Part shown: positions 1 through 64,000 of the stretch, piece by piece | How the letters are laid out: the number at the start of each line of letters is the position of its first letter | How positions within the stretch are numbered: the first letter of the stretch is position 1 | Origin: Dehalococcoidia bacterium | GTDB lineage: Bacteria > Chloroflexota > Dehalococcoidia > Plut-88900 | Assembly: GCA_965197645.1 (NCBI GenBank) | Contig: OZ240219.1 | Span: forward strand, 2,848,001-2,912,000 | Length of the DNA stretch: 64,000 nucleotides | Direction of reading: 5' to 3' | Made by a program: the position numbers and the translations under genes | The notes under the pieces: model-generated | What the model was told of the DNA's origin: nothing | What the model saw: only the letters and a program-made list of their open reading frames with translations | Database searches by the model: none

Positions 1-1263
1 ATCGTACTGCCGGTAAACCGATCGCTTGCTGGCGATGTTGGGAGAGCCCAGCAATCGGAGCAGCACGTCACTGGGTCCGATGGAAGGCAGCGGCACGTTG
101 TCCAGCCTCTGCAGGGCGTCCATCTCGGGCGGCCTCACACCCTGCAAGCGGTATTGTGGGGCATCGGTCAGCAGGTCAACGGGCAAGTCAGCCTCCTGCG
201 TGTCACCGTTCCATATCCTAGCCGTGCGATCGTCGGTAACCCGACCGATAACGTCTGCGCGAAGGTCCCACCTATTGGTCACCTCCCTCAACGCCAGCTC
301 CTCTTCGGGCTTGACGATTACCAGCATCCTCTCCTGGGACTCGGACAGCATCACCTCGTAGGGAGTCATCCCGTCTTCCCGCCGGGCGACCTTGGCTACG
401 TCCAGCTCTATTCCACTCCCCGCCCTGCCCGCGCTTTCGATGGCGGCACTGGTTAGACCCGCAGCTCCCAGATCAGCGATGCCGACTACTCCCTCCATCC
501 GGGACAGCTCCATGCAAGCCTCGATGAGAACCTTCTCCAGGAATGGATTTCCAACCTGCACCGTGGGCCGCAGCTCTCGCTCCTCCTCAAAACTGCGCGA
601 GGCCAGGCCCGACGCACCGTGTATCCCGTCCCGACCCGTATCCGCGCCTATCATTACCACGAGATTCCCTGATCCTTCGGCTCGTGCCCGCACCAGCCGG
701 TCCGTCTCCACCAGCCCGACGCACATGGCGTTTACCAGCGGATTGCCAGAGTAGGACTCGGAGAAGAAGACCTCGCCACCGACGTTGGGGACGCCGATGC
801 AGTTTCCGTAGTCGGCGATGCCCCCAACCACCCCGTCGAACAGGTATCGGTTCCGCTCTTTGTCCAGCGGCCCGAATCGCAGTGAGTTGAACAGGGCGAC
901 CGGTCGGGCTCCCATGGTGAAGATGTCCCTGACTATGCCTCCAACGCCCGTCGCCGCCCCTTCGTGAGGCTCGATGGCCGAGGGGTGGTTGTGAGACTCG
1001 ATCTTCATCACCACCGAGAGCCCGTCACCAATATCGACTACCCCGGCGTTTTCCACCCCGGGACCCACCACCACCCTTTCGCCGGTGGACGGGAACTGTC
1101 TCAGCAGCGGCTTGGAGTGCTTGTAGCTGCAGTGCTCGCTCCACAGGGACCCCAGAATGCCCAGCTCGACGGAATTTGGCTCCCTGCCCAACCGCTCTAC
1201 GATGAGGTCGTACTCATCGAGACTCATGGCTATCTGGTCCAGGACTTCCTGCGATACGGCCAT
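1..1263 (-). CDS. purL: Phosphoribosylformylglycinamidine synthase subunit PurL (runs off the window edge, 3' part missing)
   Basis: Not in the ORF track. Manual translation from ATG 1263 gives [51 protein letters not shown], with the PurL WSEHCSYK motif and later KIESHNHP. Lies downstream of purQ. Confidence 0.95.
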
Positions 1264-1265
1264 TG

Positions 1266-2111
1266 TTAGTTTCTCACCACCAGCATACTGAGCAGCGCTA
1301 TTCCGTTGTTCAGGAAGTGGGCCAGCACCGAGCTCCACAATTGTCGGCTCCTATAGTAGGCCCCGGCCAGCAGCAACCCTAGAACGAACAGTGGAAATAT
1401 CTTGATCGGCTCTACGTGGGCCAGCCCGAAGAGCAGTGAGCTTATGGTCGCGGCCTTCCAGAATCCAAACCGGCCCGTCAGTCCGCCGAGCACAAACCCC
1501 CTGAAAAACAGCTCTTCGCACACCGGGGCAACAAGCAGGGCCAGGAGGGCGAGCAGGACCACGAAGACCGTTCCCCCTTCTAAGAAGGTAGGAGAGGCAG
1601 CTCCCTCTGTGTCGATTCCCACGGCTTCCAGAACGGTGAGGTAGGAGATCTGAACTATCAGGCCAACGATTACTACCGCAGCGGCAAAGCCAACGTCTCG
1701 TACATTTGGTCCTCTCTGGAAGCCCAGCGCCCTCCACGATATCCGGTATTTCGAGATGGCGAACAGCCAGACCGTCACCAACAGCAGCGCTTCGACGGCC
1801 GCTGTTGCCGCCAGCGCCAGTATCCCGGTGTCCTCCCCACCGATCAGGAGTAGAAGGAGAACAAACAGGGCAACCGCACTTACGGTAAAGGCTATAGCGA
1901 ACACGACCCCTTTCAAGACATCGAGGGGCGTCCACGGTATCCGGTCGCCGAAATCGGGTTCCCCGCTCCTAGCCACCTCCTCAGAGGCGGCTATCGCCGG
2001 CGCCGATTCCCAGCTCTGACCGCCGCACCGAGAACAGTATCGAAGCTCCTGCAACGAGGGTTGGTTGCACTGGCGGCACAGCTTCCACTGCTCCAACGTA
2101 TTCTCCGCCAT
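1266..2111 (-). CDS. CPBP/Abi (CAAX protease-like) intramembrane metalloprotease with N-terminal zinc ribbon
   Basis: [12 protein letters not shown] and HFLNN motifs; several hydrophobic segments; N-terminal CRQC...CSRC. Confidence 0.88.
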
Positions 2112-2114
2112 GGA

Positions 2115-2816
2115 CTAGACCGCCGGTGCCTTCAGGTGCTCCACCACCGACTCGAACACCGGCCTGCCGTCCTCGCCGCCCAGGATCTCCTCGCAACAGC
2201 GTTCGGGATGGGGCATCATGCCCAGCACATTGCCCGCTGGGTTCACTATCCCCGCTATGCCATTCAAAGACCCGTTGGGGTTGGACTCGGGGGTTACGTC
2301 GCCGTTTTCATTGCAGTATCTGAACACTATCCGTCCGGACTCCTCCAGCTCCCGGATAGTGGGCTCATCGGCGTAGTACCTACCCTCACCGTGGGAGATG
2401 GGCATCCTGGCCACCTGTCCCGGTGAGTAGCCGCTACTGAAAGGCGTAGAGACATCTTCCACCCGCAAATCGACCCACTGGCATCGAAATTGGAGCACGT
2501 CGTTGCGCATCAGTACCCCGGGCAGCAGTCCCGCTTCGCAAAGTATCTGGAAGCCGTTGCATATCCCTATCACCGGCTTCCCTCGCTCGGCGAACTTCCT
2601 GATCTCGCCCATAACCGGCGCAAAACGAGCGATGGCGCCGCATCTGAGGTAATCTCCGTAGGAGAATCCGCCGGGCAGGACCAGGCAATCGTACCCGGAC
2701 AGGTCCGATTCCTGGTGCCAGACGTAGGACACATCCTGTTCTAGGACCTGGGATAGCACGTGGTGGCAATCTCCATCGCTCCACGTGCCTGGAAAAACGA
2801 CCACGCCAAACTTCAT
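2115..2816 (-). CDS. purQ: Phosphoribosylformylglycinamidine synthase glutaminase subunit PurQ
   Basis: [25 protein letters not shown] and MMPHPER motifs. Confidence 0.96.
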
Positions 2817-2866
2817 CCTGGGATAGCACGTGGTGGCTCCGATTCCACGTGTCTACCACGAATCAT
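2747..2866. repeat. Degenerate tandem duplication of the purQ 5' end
   Basis: Exact 21-bp direct repeat CCTGGGATAGCACGTGGTGGC at 2747-2767 and 2817-2837, followed by further colinear matches with gaps. Confidence 0.85.
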
Positions 2867-2925
2867 CCGTCCTCCGATTCGTCTAGGAATACTCGGCTAT
2901 GATACTTCATGGGCAGACCGGTATA

Positions 2926-2977
2926 AACAAAAGGCCCGGTCTTTCCGCACCCACCCTCAGGGGATGCCAACCGGGCC
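2926..2977 (-). terminator. Putative intrinsic terminator of rpsU-yqeY
   Basis: GGCCCGGT (2933-2940) / ACCGGGCC (2970-2977) inverted repeat followed by TTTTGTTT on the minus strand; the loop is long. Confidence 0.5.
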
Positions 2978-3017
2978 ATTCTGCAATCTGTTTGGATGAA
3001 ATCAGTAGTCGAATACG

Positions 3018-3473
3018 CTAGCCTTCCAGGGCTTGGAGGAGGCCGGTAACCACCTCGTTCACCTCTCTGCCGTCGGCCTTGCCCTTGAGCTGGCCCATAA
3101 GCTTACCCATCACCTTGCCTTTGTCGCCAGGGCCCTGGGCGCCCACCTCGCCGATTACCCGTTGGGCAACCTCGCTGATCTCCTCGCGGGACATCTGCTC
3201 GGGCATGTAGGCCATAATCACCGCCAGCTCCGCCTCTTCCCTCTCCAGCAAGTCGGTCCGGTCCGCCTTGCGAAACTCCTCGATGCTCTCCTTGCGGCTC
3301 CTCACCTCCCGAGATACGGCCTGGACCAGTTCCGCATCGTCCAGCGGCTCGCCCTTGGCTTTCTCGGCGTAAAGAATCGACGACTTCAGCATCCGCAATG
3401 CGGAGCGTCTCACGTCGTCCTTGCTTCGGACCGCGTCCAGCAGTTCTGCTTGTAGCTGTTCCTGTAGGGACAT
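3018..3473 (-). CDS. yqeY: GatB/YqeY domain protein
   Basis: Typical YqeY sequence (ESIEEFRKADRTDL, YMPEQMS, GKVMG, GKADG) in the conserved position after rpsU. Confidence 0.92.
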   Translation of the reverse strand: MSLQEQLQAELLDAVRSKDDVRRSALRMLKSSILYAEKAKGEPLDDAELVQAVSREVRSRKESIEEFRKADRTDLLEREEAELAVIMAYMPEQMSREEISEVAQRVIGEVGAQGPGDKGKVMGKLMGQLKGKADGREVNEVVTGLLQALEG

Positions 3474-3525
3474 AGAAAAGACCGGGAAACCCCGGCTTGG
3501 AATAGATTAGAGTTGACCGCCCAGC

Positions 3526-3708
3526 CTAGGTGCGCCTGAGGCTCTTCCGCCTTCTGGCCGCTTCCTTCTTCTTGCGCTTGATGCTGGGCTTTTCGAAATA
3601 CTCTCGACGGCGCGCCTCGGACAGTATGCCATTCTGCTGGACTTTCTTGTTGAATCTCTTCAGGAGGCTCTCGAAATTCTCGTCTCGTCCTAGCCTTACC
3701 TCTGCCAC
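3526..3708 (-). CDS. rpsU: 30S ribosomal protein S21
   Basis: ENFESLLKRFNKKV...RRREYFEKPSIKRKKK. Confidence 0.96.
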   Translation of the reverse strand: MAEVRLGRDENFESLLKRFNKKVQQNGILSEARRREYFEKPSIKRKKKEAARRRKSLRRT

Positions 3709-3759
3709 ATCGGATTCCCCCTTTCCAGACAGTTTGAGGCTTTCCCACCTCTATCGGCG

Positions 3760-3789
3760 ATTATAGGCACACCCGAAAAAATGTGTCAA
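3760..3789 (-). promoter_or_regulatory. Sigma-70-type promoter of rpsU
   Basis: Minus strand: TTGACA (3789-3784), 18-nt spacer, TATAAT (3765-3760). Confidence 0.7.
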
Positions 3790-3867
3790 GGAAACTGGCA
3801 ATGATGCACTTGACACACCCTGATAGCTGTGATACGATTTCCTTGTAGTCAAAACGAGGTATCACAG

Positions 3868-4866
3868 ATGCAATCAGAGAAGCTAACCTTTCAAGCGGTG
3901 TTGCGGTGGGATGAGGAACAGTGCAGGCATTTTCTAGCCTCAATGCGGTGGCCTCAAGGTATCCGTTGCCCCAAGTGCGGCGCTACAGACGAACCTTACA
4001 CCATCACCCGCAAAAAGCCAGGCAAAAACAAGGTAACATCCCTCTACAAGTGCCGGGCTTGTAAGCGCCAGTTCAGCGCCACCCTCGGAACCATCTTTGA
4101 AGACAGCCACATTCCCCTCAACAAGTGGCTGGCGGCCTTATTCCTGATGGTGTCCAGCAAGAAGGGCATCAGTGCCCACCAGCTTTACCGCCTTCTTGAT
4201 TTGGGTTCCTACCGTACCGGGTGGTTCATGGCCCATCGTATACGGGAAGCTATGCGGGAGAAGGGATTGCTTGAACCTCTGTCCGGCGATGTAGAGGCCG
4301 ACGAAACGTACTTGCACCCTCGCCGCCGGCGTGGAAGCCCTGGATACCATGAGCGTGTCCAGGATGAGATTGAGATGGGCATTCGCCCGAAGCCCAGGCG
4401 GAAAGGCCCCTACGAGGGCAAGGCGGTTGTGTTCGGCATGCAAGAGCGTGATGCGAATGTTAGGACGGTGCATGTGCCCGACGCAACTCGCCAGACACTG
4501 CACCCGATAATCCGGCGGTGGATCGACTCGTTAAACACACGGCTGATTACGGACCAGCACCCGGCCTATCGTTTAGCGAAACGGTTCGTGAAGCACGAAA
4601 CCATCAACCACGAAACCGAGTACGTCCGGGGCGATGTGCACACGCAGAATATCGACAACTACTGGTCGATCTTCAAGAGGGGCATCTACGGGGTGTTCCA
4701 CCACATTGGGGAGGACTACCTACCCAACTACCTCAGCGAGTTTGACTTTAGGCGGAACCGGCGGAAGATATCGGACGTGGAGCGGTTCGTTAGTCTGATG
4801 GGCCAGCTTCAGGGCCGTCTTCTGTGGTACTGCAAGACTCCCCAGCCGGCGAATCCTTACGCGTAG
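3868..4866 (+). CDS. IS1595-family transposase
   Basis: N-terminal zinc ribbon (RWPQGIRCPKC...YKCRAC), GTIFEDSHIPL, VEADETY, LITD, HTQNIDNYWS and YLSEFDFR motifs. ATG 3868 follows GAGGT; the track uses GTG 3829. Confidence 0.93.
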   Translation: MQSEKLTFQAVLRWDEEQCRHFLASMRWPQGIRCPKCGATDEPYTITRKKPGKNKVTSLYKCRACKRQFSATLGTIFEDSHIPLNKWLAALFLMVSSKKGISAHQLYRLLDLGSYRTGWFMAHRIREAMREKGLLEPLSGDVEADETYLHPRRRRGSPGYHERVQDEIEMGIRPKPRRKGPYEGKAVVFGMQERDANVRTVHVPDATRQTLHPIIRRWIDSLNTRLITDQHPAYRLAKRFVKHETINHETEYVRGDVHTQNIDNYWSIFKRGIYGVFHHIGEDYLPNYLSEFDFRRNRRKISDVERFVSLMGQLQGRLLWYCKTPQPANPYA

Positions 4867-4996
4867 CGTCATCATCCCGCACTAGCGCGGTCACCGCTTC
4901 CTCGAACGATAGGTGCGCCAGCGAGATTCGTGTTTCGGCCTCGCTCCGCCTTTCAGTCATTGATCGTGCCTCCCCATTCATGTTACCCTAAATAGC

Positions 4997-5069
4997 GAAC
5001 GGCGACCCGAGCCTACTCGTCTGCAGGTTCCGACACCTGGTGTTAGCAGCACCGGGCGGGTCGCCGTTC
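4997..5069 (+). ncRNA. Putative structured RNA/DNA element (possible three-way junction) directly upstream of the tRNA
   Basis: Perfect 13-bp outer stem GAACGGCGACCCG (4997-5009) / CGGGTCGCCGTTC (5057-5069) enclosing the hairpin CCTGGTGT-TAGCA-GCACCGGG (5036-5056). Confidence 0.5.
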
Positions 5070-5073
5070 ACTT

Positions 5074-5164
5074 GGAAGGAGACCTAAGCTGGTGCTTAAT
5101 GCGGGCTTAAAACCTGTAGGGGCCGTGCCCACAGCGCGGTCAGGTTCGATTCCCTCTCCTTCCG
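5074..5164 (+). tRNA. Non-canonical tRNA-Sec-like (9/3 allo-tRNA-type) gene, anticodon UAA, discriminator G, CCA not encoded
   Basis: Acceptor GGAAGGAGA/TCTCCTTCC (9 bp); D arm TAAGC-TGGT-GCTTA; anticodon arm TGCGGG-CTTAAAA-CCTGTA; variable arm GGCCGTGC-CCACA-GCGCGGTC; T arm AGG-TTCGATT-CCC. Confidence 0.85.
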
Positions 5165-5186
5165 CTCTATCAAAAGGAGTTTAATC

Positions 5187-5663
5187 ATGCACGATGCAAG
5201 CAACAATAACGGGCAAACATCCAAAATGACTGTACAAGCAGATATGCACAGTGAAGCGGTCATTGTGGAACTTCAGGCGTTGTTGCGGCAACAAGAAACG
5301 GAGCGGCAAGCTGCTGAGCGCAAGATGGTTGAAGCCCGTGATACGGTGGCGGCAAACGAGCAAGCCATCGCTCACATCCAAGCCACCATCGACATGTACC
5401 GAGAGAAACACGGATTGCCTATTCCCAAAGACGAACAAGACCCTGTACTGGCGTCAGAATATGCGCGCATGGGGCCGACCGCATTGGTCAAGACATGGGC
5501 CGGCAGACACAACGGCGAAGTGATGGTCAAGGACCTTACTAAAGTTGGGCTAAAGGCTGGCGTGTTTCAAAAGTACCGCAACGGGTCAAGCAGCATCTAT
5601 TCCGTGCTGAAACGAGGCCCCTATGAACAGATCAAGCCAGGGCATTTTCGACAGCGACGCTAA
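5187..5663 (+). CDS. IS passenger hypothetical protein (N-terminal coiled coil, basic C-terminal domain that may bind nucleic acid)
   Basis: 158-aa ORF with AAGGAG RBS, starting 23 nt after the tRNA; heptad-like N-terminal half; the domain call is inference. Confidence 0.65.
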   Translation: MHDASNNNGQTSKMTVQADMHSEAVIVELQALLRQQETERQAAERKMVEARDTVAANEQAIAHIQATIDMYREKHGLPIPKDEQDPVLASEYARMGPTALVKTWAGRHNGEVMVKDLTKVGLKAGVFQKYRNGSSSIYSVLKRGPYEQIKPGHFRQRR

Positions 5664-5664
5664 C

Positions 5665-6207
5665 TTACTGGCGTTCCACGTCCACAGAAAACATCACGGA
5701 TTCAGTGGAGGGCAGGTAGTACAGGGTGAGCCACGCTTTCCCCTTCTTAGTCTGTAACTTTTTCTGGGTAAGGTTAAGGTCGTCTATCTTTGACACCACC
5801 CAGGTTTCCCCCTCCCGCCACTGACTCCCCATCGCTATCTGTAGCATCTTGCGCACAAGCGGGTCGATTATGGCCAGTGTGCTTGCCTGCAACCGGAACG
5901 TCGCCTCGATAGCATTAACACCCTCGCTCGGCCCGAATATGTCTACCGTGATATCCCCGGTCCGTGTCTTGGTGCTATACCAGTCGTTCGTATGCTTGTT
6001 GAGCGGCATCAACCCAATGCTCAACTGCTTGAAGCTGCTAAAGGCATCTTGGCGGCTGACGCCAAAATCGCCAGTGGTTGCTAGCGGGGTTGGTGCCGCT
6101 GTATAAGCCGGCGTGGGTGGGACGTACGGCTTGGCCTCGCAAGCTACCGCTCCAGTCATTAGGATCGCGATGGCTAGAATGGCAAGAATCCGAATCGGCT
6201 TGAACAT
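5665..6207 (-). CDS. IS passenger putative lipoprotein
   Basis: From ATG 6207: MFKPIRILAILAIAILMTGAVA-C signal peptide/lipobox and a Pro/Thr-rich linker. Confidence 0.65.
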   Translation of the reverse strand: MFKPIRILAILAIAILMTGAVACEAKPYVPPTPAYTAAPTPLATTGDFGVSRQDAFSSFKQLSIGLMPLNKHTNDWYSTKTRTGDITVDIFGPSEGVNAIEATFRLQASTLAIIDPLVRKMLQIAMGSQWREGETWVVSKIDDLNLTQKKLQTKKGKAWLTLYYLPSTESVMFSVDVERQ

Positions 6208-6461
6208 GTGGAACCCCCTTGCAAGTACGGATTCGGCACTTGCTACAGTCGCCGCGTCCATGTCAGCCTCGCAAGGGGGCACGTGGCCAAACCTATACAG
6301 GCTGACTGGAGACGACTGTAGCGTCGCCAATGTAACTTACGGGGGTGGGTGTGTCAAATGACTAATTGCCAGGAAACTGGCCTTGAACCCGCTTGGAGGC
6401 CCTCATATACTGGGACCGGAGCACTATCAAGCCGACAGCGAGTATCAAAGAGGAGGACGAG

Positions 6462-6716
6462 ATGCCCGAGGAGGAGATTGGCAGCGTGTCCGATTTCTTC
6501 GCACGTCCAGTTGTGGCCGGCATAGAGTTGACCAGCTCTCTCAAAGTGGGCGATACGATCCACATCAAAGGCCACACCACGGACCTGCAGTTCACCGTCG
6601 CATCGATGCAGATAGACAACGACAGTGTTGAAGAGGCTTCGGCGGGGCAGGCCGTTGGCATCAAGCTATCCGATCGGGCCAGAAGGGGAGATAAGGTCTA
6701 CAAGGTCGTCGAGTAG
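6462..6716 (+). CDS. Small beta-barrel protein (peptidase U32 C-terminal / translation elongation factor-like domain)
   Basis: MPEEEIGSVSDFFARPVVAGIEL...LKVGDTIHIKGHTTD...SMQID...GDKVYKV; AGGAGG RBS before ATG 6462. Confidence 0.8.
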   Translation: MPEEEIGSVSDFFARPVVAGIELTSSLKVGDTIHIKGHTTDLQFTVASMQIDNDSVEEASAGQAVGIKLSDRARRGDKVYKVVE

Positions 6717-6762
6717 CCGACCTGTGTTGCCTCTCCTCCCGACCCAGGAGTAATATTGCCCC

Positions 6763-8070
6763 ATGAAGCTGGAGATGGGCGTCTTCAACGTAACCCAGGC
6801 GGAGTTCTCCGATAGGACCGAGTTCCACGACGGAGTCCTTTCAATCAACAAGGCCGAGCTTCTCCAGCACCTCTCGAAGGACTCTCCGTTTCAGAGGGTC
6901 GAACTCGACCTCGTACGGCCCGGCGAAGATGCCCGCATCGTCCACGCCCTTGACATCGCCGAGCCCCGGGTCAAGGTCTCCGGCCCCGGTCAGGTCTTCG
7001 CTGGCATGCTGGGACCTCCCAGCCAGGCAGGCGAAGGTCGTACCCATCGGCTGGCCGGCTTCTCCGTTGTTGGCGCCGCCGAACCGTTTCCCGGAGAGGA
7101 CGTCTGGTACGCCCGGGAAGCGGTGATCGATATGTCCGGCCCGGGCGCCGACTACTCTCTCTTCTCGCAGACGATAAACCTGGTGCTCTCCTTTGTACCT
7201 CACGATGGACCGACTGCCAACGAGCTGGAGGAGAGGCTCAACTACGAGGTGGACTACAAGACGGGCCAGGCCCAGGAGTACACTCTCCAGTCCCGATTGC
7301 TGGGCCTCAAAGCCGCCGGCTACCTCGCTGAGGCCGTCCGCAATATCGAGCCACCCGATATCGATATCTATGAGCTTTCGCCCGTGGAAGACAACCTACC
7401 CGGAATAGTCTACCTGGTTCAAAACCTGGGCGGTGTGATCTACGGAGCAAACGGCGCTCGGAGCAACAATGCCGTTCTGCTCCACCCCAACGAGCTAATG
7501 GACGGCGCAGTAGTCAACGGCAAGTGGTGGAACCACGCCTGCATGAGAGAGGCTACCTACCTCTTCCAGAACGATGCCGTAGTCAGCACTTTGTACGGCG
7601 CCCACGGCAAGACGCTCAACTTCCTCGGCGTAATCTTCTTCGACGGGGGCCAGTACGAGCTGGGGGACAAGGACCGGGAGAGCAGCGAGGTAGTAAAGAT
7701 CTCACGCATGTTGGGCGCCGATGGGGCCATCATTTCCCCCCTCAGCGCAGGACACCAGGCCGTCGGCTACATGATGATTTGCCAAAAGTGTGAGAACGCG
7801 GGAATCAGCACCGTCCTGGGAATAGGCCAGATGACCAACAACAAAGGCGACCCCGGCTTCACAACCTGGGTCCCCGAGGCCGACGCCATCATCATTCCAG
7901 GAGACGACGAGGAGATCCTTTCCCTTCCTGCGGTGAAGAGGGTGATCGGCGGGACCACGATAATGAACTCGTCCCAGGACGCGTCGGGGCCGATTGAGAT
8001 ACAATTGCGATCGATATACGGCGCCACCGGACCGATAGCGCCGGGCAGGTTAAGCGGCCGGTTGTACTAG
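6763..8070 (+). CDS. Glycine/sarcosine/betaine reductase component B proprotein (GrdE-like)
   Basis: DIAEPRVKVSG, GEGRTHRLAG, IDMSGPGADYS and LHPNELMDGAVV motifs; Cys in HACMREATY at the approximate proprotein cleavage position; directly upstream of the grdB-like gene. Confidence 0.85.
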   Translation: MKLEMGVFNVTQAEFSDRTEFHDGVLSINKAELLQHLSKDSPFQRVELDLVRPGEDARIVHALDIAEPRVKVSGPGQVFAGMLGPPSQAGEGRTHRLAGFSVVGAAEPFPGEDVWYAREAVIDMSGPGADYSLFSQTINLVLSFVPHDGPTANELEERLNYEVDYKTGQAQEYTLQSRLLGLKAAGYLAEAVRNIEPPDIDIYELSPVEDNLPGIVYLVQNLGGVIYGANGARSNNAVLLHPNELMDGAVVNGKWWNHACMREATYLFQNDAVVSTLYGAHGKTLNFLGVIFFDGGQYELGDKDRESSEVVKISRMLGADGAIISPLSAGHQAVGYMMICQKCENAGISTVLGIGQMTNNKGDPGFTTWVPEADAIIIPGDDEEILSLPAVKRVIGGTTIMNSSQDASGPIEIQLRSIYGATGPIAPGRLSGRLY

Positions 8071-8086
8071 AGAGCGAGGCGATGTC

Positions 8087-9409
8087 ATGGCCAAGCTGCG
8101 CATAGTCCACTATCTCAACCAGTTCTTCGCCGGTGTTGGGGGCGAAGAGGAGGCGAACACGCCTCCAGGCGTCAAGGCCGGCCCCGTCGGCCCGGCACAG
8201 GCTCTCCACAACATTCTCTCCACCGACGGCGCCGGCGAGATTGTCGCCACCGTCTACTGCGGAGACAACTACATCACCGAGCACGGCGAAGAGGCGCTGG
8301 AACAGCTACTGGGCCTCATAAAGCCTCTCGCGGCCGACGTGGTCGTGGCCGGGCCCTCCTTCGGTTCCGGGCGATACGGCCTGGCCTGCGGTCAGGTCTG
8401 CGCCGCGGTCAACGAGCAGCTGGATATCCCGGTGGTGTCCGGAATGCACAAGGACAGTCCGGGCGCCCAGGAGTACCGCACCTCAGCCTACATCGCCTCC
8501 ACCACCGAGACCGCCATCGGCATGTCCGATGCCATCGCCACCATGGCGAGGCTGACAACCAAGCTGGGCCGCGGCCAGGAACTGGGCCCCGCCGACGAGG
8601 AGGGCTACGTTCCTACTGGACGGGTCAAGAACGAGTTCTCGGACCGCACCATCGCCACCCGGCTGGTGGACATGCTCTTGAAGAAGGTCAAAGGCGAACC
8701 CTTCGAGACCGAGTGGCCTCTCCCGGCCATGGAGAAGATTACCCCCTCCCCTGCCTTGGCCGACCTGTCCAACGCCAAGATCGCCCTCGTCACCGAAGGC
8801 GGCGTGGTGCCCAAGGGCAACCCGGACAAGATACCCGGTGGCTGGGCCGAGCACTGGGCCCGGTACAACATCAGCGAGACCGAGAGGCTAAACCCCGAGA
8901 ACTGGCAGTCGGTACACGGCGGTTTCGACACCACCGACGTCAACCGGGATCCGGACAGGGTCGTACCCCTGGATGCTCTTCGGGACCTGGAGAAGGAAAA
9001 GGCCGTCGGCAAGGTCCACGACTACGTGTATACCACCGTCGGGAACCTGGGCTACGTATCCAACATGCGGAAGTTCGGCAAGGAGATAGCCAAGGAGCTG
9101 TTGGATGCCAACGTGGATGGGGTTATTCTCACCGGCACCTGAGGCACCGGCACCCGCAGCGGAGCTGCGATGGCCAAGGAGCTGGAGAGAGCCGGCCTCC
9201 CCACGGCATTCATCACCTCGATGGTGCCTCTGGCCCAGGGAATGGGCGCCAATCGGATAGTTCAGGGCAAGGCCGTCACCCACACCACGGGCGATCCCTC
9301 CCTGGTTCCCGAAGGAGAAAAGGCCTTTCGCAAGGGTCTGGTGGAAAAGGCCCTCAAGGCGCTCCAGACCGAGACCAAGGAGCAGGAGGTGTTCTGGGCG
9401 GAGGGGTAG
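8087..9409 (+). CDS. grdB: Glycine/betaine/sarcosine reductase selenoprotein B-like (440 aa, Sec at TGA 9140-9142)
   Basis: HYLNQFFAGVGGEE N-terminus. Track ORFs 8087-9142 and 9170-9409 share a frame and read through as VILTGT-U-GTGTRSGAAMAKELERAG, matching GrdB TSTUGTCTRCGATM. Confidence 0.9.
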
Positions 9410-9474
9410 AGACTAGGGCGACGCCTAAAACGTCACCACCCGGCTGCTAGGGCCTGTTCACACTCTCGCTTCCA

Positions 9475-9673
9475 ATGTCATTCCGAAACGGAGGGCAGCG
9501 TAGTGAGGAATCTATGGCCCATGTTCCCAGACCATTTTGCGTATCGTGTGTAGGCGGAACCGTTGGACCAGATGCGTAATCCCGAGATTATTAGGGTCCG
9601 CCGACCCTCCGACGGAATCGGGCCGTGATTCCCGACAACCCTCCTGGATTCCTCACTGCGTTCGGAATGACAT
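9475..9673. repeat. REP/MITE-like palindromic element between convergent genes
   Basis: Perfect 13-bp inverted repeat ATGTCATTCCGAA (9475-9487) / TTCGGAATGACAT (9661-9673), plus inner arms CGTAGTGAGGAATC / GATTCCTCACTGCG. Confidence 0.7.
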
Positions 9674-9714
9674 CTAAGCTCCACAGATGACTCGGGCCTT
9701 AATGTGAAGGGGCC

Positions 9715-10800
9715 CTATTCGAACATGATGACGCTTCGGGCGACGTGGGCCTCCCTCATGTCTTCGAAGGCCCTGTTCACGTCCTCCAGCTTGATCTTCT
9801 TGGTCACCATCTCGTCCAGCCTCAGCCGGCCCTGGAGGTAGAGCTCTATGTACTGGGGCATATCCACCCGGAAGGAGTTGGAGCCCATGTTGCTACCCTG
9901 GACCACCTTTTGAGTCAGCAGCATGGGCCCATCTATCTGGATCTTGGTCCCTTCGGGGATCATCCCGATGATGGTGGCCACGCCGCCGGTGTCCAGCATG
10001 TCGTAGGCCTGCTCAGCGGTCTCCGCCAGCCCTATGGCCTCGAAGGAGTAGTCCACGCCGCGTCCGCCGGTGATGCTCTTGATCTTGTCGACTACGCCGC
10101 CCGTCGAAGCGTCTACGACGTCCGTCGCACCCAGCTCCCGGGCTAGGCCCAGCTTAGTCTCCACGCCATCGACGGCGATGATCTGCGCCGCACCGGCGAT
10201 TCTGGCCCCCTGGATGGCGCTCATTCCCACGCCTCCACACCCGATCACCGCCACCGAGCTTCCCGGCTTCACCCGAGCGGTGCGCATTGCAGCCCCGACT
10301 CCGGTGGTCACGCCGCATCCGATGAGAGCCAGCACCTCCATGGGCACGTCGTCCCGCACCTTGACGGCGGCGTTTTCGTGCACCAGCATCTTCTCGGCGA
10401 AGGAGGAGAGATGCAGGAACTGATGGACCTTCTCGCCGCCCTTGCTGATGCGAGGGGTCTCGTTTCGCTTTCTGGTGAGGTCCTCCTGGCGGCAGTTGAA
10501 CGGTTGCCCGGCGAGGCACTTATCGCAGGCGCCACAGAAGACCGAGAGGCAGGTGATGGCCCTGTCTCCCGGCTGGAAGTAGGTCACCAGGTCTCCGACC
10601 GCCTCGATGGTGCCGGCTGCCTCGTGCCCCAGAATAGTGGGCATGGGATACCTGTATTTCCCTTCGACGAAGTGAAGATCGCTGTGTCAGACGCCGCTGG
10701 CGCCGGTGCGGATCACCACCTCCCGAGGTCCGGGCTTGTCTATCTCCACGTCCTCTATGGTCAAGGGAGCGTTGACCTCCCTCAAGACTGCTGCTTTCAT
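9715..10800 (-). CDS. Zn-dependent alcohol dehydrogenase (MDR), predicted selenoprotein, 361 aa, TGA at codon 38
   Basis: From ATG 10800 (GGAG RBS): MKAAVLREVNAPLTIEDVEIDKPGPREVVIRTGASGV-U-HSDLHFVEGKYRYPMPTILGHE, continuous with track ORF 9715-10644; TGA at 10689-10687. Confidence 0.88.
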
Positions 10801-10809
10801 CGCCTGCTC

Positions 10810-11895
10810 CTAGTCAAATACTATGATGCTTCGAGCCAGGTGCCCGTCCCGAAGGTCGTCCATCCCTTCGTTGATTTGGTCCAGCTTGATCCGCTTGGAG
10901 ATGATCTCGTCCAGCTTCAAGCGGCCCTGCCGGTAAAGCTCCATGTACCGGGGCATGTCCACCCGGAACCGGTTGGAGCCCATGTTGCTTCCCTGGATGC
11001 GCCGTCCATCGAGGAACGATGGTCCGTCCAGCTCCACCTTGGTACCCTCGGGGATCATGCCGATGACCGTGGCCGTCCCGCCCCTGTCCAGCATATCGAA
11101 GGCCTGCTGGGCCGTCTCAGCCTTGCCGATGGCCTCGAAGGAGTAGTCGACGCCGCGACCTCCCGTCAGGCTCTTCACCCTCTCCACCACATCGCCTCCC
11201 GATGCGTCTATAACGTCGGTGGCGCCCACCCTCTGGGCGTAGGCCAGCTTGTCCTCAATGGCGTCGATGGCGATGACACGCGCCGCGCCGCCGATGATCG
11301 CTCCGTTGACCGCGCTGAGGCCCACGCCTCCGCAGCCGATGACCGCCACGGTGCTTCCGGGCTCCACCCGGGCCGTGTTCAGGGCCGCTCCGGTGCCGGT
11401 TGTGGTGCCGCAACCGATCAGCGCCTGCACCTCTATGGGCACGTCCTCGTCCACCTTCACACCGGCGTTCTCATGGACCAGCATGTACTCGGCAAAGGAG
11501 GAAAGGCTCATCGCCTGGTGGACCTTCTCGCCACCCTTGTGCAGCCGGGGTTGTTCGCCCGGCCCTCGGTCAAGCCCCACCTGGCGGCAGTTCACCATCT
11601 CCCCTTGCAGGCACTTGTCGCAGGTGCCGCAGAACACCGAGAGGCAGGTAATCACCCGGTCTCCCGGCTGGAAGTAGGTCACCTGCTCACCCACCGCTTC
11701 GATGGTTCCCGCCGATTCGTGGCCCAGAATCGTAGGTGTGTCGTGTGTGTACAGACCGTCGACGTAGTGGAGGTCGCTGTGGCATACCCCTGTTGCGCCG
11801 GTCTTGATCAGGACCTCCCTTGGCCCGGGGTCGCTGACGTCAACGTCTTCAATCTCCAGCAACTCGAAGGGTTTATACATTACTGCGGCTTTCAT
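10810..11895 (-). CDS. Zn-dependent alcohol dehydrogenase (MDR), Cys form, 361 aa
   Basis: GVCHSDLH, GHE, CGTCDKC...C, IGCG and GCGGVG motifs. Confidence 0.95.
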   Translation of the reverse strand: MKAAVMYKPFELLEIEDVDVSDPGPREVLIKTGATGVCHSDLHYVDGLYTHDTPTILGHESAGTIEAVGEQVTYFQPGDRVITCLSVFCGTCDKCLQGEMVNCRQVGLDRGPGEQPRLHKGGEKVHQAMSLSSFAEYMLVHENAGVKVDEDVPIEVQALIGCGTTTGTGAALNTARVEPGSTVAVIGCGGVGLSAVNGAIIGGAARVIAIDAIEDKLAYAQRVGATDVIDASGGDVVERVKSLTGGRGVDYSFEAIGKAETAQQAFDMLDRGGTATVIGMIPEGTKVELDGPSFLDGRRIQGSNMGSNRFRVDMPRYMELYRQGRLKLDEIISKRIKLDQINEGMDDLRDGHLARSIIVFD

Positions 11896-11932
11896 ATCGA
11901 TCCTTTCCGGTAAGACCCTAGATGTTCATCCT

Positions 11933-13018
11933 TTAATCGAACACTATGACGCTTCGGGCTACGTGCCCCTCCTTCATGTCCTCAAAGGCCTGGTTCACGT
12001 CCTCCAGCTTGATCGTTTTAGTCACCAGCTCGTTCAGCTTCAGCCGGCCCTGAAGATACAGCTCAACGTACTGGGGCATGTGAACGCGGAACCGGTTGGA
12101 GCCCATGTTGCTACCCTGTATCTTCTTCTCGCTCAACAGAGAGGGCCCGTCGATATGGATGTCGGTGCCCTCGGGAATCATGCCGATGACCGTGGCTACG
12201 CCACCGTTGTCCAGCATGTTGTAGCACTGCTCCGCCGTCTCTTTGAGTCCGATAGCCTCGAAGGAGTAATCGACGCCGCGTCCACCTGTTATCTGCTTGA
12301 CCTTCTCCACTACTCCGCCGCCGGATGCGTCGATGACGTCGGTCGCCCCGAGCTGTTGGGCCAGTGCCAGTTTCGTCTCCACCGGATCGATTGCGATGAT
12401 CTGGGCCGCTCCGGCGATGGCGGCGCCCTGCAACGCGCTGAGCCCCACGCCACCCAGCCCCACCACTGCCACGGTGCTCCCGGGGCTTACCTTGGCGGTG
12501 TTCAACGCCGCCCCGACTCCCGTCGTCACCCCACAGCCGATAAGCGCGATCTCCTCTATGGGCACGTCGTCCCGGATTTTCACCGTCGCGTTTTCATGCA
12601 CCAGCATGTACTCGGCGAAGGTGGAAAGGCTGGAAAAGTGGAACACGGGAGTACCGCGAAGGCTGAGCCTGGGCGGTTCGTCGGGGCCCCGTTCCAGCCC
12701 TTCCCGCCGGCACAGGGCCGGATTGCCGCTGAGGCACTTATCACAGGCGCCGCAGAACACCGAGAGACAGGAGATTACGCGGTCGCCGGGCTTCACGTAG
12801 GTGACCAGATCCCCTACCGCTTCAACCGTTCCCGCCGCTTCGTCACCCAGGACCGTTGGAGTGGGACACTTGTACAATCCTTCCAGGAAGTGAAGATTGC
12901 TGTGTCAGACGCCGCTGGCCCCAGTCCGAATCAGCACCTCTCTGGGCCCCGGGTTATCGAAGTCGACATCCTCTATCGAAAGGGGGGTGTGCGCCTCGTG
13001 CATTACGGCAGCCTTCAT
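11933..13018 (-). CDS. Zn-dependent alcohol dehydrogenase (MDR), predicted selenoprotein with altered metal ligands, 361 aa, TGA at codon 38
   Basis: From ATG 13018 (AGGAG RBS): MKAAVMHEAHTPLSIEDVDFDNPGPREVLIRTGASGV-U-HSNLHFLEGLYKCPTPTVLGDE, continuous with track ORF 11933-12877; TGA at 12907-12905. Confidence 0.86.
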
Positions 13019-13239
13019 GAGTCATCTCCTCCTGAAACTCTGAGATAGCCAAACGAGACCTTCGGCAAAGACCGAGGGTACTGGCGAGAGTGTATTACCA
13101 TTCTCAAGGCCAGTCAACAAGCACGCACACGAGCGGATGGCGGGTGACGTGCGGCTTGATCCGCATCCCATAAAGCTCGCCCCACCCTCCCCGGCGTTGG
13201 TTTTCCCAACCACCCACCCTAGGAAGGTTATGATTGGTT

Positions 13240-13326
13240 GGGGGAACATCCCCTAGGCCCTCTACCAGAGTCAGGGCGAGGCCCTGCACCCATAACATGA
13301 GAGAAGAGAGGGCAACGTCCCGCACC
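13240..13326 (+). repeat. Dispersed intergenic repeat, copy 1
   Basis: GGGGGAACATCCCCTAGGCCCTCTACCAGAGTCAGGGCGAGGCCCTGCACCCATAACATGAG... aligns closely with the reverse complement of 19116-19202. Confidence 0.75.
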
Positions 13327-13555
13327 TATGGCAGGTAGAAGATAGTGCTGGCCTATGCCAAAGAGGAAAGGGGTTCGGGGTAGAGTCTTAGCAGGCCGAT
13401 GAAACACGTGGTGTGCAGAGGGGCGACGCCCCTTGTTCTTCCCCTTCCTGATCAGAAAAGGGGCAAAGGATATGGTCGCGAAAGCCGTGATGAGGGGACA
13501 GTGCCGCCGAGAGGCAAGTTGAGGGTAACCAGGGCATCCGCCCCGGTCCAAGACC

Positions 13556-14008
13556 CTACTCGGTGGTAACCGAGTCCTGGGACTGGTCCAGGGCAGCCTT
13601 GAGGGTATGCCAGGCCAGGCTGGCGCATTTCACCCGGGCGGGAAACTCCCGCACGCCGCTCAGTATCGCCAGCTTCCCCAGCTCGTCCATCGATTCCATG
13701 GGGTCGGTTTCTCCGGTGACGGTCTTGTGAAAGACGTCGAACAGCCGGGCCACCTCCTCCTCGTCGGTCCCCTTCACCGCGTCGGTCATCATCGAGGCGC
13801 AGGCCTTGGAAATAGCGCACCCGCCGCCTTCGAACCCGATGTCCTCGATGGTGCCGTCCTTCACCTTTATGTCAATGAATATCTCGTCTCCGCACAGGGG
13901 ATTGTAGCCCTCGGCGTGCCTGTTGGCGTCATCGAGACGCCGGAAGTTCCTCGGGCGCCGATTGTGGTCCAGCACCGTTTGCTGGTAAAGCTCTCCCAGG
14001 TCCGACAT
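13556..14008 (-). CDS. sufU: SUF system Fe-S assembly protein SufU
   Basis: LYQQTVLDH, GYNPLCGD, GCAISKA and RVKCASLAW motifs. Confidence 0.95.
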   Translation of the reverse strand: MSDLGELYQQTVLDHNRRPRNFRRLDDANRHAEGYNPLCGDEIFIDIKVKDGTIEDIGFEGGGCAISKACASMMTDAVKGTDEEEVARLFDVFHKTVTGETDPMESMDELGKLAILSGVREFPARVKCASLAWHTLKAALDQSQDSVTTE

Positions 14009-15279
14009 TAGCCAAACACCTCATTCACCTTGTCCAGCCCCTTCACCAGCGCGTCCACGTCCTCCTTGGTATTGTAGAAGGCGAAGGACGCTCTGACCGT
14101 CGCGGGGACCCCGAAGTGGGCCATTACCGGTTGCGCGCAGTGGTGGCCGGTGCGTATGGCAATCCCCTCGTAGTCCAGGATGCTCCCCACATCGTGGGCG
14201 TGTACGTCTCCGCATAAGAATGATACGACACTGGCCTTCTGCGACGCCGTGCCCACTACCCGCAGCCCGTCCATCGTAGAAAGCGACTCGGTGGCGTAGG
14301 ACAGCAGCTCCTGCTCGTAGCCCGCTATCTCCTGCCTACCGATATGCTCCACGTACTCCAGGGCCGCTCCCAGGCCTATCGCCCCTGCTACGTTGGGCGT
14401 GCCCGCCTCGAACCTGTGAGGTAAATCGTTGTAGGTGGTCTTCTCGAAGGTGACGGAGCGGATCATATCTCCGCCGGCCTGATAGGGGGCCATAGATCCC
14501 AGCAACTCTTCCTTGCCGTAGAGTATCCCCATACCCATCGGCCCGAAGACCTTGTGGCTGGAGAAGACGTAGAAGTCGCAGTCCAACTCCCGAACGTCCA
14601 CCGGGCCGTGGGGCACGGCCTGGGCCCCGTCTATCAGCACCGGCGCCCCGATGCTGTGGGCCATCTCGATAATGGATCTAACCGGGTTGACCGTCCCCAG
14701 TGCGTTGGAGACGTGGGCCATAGAGACCAGCTTTGTCCGCGGCCCGAGGAGCCGTTCGTACTCCTCCAGAACCAGTTCGCCGTCGTCATTGATGGGGACC
14801 ACTCTCAGAACGGCCCCCTTTTCCTCGCACAGCAGCTGCCAGGGCACGATATTGGAGTGGTGCTCCATCTCCGAGATGATCACCTCGTCTCCTGCGCTCA
14901 GGATATTCCTTCCCAGGCTGCTGGCCACCAGGTTGATCCCTTCCGTGGTGCCCTTGGTGAATACTATCTCCCTGACGCTTGCCGCGTTTACAAACCCCCG
15001 GACGATCTCCCGCGACCCTTCGAAGGCTGCCGTGGCCCGTTCGCTCAGCTGGTGCAACCCCCGGTGGACGTTGGAGTTGTAGCAGCCGTAGTAGTCCGTG
15101 ACGGCATCGATGACCCGCTGGGGTTTCTGGCTGGTGGCGGCGTTGTCCAGGTAGACCAGCGGTTTCCCATGCACCTTCTGGTGCAACGCAGGAAACTCCG
15201 CTCGAAGCCTCTTTACTTCCGCCTCGGTCAGAGAGGCGACGGCGGTCCGCGGAGCACCCGCCCCGTCGGGGCTACCCAT
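14008..15279 (-). CDS. sufS: Cysteine desulfurase SufS
   Basis: YLDNAATSQKP, SSHKVFGP, FEAGTP and RTGHHCAQP motifs; start is either ATG 15279 or GTG 15288. Confidence 0.95.
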   Translation of the reverse strand: MGSPDGAGAPRTAVASLTEAEVKRLRAEFPALHQKVHGKPLVYLDNAATSQKPQRVIDAVTDYYGCYNSNVHRGLHQLSERATAAFEGSREIVRGFVNAASVREIVFTKGTTEGINLVASSLGRNILSAGDEVIISEMEHHSNIVPWQLLCEEKGAVLRVVPINDDGELVLEEYERLLGPRTKLVSMAHVSNALGTVNPVRSIIEMAHSIGAPVLIDGAQAVPHGPVDVRELDCDFYVFSSHKVFGPMGMGILYGKEELLGSMAPYQAGGDMIRSVTFEKTTYNDLPHRFEAGTPNVAGAIGLGAALEYVEHIGRQEIAGYEQELLSYATESLSTMDGLRVVGTASQKASVVSFLCGDVHAHDVGSILDYEGIAIRTGHHCAQPVMAHFGVPATVRASFAFYNTKEDVDALVKGLDKVNEVFG

Positions 15280-16591
15280 TCGCCCCACCCTGTTTCTCGG
15301 CCACTACGTCCTCTATCAGCCCCCTGAGCTCTTGCATCTCTATTGTATCGACTACCTCTTGAGCGAACCCTCGGACCAGGAACCGTCGAGCATCTTCGGC
15401 GCTTACCCCCCGGCTGTTCAGGTAGAATACTGCCTCGTCGTCGAGCTGCCCCACTGTCGCTCCGTGAGAGCACTTGAGGTCGTCGGCGAATATCTCCAGC
15501 TGGGGCTTGGTGTTCACCTCTGCCCGCTCTGCCAACAGCAGGTTGCGATTGGTCTGGTTGGAGTCAATCTGGCGGGTGCCCTGCCGGGCCACGACCTTGC
15601 CATTGAACACCGCCTTGGACCGTCCGTCCAGTATCCCTTTGTACAGCTGCCGGCTGCGGGTGAAAGAAGCGGCGTGGTCGACGCTGGTGTGGTTATCGAT
15701 GTGCTGCCCATCGCTGGTGATGAACAGACCGTTGAGTGCGCACTCGCTCCCTTCGCCTTCCATGTCTACGTTGAGATCGTTCCGGCCCAACTTGGCGCCC
15801 ACGTCCAGCGAGAAGACGGAGGCCTGGCTGTCACGGGCCTGGTGTATCTGGATTGTGCCGATGTGGAAGGCTTCGACTCCCTCGCGCTGTAGTTTGAAGT
15901 GCTCCAGCCGGGCGTTCTCGCCGACAACCGCTTCGGTCACCGCGTTAGTGAACGAAGGCCCATCCCCGATGTAGCTTTCGATAATGGTGGCCTTGCTGCC
16001 CCTCTCCAGAACGATCAGGTTCCGTGGATAGGCGACCACCGCCCCCTCGGCGGAGGTGACAAAAATCAGGTGAACGGGGTTGTACAGCTCTACTCCGGCC
16101 GGAACGTGAACGTAGCCGCCGTCCTCCATGAATGCGGAGTTGAGCCCAATGAACCCGTTGCTCTCCAGGTCTGCGTAGCGGCCAAGATGCTTTTCAACTG
16201 TCTCGGAATCGACGGCCTCCGCGAGGCTGCCCACCGAGTCGTGAGCGATGGAAGAGAGCTCCTCATTGAAGACGCCGTTCAGGAAGACGAGGCTGCTCCA
16301 ACCGGGTTTGTCAACGGTCAACCCGTCGATTTCGGCTTCCGACAGGGCAACGCCGGTGCAATCCCGGGCATGGGCATACCGGGTTCGGCCTATCGGCGCT
16401 ACGTTGGTGTACTTCCAGTCTTCGTGCCGAGTCGTGGGAAATCCGTGGGCCTCGAATCGGGCGAATCCCTTGGCCCGAAACCGGCTGAGCCACTCCGGGT
16501 CTGCTGTATCGGAGCTGCTGCGGAATGACTCGAACTGGGACGTATAGGCCTCGTGTGCCCGTTGAACCTGTACCGTATCGCTTCCTGCCAT
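15272..16591 (-). CDS. sufD: Fe-S assembly protein SufD
   Basis: EDWKYT, KPQLEIFADDLKCSHGATVG and FYLNSRG motifs. Confidence 0.95.
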   Translation of the reverse strand: MAGSDTVQVQRAHEAYTSQFESFRSSSDTADPEWLSRFRAKGFARFEAHGFPTTRHEDWKYTNVAPIGRTRYAHARDCTGVALSEAEIDGLTVDKPGWSSLVFLNGVFNEELSSIAHDSVGSLAEAVDSETVEKHLGRYADLESNGFIGLNSAFMEDGGYVHVPAGVELYNPVHLIFVTSAEGAVVAYPRNLIVLERGSKATIIESYIGDGPSFTNAVTEAVVGENARLEHFKLQREGVEAFHIGTIQIHQARDSQASVFSLDVGAKLGRNDLNVDMEGEGSECALNGLFITSDGQHIDNHTSVDHAASFTRSRQLYKGILDGRSKAVFNGKVVARQGTRQIDSNQTNRNLLLAERAEVNTKPQLEIFADDLKCSHGATVGQLDDEAVFYLNSRGVSAEDARRFLVRGFAQEVVDTIEMQELRGLIEDVVAEKQGGANG

Positions 16592-16607
16592 CTCCAGTCG
16601 CCGGTCG

Positions 16608-17372
16608 TTACCCCGCCTTGACCTGCTCCCTGACCCAATCGTAGCCGTGCTCCTCCAGGTGCAGGGCGAGGTCCCTGCCGCCGGACTCCACTATCCGGCC
16701 TTCCAGCAGAACGTGGACGAAGTCCGGGGTGATGTAGTTGAGAATACGCTGATAGTGGGTGATCAGCAGGATGGCGTTGGACGGGGTGCGAAGCATGTTC
16801 ACACCGTTGGCCACGGTCTTCAGCGCATCGATATCCAGCCCCGAGTCCGTCTCGTCGAGGACCGCCAGGGTTGGTTCCAACACCGCCATCTGCAGTATCT
16901 CGTTGCGCTTTTTTTCGCCTCCGGAGAAGCCGTCGTTCACCGCCCGGTTGACGTAGCTGGAGTCCATGTCCACCACTTTCAGCTTCTCCTTGAGGACCCT
17001 GTAGAACTCCACCGCGTCCAGCTCCTCCAGCCCCTGGGCCTGCCGCAGGGAGTTGTACGCCGTCTTCATGAACTCGTTGTTGGTCACGCCAGGGATCTCA
17101 AGGGGGTACTGGAAGGCCATGAAGAGCCCTTCCCGGGCCCTCTCCTCAGGCAGCATCTCCAGCAGGTCCCTGCCCTTGTAGGCCACCTCGCCTTCCGTAA
17201 CGTGATAGGCGAAGTGTCCCGCCAGCACCCGGGCCAGCGTGCTCTTGCCCGAGCCGTTGGGTCCCATGACCGCGTGCGCTTCGCCCTCGTTGATCTGAAG
17301 GTCTATGCCCTTGAGTATCTCTACGTCTTCGACGCCTGCGTGCAGATTTCTGATATCCAGGATGGTCGACAT
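16608..17372 (-). CDS. sufC: Fe-S assembly ATPase SufC
   Basis: GPNGSGKST, GFSGGEKKRNEILQ and LDETDSGLDIDAL motifs. Confidence 0.96.
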   Translation of the reverse strand: MSTILDIRNLHAGVEDVEILKGIDLQINEGEAHAVMGPNGSGKSTLARVLAGHFAYHVTEGEVAYKGRDLLEMLPEERAREGLFMAFQYPLEIPGVTNNEFMKTAYNSLRQAQGLEELDAVEFYRVLKEKLKVVDMDSSYVNRAVNDGFSGGEKKRNEILQMAVLEPTLAVLDETDSGLDIDALKTVANGVNMLRTPSNAILLITHYQRILNYITPDFVHVLLEGRIVESGGRDLALHLEEHGYDWVREQVKAG

Positions 17373-17378
17373 GGCTAT

Positions 17379-18824
<1,446 letters not shown>

Positions 18825-19115
18825 TCTCGCTCTTATCTGCCCCGCGCTAGGTGCGGGCCAACTTTCACGTTTCCCTCTCGATCCGTTTACGTCCCTTTAC
18901 ATGAAACACGGGTCGAGCTTGACGATGTTTCTCCACCGATCCAGCCCAGGCCCGATATTGCTCCAATTCGGTTCAGGTCCATTATACCGCCTCATTTATT
19001 ATAACGTTTCCTCTAATAATTACCACTAGATATTAACTCGGTTTGCACACCCTTTGTTCTATCGACCTGAAAAACGGCGTTTTGACGGGTGGTGAGGAGC
19101 CTGCGGATGCAATCC

Positions 19116-19202
19116 GGGGCGGGGCTTCGCCCTATCTTCACTCATGCTATGGGTACAGGGCCTCGCCCTGCCTCTGGCAAGGGGGCTGGGGGATGTGCCT
19201 CC
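19116..19202 (-). repeat. Dispersed intergenic repeat, copy 2 (inverted relative to copy 1)
   Basis: Reverse complement GGAGGCACATCCCCCAGCCCCCTTGCCAGAGGCAGGGCGAGGCCCTGTACCCATAGCATGAG... matches 13240-13326. Confidence 0.75.
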
Positions 19203-19305
19203 GGCCCCCTTTACATTTTCCAGACCCTATCCGATGATGAAAGCGAGCCGGGCATACCCCTCTGCAGCGTGGCCCTGCGCTGGCTGGGAAAGGAGCACAT
19301 AAAAC

Positions 19306-20703
19306 ATGACGGCGACGAAGCCAACCAGGACAGAGCGAGATTCCATGGGCCCGATGGAGGTCCCCATCGACGCCTACTACGGCGCCTCGACGATGCGCGC
19401 TGTCCAGAACTTCCCCATCAGTGATCTCCGGTTGCCCCGCAGCTTCATCCGGGCCCTCGGCCTCATCAAACAGGCGGCGGCTAGGGTCAACATGGACCTC
19501 GGTCTCCTCGACGAAACCAACGGCAACGCCATAGTTGATGCGGCCCAGGAGGTGATTGACGGCGACCTGGACGACCACTTCGTCCTGGATGTCTTCCAGA
19601 CCGGATCGGGCACCTCTACCAACATGAACGCCAACGAGGTGATAGCCAACCGCGCCACCGAGATCCTCGGCGGCGAGCGAGGCGCCCACCTGGTCCACCC
19701 CAACGACCACGTCAATCGGGGCCAGTCCTCCAACGACGTTATCCCCACCGCCATCCACCTGGCCGCCCACATCGAGATCAAAGACCGCCTCGTCCCCGCT
19801 CTCACCCGGCTTAAGGAGGCCTTGGAGGCCAAGTCCAAGGAGTTCTGGCCGGTAGTCAAGACGGGCCGTACCCACCTCCAGGACGCCACGCCCATCCGGC
19901 TAGGCCAAGAGTTCCAGGGCTTTGCATCCCAGGTAGAGCTGGGCTTGAGGCGGCTGGAGCATGCCCGACAGGAGCTCTCCGAGGTTGCCTTGGGCGGCAC
20001 CGCCGTGGGTACTGGTGTAAACACCCACCCGGAGTTTGCCTCCCGCGTCACCGCAGCTATATCGACGACCGCCGATATGCACGTCCGGGAGACGGAGCAC
20101 CATTTCCAGGCCCAGAACACTCTGGACGGGGTGGTGGAGACCAGCGCCGTCCTTCGCACCATTGCTATCAGCCTGAACAAGATAGCCAACGATATCCGGT
20201 GGATGGGCTCGGGTCCCCGGGCCGGCCTGGGAGAGCTCACCCTGCCCGAGGTGCAGCCCGGCAGCTCCATAATGCCGGGCAAGGTGAACCCTGTCATCGC
20301 CGAGTCCCTCACCCAGGTCTGCGCACAGGTCATCGGCAACGACTCCACAGTAGCTGTAGCAGGACAGGGCAGCTACTTCGAGCTGAACCTGATGATGCCG
20401 GTGGCGGCCTACAACCTGCTCCAGTCCATCTCTCTGCTCGGTGCATCGGCCGACAACTTTGCCGAGCAGTGTGTCCGGGGGATTAAGGCCACCGAGCAGG
20501 GCCCCACTATGGTGGAGCGCGGCCTGATGATCGGGACGGTGCTGGCCCCAGTAATCGGCTACGACGCCTCGGCCGAGATAGCCAAAGAGGCGGCCAAGAC
20601 GGGCAGGACAATCCGGGAGGTATCCAGAGAGCGCACCGACCTCTCCGACGAAGAGCTAGACCGCGTCCTCAACCCCGAACGCATGGTAGAGCCCTCCGCC
20701 TGA
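19306..20703 (+). CDS. fumC: Class II fumarate hydratase
   Basis: QTGSGTSTNMNANEVI, GRTHLQDATP and GSSIMPGKVNP motifs. Confidence 0.93.
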   Translation: MTATKPTRTERDSMGPMEVPIDAYYGASTMRAVQNFPISDLRLPRSFIRALGLIKQAAARVNMDLGLLDETNGNAIVDAAQEVIDGDLDDHFVLDVFQTGSGTSTNMNANEVIANRATEILGGERGAHLVHPNDHVNRGQSSNDVIPTAIHLAAHIEIKDRLVPALTRLKEALEAKSKEFWPVVKTGRTHLQDATPIRLGQEFQGFASQVELGLRRLEHARQELSEVALGGTAVGTGVNTHPEFASRVTAAISTTADMHVRETEHHFQAQNTLDGVVETSAVLRTIAISLNKIANDIRWMGSGPRAGLGELTLPEVQPGSSIMPGKVNPVIAESLTQVCAQVIGNDSTVAVAGQGSYFELNLMMPVAAYNLLQSISLLGASADNFAEQCVRGIKATEQGPTMVERGLMIGTVLAPVIGYDASAEIAKEAAKTGRTIREVSRERTDLSDEELDRVLNPERMVEPSA

Positions 20704-20721
20704 CCCAACCCCCTGGCCCTC

Positions 20722-21810
20722 TTACACCTTGATAACGGACCTTAGCGTCTCTCCTCGCTCCATGGCCTCGAACGCCTCCCGGGTCTCCTCCAGCTTGATC
20801 ACCCGGGTCACTACCCGGTCCAGGTCCAGCTTGCCCTGCAGGTACCACTCGGCCAGCATGGGGAAGTCCCGAGACGGCAGATTGTCGCCGTACCAGCTCA
20901 CCCTGAGCGAGCCACCCAGCCCGAAGAACTGGAGCATCGGCAGCTCCATCACCATCGTCGGATCGGGCACTCCTATGAGGGTGCAGACCCCCGCCAGGTC
21001 CCGGGACCACAGGGCCTGCAACAGTGTTCCCGGCTGGCCCACCGCTTCAAAGGAATAGTCGACCCCGTTGCCACCCGTCAGCTCCTTTATCGCCTCCACC
21101 GGGTCCGACTTCGATGCGTCCACTACATCGGTCGCCCCGAACTCGACCGCCCAGTCCAGCTTGTTCTGGGCAATGTCTACCCCGATGATCTTGTTGGCGT
21201 TGGCCAGCTTCGCCCCCATGATCACGCTGCATCCGATGCCTCCACACCCGTACACGGCGACGCTGCTGCCGCGACGTACCCCAGCCGTGTACAACGCCGC
21301 ACCGATACCCGTGGTCACTCCGCACCCGAGCAGCGAGGCCTGCTCCGGCGGGCATTCCCGTGGGACGGGCACCGCCTGCTTGGCCGACACTACGGTATGA
21401 GTGCAGAAGGTCCCTATTCCCAAGGCCGGGTTCAGCTGCGCCCCATCCTTCTTGGCGAACATCCTGGGCTCGGCATTCAGGCTGGCAGAACACAGATGCG
21501 GCTGGCCTATGGAACAGAACCGGCACTTCTCGCACGGCGCCCTCCACGCAAGCACCACGTAGTCTCCCACCTGGGGCGAGTCTACACCCTCGCCCACCGC
21601 CTCCACTATTCCCGCGCCCTCGTGGCCCAGAAGAAAGGGGAAATCGTTGGTGATCTTGCCCTGCTGGTAGTGCAGGTCCGTGTGGCACACGCCGCTGGCC
21701 TGGATACGCACCAGCACCTCCCCCGGTCCAGGATCATCTATCCTTATCTCCTCCACCTGCTCCGGCTCTCCCGCCTTCCGAGAAATCACTCCCAGTCCGT
21801 CTATGGACAT
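20722..21810 (-). CDS. Zn-dependent dehydrogenase, S-(hydroxymethyl)mycothiol dehydrogenase (MscR)-like
   Basis: GVCHTDLHY, PFLLGHE and SWYGDNLPSRDFP motifs resemble actinobacterial MscR/AdhE2. Confidence 0.8.
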   Translation of the reverse strand: MSIDGLGVISRKAGEPEQVEEIRIDDPGPGEVLVRIQASGVCHTDLHYQQGKITNDFPFLLGHEGAGIVEAVGEGVDSPQVGDYVVLAWRAPCEKCRFCSIGQPHLCSASLNAEPRMFAKKDGAQLNPALGIGTFCTHTVVSAKQAVPVPRECPPEQASLLGCGVTTGIGAALYTAGVRRGSSVAVYGCGGIGCSVIMGAKLANANKIIGVDIAQNKLDWAVEFGATDVVDASKSDPVEAIKELTGGNGVDYSFEAVGQPGTLLQALWSRDLAGVCTLIGVPDPTMVMELPMLQFFGLGGSLRVSWYGDNLPSRDFPMLAEWYLQGKLDLDRVVTRVIKLEETREAFEAMERGETLRSVIKV

Positions 21811-21932
21811 CCGTTTTCTCCTCTCTCAGTTCGAAATTGTCAGTATAGTATCACCCGCCCCGTAGCGAACAAGAAGGGGCGGCGCGTGACGGCGACTAGT
21901 ATAATGGACTGTACACTGATAGGGGGAAGGAT

Positions 21933-22340
21933 ATGACGACAGGAATCAAGATAACCCGGATGGACCACATCGTCCTTAACACCAGAGACGTGGACGCCAC
22001 TCTACACTTCTATACCGATCTCCTCGGTCTTTCACCCGAGCGGGTTGACGAGTTCAAAGCCGGCAAAGCCCCATTCCCCTCGGTGCGGATCAACTCGGAT
22101 ACCATAATCGATCTTCAGCCGGCGACGGACGAAGAGCGGGCACAAGATGCCGTCGCCAACCAGGACCACTTCTGCCTGGTTCTGGAGCCCACCGACATGG
22201 AGCAGCTGGCGTCGGACCTGCGAGACCAGGGCGTCACTGTCACCGAGGGGCCTGTCACCCGCTGGGGTGCCCACGGCAACGCGACCTCCATCTACATCAC
22301 CGGCCCCGACGACAATCTCATCGAGCTGCGCCACTACTAG
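21933..22340 (+). CDS. VOC/glyoxalase family protein
   Basis: MDHIVL, DHFCL and GPDDNLIEL motifs. Confidence 0.88.
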   Translation: MTTGIKITRMDHIVLNTRDVDATLHFYTDLLGLSPERVDEFKAGKAPFPSVRINSDTIIDLQPATDEERAQDAVANQDHFCLVLEPTDMEQLASDLRDQGVTVTEGPVTRWGAHGNATSIYITGPDDNLIELRHY

Positions 22341-22444
22341 GTTTGGGCGAGCCCGATTTTCTTGACCGCTATTCGTGCCTATGCTAGTATCCGGCCATCG
22401 CCCCTATCTCAGGTAGGGGTCTCTTTTCGTAAGATGTAGGAAGG

Positions 22445-23368
22445 TTGTTGGTGTTAGAGGAGCTCAGCCAGATTACCCACTCCGGTGGCACAGCCGTCAC
22501 TATCGGCGTGTTCGATGGGGTGCATCTGGGTCACCAGCAGCTCATTAGGCGTACCGTCGAGGCCGCCTCCCAGCGGGGTCTCCAGTCTCTGGTGGTCACC
22601 TTTCGAAACCATCCTCGCACCGTGCTCACACCGGGCTTCAAACCCCAATACCTGACCGGCATCGATGAACGGGTCCGGCTGCTCAAGTCCCTGGGAGTCG
22701 ACCACGTGGCGGCAATCAGCTTCAGCCGCGAGACCTCCCGGCTGCGGGCGCGGGAGTTCGTGTCTCTCCTTCGTAAACACGGGGGAATGGAGCTGCTGGT
22801 GGTAGGCCCCGACTTCGCCATGGGCAAGAACCGCGAGGGTGACGTTCCGACACTGACGGCCCTCGGCCATGAGCTGGGCTTCGACGTGATAACCGTTGAG
22901 TTCGCCCAGCTCGAAGGCCGCGAGGTCAGCAGCACGTCCATTCGAGAGGCCCTAACCACCGGCGACGTGTCCAGGGCCCTCAGCTACCAGGGCCGGCCCT
23001 TCAGCTTGACCGGCCTCGTTGTGGGAGGCGAGAAGCGAGGCCAGGTCCTCGGCTTCCCCACCGCCAACGTGGATGTCGAAGAGACCACAGCCGTCCCCGC
23101 CGACGGCATCTACGCCACCCGGGCCATCGTAGACGGCGCGTGCCACGATTCGGCCACCTACATCGGCACCAGGCCCACCTTCGAGCAGTCCAACCGCGTG
23201 ATCGAGGTCTTCATACTCGATTTCCAGGGAGACCTGTACAGCCGGCAGCTCACCATCCAGTTCATCGATAGAATCAGGGGAGACATGACCTTCGCCAACC
23301 CGGACGAACTGATAGCCCAGATGGAGAAGGACGTTGCCCAGGCCCAGGAGGTACTGGCCGGAGCCTAG
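22445..23368 (+). CDS. ribF: Bifunctional riboflavin kinase/FAD synthetase
   Basis: GVFDGVHLGHQ, VSSTSIR and LGFPTAN motifs. Confidence 0.95.
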   Translation: MLVLEELSQITHSGGTAVTIGVFDGVHLGHQQLIRRTVEAASQRGLQSLVVTFRNHPRTVLTPGFKPQYLTGIDERVRLLKSLGVDHVAAISFSRETSRLRAREFVSLLRKHGGMELLVVGPDFAMGKNREGDVPTLTALGHELGFDVITVEFAQLEGREVSSTSIREALTTGDVSRALSYQGRPFSLTGLVVGGEKRGQVLGFPTANVDVEETTAVPADGIYATRAIVDGACHDSATYIGTRPTFEQSNRVIEVFILDFQGDLYSRQLTIQFIDRIRGDMTFANPDELIAQMEKDVAQAQEVLAGA

Positions 23369-23371
23369 CCG

Positions 23372-24637
23372 ATGCCGAACGAGCAAATCACCCACATTCT
23401 GAACAGGGCCGTGGCTGAGGTCATCGTCCGGAAGGAGCTGGAGAAGCTCCTTGACGAGGGCAAGCCCCTCCGGCTCAAGATGGGCTTCGACCCCAGCCGA
23501 CCCGACATACACCTGGGCCACGCCGTCGGTCTCCGCAAGCTCCGCCAGCTCCAGGAGTTGGGCCACCGGCTGACGCTGATTGTCGGCGATTGGACAGCCC
23601 AGATAGGCGATCCCAGCGGCCAGTCCCTCACCCGGCCCATGCTCACCGCAGAGGAAGTCCGCTCCAACGCCCGCACCTACATGGACCAGTTCTTCAAGAT
23701 TGTCGATAAGGACCGGACCGAAGTCCGCTGGCAGACCGAGTGGTTCGGAGAGTTCACCCTCGCCGATGTCATCAAGCTCACCAGTAAGTTCACCGTGGCC
23801 CAGCTGCTGGCCAGAGACGATTTTTCCAAGCGCTACGCCGCCAACAAGCCTATCGCCATCACCGAGTTTCTCTATCCGCTCCTACAGGCCTACGACTCCG
23901 TAGTCCTCGAAGCCGACGTGGAGTTCGGCGGCACGGACCAGAAGTTCAACCTGCTGCTCGGTCGGGAGCTCCAGGGCATGACCGGTCAACGCCCCCAGCA
24001 ATGCCTCCTCGTGCCCATTCTGGTCGGCACGGACGGTGTGCATCGCATGAGCAAGAGCCTGGACAACTACATCGGCATCGACGAGCCGGCCAGGGATACG
24101 TACTTCAAGGTCATGCGGCTCAAAGACGACCAGATGATGAACTATTTCGACCTGGTAACCGACGTACCGGAGGCGGAGCTGAACGAGATGGAGCAGGCCC
24201 TGGAGAATCGCTCTGTCAACCCCATGGAGCTGAAGAAGCGTCTCGCCAGGGAGATAGTCACCCAGTTCCACTCCAGCGAGGCCGCCGCGCGGTCCGAGGG
24301 GGAGTTCGAGAAGATAGTCCAGCGCAAGGAAGCTCCTGACCGGGTCATCGAGTTCGAGCTGTCCCTGTCCGATCCCGCCTCAGGCCCCAACCGGCAGATC
24401 CTGATCTCATCGGAGAAGGACGTAGGATTGGTAAATCTACCTCAGCTGTTCTTGAGGACGGGAGTAGTCGGCACCGCATCGGAGGGCAAGAGATTGATCA
24501 AGGGAGGGGGAGTCCAGATCGATGGAGAGAAGCTGTACTCGCCCACCGTGTCCGTAGCGGACGTATCTGACGGCACCCTCATAAAAGCCGGCAAACGACA
24601 CACCATCAAAATCGTTAACACAGACGGCAAGAGCTAG
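23372..24637 (+). CDS. tyrS: Tyrosine--tRNA ligase
   Basis: GFDPSRPDIHLGH, YPLLQAYDS, GGTDQKFN and RMSKS motifs; C-terminal S4-like domain. Confidence 0.96.
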   Translation: MPNEQITHILNRAVAEVIVRKELEKLLDEGKPLRLKMGFDPSRPDIHLGHAVGLRKLRQLQELGHRLTLIVGDWTAQIGDPSGQSLTRPMLTAEEVRSNARTYMDQFFKIVDKDRTEVRWQTEWFGEFTLADVIKLTSKFTVAQLLARDDFSKRYAANKPIAITEFLYPLLQAYDSVVLEADVEFGGTDQKFNLLLGRELQGMTGQRPQQCLLVPILVGTDGVHRMSKSLDNYIGIDEPARDTYFKVMRLKDDQMMNYFDLVTDVPEAELNEMEQALENRSVNPMELKKRLAREIVTQFHSSEAAARSEGEFEKIVQRKEAPDRVIEFELSLSDPASGPNRQILISSEKDVGLVNLPQLFLRTGVVGTASEGKRLIKGGGVQIDGEKLYSPTVSVADVSDGTLIKAGKRHTIKIVNTDGKS

Positions 24638-24641
24638 GAAC

Positions 24642-25745
24642 ATGGCAGAGAATCAACCCAACTTAAGAATCCCCGGCCCCACCCCCGTCCCCGACGAGGT
24701 GCTGCAGGCCGCATCCGGCCCCATGATCAACCACCGCGGTCCCACCTTCAAGGCCATTATCGATAGGGTCACCGACAAGCTAAAACGCCTCTTCCAGACC
24801 GAGGACGACCTTTACATCCTCACCGCTTCCGGCACCGGCGCCATGGAGGCCTCCCTGGTCAACACTCTGTCGCCGGGAGACAAGGTGCTGGCCCTCGTCA
24901 TCGGCGAGTTCGGACAACGTTACGCCGGAATGGCCCGAGCCCACGGCGCCGATGTAACCGTCCTCGAATCCGAGCTCGGCTCCGTGGCCGACCCGGACGA
25001 AGTAAAAGCAGCTCTGGACTCCGATCCAGATATCAAAGCCGTGCTGGTAACCCACAACGAGACCTCCACCGGCGTTACCAACGATCTCGCCGCGATCGCC
25101 CAGGTAGCTAAAGACCACGACAAGCTGCTGCTGGTCGATGCCATCAGCAGCATCGGCTCCATCGAGCTGGCCGTCGACGCCTGGGGCTGCGACATCGTGG
25201 CTACCGCTTCCCAGAAGGGTTGGATGGCGCCCCCCGGACTGGCCATGGTCAGCGTTAGCCAGAAGGCATGGGAGGCGAACGCCGAAGCCAGGATGCCGCG
25301 CTACTACTTCGACCTTGCAACTGCAAAGTCCTACCTGGAGCGGGGCCAGACTCCCTGGACCCCCAGCCTCTCCATCTTCTTCGCCATGGACACCAGCCTG
25401 GAGATCATGGAGAAGGAGGGCCTGGCCAACATCATAGAGCGTCATGCCACTGTTTCCCGCCGCACCCGTGAGGGGGTAAAGTCGTTGGGCCTCTCTCTCC
25501 TCGCTCGGCAGGAGGAGTGGGCCTCCAACACCGTCACCGCAGTGAACGGCCCCGAAGGCATTGACGTTACCGAACTTCTGCGCATCATGCGCGAAGAGCA
25601 CAAAGTGGTCCTGGCCGGTGGCCCTGGCTCCCTGGCCGGCAAGATATTCCGCATCGGCCACCTGGGATACGTGACGGAGCAGGACATCGATGACGTCATA
25701 AGTTCCCTGAAACTGACTTTGGACAAGCTCGGCTTCAAAGGCTAG
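24642..25745 (+). CDS. Class V PLP aminotransferase (alanine-glyoxylate/serine-pyruvate family)
   Basis: PGPTPVP, SGTGAME, HNETSTGV, ASQKG and FRIGHLG motifs. Confidence 0.92.
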   Translation: MAENQPNLRIPGPTPVPDEVLQAASGPMINHRGPTFKAIIDRVTDKLKRLFQTEDDLYILTASGTGAMEASLVNTLSPGDKVLALVIGEFGQRYAGMARAHGADVTVLESELGSVADPDEVKAALDSDPDIKAVLVTHNETSTGVTNDLAAIAQVAKDHDKLLLVDAISSIGSIELAVDAWGCDIVATASQKGWMAPPGLAMVSVSQKAWEANAEARMPRYYFDLATAKSYLERGQTPWTPSLSIFFAMDTSLEIMEKEGLANIIERHATVSRRTREGVKSLGLSLLARQEEWASNTVTAVNGPEGIDVTELLRIMREEHKVVLAGGPGSLAGKIFRIGHLGYVTEQDIDDVISSLKLTLDKLGFKG

Positions 25746-25907
25746 CCGGACCGAGCCTTTCCATTGACGGCCGGCTGCCTCATGACGCTGGCGCAGTTGG
25801 CAGCACATCTCAGGTGTGTCTCAAAAGGCCGGATGTCTACGTCCCAGGCGCACGACCCCGTACGATGGTGTAGTTGGCGGCACACCCCTTCCTGATCAAC
25901 TGTATAA

Positions 25908-27959
<2,052 letters not shown>

Positions 27960-28568
27960 ATGCTGTTCTTCTGGAGAAAAAATGAACGGCCGACCAGACC
28001 GGATATCGCCATCGTCGGCCTGGGCAACCCCGGCCCCGAGTACGCCGCCAGCCGCCACAACGTCGGCTTCATGTGCATAGACCACTTCGCCCAGGCCAAC
28101 AACATCCCCTTGGACAATCGCCGGGGCAACCTGCGATGGGGCGAAGGGCATTTACGCCTGAACGATACCGACAAACACCTGCTTCTGGCCCGGCCCCGTA
28201 CCTTCATGAACCAGAGCGGAGAGGCCGTTCACTACCTCTGCACCCGCTGGCGTACGAGACCCGAAGAGCTGCTGATCATCTACGACGAAATGCACCTTCC
28301 CCTGGGCACGATAAGGCTGCGTATCCGGGGCAGCTCTGCCGGCCACAACGGCATCCAATCGGTCATGAACGCGGTAGGGACCCAGGAGGTGCCTCGCATC
28401 AGATTGGGAATAGGGCGAAGCACCGACGTCGGCAACGTCGATTACGTGCTGGGCGATTTCACCGATGAAGAGATGAAGGTGGTCAACGAGATGATCACCA
28501 CCGCCTCCGAAGCCATCCTCACTATCCTGACCAACGGCCCGGAAGCGGCCATGAGCAAGTTCAACTGA
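27960..28568 (+). CDS. pth: Peptidyl-tRNA hydrolase
   Basis: VGLGNPG, RHNVGF, TFMNQSG and GHNG motifs. Confidence 0.96.
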   Translation: MLFFWRKNERPTRPDIAIVGLGNPGPEYAASRHNVGFMCIDHFAQANNIPLDNRRGNLRWGEGHLRLNDTDKHLLLARPRTFMNQSGEAVHYLCTRWRTRPEELLIIYDEMHLPLGTIRLRIRGSSAGHNGIQSVMNAVGTQEVPRIRLGIGRSTDVGNVDYVLGDFTDEEMKVVNEMITTASEAILTILTNGPEAAMSKFN

Positions 28569-28571
28569 ACG

Positions 28572-28612
28572 CAATTTCGCCACCCCTCAACCAACAAGGG
28601 ATGGCGAAATTG
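28572..28612. terminator. Putative bidirectional terminator between convergent pth and moeB
   Basis: Hairpin CAATTTCGCCA-C-CCCT ... AGGG-A-TGGCGAAATTG immediately after the pth stop. Confidence 0.55.
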
Positions 28613-28649
28613 ATTCGTACGAAGATTCAGCGATGGGCGCCAGACAGCC

Positions 28650-29471
28650 TTAGCCGGCGACGGCGGGTACGCCGCAGAACGCCTCATAGTCGATCAGCTC
28701 GGTGACCGTGGGATTGGTTCCGCACACCGGGCACTCCGGATCACGGGGAGTCCTCACCGTCCTGAAGTCCATCTCCAGCGCATCGAAGATCAGGAGCCTG
28801 CCTTTCAGCGGGTCTCCAATCTCCAGCAGGAGCTTCACCGTCTCGATGGCCTGAATAGTCCCGATGATACCGGGCAGGACCCCGAGAACGCCGGCCTCGG
28901 CGCAGCTGGGCACCATGCCGGGGGGAGGAGGCGTGGGGTAGAGGCACCGATAGCAGCCTTTGTCGGCGGAGAACACCGAGGCCTGACCCTCGAAGAGGAA
29001 TATGCTGCCGTGGACGTTGGGCTTGTTGGCCATGACACAGGCATCGTTCACCAGGTAGCGAGTGGGGAAGTTGTCGCTGCCGTCGACTACTACTTCGTAG
29101 TCGGCAATGATCTCCATGATGTTCTCAGAGCTCAACCTAACCGGATGACTCACCACATTGACATCGGGGTTGATGCCCTTCAGGGTATCGGTGGCGGAAT
29201 CCACTTTCGGTCTCCCTACGTCGGCGTTACGGTGAAGGATCTGTCTTTGAAGATTGGTAATATCTACAACGTCGAAGTCCACTATTCCCATGGTGCCGAC
29301 ACCGGCGGCGGCCAGGTACAGTGCGGTGGGCGAGCCGAGACCGCCCGCTCCGATCAATAGCACCTTCGAGTCCAGCAGCTTCCGCTGCCCCTTGCTTCCG
29401 ACGCTCGGGAGTATCAGGTGCCGGCTGTAGCGCTGGACCTGCTCCTTGGTGAACGGCGCGGCGGTTACCAT
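28650..29471 (-). CDS. moeB: MoeB/ThiF family adenylyltransferase
   Basis: RYSRH, GAGGLGSP, TNLQRQ, CYRC, SCAEAGV and CPVC motifs. Confidence 0.88.
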   Translation of the reverse strand: MVTAAPFTKEQVQRYSRHLILPSVGSKGQRKLLDSKVLLIGAGGLGSPTALYLAAAGVGTMGIVDFDVVDITNLQRQILHRNADVGRPKVDSATDTLKGINPDVNVVSHPVRLSSENIMEIIADYEVVVDGSDNFPTRYLVNDACVMANKPNVHGSIFLFEGQASVFSADKGCYRCLYPTPPPPGMVPSCAEAGVLGVLPGIIGTIQAIETVKLLLEIGDPLKGRLLIFDALEMDFRTVRTPRDPECPVCGTNPTVTELIDYEAFCGVPAVAG

Positions 29472-29671
29472 CTTCTATTGCCTCCCTCGGTCTCTATGTT
29501 CAAAAGTATACCGCTTGAGGGGACATTCGATATGCGTACGGCCGCCGCTAGACCTGCAGCAACCTGCCTGACGCCAACCCTCTCACAGCCGGTTTATGAT
29601 AACATACGGTAGTTTCACGGGCAATTTATAGTCACGAAGTTTACTAACATTAATTCCGGAAGGTCGAATAG

Positions 29672-30346
29672 ATGGATACAATTGATCTGGCGGCTGACAA
29701 AAGGGAAGTTCTGGGCAAGAAGGTTAGATTTCTACGCCGGCAGGGACTGGTACCGGCGAACCTGTACGGTAGAGCCAAGGATTCCCTTGCGCTCCAGATG
29801 CAGATAAAGGACTTCCAGCAAGCGCTGGTAACTGGCGGTCGCAACGCCGTCATGGAGGTCAAGGTCAACGGCGAAAAGAACGCCAGGACCGCCATCGTCC
29901 GCGGGTTGCAGCTAGACCCCCGCACCGATCAGCTTCTTCACGTCGATTTCTACGAGGTCGACGTGACCCAGAGCATCAGCGCTGAGGTTCCCATCGAGCT
30001 TGTCGGCGAGTCTCCGGCCGCCCGGGGCAGCGACGCCATGATCAGCCAGTCGCTCACCTCCCTCTCTGTCGAGGGGTTGCCCACTGATCTGCCCCGTTCC
30101 ATCGAGGTCGACATTTCCTTCCTCTCGGAGATAGATCAGGAAGTCAGGGTGAAGGGCCTCTCTGTTCCCTCGAACATATCGGTCCTGACCCATGAAGACC
30201 AGCTTGTAGTCAAGGTCTCCAGGGGCAGAATTGCTGCCGAAGAGGAGGCAGTGGTCGACGAGGAGTTGGAGGGCGTGGCTGTCGACGAGGAGGGCGAGGT
30301 TGCAGCCCCCGAGGCAGCCGCGGAGGATTCCTCCCAGGACGAGTAA
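29672..30346 (+). CDS. rplY: 50S ribosomal protein L25/Ctc
   Basis: LRRQGLVPANLYG and LLHVDFY motifs; acidic tail. Confidence 0.94.
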   Translation: MDTIDLAADKREVLGKKVRFLRRQGLVPANLYGRAKDSLALQMQIKDFQQALVTGGRNAVMEVKVNGEKNARTAIVRGLQLDPRTDQLLHVDFYEVDVTQSISAEVPIELVGESPAARGSDAMISQSLTSLSVEGLPTDLPRSIEVDISFLSEIDQEVRVKGLSVPSNISVLTHEDQLVVKVSRGRIAAEEEAVVDEELEGVAVDEEGEVAAPEAAAEDSSQDE

Positions 30347-30432
30347 GGGCCCTCTCCGTTCCCTTCATCCCGACAAAGGCGCTTGACGGGTGCCCCGTGC
30401 CGTATCGGATCCCTTGCCCGGCTGCTGGGCGG

Positions 30433-31299
30433 TCAACCTCCCAAGTAGTCCCTTTGCATCCGGCCGTAGTCGCCCTCCCGGAGCACGCGACCCAGAATTC
30501 CTTCCAGCTCTCCGGCCTCTGCTTCGGCTCCGCCCCTCTGCCGGCTGAGGGCCTCATATACCGCTTTCACCGCCTCTTGGAAGGGCCGGTGGCCCTTCAC
30601 TATGACCCTCACTCCCTGGGACGCTAGGTAGTCCTTGTCTTCGAAATCCGGGTGCCGGGCGCCCAAAAGCAGGGGTAGGTCAGTTGTCCTTCGCACCTCC
30701 TCCAGCTGCTCCCGGGAGGTCAACCCGACCAGGAACAGAGCGTCCACTCCCGTATCCACGTAGGCTCGAACCCTTTCCAACGTCTGATCGAACGTCTGAT
30801 CGAAGCTTTCGGATTCGACTATCACCGTCCTCCCAACGATCACCAACGACGGGTCCTGTCGGGCCCGCAGCGCCGCTCTCAGCTTACCGACCATCTCCGG
30901 CACCGAGATCAGCTCGGGAGACTGGTAGCTGCCGAACCGGGCGGGCAGAACCACGTCCTCGATGGTCAACGCCGACACACCCGCGTTCTCCAGCTCCTCC
31001 ACCGTGCGCATAACGTTGAGAGCGTTGCCGTAGCCGTGGTCAGCGTCCACCAGCAGGCTCAGCTTGCCCACCCGGGTCACCCGCCGAGCGAGGCCGGCGA
31101 ACTCCGTCAGCGTCATGAGGGCGAGGTCCGGCATACCAACCGTCACCGCCGACGCCACCGAACCGGGCAGCATTCCCACCTCGTATCCCAATAGCTCCGC
31201 TATCCGAGCGGATACCGGATCGAACACAGAGGCCGGCTGTATGCAGGTATCACTATTCAGCTGCTCTCGAAAGGTCTCTCGTTCCTCTTGGCTGGACAT
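30433..31299 (-). CDS. Isocitrate lyase/PEP mutase family protein (oxaloacetate decarboxylase-like)
   Basis: ASVFDPVSARIAE, VDADHGYGNALNVMRTV and TIED motifs. Confidence 0.85.
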   Translation of the reverse strand: MSSQEERETFREQLNSDTCIQPASVFDPVSARIAELLGYEVGMLPGSVASAVTVGMPDLALMTLTEFAGLARRVTRVGKLSLLVDADHGYGNALNVMRTVEELENAGVSALTIEDVVLPARFGSYQSPELISVPEMVGKLRAALRARQDPSLVIVGRTVIVESESFDQTFDQTLERVRAYVDTGVDALFLVGLTSREQLEEVRRTTDLPLLLGARHPDFEDKDYLASQGVRVIVKGHRPFQEAVKAVYEALSRQRGGAEAEAGELEGILGRVLREGDYGRMQRDYLGG

Positions 31300-31380
31300 G
31301 TTTCGCCCACCCCCCTACGTTGTATTGCCGGGACGTTCATGAGTATACCCGCTTTCCGAATGCCAATCGCGGGACAGGAC

Positions 31381-31428
31381 TTGACATACGTTCTAGTAGT
31401 TGATAGCCTATCCATAGAACACCAGTTC
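31381..31428 (+). promoter_or_regulatory. lexA promoter with LexA operator(s)
   Basis: TTGACA (31381), 17-nt spacer, TAGCCT (31404); GAAC-ACCA-GTTC at 31417-31428; degenerate TGAC-ATAC-GTTC at 31382-31393 over the -35. Confidence 0.8.
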
Positions 31429-31441
31429 TTTTGTTGAAAGG

Positions 31442-32089
31442 ATGGCCATGAAATCTCTATCGAAGCAGCGGCAAAAAGTCCTGGACACCATCCGGGAGTT
31501 CCTCGATGACAGGGGGTATCCACCAACGGTGCGAGACATCGTGCACGCGTGCAAGATGAGTTCCACGTCCGTGGCCGACTATCACCTGCGCGCCCTCGAG
31601 CGGGAAGGCTACATTAACAGGCACTCCGGCGTATCCAGGGGCATTGAGATAGTAGGCGAAGAGCGGGGCATCAAGAACACGGTCAAAGCGCCCATTATAG
31701 GCAGCATAGCAGCCGGTGCTCCACTTCCCGTACCCTCCACAGACGTGCTGGCCGCCGTAGACTCTTCCGATGCCGTGGAGATACCCCAAGAGATGATCGG
31801 CAACAAGGCCGGAGTTTACGCTCTGAGAGTCAAAGGTTCCTCCATGGTCGATGCCCTCATCGATGACGGCGACATAGTTCTGATGGAGTATGCCAACACC
31901 GCCGAGGACGGGGAGACGGTGGCCGCGTGGCTGGAAGCGGAGGAGGAGGTAACTTTGAAGAAGATCTATCGGGAGAAAGGGAGGGTGCGGCTCCAACCCG
32001 CCAACAGCCAGATGAAGCCTATATACGCGGACCCTGCCAACGTTTCCATCAAGGGCAAGGTGGTCGGCGTCATCAGGCAGCTTATCTGA
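31442..32089 (+). CDS. lexA: SOS repressor LexA
   Basis: GYPPTVRDI HTH, IAAG cleavage site, GSSM catalytic Ser and VTLK catalytic Lys. Confidence 0.96.
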   Translation: MAMKSLSKQRQKVLDTIREFLDDRGYPPTVRDIVHACKMSSTSVADYHLRALEREGYINRHSGVSRGIEIVGEERGIKNTVKAPIIGSIAAGAPLPVPSTDVLAAVDSSDAVEIPQEMIGNKAGVYALRVKGSSMVDALIDDGDIVLMEYANTAEDGETVAAWLEAEEEVTLKKIYREKGRVRLQPANSQMKPIYADPANVSIKGKVVGVIRQLI

Positions 32090-32113
32090 ACCCCCAGCCC
32101 CCCGGAAAACCAA

Positions 32114-32144
32114 GAAGGCTCTCTACCGAGAGCCTTCCTTTTTT
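32114..32144 (+). terminator. Intrinsic terminator after lexA
   Basis: GAAGGCTCTC-TACC-GAGAGCCTTC followed by CTTTTTT. Confidence 0.85.
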
Positions 32145-32204
32145 CGGTCTAATGACAGGCCGACATGTGCGCCCCAAGGGCGGCCCGCCATTCGTCATTC
32201 TATC

Positions 32205-32348
32205 CTAGTCCGCTGAAGGCAGCGGTTTCGGCTGCTGTAGGGTCATCTCCTGGCTGCAGCAGTTTACCAGCCCATCGCCGGCCTTCGTGCACAGCACCTG
32301 GCTGCCGCAGACATCGCATACAAACCGTTTGCCTAGGAGATTAGCCAT
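32205..32348 (-). CDS. Desulforedoxin-like small protein (47 aa)
   Basis: Manual translation MANLLGKRFVCDVCGSQVLCTKAGDGLVNCCSQEMTLQQPKPLPSAD; CxxC...CC pattern; AGGGGG RBS. Confidence 0.85.
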   Translation of the reverse strand: MANLLGKRFVCDVCGSQVLCTKAGDGLVNCCSQEMTLQQPKPLPSAD

Positions 32349-32386
32349 ATCTTTCCCCCTACTGAATTTTCATCGATGGGCGATGG

Positions 32387-32503
32387 TTACTTGAGCACCA
32401 TCTCCTTGCCGCAGCATACTATGGTGCCGTCACCGCCCCTGGTCACTATGAACTCGGACCCGCAGGTCTCACATCTGTACCTTTTGCCTGTTTGATTACC
32501 CAA
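32387..32503 (-). CDS. Desulforedoxin-like small protein (38 aa)
   Basis: Manual translation from TTG: MGNQTGKRYRCETCGSEFIVTRGGDGTIVCCGKEMVLK; CxxC...CC pattern. Confidence 0.82.
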   Translation of the reverse strand: MGNQTGKRYRCETCGSEFIVTRGGDGTIVCCGKEMVLK

Positions 32504-32765
32504 TTCCTGCCTCTCGTCTGTCCGTAGTCTCTTGGGCCGCTCTCAGGAAACAGCACGCCTGTAGCGGCATAGCGAACAGATTATAGCTACCACGTTCCGA
32601 TCTCGTCAACAGATTGCAGCCTTGATATGTGAAGATTATTGCAAGCGCCGTCTTGCTGGTGCTATGATTGTCTACCATTAACTATAGTCAGCACAATCAC
32701 TAGGTTCCAATCACCCTTCAACGCACCGCGCGCAACACACCTTCACGGCTGCCGGGAACGTCATT

Positions 32766-33569
32766 TTGAATCGAATTCCAACCACCTTCGAAAGGCTGAA
32801 GAGAGAGCATCGCACCGGCGTCGCTCTATACCTGACCGTCGGATTCCCCGACCGCGAGTCGACCCTGCCCTTGCTCACCGCAATGGTCGAAGGCGGCGTT
32901 GATTTTCTAGAGCTCGGCGTCCCGTTCAGCGACCCTCTAGCCGATGGAGCCACCATTCAACGTGCCAACCAGGTGGCGTTGAAGAACAACATAACTCTGC
33001 GGGACTGCCTGGATGTTTGCGCCGAGGCCCGGCGCCGGTTTTCCGATATACCCATCCTCATGATGGGCTACTGTAATCCACTGTTCAGCTACGGGTTGGA
33101 TCGGTTCGCCCGGGACGGTGCAGAGGCCGGCTTAGACGGCCTGATCCTCGTCGATCTACCTCCCGAGGAGTCCGGGCCTGTTGTGGAGGCTTGCCGGCCC
33201 CGGGGAATGGAGGTCATCTACCTGCTGGCCCCGACTAGCACCGACGAGCGTCTCCGCACTATTTGCGACGCCTCTACCAGCCTCATCTACTGTGTCAGCG
33301 TGACTGGAGTGACCGGCGCTCGGCGGGAAGTCGCCAGCGACCTGCCCGACTTCATTTCGCGTATAAGGAAGGTGACATCGACACCCCTGGTTGTGGGTTT
33401 TGGCATATCAACCCGGGCTCACGTTGAGGCCGTCGGGGAGCACGCGGACTCCGTAGTGGTAGGAAGCGCCCTAATCCGCCTGATCGATGATTCACCCCCT
33501 TCTGAACGGACCGCCAGAGTGAGAGAATACGCAGAAGAGCTGGCCGGGCGACGGGCCCTGGCCGTCTAA
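32766..33569 (+). CDS. trpA: Tryptophan synthase alpha chain
   Basis: ELGVPFSDPLADGATIQ, VDLPPEE, GVTGAR and VGFGIS motifs. Confidence 0.95.
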   Translation: MNRIPTTFERLKREHRTGVALYLTVGFPDRESTLPLLTAMVEGGVDFLELGVPFSDPLADGATIQRANQVALKNNITLRDCLDVCAEARRRFSDIPILMMGYCNPLFSYGLDRFARDGAEAGLDGLILVDLPPEESGPVVEACRPRGMEVIYLLAPTSTDERLRTICDASTSLIYCVSVTGVTGARREVASDLPDFISRIRKVTSTPLVVGFGISTRAHVEAVGEHADSVVVGSALIRLIDDSPPSERTARVREYAEELAGRRALAV

Positions 33570-33581
33570 GGAGCTATAGGT

Positions 33582-33959
33582 TTGTGGTGCAGAGGGATAC
33601 GCGGCGCCACCACAGTGGAGGAAAACACAAAAGAGGCGATATTGGACGCTACCAGGGAGCTCCTTCAGATCATGGTCGAAGCCAACGATGTAGCGGTTGA
33701 CGACGTCGGTTCGGCGACCTTCACTACCACCTCCGATATCAACGCAGAGTATCCCGCCGTAGCCGCCCGGCAGTTGGGTTGGCACGATGCCGCACTGCTC
33801 TGCGGCCACGAGATGAACGTCCCGGACAGCCTGACCAAATGCATACGCATCCTGCTGATGTACAACACCGAAAAGAGCGCCCAGGAGATCAACCACATCT
33901 ATATCAAGAACGCAGTGAATCTAAGGCCGCCCAGAGACGGCGGCGAAACTCAGTCCTGA
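33582..33959 (+). CDS. aroH: Chorismate mutase, AroH type
   Basis: RGIRGATT, YPAVAAR, KCIRIL and NLRP motifs. Confidence 0.93.
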   Translation: MWCRGIRGATTVEENTKEAILDATRELLQIMVEANDVAVDDVGSATFTTTSDINAEYPAVAARQLGWHDAALLCGHEMNVPDSLTKCIRILLMYNTEKSAQEINHIYIKNAVNLRPPRDGGETQS

Positions 33960-33975
33960 GCCAGGGAGCACGACA

Positions 33976-35001
33976 ATGATTGTCATCATGAGGCCCGAAA
34001 GTACCGTAGAGGAGATCACCGCAATCCAGGAGCGCCTGGAGGAGATGGGCCTGCAGACCCATCTTTCCGAGGGCGTCGAGAGGACGGTTATCGGAGTCAT
34101 CGGCAAGACCTATCCTGAACTCAAGGACACTCTGGAATACATGGATGGGGTGTCCGAGGTTGTGCGCGTATCCAAGGCTTTCAAGCTACCCAGCCGCGAT
34201 TTTCACCCGGACGACACGTTAATCGAGGTCGGTGGTGTAGTAATCGGTGGCCCGGACCCCGTCATCATGGCAGGACCCTGCGCCGTCGAGAACCAGGAGC
34301 AACTCTTCAAGACCGCCCGTGCCGTCAAAGCCGCCGGCGCCAACGTCCTTCGCGGCGGCGCCTTCAAACCTCGCACGTCTCCTTACAGCTTCCGAGGCCT
34401 GGGTGAGGACGGTCTGCGGCTCCTTGCTGAGGCCAGGGCCGAGTTCGACCTCCCCATCATCACTGAGGTTATGGCCCCGCAAGACGTGGAGCTGGTCGCC
34501 AGGTACGCCGATATCCTTCAAGTCGGCGCGCGGAACATGCAGAACTTCAACCTGCTCGACGAGGTGGGCCGCAGCGATAAGCCGGTCATGGTCAAACGAG
34601 GCCTATCTGCCACCATCGAAGAGTGGCTCCTCGCCGCCGAATACGTCCTCGCCGAGGGTAACTCCCAGGTCATGCTTTGCGAACGGGGCATCCGCACCTT
34701 CGAGACCTTTACCCGCAACACCCTGGATATCAGTGCGGTGCCCGTCATCAAACGATTGAGCCACCTGCCCATCATCGCCGACCCTAGCCACGCCACCGGA
34801 AAATGGTATCTGGTATCTCCCATGGCCCTGGCCGCCATGGCTGCCGGCGCCCACGGCATCATCGTCGAGGTGCACCCCACTCCGGAGACCGCGCTCTGCG
34901 ACGGGGCCCAGGCCCTGACCTTCGAGTCCTTTGAGAGCATGATGCAAAAGCTGAGCGTCATCGTCCAACCCTTGCGGGAGCTCACCCCCCAGCGCGCCTG
35001 A
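33976..35001 (+). CDS. aroF: DAHP synthase type I-beta with N-terminal regulatory domain
   Basis: AGPCAVE, GGAFKPRTSPYSF, GARNMQN and DPSH motifs. Confidence 0.93.
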   Translation: MIVIMRPESTVEEITAIQERLEEMGLQTHLSEGVERTVIGVIGKTYPELKDTLEYMDGVSEVVRVSKAFKLPSRDFHPDDTLIEVGGVVIGGPDPVIMAGPCAVENQEQLFKTARAVKAAGANVLRGGAFKPRTSPYSFRGLGEDGLRLLAEARAEFDLPIITEVMAPQDVELVARYADILQVGARNMQNFNLLDEVGRSDKPVMVKRGLSATIEEWLLAAEYVLAEGNSQVMLCERGIRTFETFTRNTLDISAVPVIKRLSHLPIIADPSHATGKWYLVSPMALAAMAAGAHGIIVEVHPTPETALCDGAQALTFESFESMMQKLSVIVQPLRELTPQRA

Positions 35002-35338
35002 TCCTGAAATCCCGGTTCCGTATCTCACATCCAGGGTGTCCGGGGGGGAAACGAGCCTCCGGCGGACAGTAGCATCCCCCGACCCCACGAGGGCTTACAC
35101 GCCACTGTCATTTGATGCACCCTAGCAGATTTTGCTCTTGGGGAGGGGGAGCATGCGGACGCAATCCGGGACGGGCAATTGACCTGGGAGAAAAGACCTA
35201 CCTGGGTGTCAGGCAGGTCCCGCAAGCGTTATCAATCATCCTTGAGCGCTCCACCTTGCCGTTGGAACGTTTTTGTGTACAATTGCTCTTCGCTAGGAAG
35301 ACTGTACGACAAGACCGTAGATCCTCACGGAGGTGTAG

Positions 35339-35671
35339 ATGGCGAACTACCTGTTGGTCGAGTCCAGAGATCCCTTCGAGTATGGGGACGTCGGCTACTT
35401 TACCGGAGTAGCCAGCGATCTCGCCGGCGCGGGCAACGACGTCACCCTGTTCTTGATACAAAACGCCGTCCTCATGTCCCGAAAGGGCGTCGCCGGCGAT
35501 CCCCTCGCCTCGTGCCTCTCCTCGAATAAGATCGACGTCAAGGCGGACGAGTTCTCACTCAAGGAACGAGGCATCGGCGCCGCGTCGATGGCAGCGGGAG
35601 TAACAGCCAGCGACGTCGATGAGCTGGTGGACCTTTTGACCCAGGACGGGATTAAGGCCGTCTGGCACTAG
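35339..35671 (+). CDS. DsrE/F/H-like family protein
   Basis: VTLFLIQNAV and ADEFSLKERGI are DsrE-fold signatures; GGAGG RBS. Confidence 0.8.
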   Translation: MANYLLVESRDPFEYGDVGYFTGVASDLAGAGNDVTLFLIQNAVLMSRKGVAGDPLASCLSSNKIDVKADEFSLKERGIGAASMAAGVTASDVDELVDLLTQDGIKAVWH

Positions 35672-35687
35672 AGAGGAGCAGCTAATC

Positions 35688-36086
35688 ATGGCCAAGACCC
35701 TTACCGTATCTTTTATGGACTCCCCTTACGAATCGGAGACCACCACTACCGTCCTCCGCATCGTCGATTCCGCACTGAACAAAGGACACAACGTCAACGT
35801 GTTTGCCTATGAAGGCGCTGTGACCCTCACCATGAGCGAGCAGTCCCCTCACCCCAACCCGGTTAAGGGCACCTCAATCGAGGAGCAGGACCACCCTACC
35901 ACGTCCAAGTTCGTCGAGGGGTTGTTCAAGAAGAGCAAAGGCAAGCTCGACTGGATCAACTGAGGCCTCTGCGTGGATGAGCGTGGCTCGTCCAACTGGA
36001 TCGAAGGCCCTCGAAGGGGCGCCCCCAAGGACCTGCTGGACTGGTCTCAGTCCAGCGATAGCACCCTGATCATAGGTTGCCGATAG
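35688..36086 (+). CDS. DsrE-like selenoprotein (132 aa, UxxC, Sec at TGA 35961-35963)
   Basis: Read-through gives KLDWIN-U-GLCVDERGSSNWIEGPRRGAPKDLLDWSQSSDSTLIIGCR*, which fills the gap to the next gene's RBS. Confidence 0.88.
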
Positions 36087-36096
36087 GAGGACTCAA

Positions 36097-36480
36097 GTGG
36101 CCAAGATACTCAGCATCATGGAGCGGGCCTACCACGGCACCCTGGAAGAGCAGGACGATACCAACATGTGGATCACCGCTGCCATGACCGGCGCCGGCGG
36201 CGAATTCTCCGTCCTCCTGCGGGGAAATGCCGTTAACTACGCCGTTAAGGGTCAGGATGCCAGCGGTCTGACCATAGGCGACGTTCCACTCAGCGTCCCG
36301 CCCAAGCTCGATGAAGACCTGGCCGACCTCATCGGCAAAGGAGTCGACGTTTACGCCGTCCTGGACGACATACAGGCACGGGCGATAACGGCGGCCGACC
36401 TGATAGACGGCGTCAAGGTCATCCCTCAGGCCAAGATCGCCGAGCTGTGGGACCAGCACGATTCTATCTGGCACTGGTAA
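36097..36480 (+). CDS. DsrE/F-like family protein
   Basis: SVLLRGNAVNYAVKGQ and VYAVLDDIQARAI motifs; third gene of the cluster. Confidence 0.8.
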   Translation: MAKILSIMERAYHGTLEEQDDTNMWITAAMTGAGGEFSVLLRGNAVNYAVKGQDASGLTIGDVPLSVPPKLDEDLADLIGKGVDVYAVLDDIQARAITAADLIDGVKVIPQAKIAELWDQHDSIWHW

Positions 36481-36498
36481 CAGACCACTGGAAGCCTC

Positions 36499-36529
36499 AA
36501 GGGGGAGCGGGGTAGCCACTCCCCCTTTT
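36499..36529 (+). terminator. Intrinsic terminator after the dsrE-like cluster
   Basis: AAGGGGGAGCGG-GGTAG-CCACTCCCCCTTTT. Confidence 0.7.
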
Positions 36530-36612
36530 CAATTGCCCGTTTTTCAACCGCTGTGATATACTGCTTGAACTAATTCCCCTACGCTTGGAGGAGGCCCGGT
36601 CCCAGGATTGTT

Positions 36613-37524
36613 ATGGTAGAACTAAAAGAACCTACAACCCAGCAGGCGGAGGCGCCCGAGGCGCCCCCGCCCGTCACGATGAAGCTACTGCTGGAATCAG
36701 GGGTCCACTTCGGGCACCAGACGCGACGATGGCACCCGAAGATGAGATCCTTCATTTTCACGCAGCGCAACGGCATCCACATCATAGACCTCCAGCAGAC
36801 TATGACCAAGCTGGAGGAGGCCTGCGAATACGTCAAAGAGCTGGTGGCCGACGGAGGCGAAATCCTCTTCGTCGGCACCAAGAAGCAGGCCCAAGACGTG
36901 GTGGAAGAGGCCGCCACCCGCTGCGGCATGCACTATGTCAAGACCCGCTGGCTGGGAGGCACCCTGACCAATTTCAACACCATCCAGGGCCGCATCGACT
37001 ATCTGGTCAGGCTGGAGGACCGCAAGGCCAAGGGAGGCCTCGAAGCTCTTCCGAAGAAAGAGGCCCTAGAGCTTGGACGCCAGATGGTCCGCATGAACCG
37101 TCTGATGTCCGGAATCAAGGAGATGACCAGGCTCCCCGACGCTGTGTTCGTCATCGATCCGGGCAAGGAGTCCATCGCCGTCGCAGAGGCCAGACGAATG
37201 GACGTCCCCATCGTCGCCATCGTCGACACCGATTGTGACCCCAACCTCATCGACTACCCCGTCCCGGGCAACGACGACGCCATTCGCTCGGTCAAGCTGA
37301 TGTGTGGCAAACTGGCCGACTCCGTGTTGGAGGGCATCAGCCTCCGGCTCCAGAGGGTGGAGGAGGAGCAAAAGCTGATGGAGGAGTCCATGGAAGACCT
37401 GCCCGCGGATTCCCCCAATGCACCCGCCTCCGAGCTCGAGACCGGCGACCCGGTTCCGGAACCCCCAGTAGTCACCGAGGCCGAGTTCAAACAACCCGAA
37501 GAGTCCCCGAAACCGGCGGATTGA
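36613..37524 (+). CDS. rpsB: 30S ribosomal protein S2
   Basis: [24 protein letters not shown] and PGNDDAIRS motifs. Confidence 0.97.
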
Positions 37525-37527
37525 TCC

Positions 37528-38031
37528 GTGCCAGTATCCACCGAATCGATAAAAGAGTTGAGAGAGCGCTCGGGCGCGGGCATCATGGACTGCAAGCGAG
37601 CGCTGGAGGAGGCCCAGGGCGTCATCGAGGAAGCGGAAAAGCTGCTGGCCGCCAAGGGCCTCGCCGCTGCTACCAAGAAGGCGGAACGAGTCGCCGAGCA
37701 GGGTCTGGTTGAGACCTATATCCACGCCGGCGGTAAGCTGGGCGCCATGGTGGAGGTCAACTGCGAGACCGATTTCGTAGCCCGTACAGACGAGTTCAAG
37801 ACTCTAGCCCACGAAATCGCCATGCAGGTTGCGGCTATGGACCCTCAGTACGTCTCCCAAGACGACATGCCCGAGGATTCCACCGACGTACTGGAAGAGG
37901 TCTGCCTGCTCAATCAGGCCTTCATTCGAGACCCCGAAAGAACCATCCAGGACCTGGTCACGGAGACCATCGCCCGGACCGGTGAGAACATCAAAGTAAG
38001 GCGGTACGCCAGGTTCGAACTGGGCAAGTGA
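37528..38031 (+). CDS. tsf: Elongation factor Ts (short form)
   Basis: LRERSGAGIMDCKRAL and EVNCETDFVA motifs. Confidence 0.96.
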   Translation: MPVSTESIKELRERSGAGIMDCKRALEEAQGVIEEAEKLLAAKGLAAATKKAERVAEQGLVETYIHAGGKLGAMVEVNCETDFVARTDEFKTLAHEIAMQVAAMDPQYVSQDDMPEDSTDVLEEVCLLNQAFIRDPERTIQDLVTETIARTGENIKVRRYARFELGK

Positions 38032-38041
38032 GCTAGTCTAA

Positions 38042-38785
<744 letters not shown>

Positions 38786-38905
38786 TCCGCCTTTATGGCA
38801 TAAGACCTTGTTCAACGCCCCCTCTTACCGTTACAATCATCCGCACGGCTGTCACGTTTTCCTATTGGGCGCCCAGGTTTGCCGGCGCCAAATGCGCGGG
38901 TTACG

Positions 38906-39463
38906 ATGACTGACAAAGCTATATCCGACGCCGAAAGCAAGATGAAGAGCGCCAACGAGGCGTTGCGTCGGGATCTTGCCACCCTCAGGACGGGCCGGGC
39001 AAGTACCGGCATCGTTGAGAACCTGCAGGTGGAGGCCTACGGCGCACCCATGCCCCTGAACCAGCTCGCCAGCCTATCGGTGCCCGAGGCCAGGCTCATC
39101 ACCATCCAGCCGTGGGACAAACAGAACCTGGCCCAGATAGAACGGGCCATCCTCCAGGCCAATCTGGGGCTAAATCCCAGCAACGATGGCACCATCCTCC
39201 GTATCCCCATACCCGCCCTTACCGAGGAGCGCAGGAAGGAGCTGGTGAAGATGGTCCATCAGCGGGTCGAAGAGGGCCGAGTTAGCCTACGCAACGCCCG
39301 TCGGGACTCCATCGATCAGGTCCGCAGCCAGGAGAAGAAGAAGGAAGTATCCGAGGACGAAAGGCGCAGGGCCGAGGACCGGCTTCAGAAGCTGACCGAC
39401 GACTATACCAACAAGATCAATGAGCTGGGGCAGGCCAAAGAGAAGGAGTTGATGGAGGACTGA
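38906..39463 (+). CDS. frr: Ribosome recycling factor
   Basis: LRTGRAS and LTEERRKELVK motifs; ATG 38906 is the likely start. Confidence 0.96.
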   Translation: MTDKAISDAESKMKSANEALRRDLATLRTGRASTGIVENLQVEAYGAPMPLNQLASLSVPEARLITIQPWDKQNLAQIERAILQANLGLNPSNDGTILRIPIPALTEERRKELVKMVHQRVEEGRVSLRNARRDSIDQVRSQEKKKEVSEDERRRAEDRLQKLTDDYTNKINELGQAKEKELMED

Positions 39464-39498
39464 CCCGCTCAAATCCCAGTTCCCATTAAAGAATCCCA

Positions 39499-40245
39499 GT
39501 GACAATACAACCCATCGAGGTGGACGAGTCCCAGGAACCCGAGTCCGAAATCGCCAACACCCCGCAGCACGTCGCCATCATCATGGACGGCAACGGGCGT
39601 TGGGCGCAAAAGCGGAGCCTTCCCCGTTTGGAGGGTCACCGGGTGGGCATCGATAACATCAGGCGGGTCATCGAGACCTTCGCCGATTTCCATGTCCCCT
39701 ACCTGACACTCTTCGCTTTCTCCACCGAAAACTGGAGCCGCCCCGAAGAGGAGGTCTACGGGCTGATCCGTTTCCTCGCCTCCTCCATAGAGGAAGAGAC
39801 CAGGAACCTGCACGAAAAGGGCGTGAGGATACGCCACCTCGGGAGGATGGACCGATTGCCCAAGGACGTGCAGGTGTCCATTGACAAAGCCCTCGATCTG
39901 ACCAAGAACAACGACGTCATCACCGTTTCCATCGCCTTCGATTACGGCGGCCGCGACGAGATTCTCCAGGCGATGCAACAGATCGCCAGGGACGGAATCC
40001 CCACCGACGCCATCGACGAGCAGCTGGTCTCCAGGTACCTCTACACCGACGGCATTCCGGACCCGGACATGATTATCCGTACCGCCGGAGAGCTGCGCCT
40101 CAGCAATTTCCTCATCTGGCAGTCCGCCTACAGCGAGTACTACTTCACCGACAAGACCTGGCCTGACTTCGACCGTGAAGAAGTCCGAAAGGCTCTCCAG
40201 GCTTATTCATACAGGCAAAGAAGGTTCGGCAGAGTACGGGTCTGA
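39499..40245 (+). CDS. uppS: Undecaprenyl diphosphate synthase
   Basis: HVAIIMDGNGRWA, FSTENWSRP and RLSNFLIWQ motifs. Confidence 0.96.
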   Translation: MTIQPIEVDESQEPESEIANTPQHVAIIMDGNGRWAQKRSLPRLEGHRVGIDNIRRVIETFADFHVPYLTLFAFSTENWSRPEEEVYGLIRFLASSIEEETRNLHEKGVRIRHLGRMDRLPKDVQVSIDKALDLTKNNDVITVSIAFDYGGRDEILQAMQQIARDGIPTDAIDEQLVSRYLYTDGIPDPDMIIRTAGELRLSNFLIWQSAYSEYYFTDKTWPDFDREEVRKALQAYSYRQRRFGRVRV

Positions 40246-40264
40246 GCCGGACATAGCTCCTGTG

Positions 40265-41095
40265 ATGGACACGTTCAGGCGTTACGCCCGGGCGAGGCGC
40301 GGTCTGGAGTTGCGGCTCCTCAGCGCTCTGGTCGGCCTACCCTCGCTCTTCGCAATCATCTGGTTCGGCGAGTCCTGGTTCTCCATCGCCATCGCCGCCG
40401 TCGCCCTGCTGGGCCTGCGAGAGTTCTACTCGCTGGTTTCCGTCAAATGGGGCCGACTTATGTTTGTGCCGGGTGCATTGGGGACCATCCTGTTCATTCT
40501 CAACGCCCGGTTCTCAGGCACCGATACCATGGGCTTCGTCGCCGCTGGAATCGTAGGCGTCTCCCTGCTCGTGTTCCCGTTGAGAAGGCGATGGAGGAGC
40601 GATTTCGCGCCCTGGCTCTGGACCGTTGTTGGTATATTCCTCTTCGGATGGGCCCTTAGCTACTGGATTCTTCTCAGGGACATCGAAGATGGGCGAGGGT
40701 GGGTGTTCCTCGTCGTCGCCACCATCTTTGCCGCCGATACCGGGGCTTACTTCGTCGGCCGAGCCATAGGCCGCCATAAACTGGCGCCGAGGCTGAGCCC
40801 GGCCAAGACGTGGGAAGGGGCCGTGGGAGGCGGGGCCGCAGCGCTCGGGGTGGCCGTTCTGGCGGACTACGTTACCGGTCTGCCTATCTCCGTGGTGGAG
40901 GCCCTCGTAGTCGGTGCTATAGCTGCCATAGTGTCTCCCGTAGGGGACCTGTCCGAATCGTATCTGAAGCGAAAAGCCGGAGAGAAGGAGGCCGGCCGGC
41001 TGGTGCCGGGCCACGGAGGCGTCATGGACCGGCTCGATAGCATCCTCCCCACTACCGTGGTGCTATACTATTATGTCCAATGGGTGACCGATTGA
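40265..41095 (+). CDS. cdsA: Phosphatidate cytidylyltransferase
   Basis: DTGAYFVG, SPAKTWEG, GDLSES and PGHGGVMDRLDS motifs; start uncertain. Confidence 0.93.
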   Translation: MDTFRRYARARRGLELRLLSALVGLPSLFAIIWFGESWFSIAIAAVALLGLREFYSLVSVKWGRLMFVPGALGTILFILNARFSGTDTMGFVAAGIVGVSLLVFPLRRRWRSDFAPWLWTVVGIFLFGWALSYWILLRDIEDGRGWVFLVVATIFAADTGAYFVGRAIGRHKLAPRLSPAKTWEGAVGGGAAALGVAVLADYVTGLPISVVEALVVGAIAAIVSPVGDLSESYLKRKAGEKEAGRLVPGHGGVMDRLDSILPTTVVLYYYVQWVTD

Positions 41096-42210
41096 AAGGC
41101 CTCGCCATACTAGGGTCGACCGGCTCGATAGGCTGCCAGACCCTGGACGTCGTGCGTTCCTTCCCTGACCGCTTCCAGGTTGTTGGGCTGGCCGCCGGCC
41201 AAAAGTCGGACCTGTTGCTGCAACAGGTCGAGGAGTTCAAGCCCCGCGTCGTCTACTGCGCCGGCGAGACCCCCGAGCTCCGCAGCTCTTTGGACGGCCG
41301 CGTCGAATGGGCCACCCTCGAGGAGATCGCCACTCATCCCGACGTCGATGCCGTGATGGTGGCCACCGTCGGCCGCGTGGGCATCGGCCCCACCCTGGCA
41401 GCCATAAAGGCGGGCAAGACCATAGTCCTGGCCAACAAAGAGGTCATCGTAGCTGCGGGCCAGCTGGTGATGTCGGAAGCGGAACGCTTCGGTGTGCCGG
41501 TCCTGCCGGTGGACAGCGAGCCCAGCGCCATCTGGCAGTGCCTCCAGGGGGAGGAGGGGCTCCTATCGAAGATCATACTTACCGCCTCCGGCGGGCCCTT
41601 CCGAGACCGTCCCATGGATGAGCTTGCCGACGTCACCCCCGAAGAGGCCCTCAATCACCCCACCTGGAGCATGGGCAAGAAGATCACCGTAGATTCCTCG
41701 ACCCTGATGAACAAGGGTATGGAGGTGATCGAGTCCCGCTGGATTTTCGATGTGCCCTTCGAAAACATAGATGTGGTCGTCCATCCCCAGAGCATAGTCC
41801 ACTCCTTCGTCGAGTTTCAGGACGGATCGCTGAAGGCCCAGATCGGCCCCACTGATATGCGACTCCCCATCCAGTACGCCCTAACCCACCCGGAGCGGTG
41901 GCATAACGGGCGTACCCCTCGGATGGGCTCCCTGGCCCGGGAGCAGTTCACCTTTAGAGAGCTGGACCTGCAGCGCTACCCCTGCTTTTCCCTGGCGGTG
42001 GAAGCGGGCAAGAAGAGCGGTACCTATCCCGCCGCCATGAGCGCCGCCGACGAGGTCGCGGTGGACCTGTTCCTCAACCGGCGCATTGGGTTCAACGACA
42101 TCTACCACGTCGTGGACTCCGTTTTGGACAAACACACCCCCGTCTACAACCCCTCCATAGAGCAGATCCTGGAAGCCGATCGCTGGGCCCGCGCCGAAGC
42201 CGCCGGCTAG
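41080..42210 (+). CDS. dxr: 1-deoxy-D-xylulose-5-phosphate reductoisomerase
   Basis: LGSTGSIG, LANKE, PVDSE, TASGGPF and NKGMEVIE motifs. Confidence 0.96.
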   Translation: MGDRLKGLAILGSTGSIGCQTLDVVRSFPDRFQVVGLAAGQKSDLLLQQVEEFKPRVVYCAGETPELRSSLDGRVEWATLEEIATHPDVDAVMVATVGRVGIGPTLAAIKAGKTIVLANKEVIVAAGQLVMSEAERFGVPVLPVDSEPSAIWQCLQGEEGLLSKIILTASGGPFRDRPMDELADVTPEEALNHPTWSMGKKITVDSSTLMNKGMEVIESRWIFDVPFENIDVVVHPQSIVHSFVEFQDGSLKAQIGPTDMRLPIQYALTHPERWHNGRTPRMGSLAREQFTFRELDLQRYPCFSLAVEAGKKSGTYPAAMSAADEVAVDLFLNRRIGFNDIYHVVDSVLDKHTPVYNPSIEQILEADRWARAEAAG

Positions 42211-42211
42211 C

Positions 42212-43363
42212 ATGATCACCGTCCTCCTCTTCCTAGTCGTAATCAGTGTCCTCATCGTCATCCACGAGCTGGGCCACTTCTTCGCAGCCAAGGCCTTCGG
42301 AGTCCGGGTCGAGGAGTTCGCCATCGGGTTCCCTCCCCGTCTCTGGAGCGTTACCAGAGGCGAGACCCGCTACTCCATCAACGCTCTGCCTCTGGGAGGT
42401 TATGTAAAGCTCACTGGTGAGGAGGACCCCACCGATCCCCGCAGCCTGGCCGGCCGCCGTGCCCGCGTCCGGGCGACCATCATCGGGGCCGGCGTAGTCA
42501 TGAACTTCGTCCTCACCATCCTGCTTTTCATGGTCTTCTTCACCTTTCCTCCCTCGGTCGTCGATGCCCAGGTAGTGATAGGGGGCGTGAACCCTGGCTC
42601 CCCTGCCGCGCAGTCCGGCCTCCTGCCCAGAGACGTAGTTGTCATGACCGATGCAGAGATCAAACTGGGCGATCTTTCATCCGACCCTGTTCAACTCGAC
42701 GGTGATGATCCGGTCATCCAATACGACGGCACACCTGTGAATACTATTAACGATGTCATCACCTATACCAAGGCGAACCTGGGCAGCGAGATATCCCTCC
42801 TGGTTATGCGCAGTCTGGACGGGGTCGAGAGGCCCCTCATCGTTCGAATGGTGCCTCGGCGCTTCCCGCCGCCGGAGGAGGGCCCCGACAGCCACCTGGG
42901 CGTGCTCATAGGCACAACCGGCGGACGGATAGTCTCCAACTTCGATCCCAGCCTCGGCGTCATCCCGGAAAGCTTCAAGCAGGTCTACAACTTCATCACC
43001 ACTCTGGGGACGTCTATCGATAACATCTTCACCACGGAAGAGGGTCGCGACGGCATAGCAGGGCCCATCGGCATAGCCCAGGTCACCGGCGAGGTGGCCC
43101 GCAACGGCGTCCTGCCCCTCATCGGGTTCGTTGGAATCCTCAGCCTCCACCTGGCCATATTCAACATCCTGCCCATTCCGGCCTTGGACGGGGGCCGGAT
43201 GCTCTTCCTGGTCATAGAGGTGGTCCGGGGAGGCAAACGCGTCCCACCCCAACGAGAGGCACTGATTCACCTCGCAGGCTTCATGTTTCTCATCGCGCTG
43301 ATTATAATAATCAGCGGAAATGACATCCTGCGAATCATTCGCGGAGAAGACATCCTACAGTAG
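42212..43363 (+). CDS. rseP: Site-2 membrane metalloprotease RseP (M50, PDZ)
   Basis: HELGH, PLGGYV and [11 protein letters not shown] motifs. Confidence 0.93.
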
Positions 43364-43392
43364 CCCTTTACATCTCTCAGAGGTTATACGAC

Positions 43393-44601
43393 TTGAGTAA
43401 CAGTCCGACAAAAGTAGTAGACGTAGGCGGCGTTCCCATCGGAGGCGACAACCCCATCGTCGTCCAGTCTATGACCGATACCGATACCGCCGACATCGAC
43501 GCCACAGTTGCCCAGGTCAAGCTCCTTGCCGACGCCGGCAGCGAACTGGTCCGAGTGACCGTCAACAACGATGCCGCCGCAGCGGCCGTCCCCGAGATCC
43601 GCAAGCGCCTAGACGACCAGGGCTACGCCGTGCCCCTCATCGGCGACTTTCATTTTATCGGCCATCGTCTACTTCGCTCCCACCCCGACTGCGCCCAGAC
43701 CCTTGCCAAGCTCCGCATCAATCCCGGTAACGTCGGTCGCGGCGTCCGCCGGGACGAGAACTTCAGCACCTTCATAGAGGTAGCTCGGGACCTGGATAAA
43801 CCGGTCCGTATAGGGGTCAACGCCGGAAGCCTCGATCCCGAGCTTCTCGGCCGCAAGATGGATGCTAACGCTGGGCGTTCCGATCCCCTTTCCGCCGACG
43901 AAGTGGAGCGAGAGGCCCTCGTCGAGAGCGCCCTGGCCAGCGCCGAAGCCGCCGTGGACCTGGGGCTGCCGGAAAACAGGATCATACTATCCTGCAAGGT
44001 CTCCCGTTTACCCCAGATGGTGGAGGCCTACCGGACCCTTTCCCGCTCCAGTGATCTTCCCCTGCACCTAGGCCTGACCGAGGCCGGCATGGGCGCCAAG
44101 GGCATCGTCGTCACCACCGCAGCCCTATCCACCCTCCTTTACGAAGGAATCGGAGACACCATCAGGTCCAGCCTGACCCCCGAGCCCGGCGGAGACCGGG
44201 CCAGAGAGGTGCGGCTGTGCCAGGAGATACTACAATCCCTGGAGATTCGCTCCTTCCGACCCGCCGTTACCGCCTGCCCCGGTTGTGGCCGCACCACCTC
44301 ATCGCTGTTCCGGGAGCTTGCTCGGGATATCCAGGCCCACCTGGATGAGAAGATGCCCCAGTGGAAGTCCGGTTACCCGGGCAGCGAGGCCCTCAAGGTG
44401 GCGGTGATGGGCTGCGTTGTAAACGGTCCCGGCGAGTCCAAGAACGCCGACATCGGCATCTCACTGCCAGGCACCGGGGAGGCGCCCCGCGCTCCCGTCT
44501 TCATCAATGGTCAACGCTCCACCTTCCTCCAGGGCGCCACCATCGCCACTGATTTCATTCAACTGGTCGAGGACTACGTCCAGTCCCGCTGGGGCGCTTA
44601 G
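43393..44601 (+). CDS. ispG: HMBPP synthase
   Basis: [28 protein letters not shown] and [10 protein letters not shown] motifs. Confidence 0.96.
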
Positions 44602-45278
44602 CTCTCGCCTTCTTGCCTGATCAGCTCCTCCTTCACCGTCTGCGGAAAATCGGATACTATCCCGTCCGGCCTCATTCCCATCGCCGCTATCACTTCCTCC
44701 TCACTCTCGCTCCCCCAAACAAACGCCAGGTACCCGGCCCGCCGAATGCCCCTGATACGCTCAGCGGAAGCGTGAGGGAACCTGACACCGACCCCCTGCC
44801 CGCCCACCGACTCCAGCACTTTCTCCAGACCTCCGGGAGGCACATCGGTAATCAGGCCACGCCTCAGTTCCGGCGCCAGCTCGGCCACCTTTGCGATCAA
44901 CCGGGGATCAAAGGAGCTTATAGACACGTCCTCCGGCTTCGCCCAGGCCCCGACCACTTCCAGGAACCTCTGGACCGATCGTATGGAGTGCAGGTCCAGC
45001 ATCATCCTCGTCCGGCCGATGCACCTCTCCAATGTCTCCTCCAGCGTCGGAATCCGATACTCCCCTTCCAGCCTCGCAGCCCGCACCTGCTCCAGGGATA
45101 ACAGGCCCACCTCGGCGCCCTGCAGGGTTGGTTCGTGATAGATGACGAACCGGCCGTCCGATGTCTCCTGGACGTCGCACTCAATCCCATCCACCCCCAG
45201 CTCGATGGCCGCCTCGAACGCCTCCAGAGTGTTATCGGGAAACCGCTTGCTCCACCCTCTGTGTGCTATGTTCAGCAT
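44598..45278 (-). CDS. Glycerophosphodiester phosphodiesterase family protein
   Basis: IAHRG, NTLEAF, IECDV and IPTLEE motifs; ATG 45278 is the likely start. Confidence 0.88.
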
Positions 45279-45401
45279 CCAACATACCGCCTTGGCCGGT
45301 GTTGCTCCTATAATACCTCTCTGCGGAGGTGTTACAATTGAGCGGCCCAGCCGGCCGGCCACTGTAAGCGATCAGGAAGACCGTATGAGAATGTCCCGCC
45401 C

Positions 45402-47105
45402 ATGAAAATGTCGAGAATGTTCGGCAAGACCCTTCGCCAGGACCCGTCCGAGGCTGAGACCGTCAGCCACAGCCTGATGCTGAAGGCCGGAATGATCCAT
45501 CAGGTCTCCTCGGGGGTCTACAGCTACATGCCTCTGGCGTGGCGAGTGCTGCGGAACATCGAGCAGGTCATCCGCGAGGAGATGAACGCCTCCGGAGGCG
45601 AAGAGGTGCGCATGCCCGTCGTTCAGCCCCGGGAGCTGTGGGAAGCCACGGGCCGGGTCGAAGCCATGGGCGACACACTCTTCACCCTCAACGACCGGCG
45701 CGAACGACCGCTCGTGCTTGCTCCGACCCACGAAGAGGTCATCACCCAGATGGCAAAGCAGCACGTCCACAGCTACAAGGATCTCCCGCTGCTTCCCTAC
45801 CAGATCCAGACCAAGTTCCGCGATGAACCTCGACCCCGAGGTGGGCTCCTTCGGGTGCGGGAGTTCGACATGAAGGACCTATACAGCATGGACCTGGACC
45901 AGGAGGGCCTGGACGTCAGCTATCAGAAGATGATGAAGGCCTACTTCAACATCTACTCCCGGTGCGGTCTCCCGTCCATGGCAGTAGAGGCCGATAGCGG
46001 GGCCATAGGAGGCAAGGACTCCCACGAGTTCATCCTCGTTGCCGACAGCGGCGAGGACCTGGTCATCCAGTGCCAGAGCTGCGGATACGCCGCCAACCTG
46101 GAGCGGGCCGCCAGCGTGAAATCGGACCAGCCCGACGAGGAGCCGTTGCCCCTGGAGGAGGTCTCCACCCCCGGCGTCGGCACCATAGCGGGTCTCGCCG
46201 ACTTCGTGGGAGTACCCGAGAGCAAGACCCTGAAGGCCGTGTTCTACAGCGCCGACGGCAAGGTGGTCTTCGTCGTCATTCGCGGCGACCTGGAGGTCAA
46301 CGAGATCAAGCTCAAGAACCTGCTCCACGCCAACGACCTTCGCCTCGCCACCGACGATGAGGTCAAGGCCGCCGGTCTGGTGGCCGGTTCCGCCTCGCCC
46401 ATAGGCATAACCGACCTCAACAGGGTGGCGGACGATTCCATCACCAAGGGCGCCAACTTCGTGGTCGGCGCCAACAAGCCCGATACACACCTGAAGAACG
46501 CCAACTACCCCCGGGACTTCCAGGTGGACGTCATGACCGATATCTCCGAGGCCCAGGAAGGGCACGGCTGCCCCCAGTGCAGCAATCCGCTTTCGATAAC
46601 GCGGGGCATCGAGGTGGGTCACATATTCAAGCTGGGCACCTTCTACAGCGAGGCACTGGGGGCCCACTATCTGGACCGGAGCGGACAGCTGCAGCCCATC
46701 GTGATGGGGTGCTACGGCATCGGGGTCGGCAGGCTGATGGCCGCCGCCATCGAGCAGAACCATGATGACGCCGGCATCATCTGGCCCGTTCCCATCGCTC
46801 CGTACGGCGTCCACATCTGCGCACTATCCGCCGATAAACAGGAGGTCAGTGATTCCGCCGGCAACCTGTACGATCGGCTCCAGTCCGAGGGGATCGAGAC
46901 CCTCTACGACGACCGCGAAGAGTCTCCCGGCGTCAAGTTCAACGATGCCGATCTGTTGGGAATGCCCATTCGCCTGACAGTAAGCCCGAGAAATCTCAAG
47001 TCGGGTAGCGTCGAGCTCAAACAGCGGCACGAAAAGGAGGCCATTATGGTTGGGCACGAAGAGGTGGTGCAAAGGGTTAAGGAGCTGCTGGCTGACCATC
47101 GTTGA
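45402..47105 (+). CDS. proS: Proline--tRNA ligase (bacterial type, with editing domain)
   Basis: LAPTHEE, KFRDEPRPRGGLLRVREF, GIEVGHIF and MGCYGIG motifs. Confidence 0.97.
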   Translation: MKMSRMFGKTLRQDPSEAETVSHSLMLKAGMIHQVSSGVYSYMPLAWRVLRNIEQVIREEMNASGGEEVRMPVVQPRELWEATGRVEAMGDTLFTLNDRRERPLVLAPTHEEVITQMAKQHVHSYKDLPLLPYQIQTKFRDEPRPRGGLLRVREFDMKDLYSMDLDQEGLDVSYQKMMKAYFNIYSRCGLPSMAVEADSGAIGGKDSHEFILVADSGEDLVIQCQSCGYAANLERAASVKSDQPDEEPLPLEEVSTPGVGTIAGLADFVGVPESKTLKAVFYSADGKVVFVVIRGDLEVNEIKLKNLLHANDLRLATDDEVKAAGLVAGSASPIGITDLNRVADDSITKGANFVVGANKPDTHLKNANYPRDFQVDVMTDISEAQEGHGCPQCSNPLSITRGIEVGHIFKLGTFYSEALGAHYLDRSGQLQPIVMGCYGIGVGRLMAAAIEQNHDDAGIIWPVPIAPYGVHICALSADKQEVSDSAGNLYDRLQSEGIETLYDDREESPGVKFNDADLLGMPIRLTVSPRNLKSGSVELKQRHEKEAIMVGHEEVVQRVKELLADHR

Positions 47106-47167
47106 CCGCCCCCCTAGCTTCTGCCCCGTTCCCTGGTGGTATATAATCCTATCAAGGGAGAGAGCCA

Positions 47168-48304
47168 ATGCGCTTCGATAGCACCCTCTACTACCACTTC
47201 GGCGAAGAGTACGAGTGGGAGACCCTGATCGGGGAGTTTCGGGAGTGGGTCGGCATGTTGGACCAGGGTGGCTTCACCACCGCCTGGATGGCCGAGCACC
47301 ACTTCCACTGGGACGGCTGGACACGAGCCCCCACCAACCCCATACTGCTCGGCTCGGGCCTGATCTCCGAGACCAAGAACATCCGCATAGGTCAATGCGG
47401 AGTGATCCTGCCCGACTGGCATCCCATCCGCGTCGCCGAGGACATCGCCCTGCTGGACCACCTAACCAAGGGCCGCATCGAGTTCGGCATAGCCCGAGGT
47501 TTCGATAACCGGGCGTCCAAGCAGTTCAACGTCAACGCCGATAGACAGAACCCCAAGCTCAACTTCGCCCTCTTCGCCGAGAGCCTGGACGTGGTCCTGA
47601 AGGCTTGGAAAGAGGACGTATTCACCTTCGATGGCGAGTTCTACAAGTTCCCGGTGCCGGGTTGGAAGGAGAACAACCCCGTAACCTACGACCCGGTGTA
47701 TCACAACCCGGACGGCCAGCTCAAAGCCTTCAATGTGCTTCCCAAGCCCTACCAGAAACCCCATCCTCCCATATTCCAGATGGCCGATTCGGAAGGGTCC
47801 CACAAGTTTGCCGGTTCAAGGGGTATCGGCACCATATGCATGTGGAGCACCACGTCCAAGATGAACCAGCTCAGGGACATTCATCGCGCCGCCGTAAAGC
47901 AAGCGGGAGCGGAGCAGCCCCACGGCGAGCATCTGGCCGTGATGAGACCCACCTACGTAGCCGAGACCTACGAGGAAGCGGTCAACGACACCCGATGGGG
48001 CATGAACCTCCGACAGAATTTCTCCGGCGGCAACGAGTGGAGAAGGACCATGGGCGCCGGAGAGCTGACCAACGACGATCTGAACAAAGACGCCCTGGAT
48101 TTCTACCTGGAGAACGATCTCGTATTCGTAGGTTCCCCCGAATCGGTTGGGGACCAGATCGAAAGGTTAATCGCCGAGACGGACTGCCGGCACCTGGCTC
48201 TGTTCCACAACACCCCCGGCCTCACCTTCGATAAGGTGAAGCGCAGCCTGTCTCTCTTCGCCGAGAAGGTTATCCCTCGCTTCCAGGACGCCAACGGGGG
48301 CTAG
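47168..48304 (+). CDS. LLM-class flavin-dependent oxidoreductase
   Basis: WMAEHHF, HPIRVAEDIALLDHL, PKPYQKPHPP and VGSPESV motifs. Confidence 0.9.
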   Translation: MRFDSTLYYHFGEEYEWETLIGEFREWVGMLDQGGFTTAWMAEHHFHWDGWTRAPTNPILLGSGLISETKNIRIGQCGVILPDWHPIRVAEDIALLDHLTKGRIEFGIARGFDNRASKQFNVNADRQNPKLNFALFAESLDVVLKAWKEDVFTFDGEFYKFPVPGWKENNPVTYDPVYHNPDGQLKAFNVLPKPYQKPHPPIFQMADSEGSHKFAGSRGIGTICMWSTTSKMNQLRDIHRAAVKQAGAEQPHGEHLAVMRPTYVAETYEEAVNDTRWGMNLRQNFSGGNEWRRTMGAGELTNDDLNKDALDFYLENDLVFVGSPESVGDQIERLIAETDCRHLALFHNTPGLTFDKVKRSLSLFAEKVIPRFQDANGG

Positions 48305-48390
48305 AGCACCGTCGTCTCTGGCCGCTCAATCTGTCCGAGCCATCCTGAGGAATCTCTGGAACTGACCCGTTTTTCGAGTCAGTGTGGAAT

Positions 48391-48460
48391 GGACGGACGT
48401 CTTTGTCCCACCCACCCGCGGAAGGTTTTACAATTGGGGGCACATCCCCCAAGCCCCCGC
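48391..48460 (+). repeat. Dispersed intergenic repeat, copy 3 (partial)
   Basis: GGACGGACGTCTT...TTGGGGGCACATCCCCCAAGCCCC shares its core with 13240, 19116-19202 and 57505. Confidence 0.65.
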
Positions 48461-48571
48461 AGGTGGAAAGACTGACGCTAACCTTCCCCGACGGTTGCGT
48501 AGCCGAACCCCGACCTGCCATTGAGGAAAAGAAACCCTCTGGAATCCCTCAATGCGGGATTCTAAGCAGGA

Positions 48572-49417
48572 TCAGGCCACAAACTTGGCGTACCTGTCCA
48601 GCAGCGGCTCCACCTGCTCCCGCTCCTCCGAGGGCAGGCTGAAGATGAGCCTGTCCACACCAATCTCGCCGAGCTTGCCTATCTCATCTTGGTCAGGCGC
48701 CGTCCCGAATATGGAGATCTTCACCGAGTCCTTGGCCCTACCCGCTTCTTCCAGCCGCCGGTGCAGCTCCGCTATCTTTCCGGGCAGCACGTCGACATAC
48801 CCGTCTCCTCTTCCTATCGGCACCCATCCCTCGCAGTAGTCCACGACCCTATCAAACGTGGTCGGTCCATCACCGCCCATGATCACCGGCGGATGGGGTT
48901 GCTGGACCGGCTTGGGGTGGGACCAGACCGGATCGAAGTCAACGTAGTCGCCGTGATATTCCGCCTCTTCCTTGGTCCACATCTCCTTCATCGCCAGTAC
49001 CCGTTCCCGGAGCACCCGCCACCTAGATTTGTAGGACACGCCCTGGTTCTCTATCTCCTCGACGTTCCAGCCGCCGCCGATCCCGAACAGCACCCGCCCG
49101 CCCGATAGCCGGTCCAGGCTCGCTACCTCCTTGGCCGTCGTAATTGGGTCCCGCTGGATGAGCAGACAGATGCCCGTCGCCAGCTTCAGATTCGTCGTCA
49201 CCGAGGCCGCGGCCGTCAATGCCACGAACGGATCGTAGGCGTGCCAGTACTGCTTCGGCAGGTCGCCTCCGCCGGGAAAGGCCGTCTCTCGGCTGGCCGG
49301 TATGTGGGTGTGCTCCGGCAGCCAGAGGGAATCGAAGCCCCGCTCCTCTACCAGCCTCGCCAGATCGTCGGGCCGAATAGCGTAGTCCGTGGCGAACATG
49401 CTGATGCCGTATAACAT
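48572..49417 (-). CDS. LLM-class, probably F420-dependent, oxidoreductase
   Basis: GFDSLWLPEHTHIP, DPFVAL, AKEVASLDRLSGGR and PKPVQQPHPP motifs; AGGAGG RBS before ATG 49417. Confidence 0.88.
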   Translation of the reverse strand: MLYGISMFATDYAIRPDDLARLVEERGFDSLWLPEHTHIPASRETAFPGGGDLPKQYWHAYDPFVALTAAASVTTNLKLATGICLLIQRDPITTAKEVASLDRLSGGRVLFGIGGGWNVEEIENQGVSYKSRWRVLRERVLAMKEMWTKEEAEYHGDYVDFDPVWSHPKPVQQPHPPVIMGGDGPTTFDRVVDYCEGWVPIGRGDGYVDVLPGKIAELHRRLEEAGRAKDSVKISIFGTAPDQDEIGKLGEIGVDRLIFSLPSEEREQVEPLLDRYAKFVA

Positions 49418-49758
49418 AGCTCCTCCTGCTTTAACGATCTTTGTCACGCTACGAGGATACACCCGAAAGCAGGCCCTTTAAAGACCGGCTCCGTATGATC
49501 GCTCTGTCTTACGTTGGGGCGGTCCCGGGTTTTGCCTCCGGGCCACCCTCACCCTTTCAGTCCGGTTCCCCGCGGTAGTATCATTCGCAAGTGAGTCTAC
49601 TTCAGACTACCGCATCGAGGAAGCCCAGACGGTTTCTCTCCTTTCATGGCCGACCTCGATTCGACGGCACAACCGACCGTGAACGTCGATACCTCCGTTT
49701 CCCACTGGGAGGGCCGGGGCAATGACCTCCAAGGGCGACGGAGCCGTAGGAGCGAACT

Positions 49759-50931
49759 TTGAAACGTAGCGCGGACGTGGTGATAGTAGGCGGGGGCATC
49801 GTGGGATGCGCTTGCGCTTACTTCCTCAGCCAGGAGGGCGCCAAGGTCATTATCGTGGAACGAGACCGGATCGGAGGCGGCGCTACCGGTCACTCTCCCG
49901 GCGGCTTTGGTATCTCCCTCGCCTACTTCGAGCCACCGGAGCACGCCCGGTTCATGCGTCAGGGCATCAATCTCCTGAAGTGGATAGCTCCCAGGGTGGC
50001 CGAAGATGCGGATATCGATATCCTGATGCGAGAGGTGCCACGGCTGGAGGTGGCTCGTTCCGAGGATACCTGGGGGTACATCAAGGAATGGGCCCCCAGG
50101 GTAGGCATGCTGCGCCTGGATGCCGATGAGGTGATGCGCCTGGAACCCCGGCTCGGCCCGCCCGTCTACGGCGGGGCAGTGCAGGAAGGCGCCGGCCAAG
50201 TCGATGCCTACAGGCTGAACCTCGCCTTTGCCAAAGCCGCAGAGATTCAGGGCGCCAAGGTAACTATCGATGAGGTAACCGGACTGGACAGATCGGGAGG
50301 CAAAGTAACAGGTGTCAGGGGCTCCACGGACACCATAAGCTGCGATAATGTGGTCCTCGCCATGGGGGCTTGGACGGACAAAGCGGAACGGTGGGTCGAT
50401 TTCCCCCTGCCCATCGGCCCTCTCAAAGGCGAGATCCTTGCCCTCAAACCGGACAAAGTCACCCACTGGCCCTTCTGGGTCATGAGCGAGGAGAAGGATG
50501 AGAACGGTCAGGAGGTGCCCGTTTTCGTCCACATGCGCGCCGACGGAATCATCCACACCGGCGTTACGGTGGAGCCTGGTCTCTACGACGACACTCCCAC
50601 CGAGGCTGGACGAAGAGGGATGATGGACAGAGCGCTTCGGCTGATGCCCTGCCTATCCGATGCCGAGCTGGTCGGACACACGGCAGGCCCCCGTCCCAAC
50701 CCGCCCGACGGCACTACCGTAATCGGTCCCGTTCCGGGTGTGGAAGGCGCCTTCGTCGCTGCCAGCCTTCCTGGGATCATCAACAGCGCCATCATGGGCC
50801 GTACCATCGCAGACCTGATCTACGATCGCCCTTTCCTGGCGCCCATCGATTCTTTCCTGCCAGCCCTACTCATCGATGCTCCCCAGACCAGGTACGGTCA
50901 CGGCCGGCAGATCGAAAACCGCTCGGTGTAA
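49759..50931 (+). CDS. FAD-dependent oxidoreductase, DAO/glycine oxidase family
   Basis: DVVIVGGGIVG, GGGATG, VVLAMGAW and GPRP motifs. Confidence 0.88.
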   Translation: MKRSADVVIVGGGIVGCACAYFLSQEGAKVIIVERDRIGGGATGHSPGGFGISLAYFEPPEHARFMRQGINLLKWIAPRVAEDADIDILMREVPRLEVARSEDTWGYIKEWAPRVGMLRLDADEVMRLEPRLGPPVYGGAVQEGAGQVDAYRLNLAFAKAAEIQGAKVTIDEVTGLDRSGGKVTGVRGSTDTISCDNVVLAMGAWTDKAERWVDFPLPIGPLKGEILALKPDKVTHWPFWVMSEEKDENGQEVPVFVHMRADGIIHTGVTVEPGLYDDTPTEAGRRGMMDRALRLMPCLSDAELVGHTAGPRPNPPDGTTVIGPVPGVEGAFVAASLPGIINSAIMGRTIADLIYDRPFLAPIDSFLPALLIDAPQTRYGHGRQIENRSV

Positions 50932-50977
50932 CCTGTTCATAGGCGCTTTCAATGCTGGAGTTGAACGGAGATAGAAC

Positions 50978-52147
50978 GTGAAACGCAGTGCAGACGTAGT
51001 AATCGTAGGTGGAGGCATCGTAGGGTGCTCATGCGCCTATTTCCTCAGCCGGGAAGGGGCCAAAGTCGTCATTGTAGAGCGAGACGGCATCGGGAGCGGC
51101 GCGTCAGGCCACGGCGCAGGAGGTTTCGGGGTGCCCCTCCACTACAACGAGCCCATCGAGCACGCCCGGTTCATGAAGCAGGCCGTCAACTTCCTGAAGT
51201 GGATGGCGCCGCGGGTCGCCGAAGAGGCCGGCATCGATGTCCTGTGGAGGGAGATGCCCTGGCTCGAGGTCGCCCGCACCGAGCCCACACTGGGCTACAT
51301 GAAGGAATGGGCCCCCAGCCTCGGGCACGAGGTATTGGGCGCCGATGAGGTCCGACGTCTGGAGCCCCGCCTGTCTCCTGCAGTCTTCGGCGGCGTAGTA
51401 GTCGAGGGTAACGGCCAGGTCGACTCCTACCGGCTCACCCTGGCCTATGCGCGAGGCGCAGAAAGCAATGGTGCGGAAGTCGTCATCGAAGAAGCCGTTA
51501 ACCTCCGCCGGACGGGAGGAAAGGTGACCGCAGTAGATACCGCGGCAGGCCTCATCGAGTGCGACAGCGTGGTCCTGACCATGGGCGCCTGGATGAACAG
51601 TGCAGGACCCTGGGCCGAATTCCCCCTTCCCATCTCCCCCTTGAAGGGAGAGCTTCTTCTCCTAGATTATCCGGGCAGCGAATACTGGCCCTACTGGGTC
51701 GTGGGCTACGACACCTCGCCCGGCGAGGAGCTGTCCACCTACCTGCATATGCGCGCCGACGGTGTACTATCCGCGGGCAGCACCACCGAGCCAGGCCTGT
51801 ACGACAGCACCCCCACCGAGAAGGCACGGAACGGGATCATGCAACGGGCCGTCCGCCTCATGCCCGGAGTAGCCGAATCCCAGCTCTCCGGTCACGTGGC
51901 CGGGCCTCGCCCCAGCCCCCCGGACGGCACCACCGTCCTCGGTCCAATCCCCGGCTGGGAAGGGCTCTACGCCGCTGTCTCCGCACCCGGCATCATGTGC
52001 AGCGCTTTCATGGGCAACATGATCAAAGACCTTATCTACGACAACCCGCTCCTGTTCCCCATCGAACCCCTGCATCCCAGAAAGCTGACCGAGCCGGTCA
52101 AGGAGCGCTACGGCTACCGGAGGTTCCTCCCCGACCCGGTGATCTAG
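50978..52147 (+). CDS. FAD-dependent oxidoreductase, DAO/glycine oxidase family (tandem paralog)
   Basis: Colinear with the upstream gene; identical N-terminus MKRSADVVIVGGGIVGC. Confidence 0.88.
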   Translation: MKRSADVVIVGGGIVGCSCAYFLSREGAKVVIVERDGIGSGASGHGAGGFGVPLHYNEPIEHARFMKQAVNFLKWMAPRVAEEAGIDVLWREMPWLEVARTEPTLGYMKEWAPSLGHEVLGADEVRRLEPRLSPAVFGGVVVEGNGQVDSYRLTLAYARGAESNGAEVVIEEAVNLRRTGGKVTAVDTAAGLIECDSVVLTMGAWMNSAGPWAEFPLPISPLKGELLLLDYPGSEYWPYWVVGYDTSPGEELSTYLHMRADGVLSAGSTTEPGLYDSTPTEKARNGIMQRAVRLMPGVAESQLSGHVAGPRPSPPDGTTVLGPIPGWEGLYAAVSAPGIMCSAFMGNMIKDLIYDNPLLFPIEPLHPRKLTEPVKERYGYRRFLPDPVI

Positions 52148-52282
52148 CCTCTTGCATCGGGAAACCGGCTGGCAAATGTTGTGCTAGGGAACAACCATCT
52201 CCACATCTTGAGCGTGGCCTCCTGCCTTGACACCCTCACCACCTTGGACTACCTTCTTCCTATCAACCGGAGGTGGTGAACC

Positions 52283-53578
52283 ATGAAAGTACTAACCGGC
52301 GCTACCCTCATTGACGGCACCGGCGGCCCCATCCAACCCAACGCCGCCGTGGTCATAGACGGCGAGAAGATACTCGACGTGGGGCCGGCGGAAGCCGTCG
52401 CCTACCCTCCCGATTCCGAGATCGAAGACGTCTCGGGCATGACCCTTCTCCCCGGCCTGATCGACTGCCATGATCACCTCGCCAGCCCCGGTATCCTCGG
52501 CCCCTTAGAGGCGGGCAAGTCCGGCGTCGGCTACACTCTGATGCAGGCCTGGGAGCTGGACGCGCCCTTCAGCCGCCGGATCCTGCAGACCGCCAAGAAT
52601 CTGAAAGACACCCTGGACATCGGGTACACCGCGGTGAGGGATGGCGGCGGTCTGGACATCGGGTTCAAGCAGGCCGTCGAAAACGGCCTCATCCCCGGCC
52701 CTCGACTGATGGCGAGCATTGAGATAATCTCACCAACGGGAGGCCTCGCCGATAGCGTCGCTCCCTCGGGTCACTGCCGGCCTGTGCCCATCAACCCCGC
52801 CCTCGGTTCCGGGGTCGCCGACGGGCCCGACGCCGTTCGCACCAAGGTCCGCGAAATGGCACGGAAGGGCGCCGACGTAATCAAGTTCGCTACCACCGGC
52901 GGGGCCAGCTCCCGACCGGGTCACGGCGCCCGGGACCAGGAGTACACCCTTGAAGAGGCCAGGACCTTGGTCGAAGAGGCCCACCTGTTGGGCAGGAGGG
53001 CCATGTGTCACGCCATCGGCGGTCCGGGCCTTCGAGTCGCTCTGGAGGCCGGCGCAGATACCATCGAGCACGGCGCCTACCTGGACGAGGATCCGGACTA
53101 CATGCGTATGATGGGCCACAACGGCGCTTTCTTCGTTCCCACCTTCACCGTGTACGTCTTCCATAAGGCCACGCCCACCCCCCACATCCGGCCCCGGGCC
53201 CAGGCCCTCTGGCCCCATCTCCAGAACAGCGTCGGCGAGGCGTTGGCGGCGGGCGTCAAGGTGGTGGCCGGCACCGATGCCGGAGGATACGTCCACGGCG
53301 ATAATGCCCAGGAACTCCAGTGCATGGTAGAAGCCGGCATGTCGACTATGCAGGCCATCCAGGCGGCAACCGGCTGGGCGGCCGAGTGTATCGGTATGGA
53401 GAAGGAGATCGGCACCGTCGAGAAGGGCAAGCTGGCCGATCTGGTCGTTGTAGATGGCGACCCTCTGGCCGATATCAGCGTTCTCCGCCGCCGAGAGAAC
53501 ATCAAGGTTGTGATGAAAGGCGGCGACGTTCACGTCGACCGGCGGGCCAAAACGCCTGCCAGAGTGGCCGTGGACTAG
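52283..53578 (+). CDS. Metal-dependent amidohydrolase (Xaa-Pro dipeptidase-like)
   Basis: LPGLIDCHDH, GADVIK, TIEHG, AGTDAG and GKLADLVV motifs. Confidence 0.9.
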   Translation: MKVLTGATLIDGTGGPIQPNAAVVIDGEKILDVGPAEAVAYPPDSEIEDVSGMTLLPGLIDCHDHLASPGILGPLEAGKSGVGYTLMQAWELDAPFSRRILQTAKNLKDTLDIGYTAVRDGGGLDIGFKQAVENGLIPGPRLMASIEIISPTGGLADSVAPSGHCRPVPINPALGSGVADGPDAVRTKVREMARKGADVIKFATTGGASSRPGHGARDQEYTLEEARTLVEEAHLLGRRAMCHAIGGPGLRVALEAGADTIEHGAYLDEDPDYMRMMGHNGAFFVPTFTVYVFHKATPTPHIRPRAQALWPHLQNSVGEALAAGVKVVAGTDAGGYVHGDNAQELQCMVEAGMSTMQAIQAATGWAAECIGMEKEIGTVEKGKLADLVVVDGDPLADISVLRRRENIKVVMKGGDVHVDRRAKTPARVAVD

Positions 53579-54111
53579 GCGTTCGAGTAGGTCTCCCTGT
53601 CCAGATCGAACACGTGGTGCCGTCCGCCATCTCCACCCATCAGGATGGCCAGGCACGATGGCTCGTCGCCTTCAGCCCACTGCCGGTGGATATTGCGAGG
53701 GGCGTCATACCAGTATCCCAGGTCACCCCGCTCAACGTGATGGTCTGAAAGCACCTCCAGCTTCGTCCCGCCCGCTCCATCGTCCTCGACCTGGGTCCAA
53801 ACGGTAAACCGTTCCCTGCCTGATATGCCACACTCGACGCCCCAGCGGTAGTGGCTGTGCACCGGAGTCGGCTCCCCCGCCGGGAACCTCGCCAGCAGCA
53901 GGCGGAACCTCCCCTGCGGATCGAAGTGGAGCACGCGGCCCTCCAGCCCTGTGCTTCCCACCCGGGACTCGCCCATTCCAGTGAGATGCTCTTCCTCCAT
54001 CACCAACCGTTGGAGCCTGGGCCCCATCGCCCACTGCGCCTCCGGGGTCGCTCCCTTTCCGTCGAGTATGGCGTCTATTTCGGCTACGAAATCCTCTACC
54101 GAGTATGTCAT
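53575..54111 (-). CDS. Cupin, cysteine/thiol dioxygenase-like
   Basis: TPVHSHYRWG...NIH three-His pattern. Confidence 0.7.
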   Translation of the reverse strand: MTYSVEDFVAEIDAILDGKGATPEAQWAMGPRLQRLVMEEEHLTGMGESRVGSTGLEGRVLHFDPQGRFRLLLARFPAGEPTPVHSHYRWGVECGISGRERFTVWTQVEDDGAGGTKLEVLSDHHVERGDLGYWYDAPRNIHRQWAEGDEPSCLAILMGGDGGRHHVFDLDRETYSNA

Positions 54112-54148
54112 CCCATCCTCTTTCTTGAGACTGGCCTGTCCACGACGA

Positions 54149-55183
54149 CTATTCCAAGGGGAGTGTAATCCTGGTCAATATATCATCCTCCACGCAGGCC
54201 ACCCAAATGCTCCGTCCATCGTAGAGCAGGTCCACCGGCCCCCGGCCCACCTGCCATGTTCCCAGTGCCAGGCCAAGCAGGGACAGGCGGCTCACGGTGT
54301 TGTCCGCGGCGTTGGCCACCCAGATGCTCTCTCCATCGAAGGCCAGGGCCGTCGGGCTGTTCCCCACGGAAAAGGACCCCAGCTTTTCACCGTCCAAGCC
54401 CAGCTTGGTAATCGAATTGGGGGTATTTTCGTCGAAGCCGCCGCTGTTGGCCACCCACATGCTGTTCCCATCGAACGCCAGGTCTATTGGCCCTGACCCC
54501 GATTCGTACCTGTCGATCACGTCGCCGCCCAGGGTCAGCTTGGACACCGTGCTGGATGCGTCTTGCGCGGTGCCCAGTCGGGAGACCCAGATGTGTTCCC
54601 CGTCGAACTCGATAGCAGCCGGCCCCTGCCCCACCGTGTAGACTCCCGCGATTTCACCCGAGGTCTTCAGCTTGGTGACCGTCTCTTCCCCTGAGTTGGC
54701 CACCCAGACATGTTCACCATCGAACTCGAAGCCGAAGGGGCGGACCCCCACTTGAAATTTTCCCAGTATCGCTCCGCTCGTTGACACCTTGGTCACGGTC
54801 GAGCTTGGTTCCGCGGGCGTACCCAGGTTGGCCACCCACAGGCTCTCCCCATCGAAGAGGAGAGCGCCGGGGATGTCGCCGATGTCGACCGAGCCCATCT
54901 CTTCCCCGTCCAGCCCGAACCGCTTGATCTCGTTGTTCAAGTCGTTCGGCTCCCCCAGACTGGATACCCAGATGCTCTCCCCATCGAACGCCAGCCCGTT
55001 GGGGGCCTCGATTCCCACCGGAATCTCCAGGACGTGCACCCCCGTGATCGAGTCCAGATCGACGGCCGGCATGGGAGTATCAGTGACGCTCTGAGGAGTG
55101 GCCGTGGCCGGCGCGCTCACACACCCGGCCAGCATCAGGCCGGCTATGAGCACCAGTATTCCGACAGGTTTCAATTTTCCCAT
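54149..55183 (-). CDS. Lipoprotein with seven beta-propeller repeats (YncE/YVTN-like)
   Basis: Lipobox LAG-C; seven copies of (F/Y)DGxx(I/L/V/M)WV. Confidence 0.8.
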   Translation of the reverse strand: MGKLKPVGILVLIAGLMLAGCVSAPATATPQSVTDTPMPAVDLDSITGVHVLEIPVGIEAPNGLAFDGESIWVSSLGEPNDLNNEIKRFGLDGEEMGSVDIGDIPGALLFDGESLWVANLGTPAEPSSTVTKVSTSGAILGKFQVGVRPFGFEFDGEHVWVANSGEETVTKLKTSGEIAGVYTVGQGPAAIEFDGEHIWVSRLGTAQDASSTVSKLTLGGDVIDRYESGSGPIDLAFDGNSMWVANSGGFDENTPNSITKLGLDGEKLGSFSVGNSPTALAFDGESIWVANAADNTVSRLSLLGLALGTWQVGRGPVDLLYDGRSIWVACVEDDILTRITLPLE

Positions 55184-55266
55184 GCCCGTAGCTCATTATA
55201 TCGTTGCCGGGCCTTGGTTGGGTGATATACTCATACCGTTTTCCACCTTGAGAAAGGCGTCACGTT

Positions 55267-56493
55267 ATGGCCAGCAAAGAGCATTACCTCATTATCGGCG
55301 GCAGTACCACCGGCAACTCCGCCGCCGAGACTCTCCGCAAGGAGGGATTCGATGGCCGGATCACTCTCGTAGGCCGGGAGTCGGACAGACCCTACGATAG
55401 GCCTCCCCTCTCCAAGGAGTTCCTCCGGGGGGAGAAAGAGGAAGAGAAGGTCTACTTCAAGCCTGCCGAGTTCTACCAAGAGCAGGAGATAGAGCTCAAG
55501 CTGGGCGCCTCGGCGTCCCGACTTGACACGGCCAATCGCACCGTGGAGTTGGAATCCGGCGAGTCGCTAAGCTACGATAAGCTTCTGCTGGCCACGGGCA
55601 GTAGGGCCCGAAAGCTGGACGTACCGGGCAACAGATTGGGCGGCGTCCATTACTTGCGCACCATCGGCAGCTCTCGGCGTCTGGCCGACGATATCGAAAA
55701 GGGGAGCAAAGTCGTCCTGGTAGGCGCCGGGTTCATCGGCCTAGAGGTGGCCGCGTCCTGCCGCATGAAAGGCCTGGAAGTTACCGTACTGGAGATAGAG
55801 GATGTCCCCTTACGGCACGCAATAGGCGAGGAGCTGGGGAACATCTGCGCCGACATCCATCGGGACCAGGGCGTGGAGCTGAGGCTCGGCGAGGGCATCA
55901 AGGAGATACAAGGCGATGGCCGCGCCGAACGCGTCATCACCTCCTCGGGCGCCGAGCTACCCTGTGACGTGGTGGTCATCGGCGTGGGGGCCAGACCCGA
56001 AACCCGCCTTGTAGAAGACTCCAACGTCGAGACCGGCGACGGCATCATAGTCGACGAATACTGCCAGACCAACGTGCCCGGCATCTACTCCGCCGGCGAC
56101 GCCGCCTCCTGGTGGCATCCCGGCCTCGGCCGCCGGATCAGGGTCGAGCACTGGGACAACGCCATCAATCAAGCAGCCGTCGCGGCCAGGAATATGCTGG
56201 GCGGCCAGGAGTCCTACTCCCCAGTGCTCTACTTCTGGTCTGACCAGTACGATTGCAATCTTCAGTACGTCGGCGAGGCCCACGACTGGGACAACATGCT
56301 CTATCGGGGCAATCCCAAAGACCGGAAGTTCAGCGCATTCTTCATCAAGGACGGTCTGGTGCAAGCCACCTTCTCCGTAAACAGCTTCCGGGACATCAAC
56401 GCCTCTCGACGCCTGATCGCAGACAAGGTCCCCATCGACGAAAGGCAGCTGGTAGACCCCGACGTCAACCTCCGGAAGCTGGGCGCCTCCTAA
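55267..56493 (+). CDS. FAD-dependent ferredoxin reductase-like oxidoreductase
   Basis: PYDRPPLSK, GAGFIGLE, RVEHWDNA and YFWSDQY motifs. Confidence 0.9.
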   Translation: MASKEHYLIIGGSTTGNSAAETLRKEGFDGRITLVGRESDRPYDRPPLSKEFLRGEKEEEKVYFKPAEFYQEQEIELKLGASASRLDTANRTVELESGESLSYDKLLLATGSRARKLDVPGNRLGGVHYLRTIGSSRRLADDIEKGSKVVLVGAGFIGLEVAASCRMKGLEVTVLEIEDVPLRHAIGEELGNICADIHRDQGVELRLGEGIKEIQGDGRAERVITSSGAELPCDVVVIGVGARPETRLVEDSNVETGDGIIVDEYCQTNVPGIYSAGDAASWWHPGLGRRIRVEHWDNAINQAAVAARNMLGGQESYSPVLYFWSDQYDCNLQYVGEAHDWDNMLYRGNPKDRKFSAFFIKDGLVQATFSVNSFRDINASRRLIADKVPIDERQLVDPDVNLRKLGAS

Positions 56494-56532
56494 GCGTTCA
56501 ATAACATCGTTGGGAGACTAAGGTACTGCAGG

Positions 56533-57462
56533 TCAGGAGCCGGCGGCCGCGGTGCCCTTGACGGCATCGCTCATCCTCATGTCCCGGCGGACGGTGGCCT
56601 TGACCCCAGCTGATCGCTTCTTCAACGCCGTCGGCAGCTCCTCCCGGTCCAGGTCGTACACGTCCCATGCCAACCCCAGCCTCTCCAGCAGCCGGATGAC
56701 CTTCCAGCTAGTATCGAAGTGCCACCACCTGGTCCCATGCCGGGCGGACCGAGGAGAAGCGTGATGGTTGTTGTGGCCTCCCTCCCCCATGCCCAGCAGC
56801 CCGACAAGCCAGTGGTTGGTGCTCCTGTCCTTGGTCTCGAAGGGCCTGCTGCCGAACATGTGACAGACCGAGTTCACGGCGAAGGTCACGTGCTGGGACA
56901 CGAAAATCCGCACTAACCCACCCCATAGCAGTCCGCTCCACCCTCCGATGGCCAGCGGCACCACCAGGCTCAGTGTACACCAGAAGAGAGCGGTGCGTTG
57001 AATGAACACCACGTCCTCATCCTTGAGCAGGTCCTTGGCCCACTTCTCCGGATCGGCCCTTTCGTTCCCCAGCAGCCATCCTATCTGGGCGTGAAGGAAA
57101 CCTCGCAGCATGTTTCGGCTAAGCTGAGGGCTGTGGATGTCGCCCTCCTGGTCCGAGTAGGCGTGGTGCAGCCGATGATTCGCCGCCCAGGAGATTGCGC
57201 CTCCCTGGAAGCCCATCGTGCCCAGGACGATCAGGACGCCTTTCACCACCCGGTTGGCCTTGAACCCGCTGTGGGTCAGGTATCGGTGATACCCGATGGT
57301 CACCCCGAAGCTGACCGCCGTGTACAACACTCCCAGCAGCACCAGGTCCTGCCAGTTCACCAGCCAGTTCCAGGTCATGTAGATTACGATTCCCAGGGTA
57401 ATGAGCGGCGCCAACACGAGGAAGGTCACCGTCGCCACCCGGCCAAAGTAGTACTCAAACAC
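56533..57462 (-). CDS. Acyl-CoA (delta-9-type) desaturase
   Basis: His boxes HRYLTH, HRLHH and HNNHH; VNSVCH motif. Confidence 0.93.
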   Translation of the reverse strand: MFEYYFGRVATVTFLVLAPLITLGIVIYMTWNWLVNWQDLVLLGVLYTAVSFGVTIGYHRYLTHSGFKANRVVKGVLIVLGTMGFQGGAISWAANHRLHHAYSDQEGDIHSPQLSRNMLRGFLHAQIGWLLGNERADPEKWAKDLLKDEDVVFIQRTALFWCTLSLVVPLAIGGWSGLLWGGLVRIFVSQHVTFAVNSVCHMFGSRPFETKDRSTNHWLVGLLGMGEGGHNNHHASPRSARHGTRWWHFDTSWKVIRLLERLGLAWDVYDLDREELPTALKKRSAGVKATVRRDMRMSDAVKGTAAAGS

Positions 57463-57504
57463 CTTTAGTTACAGCTCCTTGTAGTAATTGGGCTTGTCTC
57501 AAAG

Positions 57505-57607
57505 GGACGAACGTCTTACTCCCAGCAACCCGCCCTTGAACCGTTTTGTACTTTGGGGGCACATCCCCCAATCCCCCTGCCAGAGGGAAGGTCCCTCTGG
57601 AGTCCCT
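57505..57607 (+). repeat. Dispersed intergenic repeat, copy 4
   Basis: GGACGAACGTCTT...TTGGGGGCACATCCCCCAATCCCCCTGCCAGAGGG. Confidence 0.65.
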
Positions 57608-57718
57608 TGATACGGGATCCCAACAAAGGCTCAAGAAATGGCCACCGTTCGAGTCTAGATTATCACTGAATTCCATGCGCCTGTCGAACGTCTATTGGAC
57701 ACTGCTGCCCAGTTTCCG

Positions 57719-60700
57719 TCAAGCCGGTTCCGGCTCCGCGCCGCCCAGCCCCTCTAGCTCTTTTCTGGTCCTGGCCACCTCTTCGGAAGCCACTCGCTCC
57801 ACCCAACCCGGTCCCGCCGACACCATCTGCGTCGCCACCAGCTGGGAGTACAGACCTCCCCTGTTTAGCAGCTCATCGTGTACGCCTTCCTCCACTATCC
57901 GGCCCGAGTCCATTACCAGTATTTTGTCGGCGTCCCTGACCGTGGAGAGCCGATGGGCAATGACTAACGTGCTCCGGTCCACCATCAACCGCGCCAGCGC
58001 CCCTCGGACGTACCGCTCGTTGACCGCATCCAGGTGGGAGGTCGCCTCGTCCAGTACCAGCACCGGGGCGTTCTTAAGCAGCGCCCTCGCTATCGATATC
58101 CGCTGGCGCTGCCCGCCCGAGAGCTGCATCCCCCTTTCCCCAACCATGGTGTCGTACCCTTCGGGGAAGGACTCTACGAACTCCAGTGCATTGGCCTGGC
58201 TCGCCGCCTCTTCCAGCTCCTCGTCCGTAGCGTCCACTTTACCCAGCCTGATGTTCTCCCGTATCGTGGTGTTGAAAAGGTAGGTGTCCTGGGAAACGAA
58301 GGCTATCAGTCCTCGAAGCTCGTCCAGCTCGAACTCGCGAAGCCCATGGCCCCCCAGGTGAACGCCGCCGGATAGGGGGTCCCAGAACCGCATCAGCAAG
58401 TAGGCACAGGTCGTCTTTCCCGCCCCCGATCTCCCCACCAACGCCACCGTCTTACCCGAATCGATCTCGAAGCTCACGCCCCTCAACGCCTGGGGCTGAC
58501 GGGGCCCATAGGCAAAGACGACGTCGTCGAACCTGATCTGAGGCGCCGTTGCCGCCGGCTTGGGAGCCAATGCCGGCACTCCCGGACCGTCCTCGACCAG
58601 CACGGGCTCGTCGTGGACCGCAAACACCCGCCTGGACGCTGCCAGTGTCTCCATCACGTCCTTCACCGTCCGTGCAATGTCCGATACCGGGGAGAAGGTA
58701 GATAGCGCCAGAAGGGTCGCCAGCGGAAGGTCCGGTCTAGCCATGTTCCCTTCGAGGACCAGGTAAGCTCCCGTGGCCAGCACGGCCAGTCCCCCCAGGC
58801 CCGTCAGCGCCTCGATGAAGCCTGCCTGGGATGCCTGGGCCTTCTCGAACTGGAGCTGACTGTGGGCATAATCCCAGCCCATGTCGTCGATATCCTTTAT
58901 CCGCTCCTTGCCTCTCCCGAACGCCGATATCTCCCGCATCCCCTGGATGTTGTCCACCATGTGGGAGTGAACGTCCCCCAGCTTTTCTCGCACCTCCGCC
59001 CCCAGCCGTTCCGCCTTTCTCTGGTCGTAAAACGGTCTGACTCCAACGGCGATGAGGAAGGGCAACAGCGCCACCGCCAGCGGCCACGAGATAATCCCCA
59101 AAGTGATGATCACCGCCACCGGCACCAGGACTGCCACGAAAGCGGGACTGATGGCGTGACCAAAGAAGTACTCGATCTTTTCGATATCGGAGTTGACTAT
59201 GCTTACTACGTCTCCGGACCTGCGGGTCACCAGATACGCCGGCGCCAGCGGCTCCAGCTTTTCATACATATCTATCCGCATCTCGGCCAGCAGCTTGTAA
59301 GCCAAGTCGTGGGCGAGCCAGGATTCCGCCCACTGGAACATCGCCGATAGAGGCGCAAACAGTCCCAGCAGCACCAGGTACAGGGTAAGGTCTCCCCCTC
59401 TGAACACCTGTCCCACCGTCAGCGCGGCGGCGATTCCCAGGCCTATTACGCAGCCGTGATGGGCTATCCCCAGAAGGAAGGTAGCCGTCTGTTGCACCCA
59501 CCACGGCCTGACCAGGCCCAGCAGCTTCTTGATGATGGTCGGAGTGGGTATGTGCCGGCCGATGGGTATCGGCTCCGGCCCTGTCTCGACATCCTCTCTT
59601 TGACGGACCTCGGCTTTCACCGCCTCCCGTCCCGTTGCTCGTGCGGCGCCCCGCGTGGACGGCATCGCGTCCAGACCCATCTCGGCCTGTTGATTGGCCA
59701 TCAGCTGGGCGTATACCCCGCTCCCGTTTACCAGCTCAGCGTGGGACCCGGTCTCCACCAGCCGGCCCTTCTCCAGCACCAGGATCCGATCGGCGTCCAC
59801 CACACTGGACAAACGATGGGCGATGATCAGGGTGGTGCGGCCTTCCTTCAGCCGGTCCAACGCCTCCTGGATCAACGCCTCGTTCTCAGCATCCACGCTG
59901 GACATCGCCTCGTCCAGCACCAGTATGGGGGCATCCTTCAAAAGCGCCCGGGCAATCGCTATACGCTGTCGCTGCCCTCCCGACAGTCGTACTGCCCGCT
60001 CGCCTACGACGGTGTCGTATCCCTGGGGAAGCTGCATGATGAAATCGTGGGCGTTGGCCGCCCGGGCCGCCGCCTCCAGCTGCTCTAGGCTGGCGTCCGG
60101 CTTCCCGAACCTCAGGTTTTCTGCCACCGTGCCGTTGAACAGATAGGTATCCTGTGTCACCACCGCTACCTGGTCCCTGAGAAGCTCCAGCGGCAGCTCT
60201 CGCAAGTCGTGGCCTCCCAGGAGCACTCGGCCCTTCTGCGGGTCGAAGAACCGATATATGAGCCACACTATCGTCGACTTGCCCGCCCCGCTCGGGCCCA
60301 CCACCCCCAGCTTCTCTTCGGCGCCCAGGGTAAAGGACACTTCCTCCAGCGCCAGTCCTCGGCTCTCATCGTACCCAAAGCTTACGTTTTCGAACTGTAT
60401 TTCCGGCCTCAGGGCTGTCCCGTCCTTCGACGTTATAGCAGGGCTCTTCGGATCGACTATCTCACCTTTAGTGTCCAGCAATGCGAAGATGCTCTGGGAC
60501 GATGCCATCGCCAGCATGCCTTCGTGATAGAGCATCGTCAGCTCTCGGAGTGGTTTGAAAACCTCCACGCCGAACATCATCACAATCAGCAGCGTCCTGA
60601 TCTCCACGTCTCCGCTCTCCACCCTCAACGCTCCGACCCCCAGGGCCACCGCCGCCCCCGCCGAAATCCCCAGCACGGTGACTCCACCGGTGGCGATGTT

Positions 60701-61417
60701 GGCCGCCAGCACGCCCATGGTGGACCTGTAGAGGTGGCGGGCTCTCTGGGCCAGCAACTCGCCTCGCCGCCGGCCTTGCCCGAACGCCTTCAGAGTACCC
60801 AGGCCCTGCACGCTGTCCAGGAACTCGGCGCCCAGGTCTCCGTAGGACTGGAACCGTTTGAGGCTGCTGCTACGGTTCCACCTGTGGAATATCGCCGGCA
60901 CCACCGTCGCAAACAGTGCGAATCCCAGGAAGATCACGCCCATCCACACGTCCAGGATGGCCATGAAGATGAATATGGCGATGGGGGCCAGGACCGAGAC
61001 GATGAACTGGGGCAGGTATTTCCCGTAGAAGGTCTCCAACGCCTCGACCCCGTCGCCCAACGTCAACATGATGCCGCCGGTCCGCCGCTGGTCGAAGTGC
61101 CCCGGTCCGAGGTTGAGGCAGTGGTCGTACAGGAACTTCCTTATCCGGATCTTGACGATGCTAGAAGTGTGGTGAGCGTAGGCGTTCTGCCAGTACTGGA
61201 ACACACCCCTGGCCACGATGAGCAGCGCCACCACCACCAGGGGAAGGGTCAGCGATGAGTACTCCGCCTGACCTAGGAACACCCGGAAGATGACCACACC
61301 GAAGATGGCCAGTCCCGCCACCCCGGATCCCACCGCTATCAGCCCCAACACCGATGCTACCAACACCCGCAGGCGGATGCCCTTGGTGAACCCGAACAGT
61401 CTTAAATCAAAGTACAT
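57719..61417 (-). CDS. Fused full-length ABC exporter (TMD-NBD-TMD-NBD), CydD/CydC-like
   Basis: Two Walker A motifs (GPSGAGKST, GRSGAGKTT), two LSGGQRQR signatures and two TMDs; the second half has AHDLAYKLLAEMR...YEKLEPLAP, reminiscent of CydC. Confidence 0.88.
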   Translation of the reverse strand: MYFDLRLFGFTKGIRLRVLVASVLGLIAVGSGVAGLAIFGVVIFRVFLGQAEYSSLTLPLVVVALLIVARGVFQYWQNAYAHHTSSIVKIRIRKFLYDHCLNLGPGHFDQRRTGGIMLTLGDGVEALETFYGKYLPQFIVSVLAPIAIFIFMAILDVWMGVIFLGFALFATVVPAIFHRWNRSSSLKRFQSYGDLGAEFLDSVQGLGTLKAFGQGRRRGELLAQRARHLYRSTMGVLAANIATGGVTVLGISAGAAVALGVGALRVESGDVEIRTLLIVMMFGVEVFKPLRELTMLYHEGMLAMASSQSIFALLDTKGEIVDPKSPAITSKDGTALRPEIQFENVSFGYDESRGLALEEVSFTLGAEEKLGVVGPSGAGKSTIVWLIYRFFDPQKGRVLLGGHDLRELPLELLRDQVAVVTQDTYLFNGTVAENLRFGKPDASLEQLEAAARAANAHDFIMQLPQGYDTVVGERAVRLSGGQRQRIAIARALLKDAPILVLDEAMSSVDAENEALIQEALDRLKEGRTTLIIAHRLSSVVDADRILVLEKGRLVETGSHAELVNGSGVYAQLMANQQAEMGLDAMPSTRGAARATGREAVKAEVRQREDVETGPEPIPIGRHIPTPTIIKKLLGLVRPWWVQQTATFLLGIAHHGCVIGLGIAAALTVGQVFRGGDLTLYLVLLGLFAPLSAMFQWAESWLAHDLAYKLLAEMRIDMYEKLEPLAPAYLVTRRSGDVVSIVNSDIEKIEYFFGHAISPAFVAVLVPVAVIITLGIISWPLAVALLPFLIAVGVRPFYDQRKAERLGAEVREKLGDVHSHMVDNIQGMREISAFGRGKERIKDIDDMGWDYAHSQLQFEKAQASQAGFIEALTGLGGLAVLATGAYLVLEGNMARPDLPLATLLALSTFSPVSDIARTVKDVMETLAASRRVFAVHDEPVLVEDGPGVPALAPKPAATAPQIRFDDVVFAYGPRQPQALRGVSFEIDSGKTVALVGRSGAGKTTCAYLLMRFWDPLSGGVHLGGHGLREFELDELRGLIAFVSQDTYLFNTTIRENIRLGKVDATDEELEEAASQANALEFVESFPEGYDTMVGERGMQLSGGQRQRISIARALLKNAPVLVLDEATSHLDAVNERYVRGALARLMVDRSTLVIAHRLSTVRDADKILVMDSGRIVEEGVHDELLNRGGLYSQLVATQMVSAGPGWVERVASEEVARTRKELEGLGGAEPEPA

Positions 61418-61501
61418 ACCGGTTCTCTAAGGTTAATCTATCGGAACGTCAAACTCGCCTATTATACAAAGTCACGGCGAGAGATTCCTCATTCAAGCAC
61501 G

Positions 61502-61660
61502 TTACCATCTTTTTCTATAGATGAAAGCCCAGGCTATCCAGAATATCGATATGAACATGAATGCTGCACCCCATCCGGTGAACCCGGTGGCAAGCAATAG
61601 GGCGCCGAACAGGAATGATGCCCCCGCACCGGCAAAACAGGTCTTGGCGAACTTGGACAT
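61502..61660 (-). CDS. Small membrane protein (52 aa)
   Basis: MSKFAKTCFAGAGASFLFGALLLATGFTGWGAAFMFISIFWIAWAFIYRKRW; two hydrophobic segments and a basic tail. Confidence 0.5.
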   Translation of the reverse strand: MSKFAKTCFAGAGASFLFGALLLATGFTGWGAAFMFISIFWIAWAFIYRKRW

Positions 61661-61853
61661 CCCATGGAGTATATCACTGACTTGCACCTGGGACGTATAA
61701 TGACCGTCAAACCTACTGCCTGTAGATGAGCAGCCTGATGCCGGTGCCCAAGACAAGCGACACCACTATCAGATAGGCTTCACCGCCTCAGCACTTTCTT
61801 GACACCATCCGGATAATCTGAAGTTAACAAGTAGTTTTGGAGATATCTAAACC

Positions 61854-62672
61854 TTGAGAGCAGCGCTGTTTACCGGGTTAGCCATGGCCTTGATCGCACT
61901 GGCTGCCTGCGGCGGAGCGGACCCGGACGAGACGGCTTCCCCAGCCCCCGCCACCGCCGCCGCAGAATCAACAGTTGCCGCCACTCCGGAGCCGACAGCC
62001 ACCGCCGCTGCTGAACCAACGGGCTCCGATACTCCTGAACCGATGGCCATTGTCACCGCAGAACCAACGCCTACCGAGACCCCGGAACCAGCGACCCCTG
62101 AAGCCGCCGAAGAGCGCCAGATGGGACAGCTGGAGGGCTACGTATTTGTCGTAACTGAGGGGTCCGAGGCCACATTCACCGTGGAGGAGCAGCTGGCCAG
62201 CCTCACTCTGCCCAACGACGCTGTTATGCGCACCAACTCGCTATCAGGCACAGTCCACTTTGATGGCCGATCTTTCCAAGTAGAGGTCGATCTCCGAACT
62301 CTAAGCAGCGATCAGTCCCGGCGGGACCAGTATGTTCGACTGCGGATGTTCCCCCAGGACCCCATCGCAACCTTCACCGTCGAAGATATCCTTCCCCTGC
62401 CCGATGGATTCACCACCGGCGAAGAGGTCACCGGCTCGGTTGCGGGTGAGCTGGTGATTCGCGGCAACATTGCGCCCCTCACCTTCGAACTGGAGGCCCG
62501 GGACGACGGTCACACGGTCTTCGTTCTGGGTCGGACCCAGTTCACCTGGGACCAGCTGAGCCTGGATCCCCCTGCCGCCCGCTCGGTGGTATGGGTCGCC
62601 GACGAGGTGCGCGTCGAGATACTGCTCGCCCTGGACCCGGTCCTGGAATCCGAACTAGCCGAAGAAGAGTAG
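61854..62672 (+). CDS. YceI-family lipoprotein
   Basis: Lipobox LAA-C, Pro/Thr/Ala linker, SEATFTVEEQL and LSSDQSRRD motifs. Confidence 0.82.
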   Translation: MRAALFTGLAMALIALAACGGADPDETASPAPATAAAESTVAATPEPTATAAAEPTGSDTPEPMAIVTAEPTPTETPEPATPEAAEERQMGQLEGYVFVVTEGSEATFTVEEQLASLTLPNDAVMRTNSLSGTVHFDGRSFQVEVDLRTLSSDQSRRDQYVRLRMFPQDPIATFTVEDILPLPDGFTTGEEVTGSVAGELVIRGNIAPLTFELEARDDGHTVFVLGRTQFTWDQLSLDPPAARSVVWVADEVRVEILLALDPVLESELAEEE

Positions 62673-62686
62673 ACCGGAGCCGCCTT

Positions 62687-63187
62687 TTGAACTGGAGTTC
62701 GATCAGGTCGGGCTTGATGGCCGGTTCCATCGCCGTAGTGGTCGGCTCGCTGGTCCAGCTGCCCCTGAACTCCCCCTCTGACACTCTGTTCAATGCCGGA
62801 AGCGTAATGGCGGCCGGTCTGCCCGCGGGGGTGGTTGCCGGACTGTTGTGGGGCTTGGCCCGAAACAGGCCCACCGCACGTTTGCTCTTCTTCGTCCTTT
62901 GGTTGATAGTCTTCGGGCTGGTTGTGGCTGGGGCGGCAGTCGGTCGGACCGAGCTGGACAGGTTCGTATCCTACCTGGCGCCGCTGGCCGCCATAATGTT
63001 GGCACTGATCGCTGTGTTAACGCCCTGGCTGACGCGATACCCGGGTCTGACCCGATGGGCCGTGTACCCCCTTTTTGCAGTTGCCGTGGGAATGGGGCTC
63101 GGGTTGGCGGGCCTGGGCGATCAAGCCAGCGGCAGGCTCGAGCTACCGCCCCGGACCTTCGCCCATCAAATGTCGAATGTCGCCTAG
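62687..63187 (+). CDS. Hypothetical membrane protein
   Basis: About five hydrophobic segments; follows the yceI-like gene; start uncertain (TTG 62687 or ATG 62717). Confidence 0.6.
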   Translation: MNWSSIRSGLMAGSIAVVVGSLVQLPLNSPSDTLFNAGSVMAAGLPAGVVAGLLWGLARNRPTARLLFFVLWLIVFGLVVAGAAVGRTELDRFVSYLAPLAAIMLALIAVLTPWLTRYPGLTRWAVYPLFAVAVGMGLGLAGLGDQASGRLELPPRTFAHQMSNVA

Positions 63188-63897
63188 AACCTGCCCGGAT
63201 CATACTCCGAGAGGCCTGCCTTCTCCCCGACGAGGTCCCTCAGTGCTCTCCATCTTTGTGCCCTAAGCCTGTTTCGGGCTAGCGCCAGACCGTAGGCCCG
63301 GGTCATCTGCCACCCGCTCACGCCCAACCCGATGACCGCCAGGGGAACAATCAGCGCTCCCTGCTGCCAGAACACCAAGTTCGTTACAAACAGGGCCATC
63401 AGCGATAGTCCGGCCACCATCAGCAGCAACCCTTTTCGCCACTCGCCGGCATACATGTGCCCTATGCCCCACAGCCCCACCATGCACGGCACCACTGCCA
63501 GGGCCGTGGCCAAGTCGGGGTCCCTTTGAGGGATCGAGCGGATCTCTTCCCGACCCATGATACGGTCTCGAGGCGGCCAGTCCTCGCTTCGATAACCCAC
63601 CAGCTTGATTGGCCCCCTGGCTCTTTCCAACGTCTCCAAGCTGATACGGTCGGCCATCTCTATCGGGACGTACCCCCAGGTGGAATCGTAGCAGGTCTCG
63701 CACCGTCCCCGGTTTATCATGGTCACCGTGGCGCAGCTCCGGCACACCTTGATCCCTTCAACCTCGAAGACGATCGCTTCGTCGTCCCGGCTCCTCCGCA
63801 ACATCAGGATCAGCCACAGGAGGCCGATGAGCGCCGCCCACAAGGCGGCCCCCACCATGAGCAGAAGGACGCCGATTACCGCTCTATCCGTGTCCAT
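63184..63897 (-). CDS. Hypothetical membrane protein with zinc ribbon and TM2-like region
   Basis: N-terminal TM segment, CRSC...CETC, GLWGIGHMYAG followed by TM segments. Confidence 0.6.
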   Translation of the reverse strand: MDTDRAVIGVLLLMVGAALWAALIGLLWLILMLRRSRDDEAIVFEVEGIKVCRSCATVTMINRGRCETCYDSTWGYVPIEMADRISLETLERARGPIKLVGYRSEDWPPRDRIMGREEIRSIPQRDPDLATALAVVPCMVGLWGIGHMYAGEWRKGLLLMVAGLSLMALFVTNLVFWQQGALIVPLAVIGLGVSGWQMTRAYGLALARNRLRAQRWRALRDLVGEKAGLSEYDPGRF

Positions 63898-64000
63898 AGA
63901 TCCTTTGTATCGATAATGTCTGGGCTCATCAGTTCATAGCTTAGCACATCCCCTGAGCGACATTGGGCCCGTTAGTGATATGATCCGGAAGCGATAGGAA

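What the first reader, a model, noticed from the sequence alone, without database searches (positions are those of the whole stretch)
5074..5164. Non-canonical 9/3 allo-tRNA (anticodon UAA, G73) carried as cargo by an IS1595 element
Seen: a 91-nt cloverleaf with a 9-bp acceptor stem, a 3-position T stem (one A.C mismatch) and TTCGATT loop. It has a tRNA-Sec-type D arm with 4-nt TGGT loop, a 6-bp anticodon stem with loop CT-TAA-AA (one base from the tRNA-Sec loop CT-TCA-AA), an 8-bp variable arm and discriminator G. It lies inside the IS terminal repeats. Established: tRNA-Sec-like allo-tRNAs with 8/4 or 9/3 acceptor branches were described by Mukai et al. 2017 and can act as missense or nonsense suppressors; bacterial LeuRS prefers A73, while SerRS recognises the long variable arm. 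Inference: this RNA may be serylated and insert Ser at UUA Leu codons, or act as a regulatory, decoy or anti-phage RNA, and it is mobilised by an insertion sequence. I do not know of a described IS1595 plus allo-tRNA unit.
Basis: partly seen in the sequence, partly recalled or inferred. Interest (0 to 1): 0.9.

Follow-up and report, generated by a model that had tools for sequence, protein, structure and literature searches.

The report
Odd serine-type tRNA riding a transposon
A small jumping gene in this bacterium carries an intact, unusually shaped transfer RNA that would read a rare leucine codon while looking like a serine tRNA, and related jumping genes in other bacterial phyla carry similar mismatched tRNAs.

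Summary
Window 5074-5164 (+) is a 91-nt tRNA-Sec-like cloverleaf (Rfam tRNA-Sec 50.8 bits, cut-off 47; ARAGORN misses it). It has a 9-bp acceptor stem, a 3-position T stem (two G-C pairs plus A.C), anticodon UAA and G73. It is a (9/3) allo-tRNA, a class described by Mukai et al. 2017; they showed a (9/3) allo-tRNA-UAA inserting Ser at UUA in E. coli. The tRNA type is therefore not new.

It lies inside a 2,574-bp IS1595-family element (3797-6370) with 24-nt terminal inverted repeats and an 8-bp target duplication. It is not a decayed host selC: the host keeps a proper selC elsewhere.

What is new is the context.
- A coiled-coil/winged-helix gene (ORF158) follows the tRNA by 22 nt.
- The order transposase, allo-tRNA, ORF158 homologue recurs inside an IS1595 element of an Acidobacteriaceae genome (anticodon UAU).
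- In 14 of 48 related IS1595 elements with clear ends, ARAGORN finds tRNA genes inside. Most are anomalous, for example Leu-like bodies with Pro anticodons and strong stem covariation.

Function is untested. Best guess: a SerRS-charged decoder of the host's rarest Leu codon. Main rival: a non-translational tRNA-like RNA.

The parts
3789..3796 (.). left copy of the 8-bp target-site duplication (AGGAAACT)
   Evidence: read; direct repeat D9
3797..3820 (+). left terminal inverted repeat of the IS; it holds a TTGACA -35 box that points into the transposase gene
   Evidence: inverted repeat I1; promoter-like site 3810-3838, 10 of 12 with TG; the same repeat motif ends most related elements
3868..4866 (+). 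IS1595-family transposase, 332 aa (zinc ribbon plus DDE domain)
   Evidence: Pfam DDE_Tnp_IS1595 1.4e-33 and Zn_ribbon_IS1595 1.9e-14; NCBIfam transpos_IS1595 2.7e-59; only copy in the genome
4790..4981 (-). small ORF (63 aa) convergent with the transposase end; its motif is conserved in related elements; function unknown
   Evidence: ORF list; blastp clusters of 9 and 12 loci; no Pfam match
4994..5072 (+). very stable Y-shaped hairpin that ends 1 nt before the tRNA; possible processing site or degenerate tRNA-like element
   Evidence: arms 4994-5009 and 5057-5072, 94%; fold -45.8 kcal/mol, z -5.17, 0 of 200 shuffles; L024 has a 16-bp hairpin at the same place (read)
5074..5164 (+). (9/3) allo-tRNA, anticodon UAA, discriminator G73, no encoded CCA
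   Evidence: Rfam tRNA-Sec 50.8 bits; own model R1; covariation with relatives
5187..5663 (+). ORF158: long coiled coil plus C-terminal winged-helix (HARE-HTH-like) domain; a ribosome-binding site lies 22 nt after the tRNA and no terminator is predicted between them
   Evidence: homologues follow tRNA-like genes in L024, L254 and L268
5665..6207 (-). 180-aa ORF with a signal-peptide or lipobox-like N-terminus (by eye), driven from the right repeat; no family match
   Evidence: promoter-like site 6357-6329 on the - strand
6347..6370 (-). right terminal inverted repeat
   Evidence: I1; 20 of 24 positions match the left repeat (read)
6371..6378 (.). right copy of the 8-bp target-site duplication (AGGAAACT)
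   Evidence: read (D9)

Best explanation
What it is (about 0.9 sure): an intact (9/3) allo-tRNA with anticodon UAA and G73. It is passenger DNA of a single-copy 2,574-bp IS1595-family element, inserted with an 8-bp duplication just upstream of the rpsU promoter. The host is probably a Dehalococcoidia (Chloroflexota) genome. It forms a module with the next gene, a coiled-coil/winged-helix protein (ORF158). How it most likely works (about 0.45 sure, all steps inferred): it is transcribed with ORF158, either by read-through from the promoter in the left repeat or from an unrecognised promoter. RNase P and a 3' nuclease release it, and the upstream hairpin may be a processing site. The host nucleotidyltransferase adds CCA. 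The host's single SerRS then charges it through the long variable arm, G73 and the G1-C72/G2-C71/A3-U70 pairs that it shares with the host's tRNA-Ser. Its 12-bp acceptor/T branch suits EF-Tu, so it would read UUA (perhaps also UUG) as Ser. UUA is the rarest Leu codon in the host, so damage would be low and dose-dependent. The winged-helix partner would set the dose. For the element, the module would act as a transferable, conditionally harmful or adaptive mistranslation device, not as a means to decode its own genes.
For: Structure and family:
- Rfam tRNA-Sec 50.8 bits.
- 9/3 branch, tRNA-Sec-type D arm, 6-bp anticodon stem, 8-bp variable arm and G73 read.
- Mukai 2017 lists UUA among the codons of (9/3) allo-tRNAs. 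It reports Ser insertion at UUA by a (9/3) allo-tRNA-UAA in E. coli, with growth arrest on induction.

Relatives keep the fold:
- Model R1 finds a 9/4 relative with the same anticodon in G284 (37.6 bits; Rfam 51.9 bits).
- It also hits 7 of 151 Acidobacteriaceae genomes; by anticodon 6 of these hits are (8/4) allo-tRNAs and 1 is a selC.
- On the 11-row alignment, 94.1% of cells pair (shuffles 65.7%) and 24 of 30 pairs change on both sides. 0 of 500 shuffles reach this, and slid controls give 41-50%.

Host can mature and charge it:
- Two PolyA_pol-family genes, one SerRS with the N-terminal arm, and SelA.
- Host tRNA-Ser and selC have G73, host tRNA-Leu have A73, and host tRNA-Ser start GGA like the allo-tRNA.

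Codon: TTA is 0.98 per 1000 codons in long host ORFs, the lowest of the six Leu codons.

IS cargo: repeats and duplication and transposase families.

Module recurrence:
- L024 (transposase 72% identical) has hairpin, a 73-nt tRNA(UAA) and an ORF158 homologue inside its repeats.
- L268 (Acidobacteriaceae, transposase 40% identical) has transposase, tRNA(UGC), allo-tRNA(UAU) and an ORF158 homologue inside repeats at 4743-4762 and 7502-7521.
- L271 has an allo-tRNA 1.1 kb downstream of an IS1595 transposase on the same strand.

Anticodon kept while stems differ: WIN CUUAAAA, L254 CCUAAAA, L024 UUUAAAC.

Weak hint of RNA: a 176-nt contig of an RNA library from another study is identical to 4984-5128.
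Against: - No test of expression, processing or charging was possible. The RNA-library contig may be DNA carry-over and has depth 2.
- All canonical class-II host tRNA genes printed, and selC, encode CCA. The allo-tRNA does not.
- No promoter-like site is predicted between the transposase and the tRNA.
- The T stem has only two Watson-Crick pairs plus A.C, and the MFE fold does not form the anticodon and T arms.
- In two of the other ORF158-type loci the upstream element is degenerate. L256 folds no better than shuffles (z -0.62), and nothing convincing is seen in L255. G426 has two IS1595 copies with an ORF158-like domain and no detectable tRNA. The protein therefore does not need the tRNA.
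- L254's loop has C at position 33.
- The 13 closest IS1595 relatives have no tRNA-Sec-like match at Rfam gathering level, and this allo-tRNA type is rare: 2 of 401 sampled genomes of the class.
- A Leu-to-Ser mistranslator has no evident benefit. The three TTA codons of the element's own transposase sit at a hydrophobic column and two variable columns, so Ser there would not help it.
Confidence: 0.5

Rival explanations
1. A non-translational tRNA-like RNA. It would act as a 5' leader, processing or stability signal, or regulator for ORF158 or for the element (for example an RNase P/RNase III entry point). It would never be charged or used on the ribosome.
For: - The tRNA sits 22 nt before the ORF158 ribosome-binding site with no predicted terminator.
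- The conserved thing is the module 'tRNA-like element plus ORF158 homologue', while the tRNA's architecture is not conserved: 91-nt 9/3, 86-nt 9/4, 73-nt 7/5, or degenerate.
- There is no encoded CCA, unlike the host's canonical tRNAs.
- Mukai 2017 found six allo-tRNA-UAU variants inactive in translation. [quoted passage not shown]
- A long hairpin abuts the 5' end.
Against: - All stems are intact. U33, A37, G18-G19 and the UUCGAUU T loop are as in working tRNAs.
- The anticodon UAA is kept in three divergent copies while stems change.
- A published (9/3) UAA species is active in E. coli.
- The NGG family in sister elements shows full tRNA-type covariation, with 16 of 23 pairs compensatory.
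Confidence: 0.28
2. A decoy, target or antidote tRNA tied to tRNA-cutting toxins or to defence cargo. In this view IS1595 elements carry tRNAs to counter or trigger PIN-type nucleases.
For: - Sister IS1595 elements carry PIN, DUF4411 with IrrE/HTH, DUF433 and a methylase-Mrr fusion as cargo.
- Mukai 2017 notes allo-tRNAs near toxin-antitoxin systems.
Against: - This element has no PIN or other recognisable toxin.
- PADLOC gives only weak coiled-coil matches.
- No link between a given toxin family and a given anticodon was seen.
Confidence: 0.1
3. An inactive relic that merely hitch-hikes in the element.
For: - It is a single copy and has no CCA.
- The T stem is weak.
- This allo-tRNA type is rare: 2 of 401 genomes of the class.
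Against: - The 9-bp acceptor stem is perfect and the 8-bp variable arm is intact, with no indels against the tRNA-Sec model beyond those that define 9/3.
- Compensatory changes are seen against relatives.
Confidence: 0.1
4. A decayed copy of the host's selC, or a chance match.
For: It scores on the tRNA-Sec model.
Against: - The host selC is intact at C1:214533-214631 (66.4 bits, anticodon UCA, CCA encoded).
- Identity to selC is 60%, within the 48-63% seen against the other host tRNAs compared.
- E-value 2.7e-07, and fold z -3.79.
- Relatives occur in other genomes.
Confidence: 0.02

Closest known systems
(9/3) allo-tRNA-UAA of Silvibacterium bohemicum (Mukai et al. 2017, PMC5389517)
   Same: 12-bp acceptor/T branch split 9/3; tRNA-Sec-like D arm; long anticodon stem and variable arm; Ser-type discriminator; anticodon UAA for the Leu codon UUA.
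   Different: The host is probably Dehalococcoidia rather than Acidobacteria. The published sequence was not visible to me (figures and supplements are not held), so no direct alignment was made. Here the gene sits in a defined IS1595 element next to a winged-helix gene. Activity was shown for the published tRNA, not for this one.
(8/4) allo-tRNAs of Acidobacteriaceae (anticodons UAU, GCG, GUA), found here with model R1
   Same: Same overall fold, same T-loop and G73, 40-47 bits on R1. Two of six lie just downstream of IS1595 transposases, and one is followed by an ORF158 homologue.
   Different: 8/4 split, not 9/3; other anticodons; one encodes CCA.
Bacterial tRNA-Sec (selC, Rfam RF01852)
   Same: 6-bp D stem with tetraloop, 6-bp anticodon stem, long variable arm, G73, serylation by SerRS.
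   Different: selC has a 13-bp (8/5) branch and anticodon UCA. This RNA has 12 bp (9/3) and UAA, and the host has a separate true selC.
IS1595-family insertion sequences with passenger genes ('transporter IS'; ISfinder and Siguier et al. 2009, recalled and not read here)
   Same: Zinc-ribbon plus DDE transposase, short terminal inverted repeats, 8-bp duplication, passenger DNA downstream of the transposase.
   Different: I found no record of tRNA passengers. Here tRNA-like genes are a frequent passenger: 14 of 48 elements by ARAGORN alone.
Natural mistranslating tRNAs (for example the tRNA-ProX family of Streptomyces) and bldA tRNA-Leu(UAA) (both recalled, not read here)
   Same: A tRNA whose identity and anticodon disagree, or a dedicated decoder of the rare UUA codon in a G+C-rich genome.
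   Different: Those are chromosomal, canonical 7/5 tRNAs. bldA carries Leu. None is reported as insertion-sequence cargo.

Membership tests
allo-tRNA, 9/3 type (Mukai 2017) | 12-bp acceptor/T branch composed of a 9-bp acceptor stem and a 3-bp T stem | tested here: met
   9 Watson-Crick acceptor pairs. The T stem is A.C plus two G-C pairs (read; alignments). An 8/4 reading would leave only 2 T-stem pairs.
allo-tRNA, 9/3 type (Mukai 2017) | tRNA-Sec-like D arm (long stem, tetraloop), lengthened anticodon stem, long variable arm | tested here: met
   D stem of 5 pairs plus C.A, loop UGGU. Anticodon stem of 6 pairs and variable arm of 8 pairs.
allo-tRNA, 9/3 type (Mukai 2017) | high score on the Rfam tRNA-Sec model but not a tRNA-Sec (non-UCA anticodon) | tested here: met
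   50.8 bits against a cut-off of 47, anticodon UAA. UUA is among the codons the paper lists for 9/3 species.
allo-tRNA, 9/3 type (Mukai 2017) | Ser identity set: long variable arm and G73 or U73 | tested here: met
   G73. The first three acceptor pairs match those of the host tRNA-Ser genes.
allo-tRNA, 9/3 type (Mukai 2017) | charged with Ser and active on the ribosome | not testable with these tools
   Only a precedent exists: the S. bohemicum species tested in E. coli.
tRNA-Sec (selC) | anticodon UCA and a 13-bp (8/5) acceptor/T branch | tested here: not met
   Anticodon UAA and a 12-bp 9/3 branch. The true selC lies at C1:214533-214631.
canonical tRNA-Leu(UAA) | A73, Leu-type D arm, 7/5 branch | tested here: not met
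   G73 and a tRNA-Sec-type D arm. The host tRNA-Leu(UAA) is at C1:1521467-1521553 and has A73.
IS1595 family insertion sequence | transposase with N-terminal zinc ribbon and ISXO2-like DDE domain | tested here: met
   Pfam PF12762 at 1.4e-33 and PF12760 at 1.9e-14. NCBIfam NF033547 at 2.7e-59, above its cut-off.
IS1595 family insertion sequence | terminal inverted repeats and an 8-bp target duplication (the 8-bp figure is recalled from ISfinder) | tested here: met
   24-nt repeats match at 20 of 24 positions, with AGGAAACT on both sides. The same repeat motif bounds 48 of 80 related loci.
IS1595 family insertion sequence | an empty target site in a relative, as proof of insertion | tested here: inconclusive
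   The five same-family genomes are only about 67% identical in the left flank and are not syntenic on the right.

The most novel reading that the evidence does not exclude
This clade of IS1595 elements would be a dedicated vehicle that spreads tRNAs whose identity and anticodon disagree. Examples are Ser-type allo-tRNAs reading Leu or Ile codons, Leu-type tRNAs reading Pro codons, and ochre-suppressor-like tRNAs. They often travel with a winged-helix partner and occur across phyla (Chloroflexota, Acidobacteriota, Actinomycetota, Verrucomicrobiota, Alphaproteobacteria). That would make regulated mistranslation a mobile, horizontally transferred trait. In this selenium-using host (selC and SelA present), the 12-bp Ser-charged allo-tRNA might even be converted in part by SelA and deliver selenocysteine at UUA through EF-Tu. 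That second step is much less likely, about 0.05.
Probability: 0.3. Interest if true: 0.85.

Novelty: new variant of a known kind. Interest (0 to 1): 0.62.

Why it matters
Allo-tRNAs are known mainly as curiosities from metagenomes and as chassis for genetic-code engineering. Their natural role and the way they spread are open questions. This locus gives them a defined vehicle (IS1595 with ends and a target duplication) and a conserved protein partner. It also adds a probable new host phylum.

The same vehicle family carries other mismatched tRNAs with clear purifying selection on the tRNA fold. This would explain the loose 'transposon or toxin-antitoxin' neighbourhood noted in 2017. It also makes one question testable: do bacteria exchange mistranslating tRNAs as mobile cargo, and what controls them?

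There is a practical point. ARAGORN missed the allo-tRNA here, and the closest canonical look-alikes are called 'tRNA-Pro' or 'tRNA-Leu'. Genome annotation can therefore hide or mislabel such genes.

Tried and rejected
1. Self-recoding (the element's own genes needing the tRNA). WIN's three TTA codons lie at a column that is Ile in 53 of 72 transposases and at two variable columns. None of the 11 NGG-tRNA elements has Pro at a conserved L/I/V/M column. Rejected for the transposase. ORF158 has no TTA.

2. Decayed host selC. Rejected.

3. Sequence search for the tRNA in 80 related IS loci. nhmmer gave nothing, and blastn gave only short chance hits of 27 bits or less.

4. Rfam on the 13 closest IS loci. 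There was no tRNA-Sec-like hit. The T-box leader in L024 lies outside the IS, before an acetolactate-synthase gene, and is unrelated.

5. Metagenome pattern scan. This was my one scan, and it was poorly chosen: 75 of the 80 loci returned are ordinary selC. It gave no relative of this tRNA.

6. Empty-site test in five same-family genomes. They were too divergent.

7. tRNA-Sec model over 151 genomes of the class. It was swamped by true selC, with 150 of 151 matching, and was not informative.

8. ORF158.
- The word-based homologue search found only itself.
- PADLOC and NCBIfam gave nothing meaningful.
- Foldseek against PDB gave no match at E <= 0.001, only weak winged-helix rows.

9. Reads.
- Contigs of X3 and X5 leave parts of the element uncovered, and X5 covers only parts of the transposase. 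These say nothing about absence.
- The RNA-library contig is a hint only.

10. Global identity of the NGG tRNAs to host tRNA types is a weak discriminator. tRNA-Leu is best in 10 of 11, but the margins are small. The Leu-like call rests on the D-arm motif and A73.

11. Host taxonomy could not be read directly. It is inferred in three steps. The nearest transposase relatives are titled Dehalococcoidia or Chloroflexi. The class drawn around G405, whose record is titled Dehalococcoidia, lists 12 genomes. Their sizes and order match those of the first 12 genomes of the class of G000.

12. Tools not used or not available.
- Complex prediction was not used, because no protein-protein claim is made.
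- Supplementary files of Mukai 2017, which may hold the sequences, the loci and the 'transposon-related protein', could not be seen.
- PMC7590224 was not read.
Full report
1. The observation

Rfam's tRNA-Sec model matches window 5074-5163 (+) at 50.8 bits (cut-off 47, E 2.7e-07). It is the only family match in the 64-kb window. ARAGORN reports no tRNA there.

Read from the sequence, the 91 nt give:
- a perfect 9-bp acceptor stem and a 2-nt linker;
- a D arm of 5 Watson-Crick pairs plus C.A, with loop UGGU;
- a 6-bp anticodon stem with two G.U pairs;
- the loop C-U-UAA-A-A;
- an 8-bp variable arm;
- a T arm of A.C plus two G-C pairs around UUCGAUU;
- discriminator G and no encoded CCA.

The single-sequence fold is much more stable than shuffles (z -3.79, 0 of 200). 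It forms the acceptor, D and variable arms but not the anticodon and T arms. Those two arms rest on the model alignments and on covariation (below).

2. The element around it

A 26-nt inverted repeat (85%) lies at 3795-3820 and 6347-6372. The 8-mer AGGAAACT flanks it at 3789-3796 and 6371-6378. The element is therefore 3797-6370, 2,574 bp.

It encodes an IS1595-family transposase at 3868-4866: Pfam DDE_Tnp_IS1595 1.4e-33, Zn_ribbon_IS1595 1.9e-14, NCBIfam 2.7e-59.

After the transposase come, in order:
- a small convergent ORF (4790-4981, - strand);
- a very stable Y-shaped hairpin (4994-5072, z -5.17);
- the tRNA;
- 22 nt later, ORF158 (5187-5663, +);
- a 180-aa ORF on the other strand (5665-6207).

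Both repeats hold TTGACA boxes that point inwards. No promoter-like site is predicted just before the tRNA, and no terminator-like site between the tRNA and ORF158.

The element is single-copy in the 3.2-Mb genome. Its G+C is 55% against 61% for the genome. It sits directly beside the 12-of-12 promoter-like site of rpsU. DNA contigs of a second sample of the same study bridge the left junction without a difference.

An empty site could not be found, because the same-family genomes are too divergent.

3. Not a selC relic

The host has a proper selC (C1:214533-214631, 66.4 bits, anticodon UCA, CCA encoded). It also has a canonical tRNA-Leu(UAA) and four tRNA-Ser genes. The allo-tRNA is 60% identical to selC in a crude global alignment. 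That is the same range (48-63%) as against the other host tRNAs compared.

4. What is known

Mukai et al. 2017 (PMC5389517; I read sections 13, 14 in passages, 15 in passages, and 16) define allo-tRNAs. These are tRNA-Sec-like tRNAs with a 12-bp acceptor/T branch split 8/4 or 9/3, a long D stem with tetraloop, a long variable arm and G73 or U73.

They list UUA among the codons of 9/3 species. They show that a Silvibacterium bohemicum (9/3) allo-tRNA-UAA inserts Ser at UUA in E. coli and arrests growth when induced.

They name Clostridia, Proteobacteria and Acidobacteria as hosts. They note one pseudogene overlapping 'a transposon-related protein', frequent toxin-antitoxin neighbours, and polycistrons of irregular tRNAs. 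The 2020 review repeats this (passages).

The window's RNA meets every structural criterion (see the membership table). It is a new member of a known kind.

5. Relatives and covariation

A covariance model built from the window's tRNA alone (R1) gave these results:
- It finds a relative in another genome of the class: G284, L254:6148-6232, 37.6 bits. Rfam tRNA-Sec scores it at 51.9 bits. It has a 9/4 cloverleaf as MFE (z -3.42) and the loop CCUAAAA, the same anticodon.
- It finds hits in 7 of 151 sampled Acidobacteriaceae genomes. By anticodon, six are (8/4) allo-tRNAs: GCG twice, UAU twice, GUA, and one with an 8-nt loop. One is a selC.
- On the 11-row alignment (window, L254, six allo-tRNAs, three selC), 94.1% of cells pair against 65.7% in shuffles. 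24 of 30 pairs change on both sides, and 0 of 500 shuffles reach any measure. Slid controls pair at 41-50%.

Two caveats apply. The alignment was fitted to the model, and the ninth acceptor pair is kept in only 3 of 11 rows, as expected for 8/4 and 8/5 relatives.

A loop-motif pattern finds this allo type in 2 of 401 sampled genomes of the class, G000 and G284. Two further matches are ordinary tRNA-Leu, and one is a probable chance match.

6. The module recurs

The tblastn-confirmed relatives of the transposase number 414 of 447 candidates, of which 80 were kept. The closest are MAGs titled Dehalococcoidia or Chloroflexi at 54-79% identity, followed by many phyla at about 40%.

- L024 (72% identity). 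Within repeats at about 4931 and 7092 it has a frameshifted transposase, a 16-bp hairpin and a 73-nt cloverleaf with anticodon UAA (ARAGORN only; MFE cloverleaf, z -2.45). ORF155 follows and is 31% identical to ORF158. The two tRNAs do not align.
- ORF158 homologues. They occur in 4 of 401 genomes of the class, counting G000. In G284 the 9/4 allo-tRNA and a good promoter lie directly upstream, with no transposase within 6 kb. In G179 and G100 the upstream element is degenerate or unconvincing.
- Acidobacteriaceae genome G416. An IS1595 element (repeats at L268:4743-4762 and 7502-7521) holds, in this order on one strand: a transposase 40% identical to the window's, a tRNA(UGC), an allo-tRNA(UAU) with CCA, and a 148-aa ORF158 homologue (E 1.2e-14).
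- G507. An allo-tRNA lies 1.1 kb downstream of an IS1595 transposase on the same strand.
- Overall, 2 of the 6 acidobacterial allo-tRNAs are IS1595-linked. Two (L266, L270) show no transposase within 6 kb, one (L267) has only a weak partial transposase-like match, and one (L269) lies on a 4-kb contig.
- G426. It has two IS1595 copies with an ORF158-like C-terminal domain and no detectable tRNA.

7. Other tRNA cargo in the clade

ARAGORN finds 37 tRNAs in the 80 loci (759,559 bases). I could fix both repeats in 48 loci. I chose these by the shared repeat motif from the table. The other 32 loci were set aside, and several of them also have a tRNA just after the transposase.

In those 48 loci, 16 tRNAs in 14 loci lie inside the element (138,997 bases). 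Eleven lie in 348,338 bases of flank.

Eleven tRNAs (seven inside fixed repeats, four in loci without fixed repeats) form one family of 84-96 nt:
- The D arm is like that of the host's tRNA-Leu. They also have a long variable arm and A73.
- The anticodons are UGG (9), GGG and AGG, which are proline anticodons.
- 16 of 23 predicted pairs show compensatory changes, while the D arm, T arm and anticodon loop stay fixed.

Others include a long-arm tRNA(UAU) in L020, a 90-nt tRNA with anticodon UUA (ochre) in L040, and tandem irregular tRNAs in L029, L032 and L082.

Protein cargo of these elements includes PIN, DUF4411 with IrrE/HTH, DUF433, a methylase-Mrr fusion and DUF5343. This would account for the toxin-antitoxin neighbourhood that Mukai et al. 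reported. That link is my inference.

8. ORF158

A profile of five members finds 954 representatives at E <= 0.001, of which 349 are at <= 1e-10. The AlphaFold model (pLDDT 83.7, five-row alignment) is one long helix (residues 10-75) plus a compact helix-strand domain (86-156).

Foldseek gives only weak winged-helix rows, among them the N-terminal domain of the RNA polymerase delta subunit. None is at E <= 0.001. One member has a weak Pfam HARE-HTH match (E 0.034, below cut-off). An Atlas cluster near it carries HARE-HTH on 19% of its members.

I read it as a coiled-coil DNA-binding protein, with modest confidence.

9. Can it work in this host?

- The host has one SerRS with the N-terminal arm, two PolyA_pol-family nucleotidyltransferase genes, and SelA.
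- Host tRNA-Ser and selC carry G73 and host tRNA-Leu carry A73. Host tRNA-Ser and the allo-tRNA both begin GGA.
- TTA is the rarest Leu codon, at 0.98 per 1000 codons in 2,252 long ORFs, a set that includes some false frames. The transposase has three.
- A 176-nt contig from an RNA library of another study (labelled sponge metagenome) is identical to 4984-5128. It differs for 31 nt upstream, starting where the hairpin begins. This is a weak hint that hairpin plus tRNA is a unit, and perhaps transcribed.

10. Verdict

- Shown: the structure, the family, the IS cargo status, the recurrence of the module across two phyla, and purifying selection on the fold.
- Inferred: expression, maturation, serylation, decoding of UUA as Ser, and control by ORF158.
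- Not supported: use of the tRNA to decode the element's own genes.
- Literature: searches for IS1595 with tRNA and passenger (6 papers, none relevant by title or abstract), for allo-tRNA with transposase (0 papers), and a broader IS1595 passenger search found no description of this unit. Subscription papers and ISfinder itself were not searchable.

Noticed in passing
window 4790-4981 (-): A small ORF convergent with the transposase end. Its central motif (...HLSFEEAV..LV...) is conserved at protein level in two blastp clusters of related IS1595 elements (9 loci including the window, and 12 loci). It has no Pfam match. It may be a small regulator of the element.
   Followed up: partly
window 4994-5072 (+): A 79-nt Y-shaped hairpin (z -5.17) abuts the tRNA's 5' end. 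L024 has a 16-bp hairpin at this place, and L268, L029 and L082 have a second tRNA there. It may be a processing site or a degenerate tRNA.
   Followed up: partly
window 3760-3789 (-) and 3789-3796: The IS inserted directly beside a perfect 12-of-12 promoter-like site that faces the S21 (rpsU) gene. The target duplication overlaps the -35 hexamer by one base.
   Followed up: no
own genome C1:904113-904203 (-) (L272:4014-4104): A second irregular tRNA-like gene without CCA. ARAGORN calls it tRNA-Leu(GAG). It has a tetraloop D arm, a 6-bp anticodon stem, a long variable arm and an A.C at the T stem, as in the window's RNA. It gets only 25.8 bits on tRNA-Sec, and its fold has z -1.77. The anticodon pair GAG plus UAA is the one Mukai et al. 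tested from S. bohemicum. No transposase lies nearby.
   Followed up: partly
own genome C1:1714430-1714502 (-) (L273:4032-4103): A 73-nt class-I tRNA with Leu anticodon UAG, a 6-bp anticodon stem, A73 and no CCA (Rfam tRNA 48.2 bits). It resembles the 73-nt tRNA(UAA) of L024 in style. The host also has a normal tRNA-Leu(UAG).
   Followed up: partly
L032:1876-1970 (-) and 2051-2118 (-): Two tandem irregular tRNA-like genes lie inside one IS1595 element of an Actinomycetota MAG. One is a 95-nt long-arm tRNA that ARAGORN calls Glu(UUC). The other is a 68-nt element with a 9-bp acceptor stem, a 3-bp T stem and loop CUUCAAA (R1 18.2 bits, E 0.63).
   Followed up: no
L040:3053-3142 (+): A 90-nt long-arm tRNA with anticodon UUA (reads the ochre stop codon). 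It lies 370 nt upstream of an IS1595 transposase on a short Pirellulales contig.
   Followed up: no
L136:927-991, L133:4692-4748, L173 (metagenome contigs): Among the 80 pattern hits, one selC-like tRNA has anticodon CUA (amber). Two tRNA-Sec-like tRNAs have anticodon UGG, and one of those encodes CCA.
   Followed up: no
L043, L063, L077, L078, L091: In five Pyrinomonadaceae/Chloracidobacterium/Acidobacteria loci, a normal tRNA-His(GUG) lies 1-4 kb upstream of the IS1595 element. The site may be shared or preferred.
   Followed up: no
L024:7146-7402 (+): A T-box leader (106.4 bits) lies in front of an acetolactate-synthase large-subunit gene, just outside the IS.
   Followed up: yes
L254:5981-6030 and L255:about 6720-6770 (-): The two ORF158-type loci that lack a transposase share an upstream motif (GGCAG..AGTTTTAAGGACT). 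It may be an operator or an element end.
   Followed up: no

Follow-up and report, generated by a model that had tools for sequence, protein, structure and literature searches.

Candidate selenocysteine-containing zinc alcohol dehydrogenases in a Dehalococcoidia bacterium, with in-frame TGA codons at a catalytic zinc-ligand position

To our knowledge, selenocysteine (Sec) is a redox nucleophile in almost all catalogued selenoproteins, and the few cases in which it is a metal ligand involve redox-active Mo, W or Ni. In FdhA (Mo/W) and [NiFeSe] hydrogenase (Ni), as described in section 7 of PMC13188914, Sec replaces a metal-coordinating Cys, and Cys homologues coexist. The genes described here, ADH-A and ADH-C, resemble these systems in that the proposed Sec would stand at a Cys position that binds the catalytic metal. 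They differ in that the metal would be zinc, a redox-inert Lewis acid, and in that the predicted products are NAD-dependent dehydrogenases of an unrelated fold. Class I and class III zinc alcohol dehydrogenases (liver ADH; S-(hydroxymethyl)glutathione dehydrogenase) share with ADH-A and ADH-C the fold, the structural zinc motif, the relay and the NAD motif, but they have Cys46 where ADH-A and ADH-C have TGA, the proposed Sec codon. The top curated families, matched over the whole length, were TIGR03989 (NDMA-dependent ADH, Rxyl_3153 subfamily; 303-321 bits) and TIGR03451 (mycothiol-dependent formaldehyde dehydrogenase; 284-308 bits), neither of which is described with Sec. ADH-A scored below the equivalog cut-offs of these families (321 vs 440 and 284 vs 512.9, respectively) and of TIGR02818 (class III ADH; 318.2 vs 543.95), and ADH-B and ADH-C were similarly under all three, so that the scores point to no particular substrate.

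An initial sequence-only reading of this DNA had placed MDR alcohol dehydrogenases outside the classical bacterial selenoprotein families. This agrees with Table 1 of PMC13188914, a 2026 inventory of 119 prokaryotic families, which has no MDR/ADH entry; the BSepDB and deep-Sep supplements might list one. The Sec-ADH genes have in common with its predicted families a Sec/Cys pair at a functional residue, TGA homologues in another organism that uses Sec, and sequence conserved to either side of the TGA. They differ from those families in that a canonical bSECIS was found in only one of four genes.

The window (the whole 64-kb stretch of DNA that was analysed, from the genome referred to below as G000) contains three tandem MDR alcohol dehydrogenase genes on the minus strand, of 1086 bp apiece (361 codons plus stop). 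Positions are those of the window.

11933..13018, minus strand: ADH-A, MDR zinc ADH gene, 361 codons, in-frame TGA at codon 38, N/D-type site (HSNLH, GDE)
12905..12907, minus strand: ADH-A codon 38, TGA (GV*HSNLH), aligned to liver ADH Cys46, proposed Sec codon
10810..11895, minus strand: ADH-B, Cys form, TGC at codon 38 (GVCHSDLH), D/H-type site (HSDLH, GHE)
9715..10800, minus strand: ADH-C, MDR zinc ADH gene, 361 codons, in-frame TGA at codon 38, D/H-type site otherwise canonical
10687..10689, minus strand: ADH-C codon 38, TGA (GV*HSDLH), proposed Sec codon
13089..13117, minus strand: promoter-like site TTGACT-17-TACACT, ~70 nt 5' of the ADH-A start

Re-reading the coordinates and codons reproduced the array as first described, with TGA, TGC and TGA at codon 38 of three 1086-bp genes. 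Each gene has an ATG and an upstream purine-rich Shine-Dalgarno-like stretch. There are no in-frame stops in ADH-A or ADH-C besides codon 38, and the terminal stops are TAA in ADH-A and TAG in both ADH-B and ADH-C. The protein encoded by ADH-A is 74% identical to that of ADH-C and 68% identical to that of ADH-B. Standard gene callers shorten the TGA genes, as had been anticipated: P0001, the window's own product, is called at 314 aa. The number of promoter-like sites in the region was no higher than expected by chance.

In a gap-free alignment, codon 38 falls on Cys46, a catalytic zinc ligand in horse and human ADH (E 3e-75), which upholds the position originally assigned to the TGA. The alignment to liver ADH chains spans residues 2-360 (PDB 1hdy, 1deh, 7aas and 1adb, at E 1e-69 to 3e-75). 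P0001 has the Pfam domains ADH_N (PF08240) and ADH_zinc_N (PF00107) of the two-domain MDR fold, and NCBIfam MDR families match at E 1e-84 to 1e-95. At the catalytic site, position 46 is TGA in ADH-A and ADH-C (where we propose Sec), the equivalent of Cys174 (C162) is Cys in all three genes, and the equivalent of His67 (residue 59) is His in ADH-B and ADH-C and Asp in ADH-A, in which the Asp49 position is Asn. The Asp at the His67 position of ADH-A had escaped the sequence-only reading. A predicted structural zinc site, CxxCxxCx7C, is present in all three genes (C89/C92/C95/C103, equivalent to liver ADH 97, 100, 103 and 111). The equivalents of the Ser48/His51 proton relay (Ser40/His43) and of Glu68 (Glu60) are kept, as are the dinucleotide-binding GxGxxG at residue 187 (GLGGVG or GCGGVG) and an acidic residue that follows the second strand.

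The sequence-only reading had named selA, selB, selC and selD as the genes to look for if Sec is used, and all four were found in the genome above curated or gathering cut-offs: selA at 547.7 bits (cut-off 268), selB at 346.8 (cut-off 242), selD at 379.7 (cut-off 125), and selC within the window itself.

5074..5163, plus strand: tRNA-Sec gene (selC), Rfam RF01852, 50.8 bits, gathering score 47

ARAGORN reported no tRNA in the 64-kb window, a blank that is overridden by the Rfam tRNA-Sec match. The selD gene itself has one TGA, and selenoprotein genes are numerous in the genome, including GrdB-like, UGSC family and AhpD-related genes and others. Elsewhere in the genome TGA is an ordinary stop, terminating 746 of the 2252 open reading frames of at least 300 codons. 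A genome-wide codon-usage scan for read-through open reading frames gave 8153 candidates and served solely to choose control genes; it does not single out the ADHs (ADH-C ranked 70th and ADH-A 376th).

The TGA recurs opposite Cys in homologues. Two genes of a second genome from another genus (G002; OZ240221.1), which has selA and selB, also have TGA at codon 38, giving four such genes in two genera. All four are full length without another stop, are mutually 63-75% identical, and have saturated synonymous sites. Among 59 extracted homologues the position is Cys in 55, and the remaining four are the TGA genes. The TGA form is rare (two of 401 genomes sampled in the class). A wider pattern, run over 401 genomes of the phylum, matched in G000 only, G002 being absent from that sample. 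The pattern GTNTGACAYAGYRAYCTNCAYTT matched six stretches in genome contigs, two of which are ADH genes, both in the G002 record, and seven stretches in metagenome contigs, with no ADH gene among them; these blanks do not indicate absence, because a pattern that allows Ser only as AGY is narrow.

Sequences from other studies cover both TGA codons. Contigs from RNA libraries of a separate study were identical to the window, with no differences, across the ADH-C TGA (X7 record 27, 10486-10794) and across the ADH-A TGA (X6 record 24, 12899-13040); their RNA-library origin is no proof of transcription or read-through. Two DNA runs from other studies (X3 and X5) span ADH-A and ADH-C at 95-98% identity, and these strain variants keep both genes. 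No change of a TGA is among the 40 differences listed for X3 and X5 (145 more lie beyond these), which is not proof for 12905-12907; that point is carried by the exact X6 and X7 contigs. Because both G002 homologues have TGA at this codon and exact contigs from a separate study cross both TGAs, the TGA is beyond chance.

Selection was compared on either side of the TGA, another comparison that had been suggested at the outset. In five Sec-Sec pairs, pN/pS was 0.21-0.38 upstream (codons 2-37) and 0.20-0.33 downstream; in Cys-Cys pairs it was 0.26-0.38 upstream and 0.21-0.22 downstream. Protein identity over codons 2-37 was 58-75%. Purifying selection thus acts before and after the TGA, just as it does in the Cys paralogues, and the TGA is neither an artefact nor a decaying lesion.

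We analyzed the RNA downstream of the UGA for stem-loops and the surrounding nucleotides for constraint. The features are the following.

12865..12906, minus strand: ADH-A candidate stem-loop, a 42-nt two-tier hairpin of -12.8 kcal/mol with an 8-bp inner stem
12887..12919, minus strand: 33-nt tract around the ADH-A TGA, 1 nt different from the ADH-C tract
10669..10701, minus strand: 33-nt tract around the ADH-C TGA, counterpart of the ADH-A tract

The apical loop of the ADH-A hairpin fails the published bSECIS loop rule, and the best hairpin within 40 nt of the ADH-C UGA is no better than -3.7 kcal/mol. The two G002 genes have in common a hairpin, 20 nt past the UGA, with a stem of 7 bp and GGUA as its loop; the one stem difference between them preserves pairing (C-G to U-G). 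Our own bSECIS scan used consensus constraints given in the legend to Fig. 2 of PMC13188914 and required a loop of 3-9 nt with a G among the first two positions, an upper stem of at least 4 bp, a spacing of 16-37 nt, and an energy of -7.5 kcal/mol or lower. It was passed by one of the four Sec-ADH genes, 10 of 13 control selenoprotein genes from the same genome, and one of 14 Cys-ADH controls. RNAalifold over the four Sec-ADH sequences gave only -4.2 kcal/mol, the folding energy of the 63 nt past the UGA was not better than that of shuffles (z -0.84 and +0.95), and Rfam had zero matches in 9400-13600 at E up to 5. The SECIS evidence for the Sec-ADH genes is weak and partly non-canonical.

Synonymous sites of ADH-A and ADH-C are near saturation elsewhere, unlike those of the 33-nt tract around the TGA, and the likeness of the tracts could reflect either gene conversion or constraint at the nucleotide level. 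Over codons 33-50, synonymous codon identity was raised in all six Sec-Sec pairs (which are not independent); for ADH-A vs ADH-C it was 11/2 there vs 132/114 elsewhere (p = 0.025). No excess near codon 38 was significant in any of the eight pairs that include a Cys form (p 0.15-0.91).

What had been proposed from the sequence, a seleno-ADH with Sec in place of Cys46, is therefore borne out as to machinery, recurrence, selection and independent samples, and is weakly and partly non-canonically supported as to SECIS. We consider it likely that ADH-A and ADH-C, judged from their genes, encode Sec-containing zinc ADHs. Taken separately, ADH-A is quite likely such an enzyme, and for ADH-C we lean towards the same assignment with less assurance, because there is hardly any hairpin after its UGA. 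The chief rival account is that the UGA is passed without Sec, by near-cognate read-through (inserting Trp, Cys, Gly or Arg) or as a leaky stop, yielding a scarce ordinary or crippled ADH. The stem-loop data lend themselves to it: SECIS support is weak in three of the four genes and nearly nil in ADH-C, and no SECIS-type Rfam match was found in 9400-13600. We nevertheless regard it as unlikely. The same scan was also failed by three of the 13 control selenoprotein genes, the UGA lies exactly at the catalytic Cys and one base from TGC or TGT, and the organism has a full Sec system and many selenoprotein genes. Moreover, Trp, Gly or Arg at a zinc ligand would ruin the site, yet the active site is conserved under purifying selection.

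That the two genes are pseudogenes with a recent nonsense mutation could seem to follow from the shortening of both by standard gene callers (as in P0001, 314 aa) and from the existence of Cys paralogues that could compensate. It is very improbable given four genes in two genera with a stop at one codon only, 63-75% identity, pN/pS of 0.2-0.4 on both sides, and strain variants that retain the genes in other samples; nor can a single inherited lesion explain the four TGA genes, since their monophyly is rejected (AU p = 0.036). We give still less credence to proteins of 309-314 aa that begin 3' of the TGA, with the first 37 codons as an untranslated leader. In-frame start codons are available for this (ATG at 10644, TTG at 12877), but codons 2-37 are conserved as protein (58-75%, pN/pS 0.21-0.38), codons 1-37 have their own ATG and Shine-Dalgarno-like stretch, and the product would be missing one zinc ligand as well as the strands with which the catalytic domain begins. 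An error of sequencing or assembly, or genome-wide reassignment of TGA, has a negligible probability: no points in favour of either were found, contigs of a separate study are identical across both TGAs, the same codon is TGA in a second genome, and TGA closes 746 of 2252 long open reading frames.

If Sec is inserted, ADH-A and ADH-C would be functional NAD-dependent, zinc-type medium-chain ADHs with selenocysteine, read from the UGA, as residue 38. SelB and Sec-tRNA(Sec) would recode the UGA, presumably helped by a stem-loop whose start lies no more than ~10-25 nt further on. A selenolate would then replace a thiolate as one of three protein ligands on the catalytic zinc, the other two being, by prediction, Cys162 and either His59 (ADH-C) or Asp59 (ADH-A). 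Because the remaining enzyme is intact (structural zinc site, NAD fold, relay and Glu60), the reaction is probably ordinary hydride transfer between alcohol or aldehyde and NAD(H). We speculate that a selenium ligand, softer and more easily re-reduced, may tune the reactivity of the zinc or guard against irreversible oxidation.

The history of the genes was examined with trees (FastTree on 59 sequences; IQ-TREE on 21 sequences). That the four TGA genes arose only once was considered and set aside, as monophyly was rejected (AU p = 0.036); monophyly of the Asn/Asp-type genes was not rejected (AU test p = 0.44). The changes His67 to Asp and Asp49 to Asn are common to ADH-A, the G002 Sec forms, and the Cys orthologues of ADH-A in a sister genus (g4), to which ADH-A is 75% identical. 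In g4, the ADH-A orthologue and a second gene, the ADH-B orthologue, form a Cys-Cys pair. A missing Sec system does not account for the g4 Cys forms: selA and selB are above cut-off in all 12 genomes of the order, g4 included. Since g4 has both genes and yet has Cys in its orthologues, Sec is dispensable here. The Sec/Cys state has switched at least twice in the gene clade, once perhaps through gene conversion over a short tract of ADH-A and ADH-C. The middle Cys copy had been suggested to serve as a backup under selenium limitation, which the data do not support. ADH-B falls in a separate, well-supported clade from ADH-A, and this, together with their 68% identity and the Cys-Cys pairing in g4, makes ADH-A and ADH-B old distinct paralogues, not Sec/Cys twins.

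We think it reasonably probable, from the sequences compared, that these genes represent the first natural Sec-zinc catalytic centre, with at least two gains or losses in one Dehalococcoidia family, a remodelled second ligand in one sub-lineage (Asp67, with Asn49), and, for two or more of the four genes, decoding through stem-loops outside the current bacterial SECIS model. If so, Sec would bind a Lewis-acid zinc that is redox-inert, in an enzyme family that is among the best understood, posing the question of what selenium offers where the residue has no redox step. This question is directly testable, because there are natural Sec/Cys orthologues at 75% identity (ADH-A and g4) and Sec/Cys paralogues in one operon. 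The genes would also constitute a new selenoprotein family beyond the reach of known-family homology pipelines such as BSepDB, and they are examples of genes cut short by annotation pipelines. Should the weak or atypical hairpins be functional, they would broaden the bacterial SECIS model.

A further protein, P0115 (308 aa), shares 79% identity with ADH-A, and the gene as called begins at residue 54. Judged from the protein call, it is probably a third Sec-ADH case, and its 31-kb contig also encodes a full-length Cys form.

Three tandem genes for zinc alcohol dehydrogenases of the MDR superfamily (ADH-A, ADH-B and ADH-C) lie head-to-tail on the minus strand, with intergenic spacers of 37 and 9 nt. 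When the array was re-read on the window, the earlier sequence-only description of it, three 1086-bp genes with TGA, TGC and TGA at codon 38, proved correct in every detail. Each gene has an ATG with a purine-rich stretch 5' of it, and no internal stop besides the codon-38 TGA was found in the three genes. ORF calling with standard stops cuts the TGA genes to 314 and 309 aa, and the 314-aa form of ADH-A is the one kept in a public protein collection (P0001). We consider the likeliest reading, and a fairly probable one, to be that these genes encode a selenocysteine (Sec)-containing zinc alcohol dehydrogenase, in which the selenolate of the codon-38 Sec would be a ligand of the catalytic zinc; we rate ADH-A above ADH-C in this respect.

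Features in and around the array (window coordinates)
5074-5163, plus strand: tRNA-Sec gene (Rfam, 50.8 bits; missed by ARAGORN)
6763-8070, plus strand: GrdG-like gene, preceding the GrdB-family gene
8087-9409, plus strand: GrdB-family selenoprotein gene (TIGR01918, 510 bits), TGA at 9143-9145, 300 nt from the array
9410-9714, intergenic: two copies of an inverted short repeat, roughly 25-30 nt, flanking ~150 nt between the GrdB-like gene and ADH-C
10800..9715, minus strand: ADH-C, 1086 bp, 361 codons plus stop, TGA codon 38 at 10689-10687
11895..10810, minus strand: ADH-B, 1086 bp, 361 codons plus stop, TGC at codon 38
13018..11933, minus strand: ADH-A, 1086 bp, 361 codons plus stop, TGA codon 38 at 12907-12905
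~70 nt upstream of ADH-A: promoter-like site, of a type not above chance in the region
13556-18824, minus strand: complete suf operon for Fe-S assembly (SufU, SufS, SufD, SufC)
17379-18824, minus strand: ORF of 481 codons inside the suf operon span

The three proteins match MDR zinc alcohol dehydrogenases along their entire length. The top curated families (TIGR03989, TIGR02818 and TIGR03451) score 283-321 bits, well under each curated cut-off. Against chains of known structure from liver and class III ADH, E values range from 1e-64 to 3e-75. The alignment with human ADH runs gap-free through residues 2-105, the numbering being shifted by 8, so residue 38 corresponds to Cys46 (liver ADH numbering), a ligand of the catalytic zinc. 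In that alignment residue 59 corresponds to His67, residues 40 and 43 to relay positions 48 and 51, and residue 60 to Glu68; C162 corresponds to Cys174, the CxxCxxCx7C motif at 89-103 to the structural zinc site, and GxGxxG is found at 187. ADH-B and ADH-C are canonical at every aligned site position, the TGA of ADH-C excepted. ADH-A has the motifs HSNLH and GDE, in which Asn takes the place of Asp49 and Asp that of His67, a pattern common to the Sec forms of G002, a genome of another genus in the same family, and to the Cys orthologues of ADH-A in a sister genus, g4. In liver and yeast ADH a hydrogen bond joins Asp49 to the zinc ligand His67, so the coupled change would look like a coherent rebuilding of the site and not like decay. 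Asp at His67 with Asn at Asp49 occurs regardless of Cys or Sec at position 46 (g4 loci L014-L022 and L037-L042; ADH-A; G002 loci L081 and L083), and this sub-lineage is in itself an unusual MDR-ADH catalytic-site variant. At E below 1e-20, 13 MDR homologues are present in the genome of the window (G000). These include a paralogue 43% identical to ADH-A at 20722-21810 of the window, minus strand (G000:C1:2868731-2869786), and a fourth close paralogue, ADH-D, a Cys form 72% identical and 2.4 Mb away (G000:C1:399678-400760).

The TGA at codon 38 is genuine and conserved. Two G002 homologues, which share 65-68% identity with ADH-A, each carry one TGA at the codon 38 position (GV*HSNLHF) in a 360-codon frame that is open elsewhere. 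We also aligned Logan contigs from sequencing runs of other studies onto the ADH region. Record 27 of run X7 (309 nt, 10486-10794) equals the window exactly across the ADH-C TGA, as does record 24 of run X6 (142 nt, 12899-13040) across that of ADH-A. Both runs are recorded as metatranscriptome libraries labelled 'sponge metagenome', which is compatible with, and not proof of, transcription of the TGA genes. The DNA runs X3 and X5 span both TGA genes with strain-level differences; the 40 that are listed all lie outside the TGAs (145 further differences exist).

The organism decodes Sec. The machinery that the sequence-only reading presupposed is present, with the tRNA-Sec gene in the window and selB, selA and selD over their cut-offs; selD itself carries one TGA. 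Of the 2252 ORFs that reach 300 codons, 746 end in TGA, so there is no genome-wide reassignment. The tRNA-Sec gene adjoins an IS1595-family transposase gene (3829-4866). After its Sec the GrdB-family protein reads U-G-T-G-T-R-S, lacking the two cysteines of UxxCxxC, the motif given for GrdB in PMC13188914; a second copy near G000:C1:257586 has the identical motif. A rough read-through scan of the genome gave many further candidates with TGA at a Cys-motif position. Ten picks compared with NCBIfam included UGSC (three copies), AhpD-related, ArsC/Spx-related, OsmC-related, peroxiredoxin-like and thioredoxin-like (thioredoxin/NHL-like) members with TGA where the Cys motif is expected, several of them scoring under family cut-offs. 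Examples are at C1:2775480, 811919, 2252957, 2211941, 742321, 283154, 806528, 805071, 2802759 and 423117. Selenoprotein genes appear to be abundant in this genome; BSepDB (PMC13326102) has two Dehalococcoidia in its list of the ten bacteria with the most such genes.

The TGA genes might instead be translated from a start downstream of the TGA, or be recent pseudogenes. Nei-Gojobori counts, taken separately for codons 2-37 and 39-361, bear on both accounts. With synonymous sites saturated or nearly so (pS 0.56-0.83), pN/pS was 0.21-0.38 upstream and 0.20-0.33 downstream of the TGA in Sec-Sec pairs (n = 5), and 0.26-0.38 and 0.21-0.22 in Cys-Cys pairs. These similar values on both sides indicate that the 37 codons ahead of the TGA are translated and under the same kind of constraint as the remainder. 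This excludes a start downstream of the TGA and leaves recent pseudogenes very improbable, as judged from substitution patterns.

The weakest link of the Sec reading is the SECIS element. Using our own coding of the bSECIS constraints in the Fig. 2 legend of PMC13188914, we found that 10 of 13 control selenoprotein genes of the same genome passed, as did 1 of 14 Cys-ADH genes and 1 of 4 Sec-ADH genes. The controls mostly had an upper stem of 5-8 bp (6-8 bp in most), a loop of 3-5 nt and a distance from UGA to apical loop of 17-31 nt. The sole passing Sec-ADH gene, one of the two in G002 (G002a), has a 7-bp stem, a GGUA loop and a spacing of 20 (-7.8 kcal/mol); the other (G002b) forms this hairpin too, at -4.9 kcal/mol and with U-G in place of one C-G pair. 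ADH-A has a 42-nt two-tier stem-loop beginning inside the UGA (-12.8 kcal/mol), with a loop of 11 nt, or of 5 nt without G, and the best hairpin of ADH-C within 40 nt is no better than -3.7 kcal/mol. RNAalifold on the four Sec-ADH sequences gave a different weak structure (-4.2 kcal/mol), and there was no Rfam match in the array region. Because the model misses 3 of the 13 controls and, according to PMC13188914, a subset of bacterial selenoprotein genes, these results neither confirm nor exclude Sec decoding.

Queries with the read-through protein detected TGA forms in 2 of 41 relatives' genomes, G000 counted; for genomes of the order the count was 2 of 12. In the class sample a close homologue was present in 126 genomes, and TGA forms in at least 2 of 401 among the 150 matches listed (53 further); a codon-level pattern matched in 1 of 401 genomes of the phylum sample. 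TGA recurs at the Cys column in the two G002 genes, and the form is rare. Among the best 120 of 7081 matches in a collection of 5.8 billion proteins there was one further candidate, P0115 (308 aa), which at 79% identity to ADH-A was the highest apart from the window's own product. It carries GDE, its gene call begins at the equivalent of residue 54, and its 31,082-bp contig also encodes a full-length Cys form, P0016. On its protein record, P0115 looks like a candidate third TGA gene.

In trees of 59 homologues (FastTree) and 21 homologues (IQ-TREE, leaving out 38 near-duplicate g4 orthologues, distant paralogues and further outgroups), the four TGA genes fell at three places within one family-specific clade. 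The G002 pair groups together (support 100), ADH-A adjoins nine g4 Cys orthologues (74-75% identity), and ADH-C is sister (support 65) to a clade of ADH-B, ADH-D and g4 Cys forms (support 100). Monophyly of the four Sec genes was rejected by the AU test (p = 0.036) and that of the Asn/Asp-type genes was not (p = 0.44), so at least two Sec/Cys switches are needed. Since selA and selB are in all 12 genomes of the order, loss of machinery does not explain the Cys state in g4. The suggestion that ADH-B is kept as a Cys backup found no support: ADH-A and ADH-B are old, distinct paralogues, kept as a Cys-Cys pair in g4.

A 33-nt tract around the TGA (12887-12919 in ADH-A, 10669-10701 in ADH-C) has one difference; no other 12-codon stretch of the two genes is as similar (identity 0.94 versus a mean of 0.73). 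Codons for identical residues were the same at 11 and different at 2 sites at 33-50, versus 132 and 114 elsewhere (p = 0.025). The trend appeared in all six Sec-Sec pairs (p 0.025-0.17), and none of eight pairs with a Cys form had a significant excess (p 0.15-0.91), the pairs in both sets not being independent. Either a short gene conversion may have moved the TGA between ADH-A and ADH-C, or the RNA sequence there may be constrained.

Full-text searching found no literature linking selenocysteine with MDR or zinc alcohol dehydrogenases. A check of selenoprotein catalogues, which had been proposed from the sequence, agreed: PMC13188914, a May 2026 review, has no ADH or MDR entry among the 119 prokaryotic families of its Table 1 and 0 occurrences of 'Alcohol dehydrogenase' in its text, and there were likewise 0 in the main texts of PMC12013277 (deep-Sep) and PMC13326102. 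No selenoprotein-type model of NCBIfam release 20 matched ADH-A, ADH-B or ADH-C, the sole such hit being marginal, to the NAD domain (E 9e-4). Predicted selenoprotein families are defined by Sec and Cys forms paired at one catalytic residue, by homologues with TGA in a further organism that uses Sec, by conservation of both flanks and by the presence of the machinery. On these criteria ADH-A and ADH-C qualify, save for a convincing SECIS.

Nothing in the neighbourhood hints at a substrate. The suf operon is directly upstream on the same strand, and the GrdG-like and GrdB-like pair (6763-9409, plus strand) is convergent with the array on its other flank. The 16-mers of the inverted repeat between this pair and ADH-C occur 7-9 times in the G000 genome, and in X3 and X5 the depth summed over bin 9600-9720 is near 240, versus roughly 4-350 elsewhere; it looks like a small dispersed repeat.
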